Source of the DNA: a virus
Taxonomy: Duplodnaviria > Heunggongvirae > Uroviricota > Caudoviricetes
Length of the DNA stretch: 4,369 nucleotides
Direction: 5' to 3' (one strand)
IMG/VR virus record: IMGVR_UViG_2703719355_000024
Shown: positions 1 through 4,369 of the stretch, piece by piece
How positions within the stretch are numbered: the stretch's first letter is position 1
How the letters are laid out: every line of letters begins with the position of its first letter
Made by a program: the position numbers and the translations under genes
Notes under the pieces: generated by a model
Database searches by the model: none
The model's input: the letters and a program-made list of their open reading frames with translations, nothing else
What the model was told of the DNA's origin: nothing

Positions 1-354
1 TTGTCTGGCGCTTTTCCAACCGCTGGCGCTATCGCAGGGTTCTCTGGAGGAGGTGTTATTGGAGCAATAGTTGGTGGCGCTGCAGGTGGAGCAATTGATG
101 CGATAGCAAAAGGATCGATAGCGAAATTATCCGCAACCAGAAGTGGTCGTTACGCTATTGAAAAGGCTGTTCAAGAGGCAACAAAGGCAGTTAAGGTTGG
201 GGCAAGTGATGGCGCATTAGCGGCGGCAGAACGCAGATTTATGGCAAATAAGGCCGCCGTAAAAGCAATACGCGAGGCACTAGGAAACGAAGAGTTCCAG
301 CGTTTAGCAAGGGCTGGAATTGTGGCATCGCTAAGCGGAATGGCACAGGAGTAA
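1..354 (+). CDS. 3' portion of a CDS that probably starts upstream of the window (5'-partial); hypothetical protein with a Gly/Ala-rich hydrophobic segment followed by an Ala/Lys/Glu-rich helical tail; by position possibly the last virion/ejection-protein gene of a P22-like late operon
   Basis: Open frame from base 1 to TAA at 352-354. Position 1 is TTG with no upstream context, so it is most likely an internal codon. Residues 5-35 (AFPTAGAIAGFSGGGVIGAIVGGAAGGAIDAIA) form a glycine-zipper-like hydrophobic stretch. The ejection-protein assignment is inference from synteny only. Confidence 0.5.
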   Translation: MSGAFPTAGAIAGFSGGGVIGAIVGGAAGGAIDAIAKGSIAKLSATRSGRYAIEKAVQEATKAVKVGASDGALAAAERRFMANKAAVKAIREALGNEEFQRLARAGIVASLSGMAQE

Positions 355-684
355 TTAGTCATCCATGGATGGATTGAGCTTATCTCGTGTTGATGTGGCA
401 ATTTTACCAACATTTTTCAACCAAGATTTTAAGAAGGATATGTCGTCCTTAATATCATGAATATCCTCATTCTTTATACGATCAACCTTATCCTCTAGGC
501 TCTCTATAGAACGCTCAATGCTAGACAGAGAGACTTTTAAGTCTCCTTGCTCACGTTCCAGTGAGGATTTGAGAGCACAATATTCGTTTTCTAGAATTCC
601 TATTTTTTTTGTTAGAGAGTGCATTCGATACTCATACACCAAACCAGAAACGACTAATGCAGCCAACAGAAACCATTCAAGCAC
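355..684 (-). CDS. hypothetical small membrane-anchored coiled-coil protein (109 aa, GTG start)
   Basis: Minus-strand ORF with GTG start at 684-682, preceded by a strong Shine-Dalgarno (minus strand AAGGAGG, 5-nt spacer). N-terminal hydrophobic segment LEWFLLAALVVSGLVY, then a charged heptad-like region (LENEYCALKSSLEREQGDLKVSLSSIERSIESLEDKVDRIKNE). Stop TAA is the complement of 355-357. Confidence 0.55.
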   Translation of the reverse strand: MLEWFLLAALVVSGLVYEYRMHSLTKKIGILENEYCALKSSLEREQGDLKVSLSSIERSIESLEDKVDRIKNEDIHDIKDDISFLKSWLKNVGKIATSTRDKLNPSMDD

Positions 685-825
685 ACCAACCTCCTTAGTT
701 TTGCGCAGGATACCAGATGATAATGTATTGGTGGAGTGGTGTGTGAAAACGTGTCAACGACAAACCATCCACAACTTGGACGAATGATTTAGCAAAAAGT
801 GCTATTTTTGGTGTTTGGTGTCATA

Positions 826-848
826 GAAAAGTGAATAGCTCACTTTTC
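826..848. repeat. perfect 9-bp inverted repeat GAAAAGTGA-N5-TCACTTTTC in the intergenic region; candidate operator or RNA hairpin
   Basis: Read directly: gaaaagtga (826-834), atagc (835-839), tcacttttc (840-848). No T-run follows on either strand, so it is not a classic intrinsic terminator. Confidence 0.6.
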
Positions 849-975
849 AACATTGCATGAAACTTGCAGGAAATGTGACATTACCTTATAGGTAACTTCG
901 GCGAAAATGCAGTAAATGTGAAACGTAATGGTTTAAACATGTCGCTAAAGTGGTTGTAAGTTAGCCTCCGAAGGA

Positions 976-1052
976 TTGCTGATAGCTTTGTTATAGTATT
1001 AAATGACATTTGACATAGTTGGATACTTAGCTGTGGCTATCAAGATGGAGGT
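976..1052 (+). promoter_or_regulatory. putative promoter/leader region for the Panacea operon (elements not confidently resolved)
   Basis: TTGACA at 1010-1015 inside a tandem TGACAT-T-TGACAT motif (1004-1016), but no good -10 at 17 +/- 1 bp. Alternative weak pair TTGCTG (976-981)-N17-TTAAAT (999-1004). SD GGAGG at 1047-1051. Confidence 0.3.
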
Positions 1053-1058
1053 GTGTTC

Positions 1059-1502
1059 ATGCTTACTTGTTTTGATGTCGCCGACTACTTCCTGTCGCGG
1101 TGTGACGAGGATAGCGGTGACACAATCTCTAATTTAAAATTACAAAAGCTTGTTTACTATGCTCAGGGTTTTTCATTGGCGTTGCTTGGCGAGCCTCTTT
1201 TTCAGAATAAGATGGAAGCTTGGATGCATGGCCCTGTTGTCCCTGAGCTTTATCGCCGTTATAAACAATATGGTAATGGCGCTATCCCTTCTCCAGAGTC
1301 TTTTGATGCTGAAAAATTCAGCGAAGAACAGTTAGAGCTATTAGAAGAAGTCTGGGATGTTTTTGGGCAATTTTCTGCCTGGAAACTGAGGAACATGACA
1401 CACGAAGAGTCACCATGGAGATCAAACTATATTGAGGGTGTTGGTGGTTCTGAAATTAGCTCTAAGGAGATGGCAGAGTACTTTGCAACTCGGATTAACT
1501 AA
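1059..1502 (+). CDS. Panacea-domain protein (DUF4065 / SocA-like antitoxin domain, GepA-type phage-associated protein); putative antitoxin or sensor component
   Basis: ATG at 1059 with GGAGG 7 nt upstream; the GTG at 1053 given in the ORF track sits on the SD and is less likely. The segment LKLQKLVYYAQGFSLALLGEPLFQNKMEAWMHGPVVPELYRRYKQYG matches the DUF4065/Panacea core pattern as I recall it. Stop TAA at 1500-1502. Confidence 0.75.
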   Translation: MLTCFDVADYFLSRCDEDSGDTISNLKLQKLVYYAQGFSLALLGEPLFQNKMEAWMHGPVVPELYRRYKQYGNGAIPSPESFDAEKFSEEQLELLEEVWDVFGQFSAWKLRNMTHEESPWRSNYIEGVGGSEISSKEMAEYFATRIN

Positions 1503-1506
1503 CGAG

Positions 1507-1926
1507 ATGGCAAGAAAATCTAAAAGGATTATCCCCCCTGCTGAATCTACAGGTAAGTTAAAGTTAGGGCCGCAGTCAGGGGGGAATTCAGATCAAAAGA
1601 AACCGAAATTTTCATTCTGTTACATCCAAAGCTCTCACTGCATAACGAAATGCCAAAAAGATGAGAAAGCTGGCTTAGCTGATAAATTATACAGATTAAG
1701 TCAACTAACATGGGCAGAGATTAAGCAGCAAGGTAGGCATAAGCTTGGATTTGAGAAGATTGCAAGGGGTGCCATTAAAGCAGGTATCCCCAGTCATATA
1801 ACGGAAGACGTAGATCATTTCTTGGCTTTTAGATTTGATGATTTGAAAGCCATGGTTGGTTATCGTCTTGGATCGACATTTTTTGTTATATGGCTTGATA
1901 GAGAGTTCAACCTATACAAGCACTAA
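1507..1926 (+). CDS. hypothetical 139-aa protein, candidate toxin/effector partner of the Panacea-domain protein
   Basis: ATG at 1507 lies 4 nt after the upstream stop, in the same orientation, with no strong SD of its own, suggesting translational coupling. The ORF-track start at 1432 is a TTG inside the upstream gene. Basic low-complexity N-terminus (MARKSKRIIPPAESTGKLKLGPQSGGNSDQKKPK), a Cys/His cluster (FSFCYIQSSHCITKC), and a beta-rich C-terminus. No family recognised. An intrinsic terminator follows immediately. Confidence 0.7.
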   Translation: MARKSKRIIPPAESTGKLKLGPQSGGNSDQKKPKFSFCYIQSSHCITKCQKDEKAGLADKLYRLSQLTWAEIKQQGRHKLGFEKIARGAIKAGIPSHITEDVDHFLAFRFDDLKAMVGYRLGSTFFVIWLDREFNLYKH

Positions 1927-1953
1927 TAAAACCCACCGTCAGGTGGGTTTTTT
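1927..1953. terminator. bidirectional rho-independent terminator shared by the convergent Panacea operon and the repressor gene
   Basis: AAAA (1927-1930), stem ACCCACC (1931-1937), loop GTCA (1938-1941), stem GGTGGGT (1942-1948), then a T-run from 1949. The flanking A-tract and T-tract allow function in both directions. The repressor stop codon (complement of 1939-1941) lies in the loop. Confidence 0.8.
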
Positions 1954-2748
1954 GTTGTCTCTGCTATCGAGAAGGAAGTTCAATTTTTCCTCTATTTCTT
2001 TAAGCTTGAGATAAAGTAATTCTTTCTCGGTTCTGGCATTTTCAGCTATAAAATCCTCTGCTTCATCCAACGTATTTTCGCTATCTCTTATCGAGTGCAG
2101 CGGGGTTTTTAACAAATCAATTTGTGCATGAATAGCTACAGCAATGATTTCCATATCATCACTGATTTCCAACATCGGGTACGCTGGATTAAGTGGTTTT
2201 AAGTAAAAATGCCCCTGATCTCTTATTAGTTGCTTGAAGGTGGTTTCAAATCCATTGCAACACAGCACGAAGTCTCCTGGTTTGGCCTGAATATCCGGAT
2301 CAAAGCAGACAGTGTAGCCATCCGGGAAGCTAATTCCAGAAGATGATGTCATTGAATGCCCTGTAACCACTAACGCAAATGCATTATTCCCGGCACATAA
2401 CGGGGCAGGGATAAAGTCTATAGGAGTAATGTCGCTTGGAAATTTTCCTCCTTTAGGATAGGAATTTGATAGGTGCGAGAATACGGGGATCTCTCTGACT
2501 GTTACCGTTCTCTGTATTGAGCTAACATCAGGCCCCTCACCAACACCGATAGCTAACCATTCTGTTGTTGTCCCTAAAGTAGCAGCCAGATTTCGTAACA
2601 CAGCGTCCCTTGGCTTGGAATCTCCTGCTTCATAGGCTGCTATTTGCCTTCTTACGATGCCAACCTTATCAGCTAACTGACCTTGAGTCAGCCCCATGGC
2701 AGCGCGAGCGATAGATATACGCTTAGGAAATGAATCGTCAAATTTCAT
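1939..2748 (-). CDS. lambda CI / P22 C2-type repressor: N-terminal HTH (XRE/Cro-C1 type) plus C-terminal S24 (LexA-like) peptidase domain, with an additional ~55-residue charged helical C-terminal extension
   Basis: Start taken as ATG at 2748-2746 with SD AAGGA 6 nt upstream; the ORF-track start at 2805 has no SD and would overlap the candidate divergent promoter. HTH: ISIARAAMGLTQGQLADKVGIVRRQIAAYEAG. S24 domain: GHSM (Ser nucleophile) and TFKQLIRDQGHFYLKPLNPAYPMLE, very close to lambda CI [26 protein letters not shown] and P22 C2 [24 protein letters not shown] as recalled from memory. Confidence 0.85.
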   Translation of the reverse strand: MKFDDSFPKRISIARAAMGLTQGQLADKVGIVRRQIAAYEAGDSKPRDAVLRNLAATLGTTTEWLAIGVGEGPDVSSIQRTVTVREIPVFSHLSNSYPKGGKFPSDITPIDFIPAPLCAGNNAFALVVTGHSMTSSSGISFPDGYTVCFDPDIQAKPGDFVLCCNGFETTFKQLIRDQGHFYLKPLNPAYPMLEISDDMEIIAVAIHAQIDLLKTPLHSIRDSENTLDEAEDFIAENARTEKELLYLKLKEIEEKLNFLLDSRDNKKPT

Positions 2749-2770
2749 ATGTGATCCTTTAAAGTTCACA

Positions 2771-2799
2771 TTGACACATTCAAATTCATGGCAAATAAT
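2771..2799 (+). promoter_or_regulatory. candidate sigma70 promoter for the arc-like/antirepressor operon (Pant analogue)
   Basis: TTGACA at 2771-2776, 17-bp spacer, AATAAT at 2794-2799, about 50 bp upstream of the arc-like start. Flanked by repeated TGTGA/TCACA half-sites that could be operators. Confidence 0.45.
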
Positions 2800-2848
2800 T
2801 GGCATGAGTTTGTGATGATGTGTGATTCAAAAATACATGAGGTGAATA

Positions 2849-3022
2849 ATGGAACAGAAGAAAAAAGATATCAAGCCTATCTCCTACCGCCCAAGTGCTG
2901 AAGTGCGTGAGTTTTTGGAAGGTAACGCAGCTAAAAGCTACCGCTCAATTCAGGGAATGCTTGATTTCTTTATGGCAAGAGTGATGGAGATGGAGAGGAA
3001 AGGTGAAATTGTCATCCATTAA
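2849..3022 (+). CDS. arc: Arc-like ribbon-helix-helix transcriptional repressor (57 aa)
   Basis: Not in the supplied ORF track (below its length cutoff). ATG at 2849 with GAGG at 2839-2842; stop TAA at 3020-3022. Protein [57 protein letters not shown] aligns by eye with P22 Arc as recalled: a basic beta-strand (FNLRWPREV vs ISYRPSAEV), the RS motif, and RVME in helix B. Sits directly upstream of the antirepressor-like gene, as in P22 immI. Confidence 0.7.
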
Positions 3023-3093
3023 AAATGTTGAAGCCCCAACTGCTGCAACAGTCAGGGCTTCGGTATCAACAAAACTTACGAGGTATTATTGAT

Positions 3094-4023
3094 ATGTCAA
3101 GCTTAGCAAAGTCAACTGTAAATTGCACTAACAGCATCACCATTTCAGACGTCAAGATTCATATGGATTCAGAGGGGCGTTACTCGCTTAATGACCTGCA
3201 CAAGGCATCAGGTAAAGAGCGTCGTCATGAGCCTGCTGCGTGGCTGCGACTAGAACAAACCAATGAGTTAGTTCAAGAAATTCTAAATACACAGATGTGT
3301 GTATTTAAAAATGGCGATAACTTTAATTCTTCAGAATCGCAGATTAAGAAGCCAATGGACTCTAAGAAGGGTCGCTACGGAGGCACCTACGTGTGCAAGG
3401 AGCTTGTTTACTCCTACGCCATGTGGATTAGCGCAGCCTTTGCGCTGAAGGTTATCCGTGCATATGACGCAATGGTTACTACCACACAAGAGAGGAAGGC
3501 TATTGGCGGTAAAACTTCAGTAGCTGAACGCACACCGCTACGCGATGCAGTAAACATGCTGGTAGGAAAGAAAGGGCTTCGCTATGACGATGCATACAAT
3601 ATGGTTCATCAGCGTTTTGGTATTGACAGCATTGATGAACTTTCAATTGAACAAATCCCGCTGGCCGTAGAGTACATCCACAGGGTAGTGCTTGAAGGTG
3701 AGTTCATCGGCAAACAAGAGAAGAAAACCAACGAGCTTTCTGCAAAAGAAGCAAACAGCCTTGTATGGTTATGGGATTATGCCAACCGCTCACAGGCATT
3801 ATTCCGCGAATTGTATCCGGCGCTAAAACAAATTCAATCGAACTATTCCTGCAGATGCTACGACTACGGTCATGAGTTCTCGTATGTTATTGGAATGGCG
3901 AGAGACGTTTTAATAAACCACACACGAGATGTTGATATCAATGAGCCAGACGGACCAACGAATCTTTCCGCATGGATGAGACTTAAGAATAAAGAATTAC
4001 CTCCTTCAGTACATAACTACTGA
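3094..4023 (+). CDS. KilA-N domain protein, putative antirepressor (functional analogue of P22 Ant)
   Basis: ATG at 3094 with GAGG at 3080-3083. The in-frame ATG at 3025, 2 nt after the arc-like stop, has no SD but cannot be excluded. N-terminal region has KilA-N hallmarks ([53 protein letters not shown]). Followed by a strong intrinsic terminator. Position between the arc-like gene and the tailspike matches P22 ant. Confidence 0.75.
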
Positions 4024-4041
4024 CAGATAACCAACGCAACG

Positions 4042-4065
4042 ACCCAGCTTCGGCTGGGTTTTTTT
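4042..4065 (+). terminator. rho-independent terminator downstream of the antirepressor-like gene
   Basis: Stem ACCCAGC (4042-4048), loop TTCG (4049-4052), stem GCTGGGT (4053-4059), then a T-run to 4065. Confidence 0.8.
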
Positions 4066-4123
4066 ATGCCCAAAATTCACCGTAGCCATGCTGCGGCGAT
4101 TCCTTGTATCTGGAGCAAATTAA

Positions 4124-4369
4124 ATGACAGACATTACAGCCAATGTTGTGGTAAGCATGCCTTCGCAACTCTTCACTATGGCGCGTTCTTTTAAAGCCGT
4201 AGCCAATGGCAAAATTTATATCGGAAAAATTGACACTGACCCGGTAAATCCTGAAAACCAGATTCAGGTTTATGTAGAGAACGAAGACGGTTCTCACGTT
4301 CCTGTTTCGCAACCAATCATCATTAACGCTGCTCGTTATGGTGAGTTTGATGACTACCCGCTGAAGTGA
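4124..4369 (+). CDS. tailspike protein N-terminal head-binding region (P22 gp9-like); only 81 codons before an in-frame stop at the window edge, so possibly truncated, remnant, or a module junction
   Basis: ATG at 4124 with GGAG at 4112-4115. The first ~70 residues ([70 protein letters not shown]) match the P22 tailspike N-terminus as I recall it. The sequence then diverges ([11 protein letters not shown]) and ends at TGA 4367-4369. Confidence 0.8.

Follow-up and report, generated by a model that had tools for sequence, protein, structure and literature searches.

A probable ant moron remnant of a P22-like prophage in Escherichia coli, bounded on its left by a stranded gene 16 end and an abutting hkcB

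The closest described counterparts of the locus analyzed here are the gene 16 regions of coliphage HK620 and of P22-like phages. In HK620, gene 16 (NP_112087) and hkcB (NP_112088) were annotated by Clark et al. 2001 (NC_002730). A homologue of hkcB in epsilon34 is named in the ant moron paper (Villafane et al. 2008, PMC2629481), the one relevant mention recovered by our literature search for hkcB, and in P22-like phages the polymerase initiated at PLate reads through the moron to the tailspike gene 9 (PMC2629481). The P22 gene product, gp16, is an ejection protein spanning the cytoplasmic membrane (bioRxiv 10.64898/2026.09.03.749273). This protein is among the targets of SieA exclusion; the SieA-escape substitutions G532W and P546S map to it, and the ejection proteins of HK620 partly escape SieA (PMC10883804). 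A 2022 review tabulates putative C-terminal transmembrane helices in all its gp16-like homologues, including that of HK620 (PMC8954989). The genes, their convergent layout and the late read-through of the moron are thus already present in the HK620, epsilon34 and P22 literature, and since genes and back-to-back layout are annotated in HK620, the finding of such a pair is in itself an ordinary one.

The stretch under study (4,369 bp, hereafter the window) is identical over 4369/4369 bp, with 0 mismatches in a nucleotide comparison, to positions 2065937-2070305 of the chromosome of E. coli Z1323CEC0010 (NZ_CP148445.1). We interpret it as probably a decayed “ant moron” remnant (immI region) of a P22-like (Lederbergvirus) prophage that became stranded in the E. 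coli chromosome. The gene order is that of a cassette carrying ant and regulators between gene 16 and the tailspike gene, as judged against the moron loci of HK620, P22, 611R6 and epsilon34. Besides the two genes at its left end, the window encodes a Panacea/SocA-type antitoxin with a 139-aa partner (a Panacea-domain pair), a LexA/S24-type repressor on the minus strand, a 57-aa open reading frame in the arc position, a KilA-N/P22_AR_C antirepressor and the head-binding domain of a tailspike. Positions 1-700 share about 97% nucleotide identity with HK620. The stretch 1-354 would represent a stranded 3' end of gene 16 and 355-684 an intact hkcB, the pair forming the left edge of the decayed moron (Table 1).

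Table 1. Features in and around the gene 16/hkcB pair, in window coordinates.
Feature	Positions	Strand	Evidence
Gene 16 3' remnant (117 codons + stop)	1-354	+	HK620 match, PF26808, PGAP pseudogene
Gly/Ala-rich uncharged segment with six-step GxxxG ladder	7-114	+	composition, shuffles
gp16 C-terminal helical domain, beginning at the invariant motif ATRSGRYAIEKAVQEA	118-351	+	AlphaFold2, conservation
Stop/stop junction TAA/TTA, 0-bp spacer	352-357	.	ORF map, relatives
hkcB, 109 aa, GTG start at 684, stop 355-357	355-684	-	HK620 HkcB match
Promoter-like site TTCACA-16-CATTAT, 5' of hkcB; weak, conservation absent among homologues	720-747	-	
sar RNA	3026-3092	-	62.3 bits vs gathering score 43

Frame 1 of the plus strand is open from base 1 of the window to the TAA at 352-354. 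Its product corresponds to residues 606-722 of the 722-residue HK620 gp16, and 10 nucleotide substitutions over 351 nt (about 97% nucleotide identity) separate it from HK620 gene 16. In precomputed annotations the family PF26808 (Phage_P22_gp16) is assigned to the identical 117-aa product and to all 26 of its homologues, and the full-length HK620 gp16 matches phrog_770, “DNA transfer protein”, over residues 18-679 (E = 4.5e-220). Scans of the fragment against NCBIfam, PADLOC and a copy of Pfam lacking PF26808 returned no informative family. Homology places the frame in the P22 gp16 ejection-protein family; the profile comparison with P22-like ejection proteins that had been proposed from the sequence alone was positive both for the product (PF26808) and for full-length HK620 gp16 (phrog_770). 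A full-length gene would comprise about 600-720 codons and lie in a 7-20-16 cluster, as it does in the related loci L004, L006, L007 and L009, but the window holds the last 117 codons only. In NZ_CP148445.1 PGAP calls the “DNA transfer protein” a pseudogene without an N-terminus. The sequence-only reading, which had seen here a membrane-active virion or ejection protein, was correct as to the family, but what the window contains is a 3' stump whose product is most likely non-functional.

The left boundary of the homology is sharp. Similarity to HK620 gene 16 is gone within about 9 bp 5' of window position 1, an in-frame stop lies 5 codons upstream of the remnant in NZ_CP148445.1, and the preceding genes are the J, lom and tail-fibre genes of a lambdoid prophage together with an NleG effector gene. 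The suggestion that the complete protein would be obtained by extending the contig upstream fails at this point, as the homology ends and nleG follows. A P22-type late operon is absent upstream of the remnant. The complete 301-bp breakpoint probe was present in 3 of 5426 complete E. coli genomes. Homologies from the NleG side cover probe bases 1-159 and those from the gene 16 side bases 143-301, and the overlap of 17 bp would be the trace expected from a microhomology-mediated join. Within the assembly collection, 127 indexed blocks contain the exact 117-aa product (with TTG start), and in all six contexts shown out of these 127 the order is nleG, truncated gene 16, hkcB and cargo. Five contexts reach the right end, where an 81-aa tailspike fragment is followed by dacD, with sbmC in three of them. 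PGAP annotates the tailspike in NZ_CP148445.1 as a pseudogene without a C-terminus. The 3' end of the window matches DNA that in phage E212 follows a complete tailspike gene, which implies an internal deletion of the tailspike gene here. Both window edges coincide with remnant reading frames (gp16' and tailspike'), and these edges, together with the truncated tailspike inside the window, count against a source with an intact gene 16. We suggest that a deletion or an illegitimate recombination joined gene 16 at about codon 603 to lambdoid DNA 3' of nleG, and that a second deletion took nearly the whole tailspike gene, after which the remnant would abut dacD and sbmC.

The junction between the two genes is exactly as the sequence-only reading had described it: the TAA of gene 16 (352-354) directly abuts the minus-strand stop of hkcB, which reads TTA at 355-357, with a spacer of 0 bp and no terminator. 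The terminator scan found no terminator-like site within 1-700 on the relevant strands, and RNA folding of the junction flanks, checked on both strands, stays near that of shuffled sequences (z-scores -0.7 to -1.5). The sole inverted repeat (214-227/253-266) has no T-run. The 0-bp junction is kept in 11 of 11 related loci (HK620, 611R6, epsilon34, CUS-3, SEN22 and L004-L009), which use three stop-codon pairs, TAA/TTA, TGA/TCA and TGA/TTA. In the window the two stops form the 6-bp palindrome TAATTA (352-357). A 12-bp palindrome next to it, CATCCATGGATG at 360-371, was considered and dismissed; it encodes the HkcB C-terminus and lacks conservation in the hkcB homologues of L007-L009. Upstream of hkcB, a weak terminator-like site was seen on the minus strand at 783-765.

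Conservation peaks across the junction, over ~75 codons at the end of gene 16 and ~45 codons at the end of hkcB. Third codon positions take 29-37 of the 39-45 substitutions in the last 75 codons of gene 16, which points to selection at the protein level on the gene 16 end; for this gene, a DNA- or RNA-level element behind the conservation of the junction was rejected on the same ground. The last ~75 residues form a charged, Ala-rich helical domain that is 84-88% identical across the hkcB-linked gp16 variants. AlphaFold2 predicts it with confidence as a helical bundle of five to six helices (residues 40-112 of the fragment, pLDDT 80-94). A Foldseek comparison of the fragment model with PDB and BFVD gave no match below E = 2.6, and a PDB sequence search with HK620 gp16 returned nothing meaningful. 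Aligned with one another, the gp16 sequences of HK620, P22, E212 and three metagenomic or genomic relatives reveal a mosaic, in which the N-terminal ~220 residues are common with P22 (62-70% identity). The junction is probably best understood as an inherited module boundary, the C-terminal domain of gp16 and the 3' end of hkcB moving as one conserved block.

The second gene of the pair encodes a product 97% identical to HK620 HkcB. It matches phrog_5962, a family of unknown function; family searches with HkcB in NCBIfam, PADLOC, the Pfam copy without PF26808 and by PDB profile gave generic coiled-coil matches only. It starts with a hydrophobic helix at the N-terminus and continues as one long coiled-coil-like helix; in the AlphaFold2 model, residues 2-103 form a single helix (mean pLDDT 86). 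The GTG start is preceded by AAGGAGG, an arrangement kept in all homologues. A conserved hkcB promoter was not found; the Shine-Dalgarno sequence and ~35 nt upstream of the start are the only conserved part. Across the loci that bear the junction, HkcB identity falls to 49%. The gene was found solely beside this type of gp16 C-terminus, in 5 of 5 distinct phages and in 6 of 6 other loci, and about half of the phages with this C-terminal type are without it. The same slot holds sieA in P22 (22-bp spacer) and a lipoprotein gene in another remnant (2-bp spacer).

A functional pairing of HkcB with the adjacent gp16 C-terminal domain, in which HkcB would be an envelope protein expressed from the prophage and acting on that domain, is conceivable because hkcB is linked to this gp16 type in 11 of 11 cases, because the slot is taken by SieA in P22 and by a lipoprotein in another remnant, and because the ejection proteins of HK620 partly escape SieA, yet we consider it rather improbable. 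HkcB could, like SieA, act in exclusion by blocking conduits made of foreign gp16 types, or it could be a factor evaded by gp16 of its own type. With SieA itself it shares the genomic position alone: BLASTP of HkcB against P22 SieA gave no alignment at E <= 100, and where SieA exclusion proteins (types A-C) have three or four transmembrane segments and the FxRYPxEAxxFNK motif, HkcB has one hydrophobic helix at the N-terminus and one long helix. An exclusion-type role, argued by analogy, may be regarded as a reasonable lead and nothing more. If true, the pairing would explain the inheritance as a block, the invariant 0-bp junction and the retention of the pair in decayed prophages.

Upstream of the helical domain lies the segment that the sequence-only reading had described as a Gly/Ala-rich, glycine-zipper tail. 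The stretch and its ladder are real, but they lie ~80 residues before the C-terminus, and the actual tail is the charged helical domain. The segment comprises window residues ~3-38 (nt 7-114), i.e. residues 608-643 of the 722-aa HK620 protein; glycine, alanine and isoleucine account for 12, 11 and 6 of fragment residues 1-42, of which only 3 are charged. Glycines at 9, 13, 17, 21, 25 and 29 make a six-step i,i+4 ladder, which amounts to a GxxxGxxxG-or-longer register as in glycine zippers. Such a ladder arises with a frequency of 0.003 in shuffles of the same 42 residues, so the periodicity exceeds what composition provides. It recurs in the divergent variants L004, L007, P0010 and P0019, and a ladder count found it absent from the gp16 of P22, E212 and L006. 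The P22 sequence AAIP546TLG aligns with GAFP6TAG of the window, and since P546 aligns with P6 and the ladder follows directly, the ladder begins at the SieA-sensitive region. In intact relatives the ladder is a conserved trait of the C-terminal region in this gp16 subtype. Helix packing or membrane insertion is its most likely role there, although we put this forward tentatively; the step would take place as gp16 oligomers form the portion of the DNA conduit that lies in the cytoplasmic membrane. A membrane role of the Gly/Ala segment as such is plausible.

A serious alternative takes the Gly/Ala segment as a mere flexible low-complexity linker from the gp16 body to the C-terminal helical domain. 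In the AlphaFold2 model the ladder region (residues 1-31) has a pLDDT of ~30 and no predicted secondary structure, as a linker might. The segment is the least conserved one in the C-terminal region (26-71% identity among hkcB-linked variants), and despite the low sequence identity its uncharged, small-residue composition is kept. Its hydrophobicity is borderline for a transmembrane helix (best 19-residue Kyte-Doolittle mean 1.65), and simple summation over the Hessa scale yields +3.8 kcal/mol, a crude figure to be taken as weak evidence, since the scale separated poorly even for the HkcB anchor. The fragment had no match to the Pfam families Gly-zipper_Omp, Gly-zipper_OmpA and Gly-zipper_YMGG even at E <= 10, and its NCBIfam match to PdsO is sub-threshold (E = 0.006, 16 bits vs a cut-off of 152). 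Furthermore, P22 gp16 is reported to associate with membranes in vitro without its C-terminal 134 residues, 476-609 (Perez et al., cited in PMC10883804). On the other side stand the strict i,i+4 register of six glycines, reached with a frequency of 0.003 at this composition, and the return of a six-glycine ladder in four divergent variants, which suits a helix face better than a random coil. Moreover, the ~30 uncharged residues are the most hydrophobic stretch of HK620 gp16, in a protein that crosses the cytoplasmic membrane. We consider a pure linker the less likely reading, though a serious rival, and continue to favor helix packing or insertion in the intact relatives.

A different proposal concerns the remnant itself, namely that the 117-aa frame is translated alone, for example into a decoy that mimics the C-terminal domain of gp16 and hinders superinfecting P22-like phages in assembling their conduits. 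The fusion has placed the SD-like AAGGAG 6 nt 5' of the TTG at position 1, so the remnant may still be translated. The frame is intact in the many assemblies behind the 127 indexed blocks, it retains the complete and confidently predicted helical domain, and further independent gp16 C-terminal fragments occur in bacterial genomes. Such fragments, however, turn up as expected because the fragment itself was the search query. TTG is a weak start codon, the breakpoint in 3 of 5426 genomes suggests one clonal event, and the variants P0006 and P0002 carry frameshifts or several non-conservative changes. Taken together, a translated decoy is very unlikely, and a non-functional gene end is the reading we retain.

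The sequence-only reading had further assumed that late-operon transcription crosses the junction and runs antisense into the small membrane-protein gene as a possible built-in control. In intact phages, late read-through would indeed cross hkcB in antisense, as a by-product of the operon architecture. The terminator is absent because the late polymerase must reach the tailspike gene beyond the moron, and in phages such as CurroJimenez_Bas106, where a moron is absent, gene 16 and the tailspike gene are direct neighbors. In the window, the late operon that would exert the control is missing, and a search of 1-700 turned up neither a promoter nor a terminator nor a structured RNA that could make up a discrete antisense element. 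A dedicated cis-antisense regulator would bring its own promoter, terminator and conserved structure, and 1-700 offers none of these; judged from the sequence, nothing supports dedicated antisense control at the junction. The real antisense regulator in the window is the sar RNA at 3026-3092. No terminator was predicted in the interval from nleG to the gene 16 fragment, and one may speculate that transcription entering the remnant from the left could come from the lambdoid prophage only. Published RNA-seq, as reported in PMC10883804, has P22 sieA up-regulated on induction, not silenced. That an intact membrane-active ejection gene enters the window and that its late transcription is a built-in antisense control of hkcB is hardly credible at all: the gp16 homology is real, spacer and terminator are absent and the PLate transcript crosses this region in intact P22-like phages (PMC2629481), which makes lytic interference with hkcB plausible there, but gene 16 is truncated and preceded by nleG in every context recovered for the exact sequence, which refutes the reading for this locus, an antisense-specific element is lacking, sieA in the same slot of P22 goes up, and the need for tailspike expression accounts for the read-through, given that direct gene 16-tailspike joins exist.

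Our results also highlight a caution for annotation in general: an open reading frame that seemingly leaves a window can be a stranded gene end. For HK620-type gp16, the ladder offers a concrete, mutable segment for the study of the passage through the cytoplasmic membrane; it adjoins the SieA-escape positions, and the cytoplasmic-membrane part of the P22 channel has so far been resolved to only ~10 Å. The strict link of hkcB to one type of gp16 C-terminus gives an inexpensive, testable clue to what this orphan prophage gene does.

Set against glycine zippers, which are said to be GxxxGxxxG packing motifs of channel-forming transmembrane helices (a description attributed to Kim et al. 2005), the remnant has in common a long run of GxxxG steps in an uncharged stretch of a membrane-channel protein. 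It differs in a segment hydrophobicity below that of classical transmembrane helices, in the unmatched Pfam zipper families and in the absence of a helix from the AlphaFold2 model.

With P22 gp16 the remnant has family and gene position in common. HK620 gp16 residues 64-218 are 70% identical to the P22 protein, and the C-terminal regions align with the QTG and the P546 position conserved, where the SieA-escape sites fall. In contrast, the C-terminal ~500 residues are without BLAST-detectable similarity, and P22 gp16 has a longest ladder of 1, 8 charged residues in the corresponding segment and no terminal helical domain of ~75 residues. In P22, moreover, a spacer of 22 bp leads from gene 16 to sieA.

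HK620 is the closer match. Reading frames, 0-bp junction, ladder and the 109 aa of HkcB are the same, with gene 16 at 1186-3354 and hkcB at 3355-3684 of the HK620 locus. HK620, however, has the complete 722-codon gene 16 within a 7-20-16 late operon, whereas in the window just the last 117 codons are left, joined to DNA 3' of nleG, and the cargo past hkcB is unlike that of HK620. At the level of the whole cassette, the window agrees with the P22-like ant moron (immI) in being a variable cassette that separates gene 16 from the tailspike gene, with ant, an arc-position reading frame, sar and opposed prophage-expressed genes. It differs in that the moron is found without its phage and with both flanking virion genes truncated, a LexA/S24-type repressor replacing mnt and a Panacea-domain pair being present.

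The left breakpoint lies where lambdoid nleG-downstream DNA meets gene 16, the gene for the P22/HK620-type ejection protein (gp16), and the two parental homologies overlap there by 17 bp. The fusion also positioned an SD-like AAGGAG 6 nt 5' of the TTG at which the 117-aa open reading frame opens. At the right breakpoint the head-binding domain (PF09008) occupies residues 1-73 of the tailspike stump, and a brief unrelated tail runs from there to the stop codon. The final bases of the window match DNA of phage E212 downstream of its complete tailspike gene, and the bulk of the tailspike gene was therefore deleted here; dacD and sbmC come after the stump.

Features of the remnant with their coordinates (window numbering unless marked L010, the E. 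coli chromosomal locus that holds the same remnant)
Feature	Coordinates	Strand	Remarks
Joint of nleG-downstream DNA and gene 16	-9 to +8 = L010 7992-8008		
Panacea/SocA-domain protein	1059-1502	+	PF13274, E = 1.8e-24
139-aa protein of unknown family	1507-1926	+	phrog_8366; weak PADLOC NsnC match, E = 6e-6
Terminator-like hairpin	1928-1951	+	predicted for this strand only
270-aa repressor	1939-2751	-	HTH_3 + Peptidase_S24 (LexA/CI-like, self-cleaving type)
Promoter-like site	2771-2799		best in the window
sar RNA (P22 antisense regulator of ant)	3026-3092	-	Rfam RF00262; 62.3 bits, E = 1.3e-11 (gathering score 43)
Terminator-like hairpin	3061-3030		within the sar RNA coordinates
Tailspike gene stump	4124-4369 = L010 12124-12369	+	81 codons remaining

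At least three cargo sets are found inside an identical pair of breakpoints, i.e. a 117-aa gp16 stump after nleG and an 81-aa tailspike stump ahead of dacD. The first is the window type, present in the loci L020-L024. Against it stand the loci L013/L014/L016 and L025, among which a second set comprises a PIN-domain gene, Mnt, two Arc and a Bro-N antirepressor, and a third comprises Panacea, Arc, a P22_AR_N antirepressor and an HNH gene. Different cargo within the same breakpoints points to exchange of the remnant's interior by recombination with incoming P22-like phages via the conserved flanks.

The junction of gene 16 with the convergent gene hkcB shows mosaicism of its own. Published work (PMC10883804) puts the overall identity of gp16 between phages CUS-3 and HK620 at just 26%, whereas the final 75 residues are 85% identical, and hkcB adjoins gene 16 in both phages. 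By this comparison the C-terminal domain of gp16 and hkcB together behave as a separate mosaic module. The same source describes the ejection proteins of CUS-3 as sensitive to SieA, the exclusion protein of P22, and those of HK620 as partly resistant, so the resistance determinant should be located outside the C-terminal domain common to both. In two reading frames (P0048, P0049) the conserved final ~45 residues of HkcB appear joined to an unrelated N-terminus without membrane anchor, and in two others (P0010, P0012) the gp16 C-terminal domain appears joined to an HTH domain or other N-termini. Recombination or decay near the junction block seems to have given rise to these chimeras as well. 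In a separate, independent remnant (L017 5001-5737, likewise L018 and L019) 82 aa of the gp16 C-terminus survive as a stump. A convergent gene for a 161-aa lipoprotein (lipobox LVGC) adjoins it across a 2-bp spacer, and mnt and a truncated tailspike come next. The position behind gene 16 has thus repeatedly hosted oppositely oriented envelope-protein genes.

Within the window cargo, the Panacea/SocA-domain gene and its 139-aa partner are separated by 4 bp and closed by a terminator-like hairpin; together they resemble a toxin-antitoxin or defence module of the PanA type. The antisense control that the window does contain is the sar RNA, which lies between the 57-aa arc-position reading frame and the start of ant. 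The repressor gene is divergent from the arc-position frame and from ant. Given this arrangement, the promoter-like site and the S24-type repressor, the antirepressor may be under SOS-cleavable instead of Mnt control: P22 carries mnt where the window carries, in the same place, an HTH_3/Peptidase_S24 repressor.

Follow-up and report, generated by a model that had tools for sequence, protein, structure and literature searches.

The 4,369-nucleotide stretch of viral DNA analysed here, which we call the window, comes from a P22-like phage (Lederbergvirus) and corresponds to its gene 16-to-tailspike region, also called 'immunity I / ant moron'. Immediately beside gene 16 it carries a short open reading frame on the minus strand, at 355–684. 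Is this frame a genuine gene, and, if so, does its location at the site where P22 carries the superinfection-exclusion gene sieA indicate what its product does? Pieces of the window are recovered by megablast in HK620, epsilon34, Emek, phiv205-1 and others, always in mosaic arrangement, and the following features can be recognized in it.

1–354, plus strand: 3′ end of gene 16, encoding an ejection (DNA transfer) protein (phrog_770 and the HK620 annotation)
355–684, minus strand: hkcB homologue, 109 amino acids, with a predicted N-terminal transmembrane (TM) helix (about residues 2–19), a predicted heptad coiled coil (about 24–96) and a conserved C-terminal motif
682–719, minus strand: conserved mosaic junction, CTGGTATCCTGnnCAAAACTAAGGAGGTTGGTGTG (six-phage alignment, census, and comparison of P22 with the window)
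685–696, minus strand: Shine-Dalgarno sequence AAGGAGG (696–690) with a 5-nt spacer (read from the sequence)
720–747, minus strand: candidate sigma-70-like promoter, TTCACA-16-CATTAT, about 35 nt upstream of the hkcB start (consensus scan, 9 of 12 matches)
1059–1502: SocA/Panacea gene (PF13274, E 1.8e-24)
just after the Panacea gene: its 139-aa partner (phrog_8366)
1939–2751, minus strand: repressor with HTH and peptidase S24 domains
2849–3022: small Arc-like gene
3026–3092: sar antisense RNA (RF00262, 62 bits)
3094–4023: antirepressor Ant (KilA-N and P22_AR_C)
4124 onward: tailspike head-binding domain (PF09008, E 8.7e-40)

HkcB is a small family of P22-like phages and prophages

The original prediction recognized no family for the product of this frame, but that statement proves to be wrong. 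By BLASTP, the protein is identical at 107 of 109 positions (98%) to HkcB of coliphage HK620 (AAK28903.1), with two substitutions, while epsilon34 gp14 and the CUS-3 hkcB product are each 50% identical to it. Its residues 2–109 also match positions 2–109 of the phrog_5962 profile (E 3.4e-61). The frame is therefore already known and named in the HK620 genome, and the name hkcB has reportedly been in use since the HK620 genome paper. In HK620, epsilon34 and CUS-3 the gene has the same position and orientation beside gene 16 as in the window, although the upstream neighbour differs, being hkcC in HK620 and the Panacea operon in the window. All of the relatives (HK620, epsilon34, PHROG 5962) are annotated as having unknown function. 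The epsilon34 genome paper, which places the gene in that same category (PMC2629481), was the only publication on hkcB that we found, and the SieA study makes no mention of it (PMC10883804).

HkcB is conserved in P22-like (Lederbergvirus) phages and in prophages of enterobacteria, and the family is small: in a set of 5.8 billion proteins its members form 26 clusters at 90% identity. When a profile was run against 1.84 billion representatives, 12 matched at E<1e-3, about half being unrelated long coiled-coil proteins, and the significant matches of that search are the HkcB family itself. Among complete Escherichia coli genomes the gene is found in 117 of 5426, always on the chromosome and always annotated as a hypothetical protein; a scan of genome contigs (one genome per species) revealed no relative. 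Comparisons with Pfam, NCBIfam, PADLOC and the PDB gave only generic coiled-coil noise (GCN4 adaptors, keratin, SMC), and the sole match in PADLOC-DB was a DpdH fragment at E 0.002, with no stretch that passes on its own.

The minus-strand frame is a conserved coding sequence

The GTG start and strong Shine-Dalgarno sequence that had been predicted for this frame are both borne out. The GTG lies at 684 and the upstream sequence reads AAGGAGG-TTGGT-GTG, a spacing of 5 nt, with the Shine-Dalgarno element invariant in an alignment of six phages. Promoter scanning at hkcB performed at background level (4 sites against 3.8 expected), such that the candidate promoter is not significant by itself. 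Its location is within the 85 bp upstream of the start codon that are enough for expression of P22 sieA (PMC10883804).

Comparison of six diverged copies of hkcB gave pS values of 0.47–0.83, which are saturated, and pN values of 0.07–0.29 in codons 66–109 and 0.13–0.54 in codons 2–65. This combination of low pN and saturated pS indicates that HkcB has been conserved as a protein under selection, and that recent sharing of DNA is not the source of the similarity. Constraint is highest in the C-terminal 44 residues.

These data also bear on the alternative that the minus-strand frame is spurious, and that the real feature is either the plus-strand frame at 518–787, which the original prediction had named as the possible expressed gene, or a non-coding element. 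An 89-aa frame does exist on that strand, and there is a promoter-like site at 569–597 (plus strand). However, the plus-strand frame carries 2–5 stops in seven of eight homologues, being open across the short gene only in the eighth (L247); it has no Pfam or PHROG match, and it crosses the mosaic junction into a variable module. By comparison, the hkcB frame is the sole frame open in all eight homologues examined, and its substitution pattern fits purifying selection on the minus-strand protein. We regard the alternative as barely credible, and conclude from this pattern of conservation that 355–684 is a real coding gene.

Predicted architecture of HkcB

An N-terminal hydrophobic helix and a long heptad-like region had been proposed for the protein, and both are recovered when the family is considered. 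Over the 15 residues from 2 to 16 the Kyte-Doolittle hydropathy averages 2.16, the hydrophobic run ends near residue 19, and such an N-terminal segment is found in eight of eight diverse family members (means of 2.2–3.2). Past this single segment (2–19) the mean remains below 0.8 and the chain reads as one amphipathic helix. Hydrophobic residues are maintained at the a and d positions of the family alignment between about residues 24 and 96, an interval in which L, I and V are spaced 3–4 residues apart and heptads span about 75 residues. The heptad signal of the single HkcB sequence is modest, in that L/I/V/M/F fill 87.5% of the a and d positions in the best 28-residue segment, and 77 of 2000 composition-preserving shuffles reach the same value (p ~0.04). 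An AlphaFold2 monomer model, computed from a shallow 8-sequence alignment, consists of one continuous helix from residue 2 to 103 with a mean pLDDT of 82.6.

In eight of eight members there is no K or R before the hydrophobic helix and there are 2–3 in the 15 residues after it, so that the positive-inside rule predicts an N-out/C-in orientation. On this prediction the stalk of HkcB would lie in the cytoplasm, anchored to the inner membrane, and the protein would be expected to oligomerize through its coiled coil.

The C-terminal motif can be written R69..ED.H..D.I..L..W.KNVG.IATSTRDKLNPSMDD. Residues R69, E73, D74, H76, D80, I82, W88, K90-N91-V92 and I95-A-T-S98 are invariant or nearly so, and LKxWxxNVG at the C-terminus is conserved across members. 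Even the most remote relatives, P0030 (104 aa) and P0032 (96 aa), retain the N-terminal helix, the heptads and the sequence L(K/T)xW(V/I)xNVG. Two metagenomic proteins, P0022 and P0023, have an unrelated N-terminus lacking a TM segment joined to the same C-terminal 44 residues, and these fusions mark that region as a module.

A start junction shared with sieA and many other genes

The proposal that the gene sits in the P22 superinfection-exclusion slot was well founded. In P22, gene 16 is followed by sieA on the minus strand, and the two slot genes begin at the same junction: the 38-nt stretch running up to and including the start codon of sieA (…CATGGTATCCTGCACAAAACTAAGGAGGTTGGTGTG) is essentially identical to its counterpart at hkcB in the window. 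The conserved junction, comprising Shine-Dalgarno sequence and GTG, is 34–38 bp long when P22 sieA is compared with hkcB of the window, and in the six-phage alignment it forms an invariant island with unrelated sequence on either side. Hence, hkcB occupies the sieA slot of P22: it is convergent with gene 16, lies on the strand opposite the late operon, and has the same Shine-Dalgarno and GTG start. Our own reading of the junction also reveals a TGnTATCCT extended −10-like motif.

A census of this junction was made by scanning IMG/VR with 21 nt of it, which gave at least 120 loci that were translated from the shared GTG. The 21-nt pattern includes the Shine-Dalgarno sequence, which is therefore present by construction in the 120 viral contigs that were fetched. 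At least 12 unrelated protein families, P22 SieA included, start at this GTG, and all but one of them are predicted membrane or exported proteins (signal peptide, lipobox or TM helices). The numbers of loci among the matches listed are as follows.

HkcB: 21 loci
129-aa signal-peptide protein like Sf6 gp38: 16 loci
second, unrelated 109-aa protein with TM and coiled coil: 14 loci
62-aa two-TM protein: 12 loci
SieA (164 aa, with FGRYPGEAKGFNKEF): 12 loci
75-aa two-TM protein: 9 loci
106-aa protein with an N-terminal TM: 9 loci
140-aa soluble protein: 8 loci
116-aa multi-TM protein: 6 loci
99-aa signal-peptide protein: 5 loci
149-aa TM-anchored protein: 4 loci
68-aa signal-peptide protein: 2 loci
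42-aa TM protein: 1 locus

Remote homology between HkcB and two of these, the other 109-aa TM and coiled-coil family and the 106-aa family, was considered and rejected (hhalign probabilities of 11% and 4%, respectively).

Upstream of the junction there are at least seven different modules, which are paired with slot genes in nearly every combination, and HkcB itself is found with at least five of them. In the window the upstream module contains the Panacea gene, whose identity (PF13274, E 1.8e-24) and divergent orientation relative to hkcB agree with the original prediction. The description of the intergenic region as repeat-rich was overstated, as its repeats amount to a single pair of 14-nt direct repeats and a single imperfect inverted repeat of 12 nt. 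A functional tie to the Panacea operon, a candidate toxin-antitoxin or defence system, is unlikely because the modules shuffle independently. Since upstream modules reassort, the Panacea operon lies beside hkcB here, and in phages Emek and phiv205-1 that same module has unrelated slot genes as its neighbours. The nearly free combination of slot genes with upstream modules argues that HkcB is not part of the Panacea system.

Association with the C-terminal tail of gp16

On its other side, hkcB directly abuts gene 16, with 0 nt between the gene 16 stop codon (352–354) and its own (355–357). The gene 16 fragment in the window encodes a glycine-zipper hydrophobic segment (residues 1–36) followed by a basic 80-aa C-terminal module (109–351). 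The last 80 residues of gp16 carry a net charge of +5 to +8 and the soluble part of HkcB is mildly acidic (net charge −2 to −4), charges that are possibly complementary.

All 44 of 44 hkcB loci are stop-to-stop with a gene 16 that has the HK620-type last ~80 residues, a region to which P22 gp16 shows no detectable similarity when compared with the last 80 residues of the window protein. In the junction census, the last 80 residues of gp16 form five clusters among the matches listed. Within that same set, HkcB accompanies the HK620-type cluster in 19 of 19 cases and the P22-type cluster in 0 of 54, SieA accompanies the P22-type cluster in 11 of 11, and most other slot families are also restricted to one cluster. 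The association extends to distant relatives, as the remote members P0030 and P0032 adjoin gp16 genes whose last 80 residues are 65% and 61% identical to those of the window, and at the remote loci L247 and L250 the hkcB homologue is likewise convergent with gene 16 and adjoins it.

Nevertheless, the co-variation is not strict, because window-type HkcB occurs with both the 95–100% and the 81–86% subtypes of the gp16 tail. Moreover, 80 contigs have a gp16 tail of HK620 type, 56 with hkcB and 24 with another slot gene or none, and HkcB is thus not required for that type of gp16. The association could also be one of pure physical linkage, as the genes touch and the conserved recombination joint is found only on the far side of hkcB.

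We also considered whether HkcB might mimic part of a neighbouring ejection protein. This idea was rejected, because a profile search of all open reading frames of five loci matched HkcB alone.

Possible functions of HkcB

Reasoning by analogy with SieA, we consider it quite possible, though short of probable, that HkcB is a superinfection-exclusion protein, a non-homologous analogue of SieA that is matched to the HK620-type gp16 tail. The changes that allow escape from SieA are G532W and P546S in gp16 (PMC10883804). In the P22 protein, which is 609 aa long, the two sites are 78 and 64 residues short of the C-terminus, and both fall within the module that segregates together with the slot gene. 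SieA therefore acts on the part of gp16 that is linked to slot genes, and the tie between HkcB and an alternative tail suggests that HkcB may serve in exclusion as well. Furthermore, HK620, and P22 carrying HK620 ejection proteins, are excluded only weakly by SieA types A and B (PMC10883804). This partial resistance makes HK620-type phages a gap that another excluder could fill. HkcB itself matches no PADLOC defence family above noise and shares no sequence with SieA.

If HkcB does act in exclusion, a low level of expression would be expected from the prophage, driven by a promoter of the gene's own, as for sieA, which is transcribed weakly in lysogens (PMC10883804). The protein would insert in the inner membrane in an N-out/C-in orientation and oligomerize by means of its coiled coil. 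When a related phage ejects the conduit proteins gp7, gp20 and gp16 into such a cell, the acidic stalk and the conserved C-terminal motif of HkcB would engage the basic ~80-aa module of HK620-type gp16. As a result the DNA conduit would fail to assemble or to open, and the incoming genome would be kept out of the cytoplasm. At L247 an Arc/Mnt-like repressor gene precedes the hkcB homologue by 36 nt on the same strand, an arrangement that is consistent with prophage expression. Pointing the other way, in E. coli LF82 no gene but the repressor of the HK620-related prophage Gally, in which the presence of hkcB is not established, rises more than 5-fold above prophage background, and the transcriptome names no Gally moron (PMC9928086).

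Several other functions would be compatible with part of these observations. HkcB might be a prophage moron whose envelope role does not involve DNA entry, such as an abortive-infection sensor or effector, a modulator of membrane stress or division (FtsB/FtsL/YhcB-like), or a host-fitness factor. Among the numerous small, mutually unrelated envelope proteins encoded at this slot, SieA alone has a known function, the combination of a single TM helix with a coiled coil is a generic architecture, and the presence of the gene in E. coli (117 of 5426 complete genomes) fits such a role. Some family members also give weak coiled-coil-type matches to FtsL, AmaP and XhlA models, although the matches to FtsL and similar models are far below cut-offs. 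However, the restriction of the family to P22-like prophages, with 12 hits in 1.84 billion representatives, argues against a role of this kind, which would also leave unexplained the constant pairing with one gp16 C-terminal type, even at ~30% identity. We consider a general envelope moron unlikely, though by no means a negligible prospect. A spanin-like or other role in lysis, in which HkcB would be anchored in the inner membrane with its coiled coil in the periplasm, as Rz is, was also considered, the likeness to spanin-like proteins having been noted originally. The architecture fits superficially, and there are noise-level matches to XhlA (E 0.044) and to P2 Rz1/LysC (E 0.039). Nevertheless, this suggestion fails on several grounds, since no Rz/Rz1 family is matched (all matches being far below threshold) and the locus lies outside the lysis cassette, on the opposite strand between gene 16 and the immI genes. 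In addition, there is no embedded or adjacent lipoprotein frame, the other sense frames containing 6–15 stops (among them counts of 10 and 13), and the protein lacks the positive N-terminal flank that a type II i-spanin (N-in/C-out) needs. A role in lysis is therefore highly improbable.

It is also conceivable that HkcB serves the phage's own cycle and is not directed against superinfecting phages, for example as a membrane-tethered 'immunity' protein or chaperone that spares the inner membrane of the producer cell from HK620-type gp16, or that tunes gp16. The tight and ancient adjacency to the gp16 C-terminal module and the complementary charges of the two would suit such a function, as would the finding that transcription of P22 sieA goes up during induction (PMC10883804), which implies that slot genes are not strictly confined to lysogeny. 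However, hkcB is dispensable, as judged by the 24 of 80 contigs that have the same gp16 tail and lack it. In addition, gp16 is produced from the late operon, to which hkcB runs antisense, and convergent late transcription should therefore oppose expression of hkcB when gp16 is being made. We consider a role in the phage's own cycle quite unlikely.

Implications

The exclusion function that we favour tentatively for HkcB might be part of a broader pattern. The slot may be the site of an arms race, every type of gp16 C-terminus being accompanied by an inner-membrane excluder suited to it: SieA for the P22 type, HkcB for the HK620 type and, for types of their own, ten or more other unstudied families. 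All of these would be carried in one promoter, Shine-Dalgarno and start cassette that acts as a recombination joint, and HkcB would be a tethered coiled coil that captures the basic gp16 tail at the cytoplasmic face. Taken in full, this scenario is unlikely. What may be new is the slot as a cassette of interchangeable envelope proteins tied to gp16 tail types, with HkcB as a structurally distinct excluder.

SieA is the only characterized gene of the slot and works poorly on HK620-type ejection proteins. If HkcB is indeed a matched excluder, then the DNA conduit of podoviruses and the exclusion proteins of prophages would diversify as matched pairs, and HkcB, with 109 residues and one helix, would offer a small and tractable probe of the inner-membrane step in P22-like genome delivery. 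The census also points to about ten unstudied envelope proteins of the same cassette as candidate phage-resistance determinants in E. coli and Salmonella, which matters for both phage typing and phage therapy. Should HkcB prove not to be an excluder, what is left is a correctly delimited hypothetical gene that was already catalogued.

Comparison with known systems

SieA of P22 and HkcB share a slot, an orientation and a Shine-Dalgarno and GTG junction, and each is tied to one gp16 C-terminal type. Inner-membrane location has been shown for SieA and is predicted for HkcB, whereas exclusion has been demonstrated for SieA only (PMC10883804). The two proteins are otherwise very different: SieA has 164 residues, spans the membrane several times and carries the cytoplasmic motif FxRYPxEAxxFNK, whereas HkcB has 109 residues, a single TM helix and a coiled coil, and lacks this motif. 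HkcB and SieA-type slot proteins fall into separate clusters with no BLASTP link at 1e-5, and by this comparison HkcB is not a homologue of SieA, the genomic position alone being shared.

In its order of parts, an N-terminal TM helix followed by a coiled coil within ~100–150 residues, HkcB resembles the i-spanin Rz and the FtsB/FtsL type of protein. However, the latter are N-in/C-out with a positive N-terminal flank, whereas HkcB has no such flank, is predicted to be C-in, and has no o-spanin partner. In function HkcB would resemble, besides SieA, HK97 gp15 and lactococcal Sie2009, small prophage-encoded superinfection-exclusion proteins that have one N-terminal membrane helix, block DNA entry, and are encoded by morons among or near structural genes. 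Both come from siphoviruses, in which DNA entry depends on the tape measure protein, unlike the gp7/gp20/gp16 conduit, and neither is known to be related to HkcB in sequence.

Conserved Junction and Convergent End of the Slot Gene

The minus-strand gene lying between ejection-protein gene 16 and a conserved SD plus GTG junction, here called the slot gene, is hkcB (355-684) in the window and sieA in P22. It is delimited by two features:

682-719, minus strand CTGGTATCCTGnnCAAAACTAAGGAGGTTGGTGTG: conserved junction of about 38 bp, recognized by its invariance across phages (P22 counterpart at 2829-2866 of L249, the P22 locus)
352-357, plus-strand reading: adjacent stop codons of the convergent genes, TAA for gene 16 and TTA for hkcB

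The flanks of the invariant junction are unrelated among phages on either side, and across at least 120 viral contigs no fewer than 12 unrelated genes take their SD and GTG start from it. An extended -10-like TGnTATCCT is present within it, and divergent hkcC takes its ATG from the complementary strand of the junction in both the HK620 and P22-type arrangements. The junction resembles a recombination 'boundary sequence' that serves at the same time as a portable expression cassette. At the opposite end of hkcB, not a single nucleotide separates the stop codons of the convergent pair (352-357), and the two genes have no terminator between them. Therefore, transcription of the late operon has to pass through hkcB in the antisense direction on its way to the tailspike gene.

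Linkage of Slot Genes to gp16 Types

The last ~80 amino acids of gp16 (109-351 in the window) fall into at least five unrelated types among the IMG/VR junction-census loci (L127-L246), and the mosaic breakpoint lies immediately past the glycine-zipper hydrophobic segment. Among the loci listed, particular slot-gene families are strongly linked to each C-terminal type, such that SieA is confined to P22-type tails and HkcB to HK620-type tails.

At L139 and 13 other loci among those listed, the slot beside P22-type gp16 tails holds another family of 109-aa proteins. Its architecture is an N-terminal TM helix followed by a coiled coil (MLEIVVLALGISCCVLYAGLAALKKQVKELD...). Because homology to HkcB was not detectable by hhalign (probability 11%), the two families may represent convergent architecture.

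Two other arrangements involve relatives of HkcB. The metagenomic proteins P0022 and P0023 (locus L248) carry the C-terminal 44 aa of HkcB joined to an N-terminal half that is unrelated and has no TM helix, and their genes still adjoin a gp16 gene. These proteins are either recombinant chimeras or a sign that the C-terminal segment of HkcB forms a module of its own. In a distant P22-like prophage (GCA_030005655.1; L247, 5713-6315), an Arc/Mnt-like repressor gene is followed on the same strand, after 36 nt, by an HkcB homologue whose start signals are SD TAGGAGG and ATG in place of the conserved junction.

Panacea Operon and immI Region

The remainder of the region carries the following features:

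865-878 and 908-921: direct repeat TGCAG(G/T)AAATGTGA with 43-bp spacing, within the spacer that precedes the Panacea gene
1059-1926 (+): two-gene Panacea (SocA-like antitoxin domain) operon
1928-1951 (scan match on + strand only): strong hairpin followed directly by a T run, AAAACCCACCGTCAGGTGGGTTTT, at the end of the Panacea operon
1939-2751 (-): 270-aa HTH plus peptidase S24 repressor (LexA/CI-like, potentially self-cleaving)
3026-3092 (-): sar antisense RNA (RF00262, 62.3 bits, E 1.3e-11)

The direct repeat is a possible operator of the Panacea operon, in which the partner of the Panacea gene encodes a 139-aa protein matching phrog_8366, with a weak PADLOC match to NsnC (E 5.9e-6). The same two-gene operon is present in phages Emek and phiv205-1, where it lies beside slot genes other than hkcB; in phiv205-1 its first gene is apparently truncated (93 aa).

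The S24 repressor gene is divergent from the arc-like and ant genes and occupies the position of the small repressor gene mnt of P22. Such a repressor would place antirepressor expression under SOS-type rather than Mnt control. As in P22 immI, the sar RNA of the window is placed between the arc-like gene and ant.

Follow-up and report, generated by a model that had tools for sequence, protein, structure and literature searches.

An intergenic region of a P22-like prophage remnant is a mosaic that probably joins two reusable cis-acting modules

What is the role of a non-coding interval of some 370 bp that lies between two divergent phage genes and is densely set with repeats? The question is raised by positions 685-1058 of IMG/VR record IMGVR_UViG_2703719355_000024, a stretch of 4,369 nucleotides which is referred to here as the window and to which all positions relate. 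An initial annotation, made from the letters alone, had listed five inverted or direct repeats in this interval and had proposed that they were regulator-binding sites or a structured leader controlling one or both of the adjoining genes. The gap itself was confirmed. It separates a leftward gene from the rightward panA gene (Table 1) and contains no credible open reading frame. All five repeats were likewise found in the sequence with coordinates right to ±1 nt; the pair of direct repeats, for instance, was present and had been placed 1 nt off.

The whole window was recovered as a 100% identical segment of the chromosome of E. coli Z1323CEC0010. Because this segment is flanked by lambdoid tail-fibre and NleG genes on one side and by dacD on the other, it is regarded as the remnant of a P22-like prophage, and the window is the ant moron of this remnant. 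It follows the P22-like order gene 16, small gene, PanA, toxin partner, repressor, Arc, sar RNA, Ant and tailspike, with the Arc-like gene, the sar RNA, Ant and the start of the tailspike gene at its right end. PanA of the window matched SocA_Panacea only (residues 28-120 of 147), and a predicted intrinsic terminator-like hairpin lies 3' of the cassette at 1928-1951. The ant moron of P22-like phages is in rapid flux (Villafane et al., PMC2629481), and the cargo of the cassette was variable in presence and absence among these phages.

Table 1. Features of the window, in window coordinates
Feature	Position	Strand	Remark
Gene-16 ejection protein, C-terminus	1-354		
hkcB-like gene, 109 aa	355-684	-	PHROG 5962
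34-bp cassette of the sieA-position gene	682-715	-	shared start region
GTG start	684-682	-	
Shine-Dalgarno AAGGAGG	696-690	-	
Extended -10-like TGgTATCCT	715-707	-	predicted
Alternative promoter, -10 TATCAT and -35 TTCACA	722-717 and 747-742	-	predicted
Portable non-coding upstream element and promoter	760-1004	+	5'-truncated copy
Core GCAAAAAGTGCTATT	792-806		overlaps CAAAAA-N6-TTTTTG
CAAAAA-N6-TTTTTG inverted repeat	793-810		
Perfect 9-bp inverted repeat GAAAAGTGA/TCACTTTTC	826-834/840-848		
Direct repeat TGCAGGAAATGTGA/TGCAGTAAATGTGA	865-878/908-921		13/14 match
TTACC-N5-GGTAA dyad	881-895		
Dyad followed by block CTTCGGCGAAAA	881-907		
σ70 promoter, -35 TTGCTG and -10 TATTAA/TTAAAT	976-1004 (976-981 and 997-1004)	+	predicted
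TGACAT-T-TGACAT tandem	1004-1016	+	
Leader of the PanA cassette	1005-1058	+	
Leader dyad TAGC-TGTG-GCTA	1028-1039	+	
Shine-Dalgarno GGAGG	1047-1051	+	
ATG start	1059	+	
PanA, Panacea domain	1059-1502	+	Pfam E=1.8e-24
Toxin partner of PanA, 139 aa	1507-1926		
LexA/CI-like repressor	1939-2751	-	
sar RNA	3026-3092		Rfam 62 bits

BLAST comparison with phages revealed sharp starts and stops of homology to different phages, and these junctions show that the 374 bp are mosaic. Three parts can be told apart: a minus-strand part from 682 to about 747, a plus-strand part from about 760 to 1004, and 1005-1058. Homology to P22 and HK620 stops at 715, where the hkcC gene of these phages starts. Further breaks were located at 737 (phage 611R6 and E. 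coli Z1323CEC0001), at 855 (viral contig L143) and at 913 (E. coli P15-25). The possibility that the region holds a remnant of hkcC or of another gene was considered and dropped, no significant similarity being detected. Two alleles of PanA, types A and B, differ by 1.5% in 716-913, by 12% in 914-1058 and by 28-32% (depending on the alignment) in the panA gene, and a third allele, found in loci L206 and L238, is an A/B hybrid. Within the P22-like phages 716-913 is nearly invariant, in a set with almost no diversity; locus L022 carries 9 substitutions in the 198 bp of 716-913 as against 6 in the 444 bp of panA. Recombinational homogenisation beside the 34-bp linker discussed below would appear to fit this near-identity as well as selection does.

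The left part, 682 to about 747, seems to be a shared expression cassette with a putative promoter. Its first 34 bp (682-715) were 97-100% identical in P22, HK620, epsilon34 and more than 120 viral contigs. In P22-pbi 33 of the 34 positions are identical, and identity to HK620 amounts to 98% over 600-715. When viral contigs were scanned with this 34-bp boundary sequence and the loci collected earlier were added, at least 132 loci were obtained, in which at least 14 unrelated left genes were freely combined with at least 12 unrelated right-hand sequences. The products of the left genes range from 62 to 164 aa; all of these genes lie on the minus strand and use one common GTG and Shine-Dalgarno sequence. 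Most of their N-termini are hydrophobic, and SieA of P22 is among them. The position of the cassette was tested as well: the gene-16 homologue immediately precedes it on the other strand, and the Immunity I genes and the tailspike follow. The 'boundary sequence' annotations of CUS-3 were considered and rejected, as they are located elsewhere in the CUS-3 genome.

Two promoters can be proposed for this cassette. The extended -10-like TGgTATCCT lies about 7 nt before an A-run, which would result in a predicted leader of about 16 nt. The alternative pair of hexamers (TATCAT and TTCACA) has the highest promoter score within 685-1058 and ranks ninth among the 8684 positions of the window. A hexamer nnTCAT adjoins the boundary in 12 of 12 right-hand classes among the matches listed, and in the record of P22-pbi PsieA is annotated directly beside the equivalent of the 34-bp cassette. 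PsieA is termed 'putative' in PMC10461980. We propose that the left module comprises a short promoter, a leader of about 16-26 nt, a strong Shine-Dalgarno sequence and a GTG, which together would serve at least 14 unrelated small genes. The identity of the 34 bp may double as a homologous-recombination linker for the swapping of genes. The idea of one control for both genes is not supported, since the divergent membrane-protein gene has a separate and very short cassette of its own.

The right part, from about 760 to 1004, is a portable element that occurs upstream of different genes. Divergent copies were sought via relatives of PanA, and two loci (L302 and L273) whose PanA is 67-68% identical to that of the window carried the element within tail gene clusters of lambdoid siphoviruses. 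They share only islands with the window, namely 792-806, 881-907, 975-1004 (ATTGCT...TATTAAAT) and the leader from 1028 onwards; in the second island TTACC-N5-GGTAA has a different spacer and is followed by TTCnGCGAAAA. Pattern scans built from the islands yielded about 50 further lambdoid loci in viral contigs, further copies in metagenomes, and phage HK639. A search of complete E. coli genomes for the lambdoid-type element gave no match. Because the first 60-100 bp of the lambdoid element are missing from the window, the copy studied here may be only partly functional.

The element precedes at least eight unrelated two-gene cassettes in lambdoid and P22-like phages. The cargo includes three PanA families with four different partners, that is the family of the window and two others whose partners are different; a pair of a small protein and Fic/Doc (25 loci, Pfam E=2e-12); a YafO toxin (Pfam E=1.3e-20) together with a protein of about 190 aa; and at least three cassettes of unknown function. 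At least three different places in tail gene clusters are occupied. The element is located in the K/I interval, the interval between tape-measure or lipoprotein genes and M, and the P22-type ant moron. A full-text literature search for the motifs returned nothing relevant, and as far as checked the element is undescribed so far.

The conserved parts of the element were studied in three alignments (A5 with 25 copies, A6 with 23 lambdoid copies and A7 with 37 lambdoid copies). Most lambdoid copies had been retrieved by exact-match patterns with the core or the dyad inside, so that the 'invariance' of these two blocks among them is partly built in. Evidence that is free of this seed bias comes from the PanA relatives L302 and L273, from HK639 and from a scan with a core-free pattern. 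L302, L273 and HK639, which had not been retrieved via the core motif, carry the core GCAAAAAGTGCTATT with 100% identity. In the independent core-free scan GCAAAAAGTGC was present in 27 of 27 loci, with the exact 15-mer in 26 of them and GCAAAAAGTGCgATc in one. The window and nearly all lambdoid copies and lineages retain the arms TTACC and GGTAA around a spacer that takes at least nine forms (TGAGG, TCTGG, CCAGG, TGATA, TTTGA, TTAGA, TAAGG, CGTGG and TTATA). Constant arms with a free spacer are the pattern expected of a site for a protein dimer and not of an RNA hairpin. Other conserved blocks are TTCnnCGAAA and, in the lambdoid copies, TCGTCGAAC. In the window some 115-130 bp separate the dyad from the predicted transcription start downstream of it, and the conserved blocks as a whole would lie 100-215 bp upstream of this start, which is far for simple σ70 regulation.

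Downstream of these blocks TTGCTx-17-TTAAAT is the sole promoter-like element that stands at one column in 25 of 25 aligned copies. The -35 sequence ATTGCT is kept in every cargo class and is followed after 15-17 nt by a -10 sequence that varies and reads TATTAA, TATAAA, TATATT or TATTAG. The match to the consensus gives the window allele a plus-strand promoter score of only 5.2-5.7. No dyad overlapping the promoter at 976-1004 was found in the window; in another promoter variant TATAGC-TG-GCTATA, a dyad related to that of the leader at 1028-1039, overlaps the -10. Between cargo classes homology stops just past the -35 or at the -10, and the 5' leaders are cargo-specific; among PanA loci with 67-68% protein identity 1028-1088 is 93-95% identical. 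A search of the region for intrinsic terminators revealed no hairpin with a T-run, with one weak candidate on the minus strand (783-765). As the shared homology ends at the promoter, the element most likely works as DNA, by controlling transcription. We consider it rather probable that two reusable cis-acting modules are fused in the intergenic region and that the right-hand element acts at the DNA level via common binding proteins.

It might be argued that the conserved blocks have no regulatory role and that the element is a recombination linker for the exchange of cassettes, in which the repeats are passengers. The 34-bp boundary does appear clearly to act in this way. The junctions at 737, 855 and 913 and the A/B hybrid allele point to recombination within the element, divergence climbs gradually with distance from the linker, and the end of inter-cargo homology just past the -35 would also be in keeping with exchange. 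However, a linker leaves unexplained why constant TTACC and GGTAA arms surround a free 5-nt spacer, why a core of 11-15 nt survives amid flanks that cannot be aligned, and why a promoter-like element is held at a fixed position. We therefore regard such a passive role of the blocks as unlikely.

The five repeats from which the question arose behave differently from one another. Their significance was estimated from 1000 dinucleotide-preserving shuffles of the 374 bp (685-1058). A perfect inverted repeat of at least 9 bp appeared in 12 of the 1000 shuffles (p≈0.01), the observed number of inverted repeats of at least 6 bp was reached in 16 of 1000, and a 13/14 direct repeat arose in 13 of 1000 (p≈0.01). 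The 9-bp inverted repeat and the direct repeat are modestly above chance. A tandem 6-mer was found in 220 of the 1000 shuffles (p≈0.22), and the TGACAT tandem is therefore not significant. The region had also been called AT-rich. Its G+C content is 38.8%; the window as a whole has 42.7% and the adjoining gene at 355-684 has 37.9%. Since the value is so near to that of the adjacent gene, AT-richness is no distinguishing property.

That the repeats act as one unit was not supported, three of them (the 9-bp inverted repeat, the TGACAT tandem and the direct repeat) being lineage- or allele-specific. The 9-bp inverted repeat is present in P22-like copies, with the non-compensating changes A830C and C841T in L206, L238 and L143. 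At the place equivalent to 826-848 most lambdoid copies have a dyad ATAGGC-N3-GCCTAT and some lineages have none. A scan of a genome collection with the pattern of the 9-bp repeat produced chance matches only, in unrelated phyla, and two viral matches (L014 and L018) were attributed to chance too. The direct repeat, TGCAG(G/T)AAATGTGA on the plus strand, is confined to P22-like copies. Its first copy overlaps a dyad AATGT-g-ACATT (872-882), the position of which is taken by AATAGTttACTATT in most lambdoid copies and by GTGATTctgcAATCAC or GTTGATCAAC in other lineages, with no palindrome in three lineages. The evidence for variable dyads at fixed positions is mixed, some lineages being without any. 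The TGACAT tandem coincides with the predicted transcription start or follows it closely. TGCAAC-T-TGACAC stands in its place in the PanA module of type B, and other cargo classes lack the tandem. The pairing of 793-810 is not conserved, as in most lambdoid copies the partner of CAAAAA is a TTTTTG that lies upstream. Conservation across related phages was thus borne out for 881-895, the best-conserved dyad of the element, and not for 826-848, the direct repeat or 1004-1016. The view of the interval as a divergent, composite control region is supported. What survives of the suggestion of regulator-binding sites concerns the TTACC/GGTAA arms, which are constant while their spacer is free, and the left arm and loop of 793-810, which fall within the conserved core.

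Short palindromes that recur at fixed positions with sequences differing between lineages might instead suggest that the element acts as RNA. Candidates are a small RNA, a long leader with secondary structure, or a signal for processing or insulation carried by the read-through transcript of the late operon during lytic growth. Late transcription does cross the ant moron in P22 (PMC2629481), and a TAAAAT -10-like hexamer is found at the left end of the lambdoid copies; the copy in the window lacks the left end at which such a transcript would start. Rfam gave no match at E up to 1-5 for 685-1058 or for one lambdoid copy, and no membership in a known class of structured RNA (Rfam family, riboswitch, small RNA or leader) was found. 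Folding z-scores of -0.4 to -1.7 for 716-913 on both strands, 810-1075 and 1000-1075 were not notable. In the P22-like set, which is nearly without diversity, no base pair had changed on both sides. RNAalifold produced hardly any consensus structure: A5 gave -3.1 kcal/mol and A6 -17.3 kcal/mol, and the covariation terms (-0.86 and +0.07 kcal/mol, respectively) were negligible. Moreover, the best-conserved dyad keeps the sequence of its arms and does not covary, and the spacers of several dyads measure 0-2 nt, too short for hairpin loops. A function as RNA is thus quite improbable, and the structured leader of the initial annotation meets the further difficulty that transcription is predicted to start only downstream of the conserved part.

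Coding capacity did not emerge either. Neither a start codon nor a reading frame is conserved among copies of the element, substitutions are without 3-nt periodicity (with variable sites falling evenly on all three codon positions), and blastx against all ORFs of the fetched loci matched only the same region in homologous loci. Several small frames had been candidates: a 9-codon ORF at 717-746, a 28-codon frame from 701 and a 42-aa minus-strand ORF at 881-1009 in the window, and in lambdoid copies a 19-codon hydrophobic frame and an open frame of about 50 codons. All were rejected: starts were lost, some alleles contained stops, frames shifted, and codon periodicity was lacking.

If the conserved blocks bind protein, regulators encoded in the window come to mind. 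The CI-like and Arc-like proteins had been proposed as the binding partners, and the repeats might equally be operators of an autoregulating PanA, autoregulation being frequent in type II antitoxins (PMC8832971). TGTGA occurs three times in 685-1058, four times in the 97-bp intergenic region between the CI-like and Arc-like genes and nine times in the window, but the overall count is not above chance. AATGTGAA is shared between 915-922 and a palindrome on the CI side (2749-2771). Identical copies of 716-1058 were nevertheless found beside Mnt/Arc-type immunity regions without this CI-like gene, and lambdoid tail clusters carry the element with no such regulators nearby. Across loci the sites do not co-occur with the CI-like or Arc-like regulator gene, so that CI operators made up of the shared TGTGA and AATGTGAA were rejected. 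As for PanA, N-terminal DNA-binding domains are present in only some members of the family (PMC8832971), and that of the window is a bare Panacea domain without a helix-turn-helix. The blocks also precede cargo without PanA. In place of a palindrome on the -35/-10 that co-varies with the antitoxin, as in a type II autoregulatory operator, we found dyads common to unrelated first genes. It is very doubtful, then, that the repeats are operators for these local proteins. Comparison with the consensus sequences of CRP, σ54, σE, Fis, Lrp, SlyA and CpxR gave no convincing fit.

We return to the fusion of two cis-acting modules as the preferred explanation. The right-hand module would consist of an upstream control region and the σ70 promoter of a moron with PanA and its toxin partner. 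The conserved blocks would be sites for one or more DNA-binding proteins common to these phages or to their hosts, and these proteins would control how the prophage expresses the cassette. Around the blocks, the variable dyads may be lineage-specific additions.

How does this arrangement compare with known systems? PsieA and the start region of sieA lie in the ant moron of P22 (Villafane et al. 2008, PMC2629481; Leavitt et al. 2024, PMC10883804). The left module agrees with them in its place in the interval between gene 16 and immunity I, in the leftward gene, in the GTG start and in 33 of 34 positions over 682-715. In P22, 85 bp upstream of sieA are enough for function, and the sieA position is where prophage-expressed genes lie. 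The gene found here, in contrast, is hkcB-like and not sieA, and to the right of 715 P22 has hkcC and not this element. The use of the 34 bp as a shared cassette by at least 14 gene families is an observation of our own which we did not find in the literature checked.

Lambdoid morons, in the Juhala/Hendrix concept as it is cited in PMC2629481, are independently expressed inserts with their own promoter and terminator. The cassette described here resembles them as an insert among conserved late genes with a predicted σ70 promoter, a predicted terminator-like hairpin (1928-1951) and cargo unrelated to virion assembly. The promoters of morons are generally compact, however, and each moron has its own, whereas here about 200 bp of conserved non-coding DNA lie upstream of the -35 and are found with at least eight cargo types in two phage morphotypes. 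The operator of MqsA in mqsRA, an autoregulated type II promoter, is TAACC-N5-GGTTA. Like the dyad at 881-895 it has 5-bp arms and a 5-nt spacer and is situated upstream of a toxin-antitoxin operon, and TTACC resembles TAACC. The dyad studied here is nevertheless far upstream instead of on the promoter, and no MqsA-like antitoxin is encoded here. Because the dyad is common to cassettes with unrelated antitoxins, a binder encoded by the cargo is unlikely. Finally, Rousset et al. reportedly described in 2022 defence hotspots of the P2/P4 type with conserved flanking genes. Variable two-gene defence or toxin-antitoxin cargo at a fixed place in temperate phages, with conserved neighbouring DNA, is common to both systems; the conserved flank here is instead a non-coding element that moves with its cargo to different positions.

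The switching of prophage toxin-antitoxin and defence cassettes is usually studied system by system. Here cassettes of unrelated proteins, found in two phage morphotypes and at several positions in the genome, have a non-coding head in common. The 11-nt core and the 15-bp dyad are candidate sites that could be used as bait for a regulator, and scanning for the element may uncover further cargo. The 34-bp cassette, for its part, marks a slot for small membrane proteins such as SieA and could lead to a catalogue of candidate superinfection-exclusion genes. It is possible, though we put it forward only tentatively and with some doubt, that the element of about 250 bp is a common cis-regulatory head which places at least eight unrelated cassettes under one regulator of TTACC-N5-GGTAA and/or GCAAAAAGTGC. 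In that case the regulator would be encoded by the host or would be a widely conserved phage protein, and the defence morons of P22-like and lambda-like prophages would form a regulon switched by a single signal.

At the place where P22 carries mnt, the window encodes a LexA/CI-like repressor instead. The 97-bp intergenic region between this gene and the Arc-like gene contains four of the nine copies of TGTGA in the window, together with a near-palindrome and the best promoter match of the whole window. The TGTGA motifs and the near-palindrome are probably the operators of the LexA/CI-like repressor. Further along, a sar antisense RNA overlaps the gap that separates the Arc-like gene from ant. 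Since the match at this gap is clear, antisense control of ant of the P22 type appears to have been retained.

Features of the window and of the Doc-type leaders (positions are those of the window)
Feature	Position	Strand	Description
Mini-ORF	908-916		ATG CAG TAA, 2 codons
PanA partner	1507-1926		139-140 aa; PHROG 8366
LexA/CI-like repressor	1939-2848		HTH_3 + Peptidase_S24; includes adjoining intergenic region
Near-palindrome	2749-2771		ATGTGATCCTT/AAAGTTCACAT
Predicted promoter	2771-2799		TTGACA-17-AATAAT
sar antisense RNA	3026-3092	minus	Rfam RF00262, 62.3 bits, E=1.3e-11
Doc-type leader hairpin			CCACT-loop-AGTGG
Doc-type leader hairpin			GGATGT-GTTT-ACATCC

Homologues of the PanA partner sit behind three PanA alleles (window, L006, L302 and L273). 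The partner gave no Pfam match, and a search against PADLOC returned a weak match to NsnC (E=5.9e-6). One viral contig, sharing 99.9% identity with the window, encodes a PanA shortened to 141 aa and followed by a 194-aa ORF (MKDQITHPPDN...; L034 and L257, about 495 nt past the promoter), which looks like the result of an insertion or rearrangement within the cassette.

The portable element that precedes the toxin-antitoxin cassettes also occurs with a variant promoter serving several cargo types, in which a palindrome, TATAGC-TG-GCTATA, overlaps the -10 sequence (TATAAA) approximately 130-160 nt past the TTACC dyad (L376, L381-L384, L387-L388, L393, L396 and L399). The PanA leader of the window has a related TAGC-TGTG-GCTA at 1028-1039, and the type B allele has ATAGC-TGCG-GCTAT. 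The leader of Doc-type cassettes (L333 5711-5830 and other loci) measures about 100 nt and contains two small hairpins, in which variation falls in the loops or at wobble positions. Because the ATG initially called for the upstream small protein is not conserved, this protein probably begins at the later MGHALKK.

The window corresponds to a P22-like prophage remnant of about 4.4 kb (L007 3286-7654) that spans from the end of gene 16 to the start of the tailspike gene. In E. coli Z1323CEC0010 it is flanked by lambdoid tail-fibre genes, NleG effector genes and dacD. In sister strains the remnant is shorter and begins at window position 737, immediately past the terminator of a tail-fibre gene. 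In E. coli P15-25 (L005 3192-3350) the ATG CAG of the mini-ORF opens a coiled-coil-like ORF of 52 codons, because the recombination junction (913/914) immediately follows these two codons.

At the sieA position, the otherwise different small genes of left-gene classes L3 and L6 share identical C-terminal residues, ATSTRDKLNPSMDD (window 355-400), encoded directly after the stop codon of gene 16. This common C-terminus points to another recombination joint, located at the slot's 3' end. A different right-hand sequence follows the 34-bp boundary in phage vB_EcoP-611R6 (L130 2620-2745), with its own repeated ATGCAAGCA/TGCTTGCAT motifs upstream of a 322-aa gene. Every right-hand module seems to bring control sites of its own.

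Follow-up and report, generated by a model that had tools for sequence, protein, structure and literature searches.

What does a compact two-gene operon do beside the immunity region of a temperate phage: does it kill cells that lose the prophage, does it protect prophage and host against other phages, or neither? We analysed a window of 4,369 bp, which surrounds immI of a P22-like (Lederbergvirus-type) prophage and carries such an operon on its plus strand (Table 1). The position of the operon suggests a defence or addiction function, and the following paragraphs deal with the identity of its two products, their pairing in other genomes, and the extent to which published toxicity data agree with such a role. 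The first gene is named panA here and the second gene is referred to as the partner gene.

Table 1. Features of the 4,369-bp window, with coordinates counted from its first nucleotide
Feature	Coordinates	Strand
Gene-16 DNA-transfer protein, last 117 codons	1-354	+
109-aa ORF, transmembrane and coiled-coil	355-684	-
Non-coding leader, 374 nt, presumed to hold the operon promoter	685-1058	+
panA, 147 aa, standalone Panacea/DUF4065, putative antitoxin or regulator	1059-1502	+
Partner gene, 139 aa, PanT cluster T1, putative RelE/YoeB-like (BECR-fold) endoribonuclease domain	1507-1926	+
Intrinsic hairpin terminator at the operon end	1928-1951	hairpin folds on + and -
HTH and S24-peptidase repressor, in the mnt place of P22	1939-2748	-
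Small Arc-like ORF	2849-3022	+
sar antisense RNA	3026-3092	-
ant	3094-4023	+
Tailspike N-terminus, truncated	4124 onward	+

Judged by homology, both ORFs are true genes and not chance ORFs, since PanA matches PF13274 and the partner has many homologues. An E. coli locus is 100% identical to this region, and the RefSeq coding sequences annotated there are exactly panA (WP_000954425.1, 'Panacea domain-containing protein') and the 139-aa ORF (WP_024173453.1, 'hypothetical protein'). panA starts with the ATG at 1059, with an alternative GTG at 1053, and ends with the TAA at 1500-1502; a GGAGG ribosome-binding site lies 6 nt ahead of its ATG. The partner gene follows with its own ATG after a gap of 4 nt (1503-1506). 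The arrangement has the form of a type II operon, being a small antitoxin-first bicistron in which the 4-nt gap is of the kind expected for translational coupling. The description of a compact same-strand operon with a 4-nt gap and a strong terminator, as given in the sequence-only reading, was thus borne out by the ORF coordinates and by the hairpin.

The terminator has a stem of 10 bp, 5 of them G-C, ahead of a T-run. Its fold was calculated at -17.1 kcal/mol (z = -5.0 versus shuffled sequences), and the minus-strand fold reaches -15.4 kcal/mol. Its counterpart in phage Emek carries the annotation of a rho-independent terminator. As the convergent repressor gene has its stop codon (1939-1941) inside the hairpin, the latter probably works in both directions. 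At the other end of the operon, phages E212 and EC.P3 carry a diverged allele of the cassette (PanA 71%, partner 58% identical) behind a near-identical leader; in E212 the leader is ~97% identical to that of the window despite the divergence of the two genes. A consensus scan of the leader revealed no sigma-70 site on the plus strand, and an extended -10 element picked out by eye, TGTTATAGT (989-997), was dropped as a promoter because E212 has TATGGT at that place. We therefore assigned no promoter.

In P22 the gene order is 16 - sieA(-) - orf59a(-) - mnt(-) - arc - sar - ant - 9, and the sequence-only reading had put the pair into the slot equivalent to sieA. This placement has to be corrected. 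It is the 109-aa ORF that abuts gene 16, and it has in common with sieA the 34 nt just ahead of that gene (97% identity). In position, then, this ORF and not the panA pair corresponds to sieA; the cassette sits beyond it, between the 109-aa ORF and the mnt-equivalent repressor. No similarity to SieA was found for the 109-aa ORF, nor did either member of the pair show any likeness to SieA. The pair shares with sieA the same inter-module region of a Lederbergvirus-type genome, but it lies on the opposite strand, not at the exact position of sieA, and it has a terminator of its own. Between the ejection-protein genes and immI, the cargo of P22-like phages differs, being sieA, a ClpP-like gene or something else. 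Emek and phiv205-1 have the panA-T1 cassette in this region, and in other E. coli prophages a ClpP-like gene is added. A moron in a variable slot beside an exclusion-type gene is therefore a fair description of the cassette, whereas 'sieA-equivalent' is inexact.

The assignment of the upstream product to Panacea/DUF4065 stood up well to profile comparison. PanA matched the Pfam family PF13274 with 87.3 bits at a cutoff of 25.7 (E = 1.8e-24), the match spanning residues 28-120 of the protein and positions 1-112 of the 113 in the profile, and it also matched phrog_1281. A domain search found no additional N-terminal domain, and the T1-associated PanA is labelled 'noNTD' in the entries of Dataset S1 of PMC8832971 that we compared. 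Panacea was the only domain found with Pfam, which showed neither a DNA-binding domain nor an autoregulator; the gene order of the pair fits a canonical type II operon, but the DNA-binding feature of such antitoxins is absent in PanA. The tail outside the Pfam domain (residues 121-147) varies most, with a mean identity of 0.40 compared with 0.63 in the core. PADLOC contained no model matching PanA. The same domain is found in SocA of the type VI system SocAB of Caulobacter crescentus, where the Panacea protein acts as a ClpXP adaptor. PanA reached 71.4 bits with the SocA equivalog NF047745 (NCBIfam), below the cutoff of 190, and the partner is unrelated to SocB. For other PanAs, Kurata et al. 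(PMC8832971) found direct binding rather than proteolytic adaptation.

A neighbourhood survey confirmed that homologues of the two genes occur together, as had been supposed. We surveyed 80 loci on contigs from one genome per species; PanA was located directly upstream on the same strand in 77 of the 77 loci with upstream room, the other three being left out of the count since the match abuts the contig end. The PanA matches at the genome loci had E-values of 1e-38 to 1e-71, except for one split copy (L076, 2e-09). Among 80 viral loci from IMG/VR, 76 were paired with PanA. Three of the four unpaired ones are 5'-truncated remnants, and the fourth, L110, has an intact partner gene behind a PanA cut to its last ~22 residues. 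The spacing between panA and the partner gene across homologues is mostly -20 to +15 nt, the pairwise identities of the two proteins are correlated (Spearman 0.62), and no conserved third gene was seen among the neighbours of 62 homologous loci. Near-obligate pairing, close spacing, co-variation and the lack of a third gene together argue for an autonomous mobile two-gene cassette, and the pair falls within the two-gene definition of PanAT given by Kurata et al. 2022.

The partner belongs to a large family. A word-indexed search yielded 182 homologues and an exhaustive HMMER search 871 representative clusters at E <= 0.001, almost all of them stand-alone proteins of 134-145 aa. Among 150 diverse representatives, none gave a consistent match to a Pfam family, and none matched the Pfam models of the RelE/ParE/HigB/YoeB/YafQ clan at E <= 1. 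One of the 150 showed a partial Panacea match, probably a merged or truncated gene call. Against PDB sequences, the search with the single partner sequence gave only noise (Caskin-2, E about 1) and the profile search remained empty; hhalign comparisons of the family alignment with single YafQ, HigB and YoeB sequences revealed nothing significant. The NCBIfam model MAG6450_fam was dropped as a lead, its match (E = 0.023) lying below cutoff and a literature search on MAG6450 giving nothing.

Structure prediction was more informative. The AlphaFold2 model of the partner, computed with 40 homologues in the alignment, had a pLDDT of 86.9. Its first ~30 residues form a disordered, basic tail; the remainder comprises a short strand, two helices and an antiparallel sheet of four strands, with the helices packed on the sheet as in the alpha/beta fold of the RelE/ParE superfamily (BECR). 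The top families in the Foldseek comparison were RelE-type too, with weak E-values; Foldseek against the viral structures of BFVD gave no match. According to the model, then, the partner has a RelE/ParE-superfamily (BECR) fold. Because of this predicted fold, the downstream gene is the toxin-like member of the pair.

A link at the sequence level came from PADLOC, whose model PDLC03891 for NsnC, the effector of the antiphage system Menshen (NsnABC), matched residues 31-135 of the partner with E = 5.9e-6, through positions 178-279 of 284. The same model matched 121 of the 150 family representatives (best E = 2.6e-11), always via its C-terminal ~100 positions. [quoted passage not shown] The claim that the second gene has no recognisable family consequently holds for Pfam, but not for the fold and the PADLOC library. 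We rejected an identity with Menshen, as only the C-terminal third of PDLC03891 was matched and no nsnA or nsnB is present in the window. The effector domain of NsnC is under the control of partner proteins, while the domain encoded in the window stands alone, without the inactive-PIN N-terminal domain of NsnC and without adjacent nsnA (ParB-DUF262) and nsnB (ABC ATPase) genes; its regulator would be a Panacea protein.

Compared with the RelE, YoeB, HigB and YafQ mRNA interferases, which are ribosome-dependent and which the partner resembles in its predicted BECR fold, the partner is ~50 residues longer, with the disordered basic tail, a Cys-containing segment (38-49) and an inserted loop (87-103). 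Its antitoxin would be a Panacea protein instead of RelB, YefM, HigA or DinJ. Ten residues are conserved in at least 90% of the 150 representatives, namely F35, W69, G81, E83, P95, R109, G118, D131, Y137 and H139. They contain a pattern of a Glu, an Arg on the next strand and a Tyr-x-His at the extreme C-terminus. Compared by order and secondary structure, E83/R109/Y137/H139 match the catalytic set of YoeB, E46/R65/H83/Y84. It is moderately likely that the partner is an endoribonuclease using these four residues; as no match was obtained with Pfam, PDB sequences or hhalign, the RNase assignment rests on the fold, the PADLOC NsnC profile and residue conservation.

The pair is already known as an unvalidated PanAT candidate. 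In the catalogue of Kurata et al. 2022 (PNAS 119:e2102212119; PMC8832971) it corresponds to cluster pT1/T1, predicted as 'mRNase', with effectively the same proteins of the same family. The T1 entries include the phage-borne, antitoxin-then-toxin pairs of Emek (YP_006560565/YP_006560566) and E. coli MOD1 (WP_089622957/WP_077635758), and the reciprocity score listed for the pair is 4|5. Among the Dataset S1 entries listed, T1 is the largest PanT cluster, with at least 217 mentions of pT1. The partner of Salmonella phage vB_SemP_Emek is identical to ours at 138 of 139 positions (99.3%) and falls into the same 90% cluster. The MOD1 PanA, WP_089622957, is identical to ours at 146 of 147 positions, and E. 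coli prophages carry it in the same slot, from which we infer that the MOD1 partner is also the same protein. In the literature searched here, no paper after 2023 on the PanA-T1 pair was found.

Both partners were expressed from pBAD33 in E. coli and are recorded as 'not toxic' in Table S1 of PMC8832971, with neutralisation given as not applicable; ten PanAT pairs were validated there, in contrast to T1, for which both constructs were scored non-toxic. The sequence-only reading had named lack of toxicity of the downstream gene as a refutation, and these entries largely supply it. The results count against any constitutively active toxin, and as two near-identical constructs were harmless, the RNase is probably latent or narrowly targeted.

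On balance we lean towards the following reading. The cassette would be a self-contained PanA-PanT moron of the variable stretch that separates the ejection-protein genes from immI, encoding a latent RNase that is silenced by PanA and acts in abortive infection or exclusion more likely than in addiction. The parts themselves, a Panacea protein and a RelE-fold protein resembling the NsnC effector, are identified with near certainty; the defence role is speculative. PanA would bind the partner directly and keep it silent, possibly with participation of the C-terminal tail of PanA, the disordered N-terminus of the partner or both. Direct neutralisation of toxins is known for standalone Panacea proteins, and a sensor role has been put forward for Panacea (PMC10440598). 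On sensing a trigger such as an infecting phage, PanA might then release an RNase that is otherwise latent or narrowly targeted, and the cassette may serve prophage and host as an abortive-infection or exclusion module rather than by killing upon loss. PADLOC had no system model for the pair and made no system-level call. A broader version of this reading, in which PanA-T1 is a widespread two-gene abortive-infection system whose BECR RNase stays harmless until Panacea senses a phage cue, is a tentative proposal that we consider rather doubtful; it would explain why over-expression was not toxic.

The alternative that survives best, though we regard it as unlikely, is a classical type II addiction pair with a constitutively active toxin, whose reported harmlessness would be an artefact of mis-annotated starts. 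The T1 constructs listed in PMC8832971 do appear to be longer annotated ORFs than the 139 aa of the window partner. The Emek partner is annotated with 161 aa, overlapping panA by 62 nt, and the MOD1 construct fits a 147-aa form starting at TTG 1483, which overlaps panA by 20 nt, so that the published constructs, as far as the sequences indicate, probably bore N-terminal extensions of 22 (Emek) and 8 (MOD1) residues. The start at ATG 1507 is favoured by the 139-aa form in RefSeq, by the aligned N-termini of homologues of 134-144 aa from many phyla and by the invariant M1 in the alignment. Yet toxicity was absent with both independent constructs, and 8 additional residues on a disordered tail would not obviously inactivate the fold. 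Since the extended N-terminal region (residues 1-30 approximately) is modelled as disordered and is poorly conserved, we consider a true negative more likely than an artefact.

The state of preservation of the two genes speaks to the same alternative. The cassette is intact inside a 4.3-kb prophage remnant, as would suit an addiction module, and three E. coli genomes have a frameshift in the partner next to an intact panA; in the genome survey, several partner copies are likewise apparently split or frameshifted (L034, L054, L073), and one PanA is apparently split (L076). The frameshifts are located in a C6 homopolymer, however, and could be sequencing errors, and the viral locus L110, with its intact partner and its PanA remnant, is at odds with a constitutively active toxin.

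Quite improbable, in our view, is a RelE/ParE-fold protein that is no RNase toxin; it would either poison gyrase as ParE does or, lacking catalysis, bind RNA or ribosomes as a regulator, acting together with PanA in some function of phage or host that has nothing to do with toxicity. The lack of toxicity in the entries of PMC8832971 discussed above would agree with it, as would the missing sequence link to the canonical RelE-clan Pfam models and the mean identity of ~56% across phyla, which is very high for a toxin of a toxin-antitoxin system. Nevertheless, both fold searches placed RelE, HigB, YoeB and YafQ above ParE, catalytic RelE-type toxins typically have the E, R, Y and C-terminal H that are near-invariant here, and the family shares homology with an effector domain for which RNase activity has been proposed; for a gyrase poison, moreover, toxicity would be expected too. 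Very improbable is finally a phage counter-defence in which PanA acts as a decoy antitoxin against host PanT-type toxins, like Dmd of T4, with the partner as an accessory: the pair is phage-borne, and promiscuous antitoxins are known in phages (Dmd, as cited in PMC8832971), but the coupled pair is found in non-phage chromosomes of many phyla, always with the partner gene, and the co-variation of PanA and partner argues for a cognate pair and not for a free-standing decoy.

The locus as such adds little, being part of a published PanAT catalogue, tested, and annotated in RefSeq. What is added here is an independent confirmation of the fold, the sequence link of the T1 partner to the effector domain of Menshen NsnC, the probable over-long start annotations in the published constructs and the corrected genomic slot. 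The negative toxicity result merits a clean repeat, as both constructs are apparently N-terminally extended, and it is puzzling that the largest PanT cluster among the Dataset S1 entries listed shows no toxicity. If the PanA-silenced RNase is a trigger-dependent module, enteric bacteria would possess an abundant immunity function, encoded by prophages, that has so far gone unrecognised, and if Panacea senses a phage cue, a sensory role would for the first time be defined for a Panacea domain that stands alone.

As to its spread, the cassette is very common in P22-like prophages of E. coli and Salmonella, and the exact 139-aa protein is present on 694 contigs. Beyond these, hosts of the pair include Cyanobacteria, Acidobacteriota, Desulfobacterota, Armatimonadota, Planctomycetota, Bacillota, Bacteroidota and Proteobacteria as well as one ANME archaeon, the latter represented by an archaeal metagenome-assembled genome. 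Unrelated housekeeping genes make up most of the neighbours at the 62 loci, and integrases and defence-like ATPases a smaller share; a 'defence island' setting was dropped, defence genes being only anecdotal (L046). On Vibrio cholerae contigs the pair was found among cassette-like genes, and we read these contigs as superintegron.

The gene panA, which encodes a standalone Panacea-domain protein and putative antitoxin, forms a cargo pair with its RelE/YoeB-like partner gene. In phage E212, which carries a diverged allele of the pair, PanA and the partner protein are 71% and 58% identical to those of the window, whereas the leader upstream of panA shows about 97% identity, so that conservation is far stronger in this non-coding flank than in the cargo. 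A consensus scan of its + strand found no sigma-70 consensus promoter. The leader could mark a boundary of recombination, or it could contain a regulatory element that has escaped recognition.

Coordinates of the features discussed here (those of L046 and L110, homologous loci from other genomes, refer to their own sequences)
Feature	Position	Strand	Description
109-aa protein	355-684	-	phrog_5962 (no function assigned there); N-terminal transmembrane helix and coiled coil
Leader of panA	685-1058		374 nt, non-coding
Alternative partner starts	1441-1506		public annotations
CI/LexA-like repressor, 269 aa	1939-2748 (mechanical ORF to 2805)	-	HTH_3 and Peptidase_S24
sar antisense RNA, regulator of ant	3026-3092	-	Rfam RF00262, full-length model covered
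L046 (Desulfobacterales bacterium HSG2)	131-5573		PanA-partner pair between defence-like gene sets
L110 (IMG/VR UViG 2639762749_000019)	2688-3423		intact 143-aa partner gene after a 100-aa ORF

On the other side of the leader, the 109-aa ORF occupies exactly the place that sieA holds in P22, and 34 nt upstream of sieA are common to P22 and the window (682-715, 97% identity). Direct comparison of its product with SieA revealed no protein similarity, and the ORF is a candidate replacement exclusion gene.

Downstream of the pair, P22 carries mnt, while the window has the 269-aa CI/LexA-like repressor, equipped with a C-terminal coiled-coil extension, in the same position. A strong Pant-like promoter (2771-2799, 11 of 12 consensus matches) lies divergent from the repressor gene, and the two features together suggest that expression of the antirepressor could be de-repressed via RecA-stimulated self-cleavage of the repressor, instead of being under Mnt control. 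The antirepressor gene ant has itself to be shortened: the sar RNA scored 62.3 bits against an Rfam gathering score of 43, and its terminator hairpin (3030-3061, within a fold of 3022-3096 at -30.4 kcal/mol) is 93% identical to that of P22 sar, so that the mechanical ORF from 3025 is too long and the true start of ant is the ATG at 3094.

The start of the partner gene also differs among public annotations, which give 139 aa (ATG 1507), 147 aa (TTG 1483) or 160-161 aa (TTG 1441). Identical copies of the 139-aa protein are encoded on 694 contigs; for a 147-aa form the count reaches at least 1,000 E. coli and Salmonella contigs.

Among the homologous loci, the ORF preceding the partner in L110 lacks the Panacea domain itself and resembles the C-terminal tail of PanA only in its last ~22 residues (...GVGYQVISHNELKDYFLTRIN). 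Judged from this arrangement, either the partner would be harmless without PanA, or the PanA tail alone would be sufficient for neutralisation. The context of L046 is defence-island-like, the pair being flanked by a gene cluster with an ABC ATPase similar to NsnB (of the Menshen antiphage system) and HEC-03B, and by the candidate defence system PDC-M31 A+B; such a context is a minority pattern among the homologues.

Follow-up and report, generated by a model that had tools for sequence, protein, structure and literature searches.

The gene panT, located directly downstream of a stand-alone Panacea gene (panA), probably encodes the RelE-type effector, and likely RNase, of a two-gene Panacea module, which is an accessory element located within the immI region of a P22-like prophage remnant. 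According to structure modelling, the protein is RelE/BECR-like in fold, and it is not assigned to any named RelE-type sequence family. Confidence is high in this fold and in the architecture of the module, moderate in a putative RNase activity, and low in ribosome dependence and in a role in defence. The locus is already known as a member of a catalogued family, PanT cluster T1, and taken alone it adds little: the pair has been listed, and toxicity data exist for a nearly identical protein. The remaining interest lies in the reported non-toxicity of T1 and in the apparent homology of T1 to an effector of the Menshen anti-phage system.

The window, i.e. the whole stretch of 4369 bases that was analyzed, was identified as a P22-like immI region by ORF, Pfam, PHROG, Rfam, and RefSeq comparison (Table 1). 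In P22, the genes are arranged in the order 16, sieA, orf59a, mnt, arc, sar, ant, 9; therefore, the Panacea pair occupies the accessory, superinfection-exclusion slot, which in P22 holds sieA and orf59a. Of 5426 complete E. coli genomes, 48 have kept the pair at ≥99% identity, and it persists even inside a decayed phage fragment.

Table 1. Features of the analyzed DNA (positions count from the first base of the window).
Feature	Position	Strand	Basis or remark
DNA-transfer gene 16, 3' end	1-354		
hkcC-like ORF, 109 aa	355-684	-	PHROG 5962 (unknown function), full-length match
panA, stand-alone Panacea (DUF4065/SocA-like), 147 aa	1059-1502	+	Pfam PF13274
panT (cluster T1), 139 aa	1507-1926	+	translation and homologues
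panT product: disordered basic K/P/S/G-rich tail, residues 1-32 (predicted)	1507-1602	+	pLDDT 59, 54, and 69 in the first three 10-residue blocks
panT product: RelE/YoeB/HigB-like (BECR-fold) core, residues 33-139 (predicted)	1603-1923	+	AlphaFold2 model
Intrinsic terminator, hairpin and T-run	1928-1951	+	scan: 10-bp stem, five G-C pairs, T-rich tail
LexA-like repressor, HTH_3 and Peptidase_S24, 269 aa	1939-2748	-	Pfam; convergent with panT
Arc-sized ORF, 57 aa	2849-3022		Pfam RHH_5, weak, E = 0.054
sar antisense RNA	3026-3092	-	Rfam RF00262, 62.3 bits (gathering score 43)
ant, KilA-N and P22_AR_C	3094-4023		
Tailspike, truncated N-terminus	4124 onwards		

The preliminary description had taken panT for the second, downstream gene of a pair resembling toxin and antitoxin, and this held, as the upstream gene matched Pfam SocA_Panacea (PF13274) with E = 1.8e-24. 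The panA product also matched NCBIfam SocA_antitoxin with E = 7e-20, which is under the curated cutoff, and it is named 'Panacea domain-containing protein' in RefSeq. A GGAGG motif is located 7 nt ahead of the panA ATG at 1059. The protein is without an extra N-terminal domain, and its Emek orthologue appears as 'noNTD' among the entries consulted in Dataset S1 of Kurata et al. (2022); PanA is presumed to be the antitoxin or sensor partner of panT. The panT reading frame runs from ATG 1507 to TAA 1924-1926, and RefSeq gives the same 139-aa product (WP_024173453.1). Only 4 nt separate the panA stop codon from the panT ATG on the same strand, which suggests translational coupling. Public annotations of the start codon of this gene differ, with products of 160-161, 147, and 139 aa within the same 90% clusters. 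Upstream TTG starts at 1432, 1441, and 1483 were rejected, since Met1 is aligned in ≥90% of 114 homologues and RefSeq places the start at 1507. Downstream, the panA-panT operon is closed by the intrinsic terminator, which extends into the LexA-like gene converging from the other side, at the 3' end of that gene; a rho-independent terminator is annotated at the equivalent site in phage Emek.

A word-indexed search revealed 182 relatives of panT in Enterobacteria, Vibrio, Aeromonas, Desulfobacterota, Acidobacteria, and Cyanobacteria, the full-length ones being nearly all 134-145 aa long. By exhaustive profile search, 1620 representatives at 50% identity were found with E ≤ 1e-3 and 894 with E ≤ 1e-10; the best 150 of the 1620 were nearly all 127-150 aa in length. 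A chance ORF was rejected on account of these 182 homologues and 1620 representatives, and panT is a real, conserved gene. All six distant homologues inspected showed a SocA_Panacea gene of about 145 aa immediately 5' and on the same strand. Their six contexts were unrelated to one another: they were located in a P22-like prophage (Solidesulfovibrio), in a P2-like prophage (Aeromonas), beside a type I restriction HsdR gene (cyanobacterium) and, for the remaining three, on the chromosomes of an acidobacterium and two metagenome-derived genomes. Furthermore, 80 loci found with a 30-sequence alignment were sampled, one genome per species, and Panacea was detected with an HMM of seven PanA sequences. 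A Panacea ORF was present directly upstream in 74 of these loci; four of the six misses were situated at contig ends, so that the linkage amounts to 74 of 76 assessable loci. Even a Pontibacter plasmid homologue of 28% identity, found by tblastn, still had a SocA gene upstream. Thus, panA-panT is a mobile, co-inherited two-gene module.

The panT protein is identical in 138 of 139 residues to YP_006560566.1 of Salmonella phage Emek and belongs to the same 90% cluster. Kurata et al. (2022, PNAS, PMC8832971) place the Emek pair, along with one from E. coli MOD1, in PanT cluster T1, where the architecture is the same as here, with the stand-alone Panacea gene first and its partner 4 nt downstream. 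The assignment of panA-panT to PanAT T1 follows from an adjacent PF13274 gene on the same strand within 100 nt, an arrangement conserved across species, and membership of the T1 sequence cluster. Hence, the family is not an unknown one, as the earlier view had it, and a 99%-identical T1 protein was already tested. At least 217 'pT1' rows are contained in Dataset S1, more than for any other cluster counted, and T1 also takes in proteins from Nitrolancea, Spiroplasma, Helicobacter, and Scytonema (PMC8832971). The accessions of the panA-panT pair were absent from the NetFlax supplements.

For both tested T1 proteins, 'mRNase' is given as the predicted mode of action (PMC8832971); the HHpred match behind this label was not found in the searched portion of Dataset S1, and the consulted parts of the paper give T1 no fold, active site, or mechanism. 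With expression from pBAD33 in E. coli BW25113, both proteins were reported to be 'not toxic', and neutralization was therefore not assayed (PMC8832971, SI Table S1). The gene overlaps recorded for the two pairs are -62 and -20 nt (PMC8832971); therefore, the toxicity constructs began at upstream TTG codons, corresponding to 1441 and 1483 of the window, and carried 22 and 8 additional residues. These N-terminal extensions may or may not have a bearing on the 'not toxic' result. Since the published tests used extended ORFs, and both the alignment and RefSeq favor ATG 1507, a retest from the native start is justified. An RNase assay on the T1 family was not found in the literature searched.

The structure prediction and Foldseek comparison proposed in the preliminary description were carried out and yielded a RelE/YoeB/HigB-like core. 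AlphaFold2, provided with the 114-sequence alignment, returned a model with a mean pLDDT of 87.9 and a pTM of 0.75, in which residues 1-30 scored low and the core (residues 31-139) scored 91-98. The predicted core consists of a strand (34-36), two helices (51-65 and 69-74), a second strand (83-86), a conserved 17-residue loop (87-103), three further strands (104-111, 114-121, and 124-131), and a C-terminal F-x-L-Y-x-H tail. The model agrees with the RelE/ParE (BECR) fold, in which N-terminal helices are packed on an antiparallel sheet of three to five strands. Foldseek E-values against RelE-type structures were weak (0.07-2), ParE ranked below all RNase-type members, and a search of the BFVD viral structures with the model gave no significant match. 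The C-terminus, suspected from the beginning to be beta-rich, does contain the string KAMVGYRLGSTFFVIWLDREFNLYKH, and conservation within the protein is highest there. A faint RelE/ParE-like character had been attributed to this C-terminus only, with the rest of the protein considered not RelE-like; the predicted RelE-like fold covers the whole core 31-139, so that the former idea is supported by the predicted fold and extends beyond the C-terminus.

At the sequence level, the RelE/ParE-like character found no counterpart in Pfam, PDB, or hhalign searches. Pfam contained no family for the panT protein or for any of the 114 members, and PDB searches with panT by sequence and by profile gave no match. 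Alignment of the family by hhalign with the single E. coli sequences of YafQ, YoeB, and RelE gave no signal; the YafQ and YoeB sequences used agree with the PDB. When 259 T1 sequences were compared with a 92-sequence YafQ-family alignment, both globally and locally, the hhalign probability was <1% and only a 'GYR' strand motif was aligned. PHROG 8366, on the other hand, matched the panT protein over its full length with E = 3.5e-66. The statement that the protein has no recognizable family is thus correct for Pfam and for PDB sequences; it fails for PHROG 8366, PADLOC NsnC, PanT T1, and, weakly, MAG6450_fam. In comparison with RelE, YoeB, YafQ, and HigB, panT is longer by about 45 residues because of its basic N-terminal tail of 30 residues and the conserved 17 residues (87-103) that form the loop joining strands 2 and 3. 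Furthermore, RelE-type toxins pair with a RelB, YefM, DinJ, or HigA antitoxin whereas panT pairs with Panacea; a sequence relationship to these toxins was not detectable, and toxicity of the tested T1 proteins was not seen in E. coli.

Conservation was analyzed in 259 sequences. Residues F35, W69, G81, E83, P95, R109, G118, D131, Y137, and H139 were conserved in ≥95%, with E83, R109, D131, Y137, and H139 each reaching ≥98%; R120 was found in 91% and H78 in 88%. In 230 of the 259 sequences, H139 either ends the protein or is followed by a single residue. On the model, the conserved E83, R109, R120, D131, Y137, and H139 are located on strands 2-5 and in the C-terminal tail, and together with H78 they are candidate catalytic residues. 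The catalytic residues of YoeB are E46, R65, H83, and Y84. Titles of PDB entries among the Foldseek matches name HigB Y91A and delta-H92 as well as YafQ H87Q as mutated residues. A Glu and Arg residues on the sheet combined with a C-terminal Tyr/His pair would correspond to the pattern of YoeB and HigB (Y91, H92), and we infer by this analogy that the positions are equivalent. For cluster T1, with its at least 217 rows in the published dataset, a confident predicted fold is thereby available along with a list of directly mutable residues (E83, R109, D131, Y137, H139, H78, and R120).

The N-terminus had been described as basic, of low complexity, and rich in Lys, Pro, Gly, and Ser; this was confirmed for about 32 residues and throughout 114 homologues, in which the tail has a mean length of about 31 aa, a mean net charge of +3.9 (minimum +1), 15% K, and 10.5% P. 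Composition and positive charge are kept in the family and the sequence itself is variable. The suspected disorder is borne out as a prediction by AlphaFold2 (pLDDT 54-69). A stand-alone Panacea protein was predicted to contact the unstructured N-terminus of another PanT (Ernits et al. 2023).

A relationship to an anti-phage effector emerged from PADLOC. The NsnC model (PDLC03891) matched residues 31-135 of panT with its positions 178-279 of 284 (E = 5.9e-6) and was matched by 112 of the 114 family members, with a best E of 1e-11. Nothing in panT aligned with the first 177 model positions, as only about 30 disordered residues precede the core. Li et al. (2025, NAR, PMC12065111) describe the C-terminus of S. 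silvestris NsnC as PB-BECR1, a BECR RNase domain which resembles YafQ and contains an H-R-H triad, and they propose that this domain is the effector in Menshen, an anti-phage system; the C-terminal region of the PADLOC model presumably corresponds to this domain. Judged by these profile matches, panT is homologous to the C-terminal region of NsnC. With the H-R-H triad of NsnC can be compared H78, R109 (or R120), and H139, which are conserved in T1. The proteins differ in that NsnC has an N-terminal inactive-PIN domain and panT a short disordered tail instead, and in that NsnC partners with NsnA (ParB-DUF262) and NsnB (ABC ATPase) and panT with Panacea. Neither nsnA nor nsnB was found in the window or in a 12-kb E. 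coli context, which contained phage genes, panA, and the LexA-like repressor only. A tblastn search for a true NsnC against plasmids and phages retrieved T1-type genes only; therefore, the NsnC link is drawn solely from the PADLOC model. It is stated neither in the Menshen paper (PMC12065111), the searched text of which is without Panacea or DUF4065, nor in the Panacea texts searched. The homology connects a 'non-toxic toxin' with an effector already known from anti-phage defense, which suggests that activation may be conditional.

Additionally, NCBIfam NF046006 (MAG6450_fam) aligned with residues 34-135 of panT at model positions 2-100 of 103, with 15.3 bits and E = 0.023 at a cutoff of 40 bits. 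Weak full-length matches to this model were obtained for 108 of the 114 members, with a best E of 1.7e-7. Thus, panT is a relative and not a member of this family (15.3 versus 40 bits), which stems from Mollicutes; the T1 cluster of Kurata et al. (2022) likewise has Spiroplasma proteins. MAG6450 is termed a 'conserved hypothetical protein' in the consulted parts of papers mentioning it, as in a transposon-screen table.

According to the mechanism which we favor, the panT core would most likely act as a metal-independent endoribonuclease on an RNA target. E83, R109 (with R120), D131, Y137, and H139, together with H78, would form an acid-base and phosphate-binding site; HigB (Y91/H92) and YoeB (H83/Y84) also have catalytic residues at the extreme C-terminus. 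The basic tail of about 30 residues would probably contact RNA or the ribosome or serve as a handle bound by PanA. PanA would bind the panT protein and hold it inactive until it is freed or activated by a cue, for which infection by a phage or the loss of the element is most plausible, and translation would then stop. Prophages may carry the module as defense or addiction cargo.

Other explanations were weighed against this mechanism. A metal-binding Cys/His protein interacting with nucleic acids would agree with the motif C38-x5-H44-C45-x3-C49 present in the window protein. This cluster had been noted before, with the spacing C-x6-H-C-x3-C; its presence was confirmed, the spacing between C38 and H44 was corrected, and conservation was lacking. 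Among 259 homologues, C38 was found in 10, H44 in 39, C45 in 157, and C49 in 196, and all four ligands occurred together in only nine, which contradicts the earlier idea of metal binding. C38 is mostly replaced by E or R, H44 by Y, F, or W (mostly Y or F), and C49 by L or M, with which it alternates as a buried hydrophobic position. In 29 of the 114 homologues, Cys occurs only once. We regard this explanation as having next to no likelihood. A ParE-like DNA gyrase poison, with the same fold directed at another target, is very improbable too: the Foldseek ranking places ParE under all RNase-type members, the conserved His, Glu, Arg, and Tyr with the C-terminal His resemble HigB, YoeB, and YafQ and not ParE, and toxicity was not seen (PMC8832971). 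A protein of RelE fold might also bind RNA or the ribosome and leave it uncut, serving PanA as a partner in regulation or structure and without toxicity. This would account for the 'not toxic' reports and for the basic tail, and it agrees with the absence of sequence matches to catalytically characterized RNases in our searches. [quoted passage not shown]

The published non-toxicity is the main counter-evidence to an RNase effector kept in check by PanA, and it may reflect a conditional effector, a construct artifact, or a non-catalytic binder. A possible account, to which we assign a smaller but real chance, is that the pair is no classical toxin-antitoxin pair and would instead be a prophage-borne anti-phage sensor-effector system, in which the T1 RNase is harmless in uninfected cells, as a free-standing NsnC-like effector, and is turned on via Panacea during infection only. 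It would be triggered by a phage cue, would have a phage-specific RNA target, or would be activated by PanA as a sensor and not simply neutralized by it. Two T1 proteins were indeed non-toxic in uninfected E. coli (PMC8832971), and T1 appears homologous to the effector region of NsnC, where Menshen is a three-gene defense system whose sensor is a component of its own. Ernits et al. (2023) favor a function of Panacea in sensing, the gene lies in the superinfection-exclusion slot of a prophage, and one homologue is found beside HsdR. However, the non-toxicity could be an artifact of the non-native N-terminal extensions, and those stand-alone Panacea proteins that were studied neutralize toxins directly (Ernits et al. 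2023). If true, the sensor-effector account would explain the 'not toxic' T1 proteins and give Panacea a sensing role. The effector mechanism with PanA as a direct inhibitor is the one that we prefer.

Some additional observations concern the surroundings of the module. A 14-nt direct repeat, TGCAG(G/T)AAATGTGA, is present at 865-878 and 908-921 on the + strand; the two copies are 43 nt apart and both lie upstream of panA in a 370-nt intergenic region. It may serve as an operator, or it may have arisen by chance. A simple scan did not reveal a convincing sigma-70 promoter on the + strand upstream of panA.

Among the 76 assessable loci, two T1 homologues, both in metagenome-assembled genomes, were found without an upstream Panacea gene. 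On the Bryobacterales contig JADLBG010000702.1 (2014-2866), the preceding ORF encodes TIR_2 (Pfam E = 9e-8), and the T1 frame seems frameshifted, as the PPKFSFRYL motif lies in a different frame from the rest; T1 could have a different partner here or be part of a fusion, or else the contig could be misassembled. On a Microcoleus contig (2408-2831), the ORF is truncated or frameshifted, and this homologue is probably a pseudogene.

In the product of the hkcC-like ORF, the N-terminus, MLEWFLLAALVVSGLVY, is hydrophobic and a coiled-coil-like region comes after it; the ORF also gave many weak coiled-coil matches, and it adjoins the slot of P22 sieA. The match to sar, which in P22 is the regulator of ant, covers the full-length model with E = 1.3e-11, and the RNA sits between the arc-like ORF and ant, as in P22. 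The LexA-family repressor takes the slot of P22 mnt and has an acidic, coiled-coil-like C-terminal extension of about 60 residues. Other genomes with the same panAT module carry an Arc-family gene in place of this LexA-like repressor.

Follow-up and report, generated by a model that had tools for sequence, protein, structure and literature searches.

Results

Genes and features of the locus

The stretch of Caudoviricetes DNA analyzed here (IMG/VR record IMGVR_UViG_2703719355_000024; 4,369 nucleotides, referred to as the window) carries, in order, a gene 16 fragment (1-354), a Panacea pair, a gene for a predicted repressor (Rep), a divergent gene for a 57-aa ribbon-helix-helix (RHH)-like protein, the antisense RNA sar, the antirepressor gene ant, and a tailspike fragment with a Head_binding N-terminus (4124-4369). 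The locus thus occupies a gene 16-to-gene 9 slot of the P22 type. The Rep gene is an intact open reading frame on the minus strand (1939-2748; 269 aa plus stop), and the identical protein is listed in RefSeq as WP_053897320, "LexA family protein." Its start at the ATG at 2748 is backed by the family N-terminus MxFDDSF and by an AAGGA Shine-Dalgarno (SD) sequence; an alternative ATG at 2805 would give a protein of 288 aa and run into the divergent promoter. Downstream of Rep, a GC-rich hairpin with T-runs (1928-1951) lies between Rep and a convergent 139-aa open reading frame and overlaps the Rep stop codon. This hairpin is probably a bidirectional terminator. Based on sequence comparison, it is probably also the left recombination junction of a cassette comprising Rep and the RHH-like gene, as homology to phage Emek stops at 1953. 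The window is homologous to Emek at 682-1953 (99.3%) and 3021-4332 (86%), and Rep together with the small gene (1954-3020) cleanly replaces orf61-orf69-orf77-mnt-arc-orf73 of Emek.

Rep and the small gene are separated by a divergent control region of 100 bp (2749-2848) that contains a promoter and candidate operators. The rightward promoter consists of TTGACA (2771-2776), a 17-bp spacer and AATAAT (2794-2799), scores 11 of 12, and is kept in all loci compared. Its -10 element is covered by the dyad TCATGGCAA-ATAA-TTGGCATGA (2786-2807), a second dyad, ATGTGA-N11-TCACAT (2749-2771), directly borders the start and SD sequence of Rep, and TGTGA-type repeats are present at 2810-2825; all three are candidate operators. 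In a comparison of 22 control regions, the promoter and the SD sequence align, while the dyads and the TGTGA/ATGAGT-type repeats allow no assignment to either Rep or the small protein. Because the -10 dyad varies from locus to locus and the recognition helix of Rep is almost invariant, Rep may instead bind the conserved TGTGA/ATGAGT-type repeats. A search for LexA boxes (CTGT-N8-ACAG, at most one mismatch) gave none in 2749-3093 and one match at 1679-1694, no more than expected by chance.

The small gene (2849-3022, plus strand; phrog_10182) is the first gene of the ant operon. Its 57-aa product is probably an Arc-like RHH regulator, although this assignment is weak: the profile of CopG is matched with E=0.17 and, in hhalign, that of Arc with E=1.2e-3 and a probability of 19%, the AlphaFold2 model has an extended-helix-loop-helix arrangement at a pLDDT of 69, and neither a Pfam Arc match for the protein nor a Foldseek match for this model in the PDB was found. 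The sar RNA (3026-3092, minus strand) matches Rfam RF00262 over its full length with 62.3 bits against a gathering score of 43 (E=1.3e-11) and is complementary to the translation-start region of ant, as in P22. At the gathering score, sar was detected in the window and in P22 but in none of 20 other loci, and we reject the idea that every such module includes it. The ant gene (3094-4023, plus strand) encodes a 309-aa protein with a KilA-N domain and a P22_AR_C domain (E=7.5e-30).

Rep is a CI-like protein with a catalytic dyad

Rep consists of a domain for DNA binding at the N terminus, a linker with a degenerate cleavage loop, an S24 peptidase-fold domain and a C-terminal tail, and its AlphaFold2 model has a mean pLDDT of 90.9. 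The DNA-binding domain (residues 1-72; 2533-2748, minus strand) has five helices of the 434/lambda type. Pfam assigns residues 14-65 to HTH_3 (E=1.6e-11), so that Rep has the DNA-binding domain required of self-cleaving S24 repressors; phmmer searches of the PDB and Foldseek match this domain to the DNA-binding domains of 434 repressor and Cro, and its recognition helix (VRRQIAAYE) is the one that is almost invariant across homologues. The S24 core (residues 117-209; 2122-2400, minus strand) matches Peptidase_S24 over residues 117-206 (E=1.3e-17) and contains Ser132 in a GHSM motif and Lys172 in TFKQL. The top PDB match of Rep in phmmer is lambda CI (3bdn; E=2.5e-20), and the C-terminal domains of the two proteins are 42-43% identical and superpose with an rmsd of 0.9-1.1 Å and a TM score of 0.9 (Foldseek, 1f39/1kca). 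The CI-like character of Rep is not a chance resemblance. Searches of BFVD and PADLOC returned generic CI/HTH matches only, and literature searches found no paper describing the Rep family or the 57-aa protein.

The scissile dipeptide is replaced and the catalytic center is held

In the phmmer alignment, Rep EIPVFSHLSNSY lies over lambda EYPVFSHVQAGM, placing Asn95-Ser96 where lambda CI has Ala111-Gly112. In the same alignment, GHSM of Rep lies over GNSM (Ser132 on Ser149), and TFKQLIRDQGHFYLKPLNPAYPM pairs with a 23-letter segment of lambda CI (Lys172 on Lys192). Identical columns were obtained when Rep was aligned in MAFFT with lambda CI, P22 C2, 434 CI, LexA and UmuD, five reference sequences that were entered by hand, and direct inspection of the minus-strand codons placed Asn95-Ser96 at 2461-2466, Ser132 at 2353-2355 and Lys172 at 2233-2235. 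Thus, Rep has the Ser-Lys dyad of S24 repressors and lacks the Ala-Gly or Cys-Gly found ∼35-40 residues before the Ser. The sole Ala-Gly nearby, A119-G120 in LCAGNN, is 13 residues before Ser132. We reject the idea that the cleavage site has moved there: this dipeptide aligns with KASDSAF of lambda CI, where a core strand begins, outside the cleavage loop, and the A-[GSN]-[ED] pattern at this position is common to cleavable CIs. A first-pass annotation of the window had described a CI/C2-type repressor with an intact dyad, Asn-Ser in place of Ala-Gly, a single nearby Ala-Gly ∼13 residues before the Ser, and an extra helical C-terminal tail, and all of these features are borne out by the analyses reported here.

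Among 79 homologues, Ala-Gly is present at the scissile position in 11, four of which are tail-less outliers. The seven tail-bearing homologues that keep Ala-Gly suggest that some members of the family may still cleave. The P1' column has undergone 34 parsimony changes compared to a median of 17 (85th percentile of columns), and residues found there include I, R, K, M, F, E, H and T; the P1 column has undergone 23, with Ala in roughly half of the homologues. The catalytic center is strongly conserved, with one change at G130, three at S132, none at M133 and six at K172, a conservation that a purely structural use of the S24 domain would not obviously need. Nine homologues have lost the Ser or the Lys, and Ala-Gly is missing from all nine. 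The classical way to render such a protein non-cleavable is to substitute its P1' Gly, and the structural matches of Rep include LexA G85D (1jhf) and LexA G91D (8b0v), both of which are established as non-cleavable. In the AlphaFold2 model, the loop following PVFSH has the lowest confidence in the linker and S24 domain (pLDDT 75-83). From these alignments, it is plausible that Rep is non-cleavable at the canonical site.

A family-specific C-terminal tail

The tail comprises the 60 residues beyond the last one aligned to lambda CI (residues 210-269; 1942-2121, minus strand), i.e., a variable linker, a conserved heptad helix at about residues 241-264 (nucleotides 1957-2028) and a terminal NKKPT. 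It is found in 73 of the 79 homologues. AlphaFold2 predicts helices at 217-222 and 224-264, with a pLDDT of 95-97 over 241-260. Conserved positions of the helix are L245, K/R248, L249, I252, E253, K255, L256, L259 and L260; Leu or Ile occupies the a/d heptad positions 245, 249, 252, 256, 259 and 263, and the conserved R/K248 and E253 have g-e' spacing. This heptad pattern is consistent with a coiled-coil oligomerization module. When the 60 aa of the tail alone were searched with phmmer in 1.84 billion representatives, a single match was obtained (E=1.7e-4), which is spurious, and there was no evidence for the tail as a mobile module on other proteins. The ends KKTT and KKPT are alike, which prompted a comparison with the tail of Mnt. 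In that comparison, a profile of 73 tails gave E=0.31 and a probability of 0.2% against Mnt in hhalign, and homology to the tetramerization domain of Mnt was rejected.

Distribution and synteny of the module

Rep homologues are 254-306 aa long, share 40-55% identity and occur in many genera, with the HTH domain, the S24 core, the tail helix and the synteny conserved. In 21 of 21 further independent loci, from Klebsiella, Shewanella, Lonsdalea, Pantoea, Yersinia, Rosenbergiella, Xenorhabdus, Tatumella, Morganella, Providencia and phage JEP4, a small-protein homologue of 56-67 aa is encoded divergently from Rep at a distance of ∼100 bp, and the gene after it is of the Ant (P22_AR_N/C), Rha or KilA type. 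Thus, the cargo gene (Ant, Rha or KilA-N) varies while Rep and the small gene are constant, a pattern expected of a controller and not of a specific target. Carrier prophages have their own immC repressor; one (L006) encodes CI, a Cro-like protein and N, and another (L026) encodes N, a LexA-family CI, a Cro-like protein and CII. The module is also present outside P22-like phages, in tail or head gene clusters of siphovirus- and myovirus-type prophages, and one E. coli prophage has the Rep module in tandem with a module of Mnt/Arc/Ant, which we regard as parallel controllers. An intact prophage with the Rep module is present in E. coli EcE.CRE.COL (NZ_CP191804). The Rep region had no megablast match among 50,697 phage records, and tblastn identified one true homologue of the module, in phage JEP4, in which Rep is tail-less and annotated "repressor protein C2."

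The Rep allele of the window is rare (7 of 5,426 complete E. coli genomes), and a copy with 99% identity lies within an apparently complete prophage. In the genome from which the window derives, the module is stranded as a fragment next to a lambda-like prophage, between truncated gene 16 and tailspike genes, and may, therefore, not be in use there.

Discussion

Here, we describe a locus in which a CI-like HTH-S24 protein takes the place that mnt has in the immI region of P22. We think it probable that Rep serves an antirepressor module of the immI type as its maintenance repressor and is, as such, a functional replacement of Mnt built on a lambda-CI-like scaffold. Three observations make it more likely that Rep represses the ant gene than that it is the target of Ant, i.e., its position in the mnt slot, the synteny in 21 of 21 loci and the separate CI/Cro pair at immC. 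A near-consensus rightward promoter that is conserved in all loci likewise fits a promoter in need of repression rather than activation.

Several steps can be proposed for how such a module would work. Like CI and LexA, Rep would dimerize via its S24 domain, and it would bind one or more dyad operators that lie within the 100-bp control region and overlap the TTGACA-17-AATAAT promoter, thereby keeping the operon of the RHH-like gene, sar and ant silent in the lysogen. The 57-aa protein would exert negative feedback in the role of Arc, and sar RNA would dampen translation of ant. Once made, Ant would inactivate the primary CI/C2-type repressor or repressors encoded elsewhere. The heptad helix is most likely a coiled-coil oligomerization element that reinforces the dimer or forms a dimer of dimers as in LacI and Mnt, and oligomerization via the tail could then enable cooperative occupancy of several sites. 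Because the scissile Ala-Gly is gone from Rep and most of the family and LexA boxes were not found in 2749-3093, the module would not be wired directly to RecA*/SOS, similarly to Mnt.

The first-pass annotation had proposed a RecA-noncleavable repressor that fits a locus encoding an antirepressor. Non-cleavability at the canonical site stands as plausible given the turnover of the P1' residue, while the implied prophage repressor that is inactivated by the neighboring Ant does not agree with the position of Rep, which is divergent from the RHH-like gene-sar-ant operon in the mnt slot of the immI region. In that scenario, Rep would be a RecA-insensitive lysogeny repressor following the logic of Gifsy, 186 and N15, and the tail would be the docking site for the antirepressor. 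The loss of the scissile dipeptide, the adjacent ant gene and the extent of identity to the C-terminal domain of lambda CI speak for it, as do the pairs of non-cleavable repressors and antirepressors established in Gifsy prophages (PMC3121763). P22 Ant acts on CI/C2-type repressors, and because Rep is CI-like, it could be Ant-sensitive as well, which would result in positive feedback. We nevertheless consider it unlikely, because Rep is encoded in a late-operon ant moron and not at immC, carrier prophages have a CI/Cro pair of their own, the cargo varies next to a constant Rep and small gene, and Gifsy-type antirepressors are under LexA control, for which no box was found here. If, on the other hand, Rep were a self-cleaving sensor responding to RecA* via a non-canonical bond, DNA damage would derepress ant directly. 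The conservation of GxSM and the catalytic Lys far exceeds background, and the REIPV strand that leads into the loop is conserved; moreover, Ala at P1 is frequent, and Ala-Gly persists in three scattered tail-bearing clades. Against this stand Asn-Ser in Rep itself, the range of P1' residues, the type of substitution, which is the one that renders LexA G85D and G91D non-cleavable, the low confidence of the loop, and the absence of Ala-Gly from every homologue that has lost the Ser or Lys; altogether, a SOS sensor appears rather improbable.

The divergent arrangement of a transcription factor and a small open reading frame also brings to mind an induction module in which Rep is an activator and the small protein, with Ant, inactivates CI. 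Such modules are documented (PMC10432266), and the small protein lacks a firm fold assignment. However, a conserved promoter that scores 11 of 12 should need no activator, the arrangement and the SD/start match those of P22 arc, sar and ant come next as in immI, and the described modules are at other loci in linear plasmid-like phages, making an activator role very unlikely. Finally, the position between truncated genes and the rarity of the allele in E. coli could indicate that Rep is what is left of a CI gene in decay, no longer functional and with its cleavage site lost by drift. The intact reading frame, the conservation of domains, tail helix and synteny among homologues in many genera and the nearly identical copy in an apparently complete prophage leave this explanation with hardly any probability.

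The uncoupling of the scissile bond from the catalytic center raises the question of what the S24 domain of Rep does. Conceivably, it could be a working Ser-Lys peptidase whose own loop is no longer a substrate, so that Rep is cut at another bond or acts in trans on another protein, e.g., a CI-type repressor that is co-resident, the RHH protein, or Ant itself; in a second scenario, the cleft could be occupied and, with the coiled-coil tail, sense a signal other than RecA*. While we regard these ideas as speculative and improbable, such a non-canonical role would, if true, be a previously undescribed input on antirepressor expression and, hence, prophage induction. The family also constitutes a natural experiment in S24 evolution: with the scissile bond free to drift and the catalytic center held, the purpose of the dyad after loss of self-cleavage is directly testable.

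Antirepressor modules set the timing of prophage induction, including that of co-resident prophages. To our knowledge, little is known about the controllers of such modules apart from P22 Mnt/Arc and the LexA-controlled cases. The cassette of an HTH-S24 repressor and a 57-aa RHH-like protein is a widespread two-gene controller, present in at least ten genera, that plugs in before different antirepressor genes. Database labels such as "LexA family protein" and "repressor C2" invite the wrong inference that its repressor is a SOS-cleavable lysogeny repressor.

Rep shares the HTH domain, the S24 fold, the Ser-Lys dyad and the PVFSH strand before the cleavage loop with lambda CI, P22 C2, 434 CI and LexA, and differs from them in lacking the scissile Ala-Gly and in having a 60-residue tail. 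It also differs from lambda CI-type repressors by residing at a secondary immunity locus, where its presumed target is a single antirepressor promoter and not PL/PR. With its short heptad helix on a flexible linker after a dimerizing core, which could join dimers, Rep is reminiscent of LacI and Mnt, a likeness that is an analogy only and not one of sequence homology. In the Gifsy-1, -2 and -3 prophages, non-cleavable repressors of ∼136 aa that lack the S24 domain altogether are paired with antirepressors that LexA controls (Lemire et al. 2011, PMC3121763). The Rep module resembles these prophages, as well as Tum of coliphage 186 and AntC of N15, in that repressor inactivation is uncoupled from self-cleavage and an antirepressor is the effector; by contrast to Gifsy, Rep has an S24 domain, is not at immC, and has no LexA box before the ant operon. 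In the induction modules of linear plasmid-like phages, a transcription factor activates a counter-oriented small open reading frame (Silpe et al. 2023, PMC10432266). The locus described here has the same counter-oriented pair inside a prophage feeding into CI inactivation, but differs in its near-consensus promoter and in a layout that copies P22 immI. A close parallel is provided by this region and, in P22-like phages, by the "ant moron" (Villafane et al. 2008, PMC2629481). P22 immI has mnt on the minus strand, 90 bp, arc on the plus strand, 68 bp with sar, and ant; the window has Rep on the minus strand, 100 bp, the 57-aa gene on the plus strand, 71 bp with sar, and ant. While the tail of Rep is not detectably Mnt-like and the 57-aa protein falls outside the Arc family of Pfam, the two regions have in common the gene 16-tailspike slot, a strong promoter of the TTGACA type and the SD sequence GAGGTGAAT before the small gene, the SD/start reading GAGGTGAATAATG in the window and GAGGTGAATATG at P22 arc. 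Thus, where P22 encodes Mnt, an 83-aa RHH tetramer, the divergent gene of the window encodes a 269-aa HTH-S24 protein.

Results

The window corresponds to the "ant moron" (immI region) of a P22-like phage, which reaches from gene 16 to gene 9. It runs from a C-terminal fragment of gene 16 (1-354) to the N-terminal, head-binding part of a P22-type tailspike (4124-4369). Between these lie, on the plus strand, a Panacea/SocA-domain protein with a 139-aa partner (1053-1926), the small gene encoding the 57-aa protein (2849-3022) and the antirepressor gene ant with KilA-N and P22_AR_C domains (3094-4023). The antisense RNA sar is present at full length on the minus strand (3026-3092; Rfam RF00262, 62.3 bits against a gathering score of 43, E=1.3e-11), between the small gene and ant and directly preceding the ant start codon. 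In the P22 control locus, sar scores 97.8 bits at the equivalent place, and no sar was detected in 20 other Rep loci at the Rfam gathering score.

Pairwise blastn against Salmonella phage Emek gave 99.3% identity over 682-1953 and 86% over 3021-4332. The 1067 bp between these matches, containing Rep, the control region and the small gene, stand in for Emek orf61-orf69-orf77-mnt-arc-orf73. The Mnt slot is thus filled by Rep. The left and right junctions of the Rep cassette coincide with two terminator hairpins, the right one being that of sar (3030-3061). ant is also mosaic: compared over 3110-3689 with the otherwise 98%-identical module of E. coli EcE.CRE.COL (L002), its N-terminal part is KilA-N in the window and a different "antirepressor N-terminal domain" in EcE.CRE.COL, and homology returns from 3690, in the P22_AR_C part. 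In E. coli Z1323CEC0010 (L001, 19992-24339), the window is a stranded ~4.4-kb P22-like piece beside a lambda-like prophage. Gene 16 is truncated there at the N-terminus and the tailspike at the C-terminus; the piece follows tail-fibre and NleG effector genes and precedes dacD.

Two further parts of the window deserve mention. The 149-aa Panacea/SocA antitoxin-domain protein (PF13274, E=1.9e-24) and its 139-aa partner, whose gene begins 4 bp downstream (phrog_8366; weak PADLOC NsnC, E=5.9e-6, and weak NCBIfam MAG6450, E=0.023), are 99% identical to Emek orf149/orf161 and possibly form a PanA-type toxin-antitoxin or defence pair. A 109-aa minus-strand ORF (355-684; phrog_5962, no function annotated) in the P22 sieA position is hydrophobic in an N-terminal segment and coiled-coil-like over the rest, and could be a membrane protein of the superinfection-exclusion type.

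Rep is encoded by an intact 269-aa ORF (1939-2748, minus strand) and is identical to RefSeq entry WP_053897320, labelled "LexA family protein"; its family carries this label or "repressor protein C2". Pfam places HTH_3 at residues 14-65 (E=1.6e-11) and Peptidase_S24 at residues 117-206 (E=1.3e-17). The longest ORF over Rep, of 288 aa (start 2805, protein cluster P0001), adds 19 codons beyond the conserved family N-terminus; because it crosses the -10 of the divergent promoter, some records probably place the start too far upstream.

The first-pass annotation had described a CI-like C-terminal domain with an intact Ser-Lys dyad, no Ala-Gly at the scissile position and an extra helical tail, and each of these features was recovered. 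The closest solved relative in a HMMER search of the PDB is lambda CI (3bdn, E=2.5e-20). In this alignment Rep "EIPVFSHLSNSY" lies opposite lambda CI "EYPVFSHVQAGM", "GHSM" opposite "GNSM", and "TFKQLIRDQGHFYLKPLNPAYPM" opposite a lambda CI stretch of 23 residues. Thus Ser132 and Lys172 correspond to lambda CI Ser149 and Lys192, and the scissile Ala111-Gly112 corresponds to Asn95-Ser96, neither Ala-Gly nor Cys-Gly; the codons were checked directly. A MAFFT alignment of Rep with lambda CI, P22 C2, 434 CI, LexA and UmuD, in which the lambda columns match those from HMMER, gave the same columns. The sole Ala-Gly of Rep, A119-G120, does lie 13 residues N-terminal to Ser132, as had been noted; it sits opposite lambda "KASDSAF", a core strand rather than a cleavage loop, and we rejected it as a cleavage site. 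The AlphaFold2 model, built with 79 homologues (mean pLDDT 90.9), has five N-terminal helices, the S24 β-core, a short helix (217-222) and a long helix (224-264). Its C-terminal domain superimposes on lambda CI structures with an rmsd of 0.9-1.1 Å at 42-43% identity (Foldseek).

Among the 79 homologues, no more than 11 have Ala-Gly in the scissile columns, namely the four tail-less, most distant matches and seven in three scattered tail-bearing clades. P1 is Ala in about half, and P1' is I, R, K, M, A, F, E, S, H, T or others. Parsimony changes were counted per column on a neighbour-joining tree of the 79-sequence alignment (209 columns, median 17). P1' (Ser96) changed 34 times, at the 85th percentile of the columns, and P1 (Asn95) 23 times, while Gly130 changed once, Ser132 three times, Met133 never, Phe171 three times and Lys172 six times. 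Therefore, the scissile bond behaves in evolution as an unconstrained linker would, whereas the architecture of the active site is preserved. Ala-Gly is missing from all nine homologues without Ser or Lys. In LexA, replacing the P1' Gly is a classical non-cleavable change; LexA G85D (1jhf) and G91D (8b0v) are among the Foldseek matches of Rep. Together, the drift of the scissile columns and this precedent make canonical RecA-stimulated self-cleavage of Rep unlikely, and the alignments suggest that it is dispensable for the family.

The tail, at least 41 residues long in 73 of the 79 homologues, has a conserved helix after a variable linker. Its hydrophobic residues (245/249/252/256/259/263) have 4-3-4-3-4 heptad spacing, position 248 is basic (R in 61/73, K in 9/73), and Glu253, five residues later, is kept in 57/73. 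This basic-to-Glu spacing is that of the g-e' ion pair of parallel coiled coils. The C-terminus is basic, frequently exactly NKKPT, and residues 241-260 are modelled with pLDDT 95-97. No solved structure among the Foldseek matches covers the tail, and searching 1.84 billion representatives with the tail alone gave no match beyond one spurious hit. Kinship with the Mnt tetramerisation domain was considered and is not detectable. The most economical reading is that the tail is an oligomerisation helix.

The 57-aa protein is phrog_10182, which has no annotated function, and has no Pfam match. Its pattern, "K-P-x-x-Y-R-x-x-x-E-V-R-x-F-L...[YR]RS-x-Q...", is reminiscent of the strand/helix A/"GRS" turn/helix B of Arc and Mnt. 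Profile searches of the PDB placed CopG-family RHH proteins on top, weakly (E=0.17), and hhalign against Arc gave E=1.2e-3 at 19% probability. The AlphaFold2 monomer is extended-helix-loop-helix (pLDDT 69) and had no Foldseek match. The protein is likely an RHH protein.

A search of 5.8 billion proteins yielded the 79 Rep homologues (28-60% identity), from Yersinia, Pantoea, Klebsiella, Cronobacter, Lonsdalea, Proteus, Providencia, Xenorhabdus, Morganella, Rosenbergiella, Shewanella and other hosts; the allele of the window is present in 7 of 5426 complete E. coli genomes. In each of 21 additional loci, comprising three look-ups, sixteen loci from genomes, one from phage JEP4 and one from a second Shewanella contig, the Rep homologue is divergent from a 56-67-aa small-protein homologue across a gap of 89-105 bp, and ~70 bp past the small gene lies a gene of the Ant (P22_AR_N, alone or together with P22_AR_C), Rha or KilA type. 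The module occurs in P22-like ant morons and, in prophages of the sipho- and myovirus types, in head-tail or tail clusters; the cargo gene differs between loci, and Rep and the small gene are constant. Carrier prophages have conventional immunity regions of their own: a 229-aa CI (Phage_CI_repr + S24), a Cro-like gene and N in the prophage at L006, and N, a LexA-family CI, a Cro-like gene and CII in that of EcE.CRE.COL (L026). A P22-like prophage of E. coli CU37RT-2 (NZ_CP082774; L027, 2564-7193) has two antirepressor modules in tandem, one with a Rep homologue (scissile Ala-Arg), the 57-aa gene, a P22AR_C protein and an ORF6N protein, the other with ClpP-like, Mnt-like, Arc and Ant proteins. 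As a separate observation, the 234-aa immC repressor of EcE.CRE.COL (NZ_CP191804; region L026, 11761-13636) keeps GDSM...K with no obvious Ala-Gly ("GEAILGVDG"), and its gene is followed by one for an "SDH family Clp fold serine proteinase"; for these reasons induction of that prophage, too, may follow a non-canonical route.

A near-consensus σ70 promoter (11/12; TTGACA 2771-2776, 17-bp spacer, AATAAT 2794-2799, plus strand) points toward the small gene and ant and aligns across 22/22 loci. One dyad, TCATGGCAA-ATAA-TTGGCATGA, covers its -10 (2786-2807), another, ATGTGA-N11-TCACAT, covers the Rep SD and start (2749-2771), and TGTGA-type repeats follow the -10 (2810-2825). Other loci also have dyads near the -10, though their sequences differ, and tandem ATGAGT/TGTGA-like repeats at about +5 to +25. 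ATGTGA/ATGAGT-type 6-7-mers recur in the window (2749-2825) and the 21 aligned control regions, one inverted over the -35 (TTGAC[A/T]CAT) and one or two direct ~33-50 bp downstream, an arrangement of candidate sites that recalls heptad-repeat RHH operators. The Rep recognition helix "VRRQIAAYE" is almost invariant in the family, so Rep may bind at the conserved repeats, which would leave the variable dyads to something else. The control region contains no LexA box.

Discussion

Here, we suggest, with moderate confidence, that Rep takes the part of Mnt, as maintenance repressor of an antirepressor operon of the immI type. Rep would have a CI-like scaffold with a decayed self-cleavage loop, its S24 domain serving dimerisation and its tail higher-order assembly; the small protein would provide an Arc-like layer and sar an antisense layer. 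The most interesting point is that a drifting scissile bond goes together with a conserved Ser-Lys centre.

Other roles for Rep have to be weighed. The first-pass annotation linked a non-cleavable repressor to the antirepressor of its locus. ant is indeed encoded there, and since the C-terminal domain of Rep is CI-like, action of Ant on Rep, with positive feedback, is conceivable; however, the genomic evidence does not point to this as their primary relationship. That Rep is a still-cleaving SOS sensor is improbable given its scissile columns. We give even less credence to Rep as an activator of the TF-smORF type (the kind in PMC10432266), and the idea that its intact ORF is a dead remnant is very hard to sustain.

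The literature searched contained no description of an HTH-S24-tail/57-aa cassette. The ant moron and its high flux are already known, as is the point that some P22-like phages must control ant otherwise (Villafane et al., PMC2629481), and non-cleavable repressors paired with antirepressors have been described (PMC3121763). Rep as the Mnt equivalent matches the organization of immI: P22 has mnt on the minus strand, 90 bp, arc on the plus strand, and 68 bp with sar before ant, and the window has Rep on the minus strand, 100 bp, the 57-aa gene on the plus strand, and 71 bp with sar before ant. Both control regions share the TTGACA -35 and the SD "GAGGTGAAT" ahead of the small gene.

Follow-up and report, generated by a model that had tools for sequence, protein, structure and literature searches.

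Analysis of the window (the whole stretch of viral DNA, 4,369 nucleotides) showed that the locus is a real CI-type variant of the P22 immI module, in which Mnt is replaced by a lambda-CI-like repressor. P22 immI is the textbook second-immunity circuit; to our knowledge, only its Mnt/Arc version has been studied. Domain identities, the sar antisense RNA, the promoter, the block swap and the fact that the cassette is conserved were established here. In the reading that we favour, with a probability of about 0.55, the immI specificity block (mnt, operators and arc) was replaced by a CI-type HTH-S24 repressor with its own operators and a distant ribbon-helix-helix (RHH) protein, acting by the mechanism proposed below.

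The gene order and orientation given in the sequence-only reading (repressor, promoter, small ORF, Ant-type gene, terminator and tailspike) were confirmed, coordinates included. The proposed likeness to the P22 immI layout was also confirmed: the module paralleled the annotated P22 immI (mnt - Pmnt/Pant - arc - sar - ant; Villafane et al. 2008, PMC2629481) in the same 'ant moron' slot between gene 16 and gene 9, and shared with it sar and a P22-like C-terminal half of Ant. As in P22, a strong promoter ran divergently from a leftward gene in the maintenance-repressor position, the Arc position was taken by a small first gene, sar lay over the ant ribosome-binding site, and a terminator was followed by the tailspike. 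The differences from P22 were an HTH and S24 repressor of CI type with a C-terminal helix versus the RHH tetramer Mnt, a 57-aa protein that appears only remotely Arc-like, different operators, and a KilA-N N-domain of Ant versus P22_AR_N.

The leftward gene (1939..2748, minus strand) encoded a protein of 269 aa, characterised by Pfam, alignment with lambda CI and an AF2 model. Pfam identified HTH_3 at aa 7-67 (E 1.9e-11) and Peptidase_S24 (E 1.5e-17; S24 core at aa 86-209), so that an N-terminal DNA-binding domain and an S24 C-terminal domain were both present, as in the LexA/CI class; aa 224-264 formed a long C-terminal helix. The AF2 model (pLDDT 88.7) had lambda CI as its best Foldseek match (3bdn, E 8.5e-14), and the C-terminal domain shared 40% identity with that of lambda CI at a TM of 0.91. 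These domains and the closest structure supported the earlier assignment of the gene to the HTH-S24 CI family and not to Mnt, which is of the Arc/Mnt RHH family. The start was likely the ATG at 2748, matching RefSeq and the N-termini of homologues; an alternative ATG at 2805 had no Shine-Dalgarno sequence. The recognition helix VxRQIAAYE was invariant in the family alignment. The repressor resembled lambda CI, P22 C2 and 434 CI in fold, domain order and Ser-Lys dyad. It differed from them in lying outside immC, in having no cro partner and no Ala-Gly scissile bond, in its extra 40-residue C-terminal helix, and in its predicted target, which is the antirepressor operon and not the lytic promoters. 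It may perform the maintenance job of Mnt in the cassette.

The 100-bp intergenic control region (2749..2848) was analysed for promoters, half-sites and palindromes. A rightward promoter on the plus strand, TTGACA-17-AATAAT (-35 at 2771-2776, -10 at 2794-2799), had 11 of 12 consensus matches and was conserved in 5 divergent variants and in 25 cassettes. Candidate operator half-sites TGTGA[AT] were located at 2750-2755 (+), 2765-2770 (-), 2811-2816 (+) and 2821-2826 (+). The palindrome search gave a dyad, ATGTGATCCTTTAAAGTTCACAT, at 2749-2771 and a palindrome, TCATGGCAAATAATTGGCATGA, at 2786-2807, which spans the -10 and +1. Four of the nine TGTGA copies in the window fell within the control region, and the motif was enriched 8-fold in cassette intergenic regions; it was present in 10/10 cassettes with Arg33 in the recognition helix versus 2/10 without it, and half of the cassettes did not carry it. 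From this pattern, TGTGA half-sites are predicted to be the repressor operator for the Arg33 subgroup only. A CRP site, which has similar TGTGA/TCACA half-sites, was rejected for the dyad at 2749-2771, where the spacing was 11 and not 6. The scan for a leftward repressor promoter gave only TTGATA-17-CATTAT at 2874-2846 (9/12), and no convincing promoter.

The ORF in the Arc position (2849..3022, plus strand, 57 aa) belonged to phrog_10182, annotated as 'unknown function' (PHROG E 2e-34). The ORF itself had no Pfam match at threshold, Arc (PF03869) included; members of its family gave weak matches to RHH_5 (7/12), ParD_like and Arc, the last with E 0.011 for a single member. In hhalign, the match to an Arc alignment had E 0.0013 and a probability of 18%, covering the strand, helix A and the RS motif. 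The AF2 model showed coil at residues 1-16 and helices at 17-27 and 34-50, a topology compatible with RHH, with a monomer pLDDT of 69; Foldseek with this monomer returned nothing useful. A PDB sequence search with the 57-aa protein and Ant gave chance matches only, NCBIfam had no family for these two or for the toxin candidate, and in 50,697 phage records tblastn detected no homologue of the 57-aa protein, the copy in phage JEP4 being too diverged for this search. Profile matches and model together suggest, as a weak assignment, that the protein is probably a distant RHH protein, remotely Arc-like.

Between this ORF and ant, the sar antisense RNA gene was found at 3026..3092 on the minus strand, using Rfam RF00262, a covariance model built here and a terminator scan. 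It matched RF00262 with 62.3 bits (gathering score 43; E 1.3e-11), ended 2 nt before the ant ATG, and scored 92.9 bits under our own model. Its 5' hairpin was complementary to the ant ribosome-binding site, and its 3' terminator hairpin lay at 3061-3030. A putative extended -10 of Psar, TGCTAAGCT, which in reverse complement corresponds to 3100-3108 within codons 3-5 of ant, was read off the alignment and the annotated P22 Psar. Because sar lies between the 57-aa ORF and ant, the locus is homologous to immI and not merely analogous to it. The sar gene had been overlooked in the sequence-only reading.

The Ant-type gene (3094..4023, plus strand) encoded 309 aa and was analysed by Pfam, tblastn and PHROG (phrog_2812 and phrog_245). 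The proposed N-terminal KilA-N domain was verified at about nt 3142-3474 (PF04383, E 1.6e-22, 79.8 bits versus a Pfam cut-off of 23.8); P22_AR_N was not found there, and the N-terminus was 34% identical to P1/P7 KilA. The accompanying claim that the protein does not resemble P22 Ant was wrong for the C-terminal 55%, only the N-domain having been swapped: P22_AR_C (PF10548) was found at nt 3718-3936 (E 7.5e-30), and the C-terminal 170 residues (aa 140-309, nt 3511-4020) shared 85.3% identity with P22 Ant, the homology beginning at nt 3511. P22 ant DNA was 91% identical over 3652-4092. Ant of Salmonella phage vB_SemP_Emek had the same KilA-N and P22_AR_C architecture and was 88% identical over its full length. 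In Emek, this hybrid already carries the annotation ant.

In the favoured reading, Ant would inactivate CI/C2-type repressors. It is also conceivable, though rather unlikely, that the cargo is no antirepressor, and that genes of the KilA-N, Bro-N, Rha and ORF6N types encode a DNA-binding regulator or serve in exclusion, abortive infection or the killing of the host. In that case a toxic or defensive effector would be kept under tight restraint by the repressor, the RHH protein and sar. A harmful product would fit the three layers of negative control, the cargo is varied among loci (see below), the neighbours are of accessory or defence type (an ORF at the sieA position, and the Panacea toxin-antitoxin genes), and the phi24B 'Ant', which bears P22_AR_C and has the C-terminal 104 residues in common with P22, had no antirepressor effect (PMC3064807). 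However, the protein with which the window protein shares 170 residues at 85% identity is P22 Ant, the one experimentally established antirepressor, the regulatory context is homologous, sar included, and P22 immI places the same three layers of control over a bona fide antirepressor (PMC2629481).

The module lay between a homologue of the gene 16 C-terminus (1-354) and a tailspike (gene 9) homologue. Downstream of ant, the scan found an intrinsic terminator (4041..4067, plus strand) at the same position as the annotated P22 terminator after ant, followed by a tailspike head-binding stub (4124..4339, plus strand; Pfam Head_binding E 8.7e-40), which is a pseudogene in RefSeq. The stub corresponds to the right end of the 'ant moron'. 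On the left, a hairpin terminator at 1928..1951, found by the terminator scan, was common to the convergent Panacea operon and repressor gene, and it formed the left recombination boundary of the swapped block: homology to Emek ended at 1953 in blastn. The replaced block corresponded to window 1954-3020, with flanks 99% and 86% identical to Emek (blastn). The Panacea/DUF4065 pair was 99% identical to that of Emek, and sar was present in Emek as well; unlike the window, Emek had Mnt, Arc and three small ORFs at 1954-3020. In a synteny comparison of the kind proposed earlier, Mnt occupied the leftward repressor position in Emek, phiv205-1, 611R6, P22 and a sister E. coli strain. In this sister strain, Z1323CEC0001, Mnt/Arc lay at the same site between the same flanks, with an identical Ant protein, which shows that the regulators swap as a block.

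The same comparisons bear on the suggestion of the sequence-only reading that the Panacea toxin-antitoxin operon is a target of the CI-type protein, either in place of ant or besides it. The two units were adjacent in the window and in strain EC16, with the terminator at 1928-1951 common to both; they were, however, convergent and not divergent. Co-occurrence contradicted the suggestion: in Emek and Z1323CEC0001 the pair at 99% identity accompanied Mnt/Arc, without the CI-type gene, while the CI-type gene occurred without the pair in EC12, CU37RT-2, A10, JEP4 and the Klebsiella, Proteus and Shewanella loci, and altogether in more than 100 loci, in each of which the 57-aa ORF was its divergent partner. 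Just ahead of the Panacea ORF there was no TGTGA cluster like that at 2750-2826; the motif occurred at 874, 917 and 1101, which is background density. Regulation of Panacea by the CI-type protein is therefore extremely improbable.

We defined the S24-type immI cassette as a repressor gene and a 57-aa ORF diverging across about 100 bp, a sar-like RNA, and a gene of the Bro/KilA/Ant type; the window carries all four parts. In all 96 further loci (16/16 from genomes, 80/80 from viral contigs), the repressor gene diverged from the 57-aa ORF with 97-105 bp between them. A sar-like RNA was present at the expected place in 16/16 loci outside the training set and in 74/80 viral contigs, with covariation in 16 of its 20 base pairs across cassettes; in diverged cassettes, Rfam at its gathering threshold missed the element, and it was recovered only by our own covariance model. 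The first downstream gene was Bro-N (9), P22_AR_N (3) or KilA-N (3) in 15 of the 16 loci, and a second cargo gene (ANT, Rha or ORF6N) was found in several of them. The prophages that carried the cassette in a late operon were of podo-, sipho- and myovirus type, and their hosts ranged from E. coli to Shewanella. The repressor, 57-aa ORF, sar-like RNA and Bro/KilA/Ant-type gene are a conserved portable cassette that is widespread in prophages. The mosaic proposed earlier thus stands as far as the swapped regulator block is concerned; it is not a one-off, being one instance of this cassette. In the literature searched, mostly without subscription journals, no CI/S24-type immI regulator was described, and the 'ant moron' concept was found (PMC2629481). 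The CI-type repressor with the distant RHH protein is apparently an undescribed alternative regulator block.

For the favoured reading, the following mechanism is proposed. The 269-aa repressor would be made constitutively and form a dimer, or a higher oligomer through its 40-residue C-terminal helix. Binding to the TGTGA-type half-sites that flank the strong rightward promoter, it would keep the operon silent in a cassette-carrying cell, as Mnt does in P22. Once the promoter becomes active, for instance after the cassette enters a cell that does not have the repressor, the 57-aa RHH protein would be produced and, acting like Arc, would shut off the promoter after a burst, and Ant would be made from the same transcript. 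The sar RNA, started inside the first ant codons, would pair with the ant ribosome-binding site and limit Ant translation. Ant, with its KilA-N N-domain and P22 Ant C-terminal half, would then inactivate CI/C2-type immunity repressors in trans. The swap would alter the immI 'immunity type', that is, which superinfecting ant operons stay silent, and not the induction signal. We infer the binding-site assignments, the RHH autoregulation, the antirepressor activity and the activity in the remnant.

An alternative is that the module is triggered by SOS: the S24 repressor would cleave itself on RecA filaments at a non-canonical bond, and DNA damage would release Ant, the freed Ant inducing its own prophage and co-resident ones. 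This logic is that of the LexA-controlled antirepressors (Gifsy, 186 Tum), with a private LexA-like repressor. Ser132 and Lys172 of the repressor aligned with S149 and K192 of lambda CI, and this dyad was kept across the family (Ser132 in 79/83 members, Lys172 in 77/83). However, the position of the lambda A111-G112 scissile bond was N95-S96 (nt 2466-2461), and Ala-Gly occurred there in just 12/83 sequences, a count that includes lambda and 4 distant matches, leaving 7 within the family. The P1 Ala was kept in roughly 58% of the family and P1' was highly variable. An Ala-Gly bond (or Cys-Gly) is a documented determinant of S24 self-cleavage (PMC8565304). The other Ala-Gly of the repressor, at aa 119-120, was rejected as a cleavage site: it lies at a core strand start, aligned with lambda 'KKASDSAF', and is not conserved. 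The JEP4 homologue also had no catalytic Ser. Because the Ala-Gly bond is absent, the default reading is that the repressor is not an SOS sensor; judged from the alignment, its SOS cleavage is doubtful, and the SOS-triggered module as a whole unlikely. The 'different induction logic' proposed earlier was not supported, and the repressor may simply do Mnt's job.

Searches also confirmed that the promoter region has no LexA box; in the whole window the search gave a single site with 1 mismatch, inside the toxin gene, at chance level. Trans-acting antirepressors under LexA are an established theme (Lemire et al. 2011, PMC3121763), and the Gifsy system likewise has an S24-family repressor upstream of an antirepressor able to act on the repressors of other prophages. 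It relies on host LexA and a LexA box, whereas the locus has a private phage-borne CI-type repressor, no LexA box and no scissile bond.

If protease function did not matter, the near-invariance of Ser132 and Lys172 would be difficult to account for. A quite improbable reading is that the repressor is a protease-repressor inactivated by a non-RecA signal, the cassette being a portable trigger for cross-inducing any co-resident CI/C2-type prophage; cleavage might be non-canonical or in trans, or control might act via the C-terminal helix. This reading rests on a family that mostly has no Ala-Gly, yet has kept the dyad and gained a conserved C-terminal helix. If true, cross-induction would be coupled to a new signal other than SOS, whether the background is of podo-, sipho- or myovirus type.

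In the source genome, gene 16 and the tailspike were truncated pseudogenes, the P22-like phage body was absent, and the window was a 4.4-kb orphan remnant between the NleG gene of a lambda-like prophage and dacD. These features would suit a dead relic, in which a P22-like prophage has decayed and the cassette left behind is inactive and no longer regulates anything. Against this, the ORFs for the repressor, Ant and the two toxin-antitoxin proteins were all intact, as was the 57-aa ORF, the promoter was near consensus, and sar scored above its gathering threshold. The remnant also persisted in sister strains, where the regulator block had been exchanged and was still intact, and resident lambdoid prophages could be targets of Ant in trans. 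A dead relic was thus considered very unlikely.

The alternative regulator block is combined with the sar RNA and Ant-type cargo also seen in P22 immI, and the unit travels as a cassette of roughly 2 kb. Across Enterobacterales and Shewanella, it is spread through the late operons of tailed prophages that are unrelated to each other. On the favoured model, should it hold, there would be heteroimmune 'immI types', bearing on cross-induction and exclusion of prophages in polylysogens and relevant to strains whose lambda-like prophages carry virulence cargo, such as the NleG-bearing prophage adjoining the locus. It would also provide a natural strain pair differing only in the regulator block, and an S24 protein family in which dyad and scissile bond are uncoupled.

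Among the isolated phages of the collection, only Escherichia phage JEP4 (MT740315) carried a form of the cassette, located in its gene16-tailspike region. As in the window, a CI-like repressor (43.5% identical) diverged from a 57-aa ORF. Unlike that of the window, the JEP4 repressor had neither the C-terminal helix nor the catalytic Ser (GEAM), the cargo consisted of Rha and KilA genes, and mnt was also present.

Comparative genome analysis showed that E. coli Z1323CEC0010 (chicken, Korea) carried the window at 2065937-2070305 with 100% identity, as did two sister isolates. The P22-like phage body was absent around the window in Z1323CEC0010, and the 4.4-kb piece (19992-24713 in this locus, L004) had chromosomal dacD on one side and, on the other, the tail-fibre/NleG end of a lambda-like prophage. 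The P22-like fragment was bounded by a truncated gene 16 (1-354) and a truncated tailspike (4124-4369). The window is an orphan 'ant moron', a name given by Villafane et al. to an interval whose mosaicism is already known (PMC2629481). Because only a remnant is left, the locus, if active, would act in trans.

RefSeq annotation and our own scans agreed on the layout, and the gene order and orientations described in the sequence-only reading were real. The window contained a C-terminal fragment of ejection gene 16 (pseudogene; 1-354, +), a 109-aa ORF of unknown function (phrog_5962; 355-684, -), a Panacea-domain protein (1059-1502, +) with a 139-aa partner (1507-1926, +), the CI-type repressor (annotated as 'LexA family protein'; 1939-2748, -), a 100-bp intergenic region (2749-2848), a 57-aa ORF (2849-3022, +), Ant (annotated as 'P22AR C-terminal domain-containing protein'; 3094-4023, +), and an N-terminal head-binding stub of the tailspike (pseudogene; 4124-4339, +). 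The terminator scan placed a hairpin terminator at 1928-1951 and another terminator at 4041-4060. The 109-aa ORF occupied the position of sieA in P22, and its boundary at 682 was a recombination junction common to Emek (Salmonella phage vB_SemP_Emek), phiv205-1, JEP4, CU37RT-2, and A10.

Rfam placed the sar antisense RNA of P22 at 3092-3026 on the minus strand (62.3 bits against a gathering score of 43, E 1.3e-11); the sequence-only reading had overlooked it. As in annotated P22, sar sat precisely in the gap that separates the stop of the 57-aa ORF from the ATG of ant, and it is the strongest single argument for homology of the module to immI. With our covariance model, trained on nine sar and sar-like sequences, a sar-like RNA antisense to the cargo gene directly followed the small ORF stop in 16/16 non-training loci (E 2e-10 to 0.05) and was present in 74 of 80 viral contigs. 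In the sar-like alignment, which was fitted to the covariance model and so favours structure, 91% of cells paired and 16 of 20 pairs were changed on both sides; in slid controls no more than 53% of cells paired and no more than 8 pairs were changed in this way. The alignments also displayed an extended -10 (TGCTAnAnT) on the antisense strand over cargo codons 3-5, kept even between unrelated cargo proteins. The window version, TGCTAAGCT, was the reverse complement of 3100-3108, and this putative Psar reads as placed for a sar start at about 3092. Cargo proteins with unrelated N-terminal domains had M-x-S-[ILV]-A N-termini in common, apparently because the Psar extended -10 is embedded in those codons.

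The genome of Emek shared 99.3% identity with the window over 682-1953 and 86% over 3021-4332; between these flanks it carried three small ORFs, mnt, and arc. The sister E. coli strain Z1323CEC0001 (same study; L016, 3323-6645) had the same dacD-adjacent remnant and the identical Ant accession (WP_053897323.1), with Mnt-like/Arc regulators where the window has its CI-type repressor and 57-aa ORF. From these two comparisons, the exchanged block is placed at 1954-3020, comprising the repressor, the control region, and the small ORF; its edges were the terminator hairpin (left) and the sar terminator (right). Lambdoid phages swap imm regions (cI-operators-cro), and the immI block swap may be regarded as their counterpart. 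The CI-type block was rare in E. coli, with at least 99% identity in 7 of 5426 complete genomes and a diverged version in 8 more. Z1323CEC0001 and the window strain form a natural near-isogenic pair for immI specificity.

Pfam analysis showed that the repressor consisted of HTH_3 (E 1.9e-11) and Peptidase_S24 (E 1.5e-17) domains, and its best solved relative was lambda CI (E 2.5e-20). The AlphaFold model (55 homologues, pLDDT 88.7) had five N-terminal helices, an S24 beta core, and a long extra helix (224-264); lambda CI ranked first in Foldseek (3bdn, E 8.5e-14), and the C-terminal domain superposed on 1f39 with a TM of 0.91 and 1.7 Å. The family comprised HTH-S24 proteins of 250-300 aa from Yersinia, Pantoea, Lonsdalea, Klebsiella, Cronobacter, Proteus, Providencia, Xenorhabdus, Morganella, and Shewanella, most with the C-terminal helix (consensus RLxxIExxL). 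In the alignment, Ser132 (nt 2353-2355) and Lys172 (nt 2233-2235) lay opposite lambda S149 and K192, and N95-S96 (nt 2461-2466) lay opposite the scissile A111-G112 of lambda. The catalytic Ser was found in 79/83 sequences of the family alignment and the Lys in 77/83; Ala-Gly was found in only 12/83, which include lambda itself and four distant matches. The canonical scissile bond is gone in about 85% of the family; for most of its members, P1' was one of I, R, K, A, M, F, H, E, and S, and the JEP4 homologue also lacked the catalytic Ser. With Ala-Gly so seldom kept and N-S in the window, the 'different induction logic' proposed for the module was therefore not supported; the reported lack of a LexA box in the promoter region was confirmed by search. 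The near-invariant Ser-Lys dyad without the Ala-Gly bond keeps alive an improbable reading, in which the repressor would be inactivated by a non-RecA signal. Most simply, the CI-type protein would be non-cleavable and do the maintenance job of Mnt.

In the control region, the rightward promoter TTGACA(2771)-17-AATAAT(2799) matched at 11 of 12 positions and was kept in every aligned cassette version. A 22-bp palindrome (2786-2807) spanned the -10. Four of the nine TGTGA copies in the window fell in 2750-2825: two formed a dyad (2749-2771) abutting the -35, over the ribosome-binding site and start codon of the repressor itself, and the other two fell between +5 and +20 on the rightward transcript. 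In a set of 20 non-redundant cassettes, the intergenic region was enriched 8-fold in TGTGA. The recognition helix (V-x-R-Q-I-A-A-Y-E) was invariant across the repressor family save residue 33. Cassettes with Arg33 had at least one TGTGA in 10/10 cases (mean 2.5) and those with another residue in 2/10, the sequences being related and the counts not independent. This protein/DNA covariation supports TGTGA[AT] as the predicted half-site of the Arg33 subgroup, and may be taken as the nearest computational test of binding of the CI-like protein to 2749-2848. At a guess, the C-terminal helix of the repressor may link a dimer on one side of the promoter to a dimer on the other.

The 57-aa ORF had no Pfam match at threshold; its match to phrog_10182 ('unknown function') was full-length. 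Weak matches in its family were RHH_5 in 7 of 12 members (best E 0.0021), ParD_like (8e-4), and Arc (0.011). Profile-profile alignment of the family with Arc (E 0.0013, probability 18%) covered the strand and helix A and reached the 'RS' that opens helix B. The monomer model (coil, helix 17-27, helix 34-50) had ribbon-helix-helix (RHH) topology, and Foldseek with this model gave no useful match. The evidence for the RHH fold is suggestive, not decisive, and the ORF is probably an RHH protein in the Arc position.

Ant had KilA-N (E 1.6e-22) and P22_AR_C (E 7.5e-30) domains in Pfam. The N-terminal KilA-N domain of the sequence-only reading stood; its denial of a resemblance to P22 Ant was wrong for more than half of the protein, since residues 140-309 shared 85.3% identity with P22 Ant over its C-terminal 170 residues. 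The DNA at 3652-4092 shared 91% identity with P22, and the KilA-N/P22 junction lay at nt 3511. The exchange was confined to the N-domain, and the hybrid is already annotated in databases (Emek Ant: 88% identity, full length). Antirepressor activity is predicted from homology; phi24B 'Ant', which has the last 104 residues of P22 Ant in common at 82%, displayed none (PMC3064807).

The cassette was not confined to the window. A 57-aa family ORF was divergent from the repressor in 16/16 further species-representative genomes (hmmsearch E ≤ 1e-10). IMG/VR held 105 contigs with a repressor relative, and a small ORF lay 97-105 bp upstream of it in 80/80 fetched contigs. The first downstream gene encoded Bro-N (9), P22_AR_N (3), or KilA-N (3) in 15 of 16 loci, so KilA-N at the Ant position is ordinary for the cassette; the second was often ANT, Rha, or ORF6N. 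In a lambda-like prophage of E. coli EC12 (L017, 6008-8093), a bare cassette of three genes (repressor, 57-aa ORF, P22-type Ant) lay precisely between the lambda-type tail genes L and K, with spacers of 16-55 bp on each side. The cassette lay between tape-measure-like and baseplate genes of a myovirus-like prophage in EC16, and within the tail gene cluster in siphovirus-type prophages of Klebsiella, Proteus, and Shewanella. The P22-like prophages CU37RT-2 and A10 and phage JEP4 carried it in tandem, either with a canonical Mnt/Arc/Ant set or with mnt alone. The window is one instance of a widespread cassette. A literature search found no description of the CI/S24-type regulator block or its conserved, portable four-part cassette, and these appear to be what is new here. 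Two tandem immI-type modules (CI-type cassette and canonical Mnt/Arc/sar/Ant), each with its own sar or sar-like RNA, were seen in E. coli CU37RT-2 (L007, 4064-9085) and the IMG/VR loci L060, L086, L099, and L102.

The Panacea/SocA-type antitoxin (PF13274, E 1.9e-24) was followed 4 nt later by the 139-aa protein, which matched phrog_8366 and no Pfam or NCBIfam family; the two (1059-1926) form a candidate PanA-toxin pair in which the toxin is unclassified. The pair shared 99% identity with Emek, and its movement was independent of that of the CI-type cassette. Control of the Panacea operon by the CI-type protein, also proposed earlier, was contradicted by co-occurrence in both directions, as pair and repressor each occurred without the other. 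Sub-threshold, weak Rfam matches to STnc420 and sroH at 1921-1976 (-) spanned only the terminator hairpin (1928-1951) and most likely reflect terminator-only similarity.

Follow-up and report, generated by a model that had tools for sequence, protein, structure and literature searches.

Antirepressor cassettes set the timing of prophage induction, including that of heteroimmune neighbours, and immI of phage P22 is the textbook case. The stretch of DNA analysed here (4,369 nt; "the window") belongs to a P22-like prophage remnant in E. coli and covers its immI ("ant moron") region, in which the place of Mnt is taken by a lambda-cI/434-like HTH+S24 repressor and the place of Arc by a distant Arc-family protein. 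The subject here is the 100-bp segment between the two divergent genes. The full explanation that we favour, with a probability of roughly 0.6, is that an immI-type antirepressor cassette has its promoter and operators in this segment, a control region that is ordinary in kind and a variant of immI (Table 1).

Table 1. Genes, promoters and candidate sites in and around the control region (positions count from the first nucleotide of the window).
Feature	Position	Strand	Basis
Repressor gene, 269 aa, at the place of P22 mnt	1939..2748	-	Pfam HTH_3 1.6e-11, Peptidase_S24 1.3e-17
Near-palindrome, 23 bp, outer arms ATGTGA/TCACAT	2749..2771		9/11 pairs (repeat search)
Repressor Shine-Dalgarno AAAGGA, 6 nt before AUG	2755..2760	-	read from sequence
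TCACA pentamer, candidate operator half-site, 8 nt before the -35-embedded pentamer	2766..2770	-	recurrent tandem in relatives
Rightward sigma-70 promoter: -35 TTGACA 2771-2776, 17-nt spacer, -10 AATAAT 2794-2799	2771..2799	+	11/12 match
ACACA pentamer within and just past the -35, candidate operator half-site	2774..2778	-	allele link with repressor residue 33
Near-palindrome, 22 bp, TCATGGCAA-ATAA-TTGGCATGA, a second operator candidate with the -10 hexamer at its centre	2786..2807		8/9 arm pairs
Early transcribed region, candidate operator at the P22 Omnt position	2804..2826	+	forward pentamers after -10
Arc-like Shine-Dalgarno GAGG, inside block CATGAGGTGAATAATG	2839..2842	+	sequence comparison
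Leftward promoter candidate: -35 TTGATA 2874-2869, 17 nt, -10 CATTAT 2851-2846	2846..2874	-	10.7 bits, prediction
Arc-like ribbon-helix-helix gene, 57 aa, first of rightward operon	2849..3022	+	family profile search
sar antisense RNA, over the ant ribosome-binding site	3026..3092	-	Rfam RF00262, 62.3 bits vs gathering score 43, E 1.3e-11
sar terminator	3061-3030	-	sequence scan
Antirepressor gene ant	3094..4023	+	Pfam KilA-N 1.6e-22, P22_AR_C 7.5e-30

The cassette occupies a late-operon position between ejection-protein and tailspike genes: Pfam matches place the C-terminus of gp16 at 1-354 and the head-binding domain of the tailspike at 4124-4369, and in P22 the ant moron likewise lies between gene 16 and the tailspike gene. 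The flanks resemble HK620, Emek and epsilon34. Gene order is also that of P22 immI: the maintenance-repressor gene reads leftwards, the Arc-type gene reads rightwards, and beyond the latter come the sar antisense RNA and ant, which starts at 3094 according to RefSeq. The divergent gene is not that of a ribbon-helix-helix Mnt, as in P22; it encodes a cI-type protein with HTH_3 and Peptidase_S24 domains. Comparison with 125 related loci, comprising 63 distinct intergenic regions in 16 sequence groups, shows an antirepressor-type gene downstream in all 118 loci with enough sequence. The window-type intergenic region has no further copies in viral contigs, and a plasmid search returned one match only, a group c-type relative in Arsenophonus; the repressor DNA is absent from the phage records of the collection searched and present in only 7 E. 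coli genomes. A literature search found no described cI/LexA-like repressor in immI and no account of the switch in its present form, and the window type is not among the ten ant-moron types across sixteen genomes in the epsilon34 paper (PMC2629481).

The repressor comprises an N-terminal HTH_3 domain, an S24 peptidase domain and a tail of ~60 aa, and it is homologous to lambda cI over its whole length (end-to-end alignment with 3bdn, 2.5e-20) and to the 434 repressor over the HTH. Its start codon (CAT, 2746-2748) agrees with the RefSeq annotation, and 37 homologues, which conserve the N-terminus as M-x-[FI]-D-[DN]-S-F, further back a start at 2748; relatives have an AAGG/AGGT-type Shine-Dalgarno (SD) at the equivalent place. 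The Ser/Lys dyad is present, Ser132 (in GHSM) and Lys172 (in FKQL) aligning with lambda Ser149 and Lys192. The protein differs from lambda cI in its extra C-terminal tail and in its cleavage site: no Ala-Gly or Cys-Gly scissile bond is found at the homologous position (PVFSHLSNSY vs. PVFSHVQAGMF in lambda), where relatives mostly have Q-A followed by R, K, I, F, M or E. Because the canonical Ala-Gly site is missing, inactivation of the repressor by DNA damage is uncertain. An A-G pair occurs at residues 118-119, away from the homologous cleavage position.

The arc-like protein is a remote homologue of P22 Arc. A profile of its family, compared with solved structures, matches pArc (1.3e-3), AmrZ (1.7e-3), CopG, Arc (1.6e-2) and Mnt (7e-2), and 9 of 22 family members match Pfam Arc, the best of them at 2.6e-5; by itself, the protein of the window gives a weak RHH_5 match (0.054). 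The block CATGAGGTGAATAATG is common to most relatives and P22 arc. RNA structure in the arc-like leader is nothing beyond chance (z +0.1 to +0.3).

The near-consensus rightward promoter proposed in the first-pass annotation, TTGACA-N17-AATAAT, lies exactly where it was placed, is the top-scoring promoter of the window in a promoter scan, and is conserved in all 63 distinct intergenic regions: the distance between TTGAC[AT] and the repressor start is 20-23 nt in 62 of these and 25 nt in one, with a -10 placed 16-18 nt further on. Its score, its rank in the window and its conserved position in every relative put this promoter beyond chance. Transcription from it is predicted to start near 2806. 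The annotated Pant of P22 and the promoter of the window share one scaffold (CAT, 22 nt, TTGACA, N17, -10, GAGGTGAAT(A)ATG), that is, the same distance between TTGACA and the leftward start codon, the same 17-nt spacer and the same GAGGTGAAT(A)ATG block, and both have a repeat element just past the -10, at the Omnt position (P22 Omnt, +3 to +19). The intergenic region measures 100 bp in the window vs. 90 bp in P22, and the P22 operators Oarc (ATGATAGAAGCACTCTACTAT) and Omnt (AGGTCCACGGTGGACCT) have no match in the window at up to 3 mismatches. With the P22 scaffold in common, and sar and ant beyond it, the region is, as had been suggested, an immI-like divergent control region.

The near-palindrome centred on the -10 hexamer is equalled by 4% of local shuffles, and comparable -10-centred inverted repeats (p<=0.05) occur in loci L004, L007, L010, L040/46/54/63, L064 and L078/82. 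Allele comparison gave no consistent pattern by which this palindrome could be assigned to the repressor or to the arc-like protein. Both this element and the ACACA in the -35 had been overlooked in the first-pass annotation.

Four motifs had been singled out, as an inverted and a direct pair, and all four are exact in position (ATGTGA 2749-2754, TCACAT 2766-2771, TGTGAT 2811-2816 and 2821-2826). Both TGTGAT copies fall in the early transcribed region, which contains the forward pentamers TGAGT (2805), TGTGA (2811), TGTGT (2819) and TGTGA (2821) and can be read as ATGA-N2/3-TGTGAT twice. In the window alone, these repeats are within chance: when the region is dinucleotide-shuffled, 53% of the shuffles contain a direct 6-mer repeat within 20 nt, 83% contain an inverted pair of 6-mers up to 30 nt apart, and 61% contain some 5-mer 4 times. 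TGTGA is not enriched in the whole window (9 found vs. 10.3 expected), and 4 of the 9 copies sit in the 103-bp control region. It is only through related loci that some of the pentamers acquire meaning. Other candidates were rejected: a tandem-repeat array in 2804-2826 (none by TRF at score 30); a large dyad of 2766-2825 about the -10 (16/33 pairs, with 566 of 5000 shuffles as good; not significant); a CRP site, TGTGA-N6-TCACA (no match at up to 2 mismatches, the spacer of the inverted pair being 11 nt); and a promoter SOS box for host LexA, CTGT-N8-ACAG (absent from the intergenic region).

Across the family, the pentamers follow the consensus TGWGW on the forward strand and WCWCA on the reverse, with ACWCA inside the -35. 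In the 34 nt after the -10, forward TGWGW outnumbers reverse by 77 to 7 over the 63 intergenic regions and is found in 12 of 16 sequence groups vs. 2.2 expected, a value that 0 of 2000 shuffles reach. Upstream, the tandem WCWCA-TTG-ACWCA recurs with matching type in relatives: TCACA+ACACA in the window, L004, L013 and L102; ACTCA+ACTCA in L021, L039, L064 and L104; and ACTCA then ACTCT in L105. The central base of the downstream pentamers agrees with (is complementary to) that of the -35 pentamer in 14 groups, and GATGATGTGTGA of the window is similar to GATGATGGTGTGA of L004/L007.

The pentamer type also covaries with residue 33 of the repressor, which in the alignment corresponds to Gln28 of the 434 repressor, a residue that contacts bases in the 434 complex. 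ACACA is present in the -35 of 28 of 29 intergenic regions with Arg33 repressors, and ACTCA or ACTCT accompanies Pro33, Ser33, His33, Ala33, Thr33 and most Gln33 repressors; the allele switches even inside group e, where L021 combines His33 with ACTCA. This covariation comprises few independent events, and shared descent could partly explain it. From position, strand bias and the tracking of residue 33, we conclude that TCACA, ACACA and the two TGTGAT are probably repressor half-sites, candidate operator elements bracketing the promoter being the most likely reading of them. The comparison thus favours the alternative that the first-pass annotation had left open, that the TGTGA/TCACA motifs are DNA operators, and goes against its pairing of ATGTGA with TCACAT: TCACA groups with the ACACA of the -35, 8 nt away, and with the downstream forward pentamers.

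Several features count against the operator reading. The downstream site in the window is a direct repeat, not an inverted one, which is unusual for a cI-type dimer; clean palindromes do occur at that site in relatives L004-L008 and L009-L063. Because the pentamer sets lie 31-47 bp apart, a simple dimer site is insufficient as an explanation. Like the palindromic operators that overlap divergent promoters in lambda and 434, the candidate sites extend into the promoter that they would repress, at its -35, its -10 and its start; unlike lambda and 434, the window has no array of three 14-17-bp palindromes, its clearest motifs being tandem pentamers and not one dimer site.

A different assignment, which we consider unlikely, is that the two leader copies of ATGA-N2/3-TGTGAT, one helical turn apart, are an operator for the arc-like protein, which would shut the promoter off after a burst, like Arc in P22; the cI-like repressor would then be restricted to the -35 pentamers or the -10-centred palindrome. 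Ribbon-helix-helix dimers (Arc, MetJ, omega) often recognise short repeats, tandem or inverted, at a spacing of one turn or 8 bp, the protein is Arc-related, and in many groups two forward pentamers 8 nt apart are followed by a T run. However, the identical arc-like protein (WP_001602016) stands in L003 beside a different repeat, ATTGAGCAATTGAAT, and the operator-candidate sites of the two loci all differ, which argues that the sites travel with the repressor. In addition, the downstream central base tracks the repressor allele and the -35 pentamer, and in P22 the operator of Arc is found between the -35 and the -10 and not downstream of them.

Slightly less probable still is that the repeats are functionless, that only the promoter and perhaps the -10-centred palindrome matter, and that TGTGA reflects chance in T/G-rich DNA or inheritance. 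The window-only shuffle tests and the TRF result fit such a view, as do the ATGTGA at the start codon, for which most non-Arg33 groups offer no equivalent of the type expected, and the downstream site of the window, which lacks the left arm present in relatives; the strand- and position-specific enrichment of pentamers in 16 sequence groups, together with the covariation, stands against it.

Least probable is the hairpin that the first-pass annotation had put on the repressor mRNA, in which AUGUGA (2771-2766) and UCACAU (2754-2749) would hold the SD in a loop by the AUG and tune repressor translation. The stem does form in the minimum-energy fold as described (6 bp, SD in the loop, an inner 3-bp stem pairing the AGG of the SD) and would fall inside the 5' UTR if leftward transcription starts near 2839; its arms are unchanged in the 98%-identical L128 and L129 although three loop bases differ, and some inverted repeat lies between the -35 and the start codon in several other groups. 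However, the fold is weak (-6.0 kcal/mol, z -1.77, 11 of 200 shuffles as stable), no pair is altered on both sides in 15 Arg33-type relatives, 8 of the 15 break the G-C pair at the centre, hairpin cells are paired at 76.7% in these relatives vs. a shuffled mean of 78.9%, and all six stem positions pair in only 2 of 42 distinct leaders. The extra stability and compensatory changes of a regulatory hairpin are thus not found. We conclude that the hairpin is probably incidental and not a regulatory structure, and probably a by-product of the operator-candidate sites and the ribosome-binding region. Every sequence statement of the first-pass annotation is exact, and its interpretation is supported in part, the hairpin and the repeat pairing being the parts that fell.

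The layout had also been likened to the overlapping divergent promoters of P22, with different sequences. The shared scaffold and the differing sequences agree with this. A weight-matrix scan found no P22-style back-to-back leftward promoter in the window. In P22, Pmnt (TTGAGA-17-TATCAT) overlaps Pant back to back, whereas the best leftward promoter of the window faces the Pant equivalent from inside the arc-like gene. This candidate is the best minus-strand site of the window, and its -10, CATTAT, overlaps the arc-like ATG. A TTG at the fixed 17-nt spacing is present in 31 of 33 distinct arc-like 5' ends, in all 31 of which the third base of codon 8 is C (ATC, AGC or GGC). These patterns suggest that the repressor mRNA probably starts near 2839, from inside the arc-like gene and facing the rightward promoter. 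Back-to-back candidates occur in groups b, c, d and k (e.g. TTCACA-17/18-GATTAT, TTGTTA-18-TATACT). A leaderless start from TTGAAT-18-AAGGAT was rejected (6.5 bits, unconserved).

From gene identities, promoter conservation, pentamer distribution and covariation, we infer start sites, protein-site assignments and regulatory outcome as follows. The strong sigma-70 promoter, starting near 2806, would drive the arc-like gene and then, past the sar-controlled junction, ant. The divergent repressor would keep this promoter shut by binding pentamers around its core: reverse pentamers at or just upstream of the -35 (TCACA at 2766, ACACA at 2774) and two or three forward pentamers in the first 20 transcribed bases (2811, 2819/2821), with the -10-centred near-palindrome as a further candidate site. 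With these sites occupied, RNA polymerase would be blocked both at the -35 and at the start, in the way that Mnt on Omnt blocks it in P22. With repressor mRNA starting near 2839, the two promoters would be convergent, and bound repressor would also restrict its own synthesis.

LexA-like repressors gate a neighbouring regulator in P. aeruginosa (PrtR-prtN, AlpR-alpA), and host LexA controls the antirepressors of Gifsy phages and Tum of coliphage 186. The window would share the logic of these systems, that is, an HTH+S24 repressor (or LexA) restrains expression of the gene that triggers induction; unlike them, it has a repressor encoded by the phage and accompanied by an Arc-type protein and sar RNA, and its intergenic region contains no host LexA box. 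Lambda cI, in turn, controls lytic promoters, whereas the window repressor would control an antirepressor operon. Taken jointly, and tentatively, at somewhat less than even odds, the parts would make up an undescribed portable cassette: it would be common among prophages of Enterobacterales (125 loci, with 16 or more types of intergenic sequence); in it, Mnt would be replaced by an HTH+S24 repressor of lambda-cI type that carries an additional C-terminal helix; this repressor would hold the Arc-type/antirepressor operon by binding pentamers on both sides of the promoter; one recognition-helix residue would set specificity (Arg33 for TGTG, others for TGAG); and the repressor promoter would be written within the first nine arc-like codons, opposing the promoter under control.

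The practical outcome for the window is a corrected annotation, with a promoter, candidate operators and no regulatory hairpin. The variant swaps the maintenance repressor for a cI-type protein while retaining the promoter scaffold, the Arc-type gene and sar, and it occurs in many genera and two phage architectures. It provides a natural specificity series, a single recognition-helix residue vs. a single half-site base, and it raises the question of what, if anything, serves as the inactivating signal for a cI-like repressor without the usual cleavage site. If DNA damage does so, the cassette would by itself be enough to trigger antirepressor-mediated induction, and it could be moved between prophages of the podovirus and myovirus types.

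The gene content of the window is that of a P22-type "ant moron" (table). All 4369 bases match at 100% identity a segment of the chromosome of E. coli Z1323CEC0010, where the window forms a prophage remnant that adjoins dacD. Two genes of the remnant are truncated: the DNA-transfer gene (window 1-354) has no N-terminal part, and the tailspike gene (4124-4369) no C-terminal part. In this chromosome (window with L001), dacD follows the remnant, and the upstream neighbors are tail-fibre and NleG genes of another prophage. The window flanks match HK620, Emek, epsilon34, and P22, and none of the phage records in the searched collection carries the repressor, intergenic, or small-gene DNA. The first-pass annotation had likened the layout of the control region to the overlapping divergent Pant/Pmnt operators of P22 immI, though with different sequences. 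The annotated P22-pbi record reads, from the mnt start onwards, 22 nt, TTGACA, 17 nt, TATATT, ~39 nt, and GAGGTGAATATG (arc), with Oarc occupying the spacer and Omnt occupying +3 to +19. The window agrees with this in the 22-nt distance, the hexamer, the spacer length, and the ribosome-binding block (GAGGTGAATAATG). Unlike P22, it contains neither the Oarc nor the Omnt operator sequence, and no leftward promoter is detectable back to back with the rightward one, whereas P22 Pmnt (TTGAGA-17-TATCAT) overlaps Pant in this manner. The likeness thus holds for scaffold and context. We conclude that the window is, beyond mere analogy, an immI region whose Mnt has given way to another repressor.

Features of the window and their coordinates
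Feature	Position	Strand	Remarks
gp16 C-terminus	1-354		
Panacea/SocA-domain gene	1059-1502		
139-aa ORF	after Panacea gene		pair spans 1059-1926
HTH_3 + Peptidase_S24 gene (repressor)	1939-2748	leftward	269 aa
Near-palindrome TCATGGCAA-ATAA-TTGGCATGA	2786-2807		22 bp; centred on -10
Predicted repressor promoter TTGATA-17-CATTAT	2874-2846	minus	10.7 bits; best minus-strand site
arc-like gene	2849-3022	rightward	57 aa
sar antisense RNA	3026-3092		Rfam 62.3 bits vs gathering score 43
ant	3094-4023		KilA-N + P22_AR_C
Tailspike head-binding domain	4124-4369		

The Panacea (SocA-like) protein gene is separated by 4 nt from the 139-aa ORF, whose product has no Pfam match, and the two look like a PanA-type antitoxin-toxin or defence pair. 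A bidirectional terminator (1928-1951) ends this pair and is common to the convergent repressor gene. The intergenic region preceding the Panacea gene contains two copies of AAATGTGA with a distance of 43 nt (871-878 and 914-921); since the same DNA is present in Mnt-type phages, for example Emek, these repeats are probably unrelated to the cI-like repressor.

The near-consensus rightward promoter proposed in the first-pass annotation, TTGACA-17-AATAAT, scores 11/12 and is the top match in the window, and every motif that the annotation listed is present in its place. Enterobacterales have a well-defined family of such repressors, 260-300 aa in length. Genomes, viral contigs, and metagenomes yielded 125 loci, to which we added the E. 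coli alleles L002 and L003, phage JEP4, and an Arsenophonus plasmid. The 68 distinct upstream sequences included 63 with sufficient length and a recognisable -35, and all 63 exhibit a common layout. From the repressor start codon, TTGAC(A/T) is reached after 20-23 nt (25 nt in one) that include the SD in reverse complement; a -10 hexamer comes 16-18 nt further on, and after another ~40 nt there are GAGG and the beginning of a gene for 56-58 aa. Downstream of the small gene, on the same strand, lies an antirepressor-type ORF in 118 of 118 loci having at least 1.2 kb of downstream sequence. The conserved layout indicates that the rightward promoter is real. The small-protein family profile matches the solved structures of pArc, AmrZ, CopG, Arc, and Mnt (E 1e-3 to 7e-2), 9 of 22 members match Pfam Arc, and the window protein by itself gives only a weak RHH_5 match; the family is Arc-related. 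In two Rosenbergiella-type loci (L008 and L101), arc-like codon 3 is TAG (ATG GAA TAG), with the remaining gene intact. The Panacea gene, 139-aa ORF, repressor, arc-like gene, and antirepressor also occur together in L128 (4121-7079) and L129 (4121-7086), with 98% identity to the window up to the sar region; there the neighbors are a transglycosylase/tape-measure-like gene on one side and baseplate genes on the other, as in a myovirus-type prophage, and the cassette therefore moves between phage architectures.

Taken alone, the repeats in the control region are not statistically special: a 6-mer direct repeat at most 20 nt apart, an inverted 6-mer, and a 5-mer in four copies occur in 53%, 83%, and 61%, respectively, of dinucleotide shuffles of the region, and TGTGA is not enriched across the whole window. 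Their family-wide arrangement supports the first-pass suggestion that TGTGA/TCACA could be DNA operators. With all intergenic regions aligned on the -35, the positions of TGWGW and WCWCA show three regularities. The -35 has a reverse pentamer embedded in it (TTG-ACACA or TTG-ACTCA); the -10 has one to three forward pentamers after it; and several groups have a further reverse pentamer, 8 nt upstream of the first, giving TCACA-TTG-ACACA in the window and ACTCA-TTG-ACTCA in four other loci (L021, L039, L064, and L104). The 34 nt after the -10 contain 77 forward vs 7 reverse pentamers; 12 of the 16 sequence groups have a forward pentamer there vs 2.2 expected, a number reached by 0 of 2000 shuffles. 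The embedded pentamer covaries with repressor residue 33, which aligns with Gln28 of 434 repressor, a residue that contacts operator bases in the 434 complex. The pentamer is ACACA in 28 of 29 Arg33 cases; repressors with Pro, Ser, His, Ala, or Thr at this position, and most of those with Gln, go with ACTCA or ACTCT. The switch occurs even within a group, where L021 combines His33 with ACTCA and its relatives combine Arg33 with ACACA. In 14 groups the central base of the downstream pentamers is the complement of that in the embedded one (TGTG with ACACA, TGAG with ACTCA). Finally, the window and L003 encode one and the same arc-like protein yet differ in everything left of ~2826, implying that the sites travel with the repressor and not with the arc-like gene. 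Given their position, strand bias, covariation with residue 33, and travel with the repressor, TCACA at 2766, ACACA at 2774, and both TGTGAT copies are best read as candidate repressor half-sites bracketing the promoter. The ATGTGA beside the start codon is conserved in Arg33 lineages only, and most other groups have no counterpart of the expected type.

Intergenic DNA common to the window (2826-2851) and L003 (2995-3024) begins only at ~2826 (TTCAAAAATACATGAGGTGAATAATG), so any arc-like operator would lie in the TTCAAAAATACATGAGGTGAATAATG block, in the arc-like coding region, or elsewhere. CATGAG occurs twice, 33 nt apart, just past the -10 (2803-2808) and at the arc-like SD (2836-2841), and ATGAG(T) follows the -10 in most sequence groups regardless of repressor allele. 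The palindrome centred on the -10 has 8 of 9 arm pairs, is equalled by 4% of local shuffles, and has significant counterparts in about six other groups; it is a second operator candidate, for neither protein in particular. Relatives (L004-L008, L009-L063) have a clean inverted repeat after the -10 (CACACC-N5/6-GGTGTG; ACATC-N5-GATGT), of which the window retains the right half and spacer (GATGATGTGTGA vs GATGATGGTGTGA), with a second forward copy in place of the left arm (ATGAGTTTGTGAT); TRF does not score the forward pair as a tandem array.

The inverted pair ATGTGA/TCACAT, which forms the outer arms of a near-palindrome of 23 bp (2749-2771), had also been proposed as an SD-sequestering RNA hairpin that could tune repressor translation. 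The hairpin forms in silico, with a 30-nt fold of -6.0 kcal/mol (z -1.77), but 11 of 200 shuffles fold as stably, and longer repressor leaders give z ~ -1.3. An alignment of 15 Arg33-type relatives contains no compensatory pair changes, has a lower fraction of paired cells than shuffled alignments (76.7% vs a mean of 78.9%), and has the central G-C pair broken in 8 of 15; all six stem positions pair in 2 of 42 distinct family leaders. Two E. coli variants of 98% identity keep both arms, but with only four substitutions in 100 bp they are uninformative. We therefore do not regard the hairpin as a conserved regulatory structure.

For the repressor itself, we predict a leftward promoter inside the arc-like gene, facing the rightward promoter, with its -10 overlapping the arc-like start codon. 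Its TTG is present at fixed spacing in 31 of 33 distinct arc-like 5' ends, and is kept where codon 8 is Ile, Ser, or Gly (ATC, AGC, GGC); the third base is therefore always C in the 31 sequences, whatever codon 8 encodes. This C fits a -35 TTG on the opposite strand and supports a DNA-level constraint at codon 8. Codon 9 is AAG in 30 of 30 (window 2849-2880 and counterparts; 33 distinct relatives), vs 26 AAA and 21 AAG at the other positions among the first 12 codons; the promoter does not explain this invariance, the G lying just outside the -35 hexamer. The predicted site would give face-to-face promoters, a transcript overlap of ~33 bp, and a 90-nt repressor leader.

Over its full length the repressor aligns with lambda cI, and its Ser132/Lys172 dyad is retained. 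The scissile Ala111-Gly112 of lambda (PVFSHVQAGMF) aligns with Asn-Ser (PVFSHLSNSY, residues ~88-100), and most family members have Gln-Ala followed by R, K, I, F, M, or E. Because the Ala-Gly site is not conserved, self-cleavage is doubtful, or located elsewhere, and repressor loss by RecA-stimulated cleavage is uncertain. The C-terminal 60 aa (window 1939-2120), after the S24 domain, contain a conserved helix, R-L-x-x-I-E-x-x-L-E-x-x-L, absent from both lambda cI and LexA. This extra helix may be an oligomerisation element; if so, the tail would suit binding to two separated pentamer sets.

In the mechanism we propose, the repressor would occupy the pentamers at the -35 and in the early transcribed region, and perhaps also the palindrome at the -10, shutting the strong rightward promoter and blocking synthesis of the arc-like protein and Ant; as in P22, sar provides a further, antisense control of ant. 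While the rightward promoter is silent, the leftward one facing it would be free to fire, limited by repressor bound downstream of its start; upon loss of repressor, the operon would fire. In our full-text literature search, no cI/LexA-type repressor was described for immI. The epsilon34 genome paper (PMC2629481) reports great variability of the ant moron, sixteen genomes containing ten types, some of which must control ant differently. Of the initial observation, the motifs are all in place, the promoter is borne out, the operator reading is supported, and the hairpin reading is not. We conclude that the region is an ordinary promoter-operator switch and that the surrounding cassette is immI in a new variant form.

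Follow-up and report, generated by a model that had tools for sequence, protein, structure and literature searches.

A predicted ribbon-helix-helix protein in the arc position of an immI-type antirepressor module

Here, we describe a 57-codon gene, which we call RHH57, in a 4,369-nucleotide stretch of tailed-phage DNA (IMG/VR record IMGVR_UViG_2703719355_000024; the whole stretch is hereafter the window). We hold three statements about it with high confidence: that it is a real gene, that its product is a ribbon-helix-helix (RHH) protein, and that it takes the place of arc in a module of the immI type that also has sar and ant (Table 1). The window corresponds to the "ant moron" (immI region) of a P22-like phage. 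As to function, we lean toward the view that RHH57, an RHH protein filling the arc position of an antirepressor control module, acts as its negative-feedback brake. The kind of system is already known, and we infer the mechanism, including dimerization of RHH57, its DNA binding, its target and the direction of regulation, by analogy. A classic circuit architecture is built here from new parts, among them a small protein that at present lacks annotation.

Table 1. Features of the window, in order of position.
Feature	Position	Strand	Remarks
Gene 16 (DNA-transfer protein), C-terminus	1-354		
Panacea/SocA-type antitoxin-like gene	1059-1502	+	Pfam E = 1.8e-24
Unknown 139-aa gene, phrog_8366	1507-1926	+	4 nt after the Panacea/SocA gene
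Lambda-CI/LexA-like repressor, 269 aa	1939-2748	-	HTH_3 + Peptidase_S24, C-terminal extension
Swapped regulatory cassette (repressor + promoter/operators + RHH57)	1954-3020	.	Flanks common to phage Emek
Operator-like half-sites TGTGAT (2750-2755) and CACA-TTGA-CACA (2767-2778, overlaps -35)	2750-2778	.	Inverted repeat I3
Pant-like sigma-70 promoter, TTGACA-17 nt-AATAAT	2771-2799	+	11/12 consensus matches
Operator-like direct repeat TGTG-N4-TGTG(TGAT)	2811-2826	.	3′ of -10, at the position of P22 Omnt
Shine-Dalgarno (SD) sequence of RHH57, GAGGTGA	2839-2845	+	Read from the sequence
RHH57	2849-3022	+	57-codon ORF, ATG to TAA, stop codon included
sar antisense RNA gene	3026-3092	-	Rfam RF00262, full length
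ant, 309 aa, KilA-N + P22_AR_C	3094-4023	+	SD GAGG at 3080-3083
Psar-like extended -10, TGcTAAGCT	3100-3108	-	Within ant codons 3-5; putative
Tailspike head-binding N-terminus	4124-4369		Window end

The first-pass annotation, made from the DNA letters alone, had proposed a gene between the repressor and antirepressor genes. Its coordinates, its substitution pattern and about 55 clusters of homologues all bear this out. Among six divergent loci, dN/dS of RHH57 ranges from 0.04 to 0.30, with dS near or beyond saturation, and third codon positions hold the bulk of the differences. A first homologue search yielded 10 clusters and a profile search about 55; all members are 56–57 aa in length, none carries a Pfam domain, and those that have been named are all called "hypothetical". 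They come from Enterobacterales, namely E. coli, Salmonella, Klebsiella, Citrobacter, Yersinia, Serratia, Erwinia, Lonsdalea, Providencia and Morganella. A tblastn search with RHH57 against 50,697 deposited phage records returned zero matches, so the family is known from prophages and metagenomes only. In the family alignment, strand residues K9, S12, Y13 and R14 are near-invariant, arm residues 4–8, 10 and 15–17 vary, and a C-terminal tail, EKKGE-x-x-I-Q, is strongly conserved. The protein of the window matches phrog_10182 (PHROG 10182, function unknown) end to end (E = 2e-34) and is held in RefSeq as WP_001602016.1, "hypothetical protein"; the description of the gene as unlisted is thus accurate for the annotator's own track of reading frames and not for RefSeq. 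Nor does the frame fill the intergenic gap exactly, as had been stated, since 100 bp of promoter/operator DNA precede it and 71 nt, containing sar, follow. Could 2849–3022 be untranslated, a mere leader of the antirepressor mRNA? The shortness of the ORF would suit this idea, but purifying selection at the protein level is strong, the length of 56–57 codons is fixed across the clusters, the predicted fold is confident and recognizable, and the SD is very strong and conserved. The protein-level constraint and the homologue clusters therefore rule out a mere leader sequence, and the probability that we leave to it is close to negligible.

Sequence comparison places RHH57 exactly in the arc slot and the CI-like repressor in the mnt slot. 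An 11-nt block, TGAGGTGAATA, which includes the SD, is identical before RHH57 and before P22 arc, and the earlier claim of a good SD holds. Among 14 distinct upstream sequences, CATGAGGTGAATAATG is unchanged in most, with differences of a few bases in loci L013/L014 and L021. In an alignment with P22 and ε34, the elements common to the window are the Pant -35 (TTGACA), TGAGGTGAATA, and a hairpin just 3′ of the stop codon; the coding DNA between the SD block and the hairpin is unrelated to that of P22 and ε34. The exchange is also evident on comparison with the Salmonella phage Emek (JQ806763). By blastn, positions 682–1953 of the window are 99.3% identical to Emek and positions 3021–4332 are 86% identical. 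Between these flanks, Emek (L023, 1573–2889) has orf61-orf69-orf77-mnt-arc-orf73; the corresponding part of the window consists of the CI-like repressor gene, promoter region and RHH57. The right edge of the swapped cassette coincides with the RHH57 stop codon (3020–3022), marking a mosaic boundary. Like P22 Arc, then, RHH57 is a small RHH protein (57 aa, and 53 aa for Arc) encoded by the first gene after Pant and behind the same SD block, with sar and then ant directly downstream. To the left of the cassette, the Panacea/SocA-type gene and its phrog_8366 neighbor are 99% identical to the Emek pair, and may constitute a toxin-antitoxin or defense pair within the ant moron. A small minus-strand gene lies between the end of gene 16 and the Panacea/SocA-like gene.

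P22 immI (mnt-arc-sar-ant) has, like the window, a divergent repressor gene, a Pant-like promoter, a small RHH gene, sar, and an antirepressor gene. In both, the antirepressor gene lies downstream in the same operon, sar overlies the ant ribosome-binding site, and the module is situated between gene 16 and the tailspike gene, a location of which L002 and L003 are intact examples. The differences lie in the protein repressors and what surrounds them. The divergent gene of the window encodes a lambda-CI-like protein with HTH_3 and Peptidase_S24 domains rather than Mnt, an RHH protein; the arc slot is filled by another RHH family; and the putative operators are of a TGTG type. The RHH57 module is also found among the tail genes of siphovirus- and myovirus-type prophages. 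The trio of S24 repressor, 57-aa gene and antirepressor is present at 23 of 23 loci (the genome of the window and 22 with homologues), the antirepressor being scored on contigs that extend far enough, and in all 23 the divergent HTH+S24 repressor gene lies about 100 bp from the 57-aa gene. The N-terminal domain of the antirepressor varies among loci (KilA-N, Bro-N or P22_AR_N), and the prophages are of podovirus, siphovirus and myovirus types. The proposal of a three-component immI-like circuit was thus right as to the type of module and wrong as to the count, which is four (CI-like repressor, RHH57, sar and Ant).

The ant moron of P22 is described as highly variable, and some P22-like phages have ant without arc, which implies other means of control (ε34 genome paper, PMC2629481); a paper on phage L gives the same background (PMC8022706). 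A full-text search of a literature library found no description of a module variant that combines a CI-like repressor with a small RHH protein. Both kinds of module can occur side by side. A P22-like prophage of E. coli CU37RT-2 has a tandem pair of antirepressor modules (L002, 3064–8085): one with a CI-like repressor, RHH57 and Ant (plus an ORF6N gene) comes first, and one with the canonical Mnt-like/Arc/sar/Ant arrangement follows after a ClpP-like gene.

Is RHH57 itself an Arc? The first-pass annotation held that it matches P22 Arc at the key positions, a claim that found no support. The P22 Arc query, verified by translating the P22 record, gives no BLASTP alignment with RHH57, and the Pfam Arc family (PF03869) has no match to the window protein at E ≤ 1; among 57 family members, only two touch PF03869, with E values of at least 0.056. 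When the RHH57 family is compared with 28 Arc homologues by hhalign, the P value is 0.011 in an ungapped register and 0.0025 with a 3-residue gap, and the reported probability is 4–12% (about 12% at P = 0.0025). The register pairs RHH57 R14, E18, V19, A27, R32 and S33 with Arc R13, E17, V18, A26, R31 and S32, respectively. In Arc, the base-contacting strand residues are Gln9, Asn11 and Arg13; in the hhalign register, RHH57 has Pro/Gln10, Ser12 and Arg14 at these positions, the Arg alone being common. The tetrapeptide RVME, also cited as a shared motif, does occur in RHH57 and in Arc; its two copies line up only if the 3-residue gap is allowed, and it is variable within the RHH57 family. PGAP does not give RHH57 the name "Arc", though it does so for neighboring Arc genes in L002 and L003. 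Judged by these comparisons, RHH57 cannot be shown to belong to the P22 Arc family.

The fold is another matter. An Arc-like ribbon-helix-helix fold had been proposed for the product, and both the AF2 topology and the profile matches to PDB entries agree with it. In the Arc and RHH HMM search that had been suggested, which missed with Pfam Arc, the best RHH match of the window protein is RHH_5, below threshold (13.7 bits against a cut-off of 26), and sub-threshold RHH_5 matches in the same register are seen in 48 of the 57 family members. Among PDB entries, the family profile matches best to 6iya, an RHH protein of the CopG family, and to 7etr, a longer form of it. Profiles built on 9, 13 and 57 sequences match 6iya with E values of 0.075, 7e-4 and 3e-3, respectively, and the alignment is ungapped over RHH57 residues 6–54 (about 48 residues). 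From the 57-sequence alignment, AF2 predicts a monomer with a pLDDT of 87.3, comprising an extended N-terminal arm, a helix at 17–30 and a helix at 34–50, the latter longer than helix B of Arc; a model from a shallow alignment reached a pLDDT of 69, and its structural matches are meaningless. The nearest outgroup in a library of 1.8 billion proteins is P0017 (51 aa; profile E = 7e-4), which matches RHH_5 at E = 8e-6 and 25.9 bits, just under the Pfam cut-off of 26, and whose gene diverges from a gene of the Arc family (PF03869) just as arc diverges from mnt. Taken as profile and model evidence, these data make the RHH fold of RHH57, and its place in the CopG/MetJ/Arc superfamily, well supported.

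Several of the best structural matches to the RHH57 model are RHH antitoxins (Rv0298, TacA1, CopA_SO, MazE9, HicB), and the best PDB sequence match is itself the antitoxin CopA_SO (6iya). Such matches count in favor of RHH57 as an antitoxin-like partner of the downstream gene in a two-gene toxin-antitoxin or defense pair. We consider this very improbable. The downstream gene is a typical antirepressor gene (KilA-N, Bro-N or P22_AR_N, plus P22_AR_C) whose family varies; RHH57 has no toxin-binding extension; and sar RNA and a divergent repressor are the signature of immI rather than of a toxin-antitoxin locus. RHH57 also departs from CopA_SO and the CopG-like RHH_5 proteins in that its 57-aa members all score below the Pfam gathering threshold, and in that its context is antirepressor control, not toxin-antitoxin.

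Upstream of RHH57, transcription from the Pant-like promoter is expected to start near 2806. The -35 hexamer aligns with that of P22 Pant, and a promoter with 16–18-nt spacing can be read by eye at the same position upstream of the homologous loci. The half-site TGTGAT at 2750–2755 adjoins the repressor start codon, and the TGTG-N4-TGTG arrangement found 3′ of the -10 recurs in L008, L009, L011, L016, L018 and L021. Across loci, a recognition helix of the form xRRQ goes with TGTG-type sites, and xSRQ or xPRQ with ATTGAG- or CTCAT-type sites; in other words, the half-site sequence co-varies with the HTH recognition helix and not with RHH57. The window and L003 have identical RHH57 proteins, different repressors and unrelated promoter/operator regions, with a recombination breakpoint near 2828. 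Because the TGTG-type half-sites co-vary with the HTH helix, and because RHH57 is identical in the window and L003, we assign these sites to the HTH/S24 repressor as its putative operators. The TGTG repeats were also considered as RHH57 sites and ruled out, since they follow the HTH helix and differ between the window and L003. An imperfect palindrome with 12-bp arms at 2780–2812 (AAATTCATGGCA and TGGCATGAGTTT, 10/12 complementary) has the -10 hexamer exactly between its arms. This palindrome is lineage-specific, and absent from L003 despite the same RHH57.

Arc represses both Pant and Pmnt by binding to a 21-bp operator that lies in the -35/-10 interval of Pant. The RHH57 locus differs in having no recognizable Arc-type operator in this interval. 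A k-mer search for an operator motif common to all loci recovered the -35 only, and there is no conserved dyad in the -35/-10 spacer across loci. The occurrence of an identical RHH57 with unrelated promoter regions is difficult to square with an operator of the Arc style between -35 and -10. That no RHH57 operator candidate proved to be conserved, despite the near-invariance of K9, S12, Y13 and R14, is the main evidence against a strictly Arc-like action.

These observations raise the possibility that RHH57, while a real RHH protein of the module, has no action on the divergent promoter and regulates some other target that travels with it. Candidates are the sar/Psar-ant junction, some other promoter of the phage, or the read-through of late transcripts to ant or to the tailspike gene; in a variant of this idea, RHH57 acts by protein contact with Ant or the S24 repressor. 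The DNA 3′ of 2828 (RHH57, sar and the start of ant) co-segregates with the protein, and this, together with the pairing of one RHH57 with two unrelated promoter/operator regions, the failure to find a conserved upstream operator motif and the strong conservation of the C-terminal tail, argues for such a target. It is nonetheless unlikely in our estimate. RHH57 is only 57 aa long, and the RHH core is its sole domain; the inverted repeat at the ant SD varies with compensatory changes, as an RNA structure does and a conserved protein site does not; and the positional analogy with arc favors autoregulation of the operon. In a broader form of the idea, to which we give a similarly low probability, the RHH57 family, spread through the Enterobacterales, would have replaced Arc in a portable antirepressor switch, controlling the sar/ant junction or a protein partner; unlike Arc, it would leave the divergent promoter alone, given that RHH57 and the operators are exchanged separately. 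If this were true, the classic immI circuit would be wired differently, and the CI/LexA-superfamily repressor might add RecA or other proteolytic input. The reading that we prefer, that RHH57 is an Arc-like negative-feedback repressor of its own operon, has in our judgment a somewhat better than even chance of being correct.

The remainder of the circuit is proposed on the model of P22. In a lysogen, the CI-like repressor would occupy the TGTG-type sites over the -35 and the transcription start, and the operon would be off. The Pant-like promoter would drive RHH57 and ant rightward, the repressor gene being transcribed leftward. When this promoter fires, RHH57 would be translated first, from its very strong SD, and would dimerize via its N-terminal strand, in which S12, Y13 and R14 are near-invariant. 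It would then bind DNA and damp further expression of the antirepressor, a brake like Arc, whose loss in P22 arc mutants leads to overproduction of Ant and failure to grow. The sar RNA, made from the opposite strand, would pair with the ant ribosome-binding site and limit translation of Ant.

Downstream of RHH57, sar is readily recognized, with an Rfam score of 62.3 bits against a gathering score of 43 (E = 1.3e-11), and the window is about 93% identical to P22 over 3024–3064. The RNA folds into two hairpins (z-score -6.26). Stem-loop I bears the anti-Shine-Dalgarno for ant in its loop, and stem-loop II (3030–3061) is a U-tailed minus-strand terminator. The Psar-like -10 lies at the position of the ε34/P22 Psar -10, TATACT; a consensus scan did not call the window site, and a TG-preceded TAnnnT hexamer is found at the Psar position in most loci. 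At eight other loci, where the copies are more divergent, the Rfam sar model gave no match beside RHH57 at the gathering score, and it is the common fold that speaks for sar there. A two-hairpin minus-strand RNA is predicted between the small gene and ant in every locus, P22 and ε34 included, and stem I exhibits compensatory changes (UAUCAA/UUGAUA, UAUCGA/UCGAUA, CAGUU/AACUG). This comparison was made with per-sequence folds anchored on the stems; MAFFT plus RNAalifold recovered 7 pairs only, because indels in the sar regions misalign the stems.

The start of ant also needs to be placed. The first-pass annotation had pointed to an ATG at 3025 as a candidate antirepressor start, and had suggested translational coupling to the preceding gene. 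This ATG does exist and is in frame with ant, but the start given by PGAP is 3094, and position 1 of the phrog_2812 profile falls on the methionine encoded at 3094, residue 24 of the 3025 frame. The ATG at 3025 has no SD, lies at the 3′ edge of sar, and is replaced by ACG or missing in P22 and most of the homologous loci. On this comparative evidence, we place the start of Ant at 3094, not 3025. The case for coupling falls with it, because from 3094 the sar gene and the SD of ant itself separate RHH57 from ant. Given that the same two-hairpin RNA precedes ant in every locus, control of Ant appears to be exerted through sar rather than through translational coupling. Automatic annotation places ant starts about 20 nt inside the 57-aa ORF at several loci (L002, 4176; L009, 1137; L018 and L021, both 3155; and others). 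These calls are probably wrong, a conserved SD and ATG about 70 nt downstream, past sar, being likelier. Pfam domains mark the product as an antirepressor (KilA-N, E = 1.6e-22; P22_AR_C, E = 7.5e-30).

The repressor in the mnt slot matches HTH_3 (E = 1.6e-11) and Peptidase_S24 (E = 1.3e-17) in Pfam and phrog_4, "transcriptional repressor", is called "LexA family protein" by PGAP, and is 32% identical to lambda CI (E = 3e-27). It retains the catalytic Ser (GHSM) and Lys (FKQL), and the canonical Ala-Gly site at which lambda CI is cleaved is missing, the window protein having KGGKF and its relatives VQAR, VQAS or VQAA. SOS input to the repressor is thus uncertain, because the canonical self-cleavage site is not conserved. 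Its C-terminal extension is about 55 aa long and ends in KKPT in several loci. For the leftward promoter of the repressor gene, a consensus scan gave a sole candidate, TTGATA-17-CATTAT, which is not convincing; it lies on the minus strand at 2874–2846, within the first codons of RHH57. Antirepressors under LexA or SOS control are known from the Gifsy prophages, coliphage 186 (Tum) and N15 (AntC). These systems likewise place an antirepressor under a repressor of the LexA/CI superfamily. The present locus differs from them in that the phage itself encodes the repressor, from a gene that diverges from the operon, and in that an RHH gene and sar are interposed.

The immI circuit of P22 (Mnt, Arc, sar, Ant) is a textbook example of genetic control, and Arc is a model for protein folding and DNA recognition. 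The locus described here shows immI to be modular: the promoter frame, the SD, sar and the antirepressor slot have been kept, and both protein repressors have been replaced, one by a protein of unrelated fold (CI-like HTH+S24) and the other by a very distant RHH family. It also supplies a hypothesis of function for about 55 protein clusters in prophages of E. coli, Salmonella, Klebsiella, Yersinia, Serratia, Providencia and others, and it corrects the ant start codons that overlap the small gene in several assemblies. In addition, it draws attention to orphan antirepressor modules, which could act on other resident prophages. The window is itself such a remnant. Both its gene 16 fragment and its tailspike gene are truncated, the latter diverging after "IINAA" and then stopping, and the remnant is wedged between the tail-fiber and NleG genes of a lambdoid prophage on one side and dacD on the other. 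The repressor, RHH57 and ant genes are intact within it, and positions 1930–3110 are 100% identical in three E. coli genomes from chicken.

Follow-up and report, generated by a model that had tools for sequence, protein, structure and literature searches.

How does a phage gene that begins as a tailspike gene come to end after 81 codons? The window (the whole stretch of viral DNA that was analysed, 4,369 nucleotides) closes with an ATG-started open reading frame of 81 codons on the plus strand, 4124-4369, the TGA of which forms its final three bases. The original prediction was that the product resembles a P22 tailspike for about 70 residues, as far as IINAA, and then switches abruptly and stops. 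Profile and structure matches bear this out, and the switch can be placed to the base: divergence follows directly after IINAA, with 4333 as the last base of codon 70 and a C at 4334 as the first foreign one. For comparison we used, among others, two intact P22-like prophages at the sbcB site (L003, from E. coli O20:H12, and L005), an O157:H7 lambdoid prophage (L004) and a decayed element (L016). The features at the right end of the window are these:

4041 to 4066, plus strand: intrinsic terminator (GC-rich hairpin and T-run), the conserved P22-type ant/gene 9 terminator, from a terminator scan
4112 to 4115, plus strand: ribosome-binding site GGAG, 8 nt 5' of the tailspike ATG, read from the sequence
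4124 to 4333, plus strand: tailspike-derived part, codons 1-70, about the first 62% of the head-binding domain
4317 to 4339, plus strand: junction patch in which the parental sequences are alike, from three-way alignments
4334 to 4369, plus strand: end of a HumD/UmuD-like gene, its last 11 codons and TGA, fused in frame, with an identical end in L003, L004 and L016

The first 70 residues were aligned to the tailspikes of P22 and its relatives. The head-binding domain of Pfam, PF09008, matched the product with an E-value of 8.7e-40, at profile positions 1-73 of 113 only. The best match in the PDB was Sf6 gp14 (7sg7, E 4.9e-39), and the P22 gp9 constructs (2vky, 2vnl, 2xc1 and 1lkt) followed with E-values of 1e-30 to 5e-32; every one of the PDB alignments ended at residue 70-71, and the 1lkt chain was covered at positions 1-66 of its 104. 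Counted from these alignments, 65 of 70 residues (93%) are identical to Sf6 gp14 and 55 of 69 (80%) to P22 gp9. Some 29 PHROG tailspike families were also matched, each only at its first 72-76 positions, although the profiles run to 343-954 positions. At the DNA level, identity to the intact L003 tailspike gene is 95% and reaches 4339. Judged by these alignments, the tailspike part belongs to the P22 family and lies nearer to the Sf6/HK620 type than to P22 proper.

The genomic place of the stub is also that of a P22-like tailspike gene. It lies behind the immI/ant moron, 3' of ant and its terminator, in the layout of the P22-like late region found in epsilon34, CUS-3 and L003. The stretch homologous to 4041-4066 carries a 'terminator' annotation in the epsilon34, HK620 and Emek records, and the intact L003 tailspike is preceded by the same upstream sequence as the stub. 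No promoter-like site was found between the terminator and the tailspike ATG. The likeness to the tailspikes of P22 (gp9), Sf6 (gp14), HK620 (gp9) and Sf101, which join PF09008 to a beta-helix receptor-binding domain, is confined to residues 1-70 and to this position directly after ant and its terminator. In contrast to them, the stub is without head-binding positions 74-113, the linker and the whole receptor-binding or enzymatic domain, and its final 11 residues come from an unrelated gene. A complete head-binding domain takes up about residues 1-115 (113 profile positions), and the intact L003 tailspike covers all of PF09008, 1-113, as against 1-73 in the stub; the expectation that 81 residues would hold no complete head-binding domain was therefore correct. 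The C-terminal receptor-binding/depolymerase domain is missing altogether, the frame ending at codon 81.

We then located the window in its source genome. It corresponds, base for base, to positions 2065937-2070305 of the chromosome of E. coli Z1323CEC0010 (NZ_CP148445.1; positions 5102-9470 of the extracted locus L001), and it is also fully identical to a contig of assembly GCA_958335555.1 (L009). Its first base is the first base of a called gene, for a 117-aa fragment of a gp16-type DNA-transfer protein, and its last base is the last base of the called 81-aa gene. The stop codon falls at the window end because the window was cut on gene-call boundaries; the genome goes on, as a complete chromosome of 5.24 Mb. 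Thus the remark that the frame stops exactly where the window does holds for the TGA, but neither the sequence nor a contig ends there. The same is true of the suggestion of a truncated remnant at the edge of a prophage or of a contig: the contig edge has to be given up, since the stub sits inside a complete chromosome, whereas the prophage edge stands, att being 86 bp away. PGAP annotates L001 9225-9440 as 'phage tailspike protein; incomplete; partial in the middle of a contig; missing C-terminus', and by this flag the stub is already known as a pseudogene.

The prophage DNA that follows the TGA amounts to 86 bp (L001 9471-9556). The sequence from L001 9557 onward, with the start of sbcB, belongs to the core chromosome and occurs in 5416 of 5426 complete E. 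coli genomes, as against only 574 for the 121 bp that precede this point, the 30 post-junction bases of the reading frame included. The core DNA begins within sbcB, on the minus strand, and the start of that gene, ATGATGAATGACGGTAAGCAA, is at L001 ~9603. In unoccupied genomes, the features annotated beneath this match are sbcB and dacD, and in L001 dacD starts 344 bp past the window end. Lambdoid Stx2c prophages are documented to insert in sbcB (PMC8309913). Here the prophage has broken the gene, which encodes exonuclease I, after codon 16, leaving the residual frame MMNDGKQQSTFLFHDY followed by AQHP and a stop (L001 9557-9603). A receptor-binding domain downstream, in another frame or gene, had been envisaged; we looked for such a module 3' of the stub in every frame and gene and found none, only the phage arm, the sbcB 5' end and dacD.

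The origin of the last 11 codons became apparent from the prophage arms of relatives. The post-junction bases, CGTTATGGTGAGTTTGATGACTACCCGCTGAAGTGA, end the phage arm in L003, L005, L004 and L016. In these arms, the frame that ends at this TGA reads ...SPD(A/V)(I/M)F(L/V)VITYIIN(E/D)(V/A) and continues with the same last 11 residues; in L005, PGAP calls a pseudogene here, of a 'HumD family translesion DNA polymerase', with the very same stop. The reconstructed peptide of the remnant matched NCBIfam NF051876 at positions 89-128 of 129 (E 1e-13), with 44-51 bits against a curated cut-off of 120, a low score being expected for a fragment; a Pfam scan of the 48-residue peptide found nothing. By tblastn, the peptide matches humD of P1 and P7 as well as gene 26 of N15, which is UmuD-like; the Stx2c phage 2851 and related Stx phages have identical remnants at their extreme right end, and the P22-like phage Sf101 has a copy with 66% identity. 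Codons 71-81 with their stop correspond to the C-terminal end of the HumD/UmuD-like genes (humD of P1 and P7, gene 26 of N15, NF051876), and among decayed copies in phages of the sbcB site this end is identical to that of L003 and L016 and nearly identical to that of phage 2851 and Sf101. On sequence grounds, codons 71-81 are assigned as the native C-terminus of a decayed HumD/UmuD-like gene that adjoins attP/attR in sbcB-integrating phages. Proteins of the HumD/UmuD family, of about 129-140 residues, have the S24 fold with its catalytic Ser-Lys dyad; compared with them, the stub retains 11 codons only, and both the S24 peptidase fold and the catalytic residues are absent from the reading frame. 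The 81-codon frame is a fusion of tailspike codons 1-70 and the last 11 codons of a decayed HumD-like gene.

Does such a fusion reflect the natural exchange of receptor-binding modules? The original prediction placed the break at the known exchange point of P22-like tailspikes, and N-terminal tailspike modules are indeed common to otherwise unrelated tailspikes, as seen by tblastn, in the PHROG matches and in the epsilon34 genome paper, which describes a conserved head-binding domain at residues 1-115 followed by unrelated C-terminal parts (PMC2629481). The first 200 residues of the intact L003 tailspike were compared by tblastn with all phage records, of which 186 matched and 60, spread across the ranking, were listed. 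Among the records listed, homology ended at residues 115-182 and mostly at 115-128 (P22 126, Sf6 118, epsilon34 124, Sf101 128, APSE 115), the most distant matches of those listed ended at residues 100-105, and in none of the 60 of 186 did it end near residue 70. An exchange at the end of the head-binding domain would put the break at about residues 110-128; the stub breaks at 70, a point that lies 45-55 residues inside the domain and off the natural module border at 115-128. The placement at an exchange point was thus mistaken, and no module follows. A working tailspike that had merely changed its receptor-binding module, with the receptor part lying downstream or in another frame, would also have to be reconciled with an 11-residue end that belongs to a HumD-family gene and with a downstream region in which the 86 bp of arm, the sbcB 5' end and dacD leave no tailspike-like sequence; we give this reading practically no weight.

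The base-level structure of the junction points elsewhere. In the window, the patch consists of the perfect 12-mer TCATCATTAACG (4317-4328), C at 4329, TGCT at 4330-4333, C at 4334 and GTTAT at 4335-4339, after which comes GG. Intact tailspikes read ...CAA TCATCATTAACG C TGCT G GTTAT CC... at this place, and the L016 arm reads ...CAT TCATCATTAACG A TGCT C GTTAT GG.... The 12-mer is found both in the intact tailspikes (L003 4654, L005 3264) and in the L016 arm (5004), so that the parents have in common a perfect 12-bp direct repeat within a patch in which 21 of 23 bases are alike, in the same reading register. Tailspike-specific bases in the window reach as far as 4329, and arm-specific ones set in at 4334; the BLAST alignment to the tailspike overlaps the one to the arm at 4318-4339. 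A short direct repeat at the site of a deletion is what slippage or annealing-type illegitimate recombination ordinarily leaves behind. Because the two breakpoints share the 12-bp perfect repeat (21/23 bases), a short-homology deletion would explain the junction. The strength of the repeat depends on the type of the parental arm, since the 12-bp repeat would require a parent with an arm of the L016 type; an arm of the L003 type matches the tailspike patch at 16 of 22 positions with no shared base at the crossover. An earlier placement of the crossover, made with the L003 arm alone and without microhomology, was revised, since L004, L016 and a second allele described below show an arm with the perfect 12-bp repeat.

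Both parental patches encode I-I-N-x-A-x-Y. Since the fusion is in frame and both repeats encode this motif, gene callers report a clean 81-aa frame. The tailspike (P-I-I-I-N-A-A-G-Y) and the unrelated end of the HumD-like gene (T-F-I-I-N-D-A-R-Y) are alike at 21 of 23 nucleotides in the same frame (window 4317-4339, L016 5004-5026), a likeness that we take as a coincidence that supplied the substrate for the deletion.

A second allele, in L002 and two sister genomes, has A at 4329 in place of the C of the window, which changes alanine 69 to aspartate (A69D). As base 4329 is A in that allele, its crossover falls inside the 12-mer. Over window positions 3047-4369, base 4329 is the sole difference between the two alleles. 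They could in principle stem from two independent events at the same patch; because they differ at 4329 only, one deletion, followed by a base change or accompanied by short-patch repair of the recombination intermediate, is the more economical history, and we favour such a single event.

The distribution of the junction bears on whether it could be an artefact. It is present in six complete genomes. Gene callers report the exact 81-aa product (CUA54327.1, 'putative tail spike protein') on 109 contigs and the D69 variant on 47; these roughly 156 contigs come from NCBI, ENA and Logan assemblies, metagenome assemblies included. In 10 of 10 contexts inspected, the stub adjoins the same arm and the sbcB 5' end. 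The exact 32-base junction had 0 matches in JGI metagenome contigs, a null that is uninformative because ENA and Logan assemblies contain it. More than 150 independent contigs with the same sequence show that the junction is no artefact. The idea of a frameshift or assembly error is excluded by these 109 and 47 contigs and by the nature of the post-junction DNA, which is the identifiable end of a different gene and not a shifted tailspike frame. That the stop codon falls on the last base of the window might have suggested a sequencing, assembly or frameshift artefact, or a frame cut by a window or contig edge; with the junction in six complete genomes and about 156 contigs of unrelated projects, and the window inside a 5.24-Mb chromosome, the chance of this is vanishingly small.

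The 4369-bp phage part shows 0-1 mismatches against seven other assemblies of the same architecture (99.95-100% identical), whereas an adjacent stretch of chromosome of equal length (L001 9557-13925) shows 28-80 mismatches in those seven. A near-invariant phage part beside a diverged flank implies that the prophage end has spread horizontally, and recently, among E. coli lineages; presumably the block moved among the diverged backgrounds together with the lambdoid prophage. A second chromosomal site of the stub, on the pphA/rsmF side (L006 and L013), was considered, since it would have meant that the junction moves to new att sites, and was rejected, because in these loci too the stub is followed by the same arm, then the sbcB 5' end and the region upstream of dacD. 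In them (L006 7247-8030, L013 4255-4650) the sequence breaks at the first dacD codons and is joined to a tail-fibre-assembly/Collar/invertase segment beside pphA and rsmF; this rearrangement is a large deletion or inversion between prophage regions that is later than the junction.

Intact relatives indicate what lay between the two halves of the fusion. In them the tailspike is followed by an O-antigen acyltransferase, then by the HumD remnant and att. L003 has, at this chromosomal site, Arc, Arc, Ant, a 674-aa tailspike, the acyltransferase, the HumD remnant, the arm and dacD, and the isolated P22-like phage Sf101 has the tailspike, an O-acetyltransferase (oac), the HumD remnant, attP and integrase. 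The stub is shorter than the intact homologues at the locus, and both parental flanks are identifiable. The missing segment, from tailspike codon 70 to the last 11 HumD codons, would measure 3329 bp in a parent like L003 and 3176 bp in one like Sf101. What was deleted, and exactly how much, is modelled on these two relatives because no parent was recovered that combines an intact tailspike with the identical ant and N-terminal tailspike sequence.

These findings argue for the following origin. The ancestor would have been the right end of a P22-like prophage in sbcB, with ant, its terminator, the tailspike, an O-antigen-modifying acyltransferase, the decayed HumD-like gene and attR. A deletion of ~3.2-3.3 kb between short direct repeats, one in tailspike codons 65-72 and the other lying 11 codons before the stop of the HumD remnant, may have arisen by slippage or by annealing at the repeat. 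It would have taken out the final third of the head-binding domain together with all of the receptor-binding module and the acyltransferase, so that codon 70 of the tailspike now reads in frame into the final 11 codons and the TGA of the HumD-like gene. Today the remnant is a passenger in a lambdoid prophage (gpJ, Lom, tail fibre, NleG), at the end that is nearer to att, and with that prophage it has spread among diverged E. coli backgrounds. With high confidence, then, we regard the stub as a non-functional chimeric remnant of a ~3.2-3.3 kb short-repeat deletion at the end of a P22-like prophage in sbcB. It resembles other prophage remnants formed at short direct repeats and flagged as pseudogenes by PGAP in its truncation, its 12-bp repeat junction, its pseudogene annotation and the presence of a second deletion, at a 14-bp repeat; nothing essential sets it apart from them, except that its fusion happens to be in frame.

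The second deletion lies in the rest of the P22-like remnant, which was annotated by Pfam, PHROGs, PGAP on L001 and gene calls in ten other contigs:

1 to 4123, no single strand: rest of the P22-like remnant, made up of the features below
1 to 354: gp16-type DNA-transfer protein, C-terminal fragment
355 to 684, minus strand: 109-aa open reading frame
1053 to 1926, plus strand: Panacea-domain gene and its 139-aa partner
1939 to 2805, minus strand: CI/LexA-like repressor (HTH_3 and Peptidase_S24)
2849 to 3022: 57-aa open reading frame (phrog_10182)
3025 to 4023, plus strand: Ant antirepressor (KilA-N and P22_AR_C)

A 1560-bp block with NleG, the gp16 fragment and the 109-aa frame (L001 4278-5837, window 1-736) is found in L001-type loci, is absent from L002, L006 and L014, and is flanked by the 14-bp direct repeat TGGTGTGTGAAAAC. 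This indel is the second short-repeat deletion in the same remnant, 3.6 kb from the stub junction. The immI-type region between the Panacea pair and ant (1939-3022) is mosaic, its stretch from about 1954 to 3022 occurring in at least three versions between conserved flanks; L002 and L006/L013 carry two other versions there, with Arc/Mnt-family genes and near-identical flanks. The Panacea pair itself is kept in all variant loci. Its Panacea-domain gene (SocA-like antitoxin; PF13274, E 2e-24) overlaps the following frame of 139-164 aa, which is without a Pfam family and matches phrog_8366 (unknown function) and, weakly, the PADLOC family NsnC (E 6e-6); the pair resembles a PanA-type antitoxin and a toxin that is so far uncharacterised. 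The Ant frame has 332 codons from the first ATG, PGAP and other callers starting 23 codons later (309 aa), and its residues 111-159 give a weak PADLOC match to PDC-S22 (E 7e-11).

The remnant lies to the right of the lambdoid tail genes (gpJ, Lom, tail fibre, NleG), and this setting allows another history for the same junction. A lambdoid prophage in sbcB could have recombined illegitimately with an infecting or tandem P22-like phage, with one crossover, on the right, in the 23-bp patch of the HumD remnant that the lambdoid phage itself carried, and another, on the left, near gene 16, so that the P22-like immI segment and the 5' end of the tailspike gene were inserted directly. Because both lambdoid and P22-like phages of the sbcB site have the HumD-remnant arm, as the lambdoid prophage L004 (O157) and the Stx2c phage 2851 do at their right ends, the two substrates would co-occur and a tandem or recombinant origin is plausible. 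The place of the remnant inside a lambdoid prophage, right of NleG, fits this account, and its interior, with no fewer than three mosaic versions, speaks for ongoing recombination with P22-like phages. Moreover, the best-fitting arms, both for the D69 allele and for the bases after the junction, belong to the lambdoid/L016 type (IINDARY), not of the type of the intact P22-like prophage L003. However, the P22-like phage Sf101 also has an arm of the IINDARY type, and arm type therefore cannot tell the two histories apart; and a capture would need two separate illegitimate crossovers, as against successive simple deletions. We regard it as an unlikely alternative to a deletion within a P22-like prophage end.

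Whatever the history, the 81-aa product most likely has no function. Its start codon, ribosome-binding site and reading frame are intact, the frame is unbroken on ~156 contigs, and the mobile element that carries the stub has candidate defence or toxin-antitoxin genes next to it (the Panacea domain), all of which might be expected if the product were made and active, for example if this head-binding fragment hampered the attachment of tailspikes in co-resident or superinfecting P22-like phages. The unbroken frame is uninformative about selection because the whole 4.4-kb block has only 0-1 substitutions, and the only variant seen is non-synonymous, at the junction. The head-binding domain functions as an interlocked trimer, and the product covers just 73 of its 113 profile positions. 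The gene is also preceded by an intrinsic terminator, no promoter-like site separates the two, and the remnant contains neither the P22-type late promoter nor the antiterminator; a PADLOC search returned no family match to the stub. In P22, tailspike expression depends on late transcripts that read through the ant moron (PMC2629481, citing Adams et al. 1985). The stub might conceivably be expressed by read-through from the lambdoid late operon during induction and act as a dominant-negative decoy against tailspike trimerisation or attachment in competing P22-like phages, a scenario that strikes us as far-fetched. A functional product of any kind seems to us very improbable.

If the decoy scenario were true, the stub would be a small inter-phage competition factor on a mobile lambdoid prophage and of real interest. 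As matters stand, it is an ordinary prophage pseudogene the origin of which can be reconstructed to the base, and its significance lies mainly in annotation hygiene: what is called a 'putative tail spike protein' (CUA54327.1 and relatives) is two fused gene fragments, which predictions of host range or serotype specificity based on tailspikes should disregard. The locus is also a worked example of prophage decay, with two deletions in a 4.4-kb remnant, each at a direct repeat of 12-14 bp, and it shows how a P22-like immI remnant, as the cargo of a lambdoid prophage, can persist and spread among E. coli lineages.
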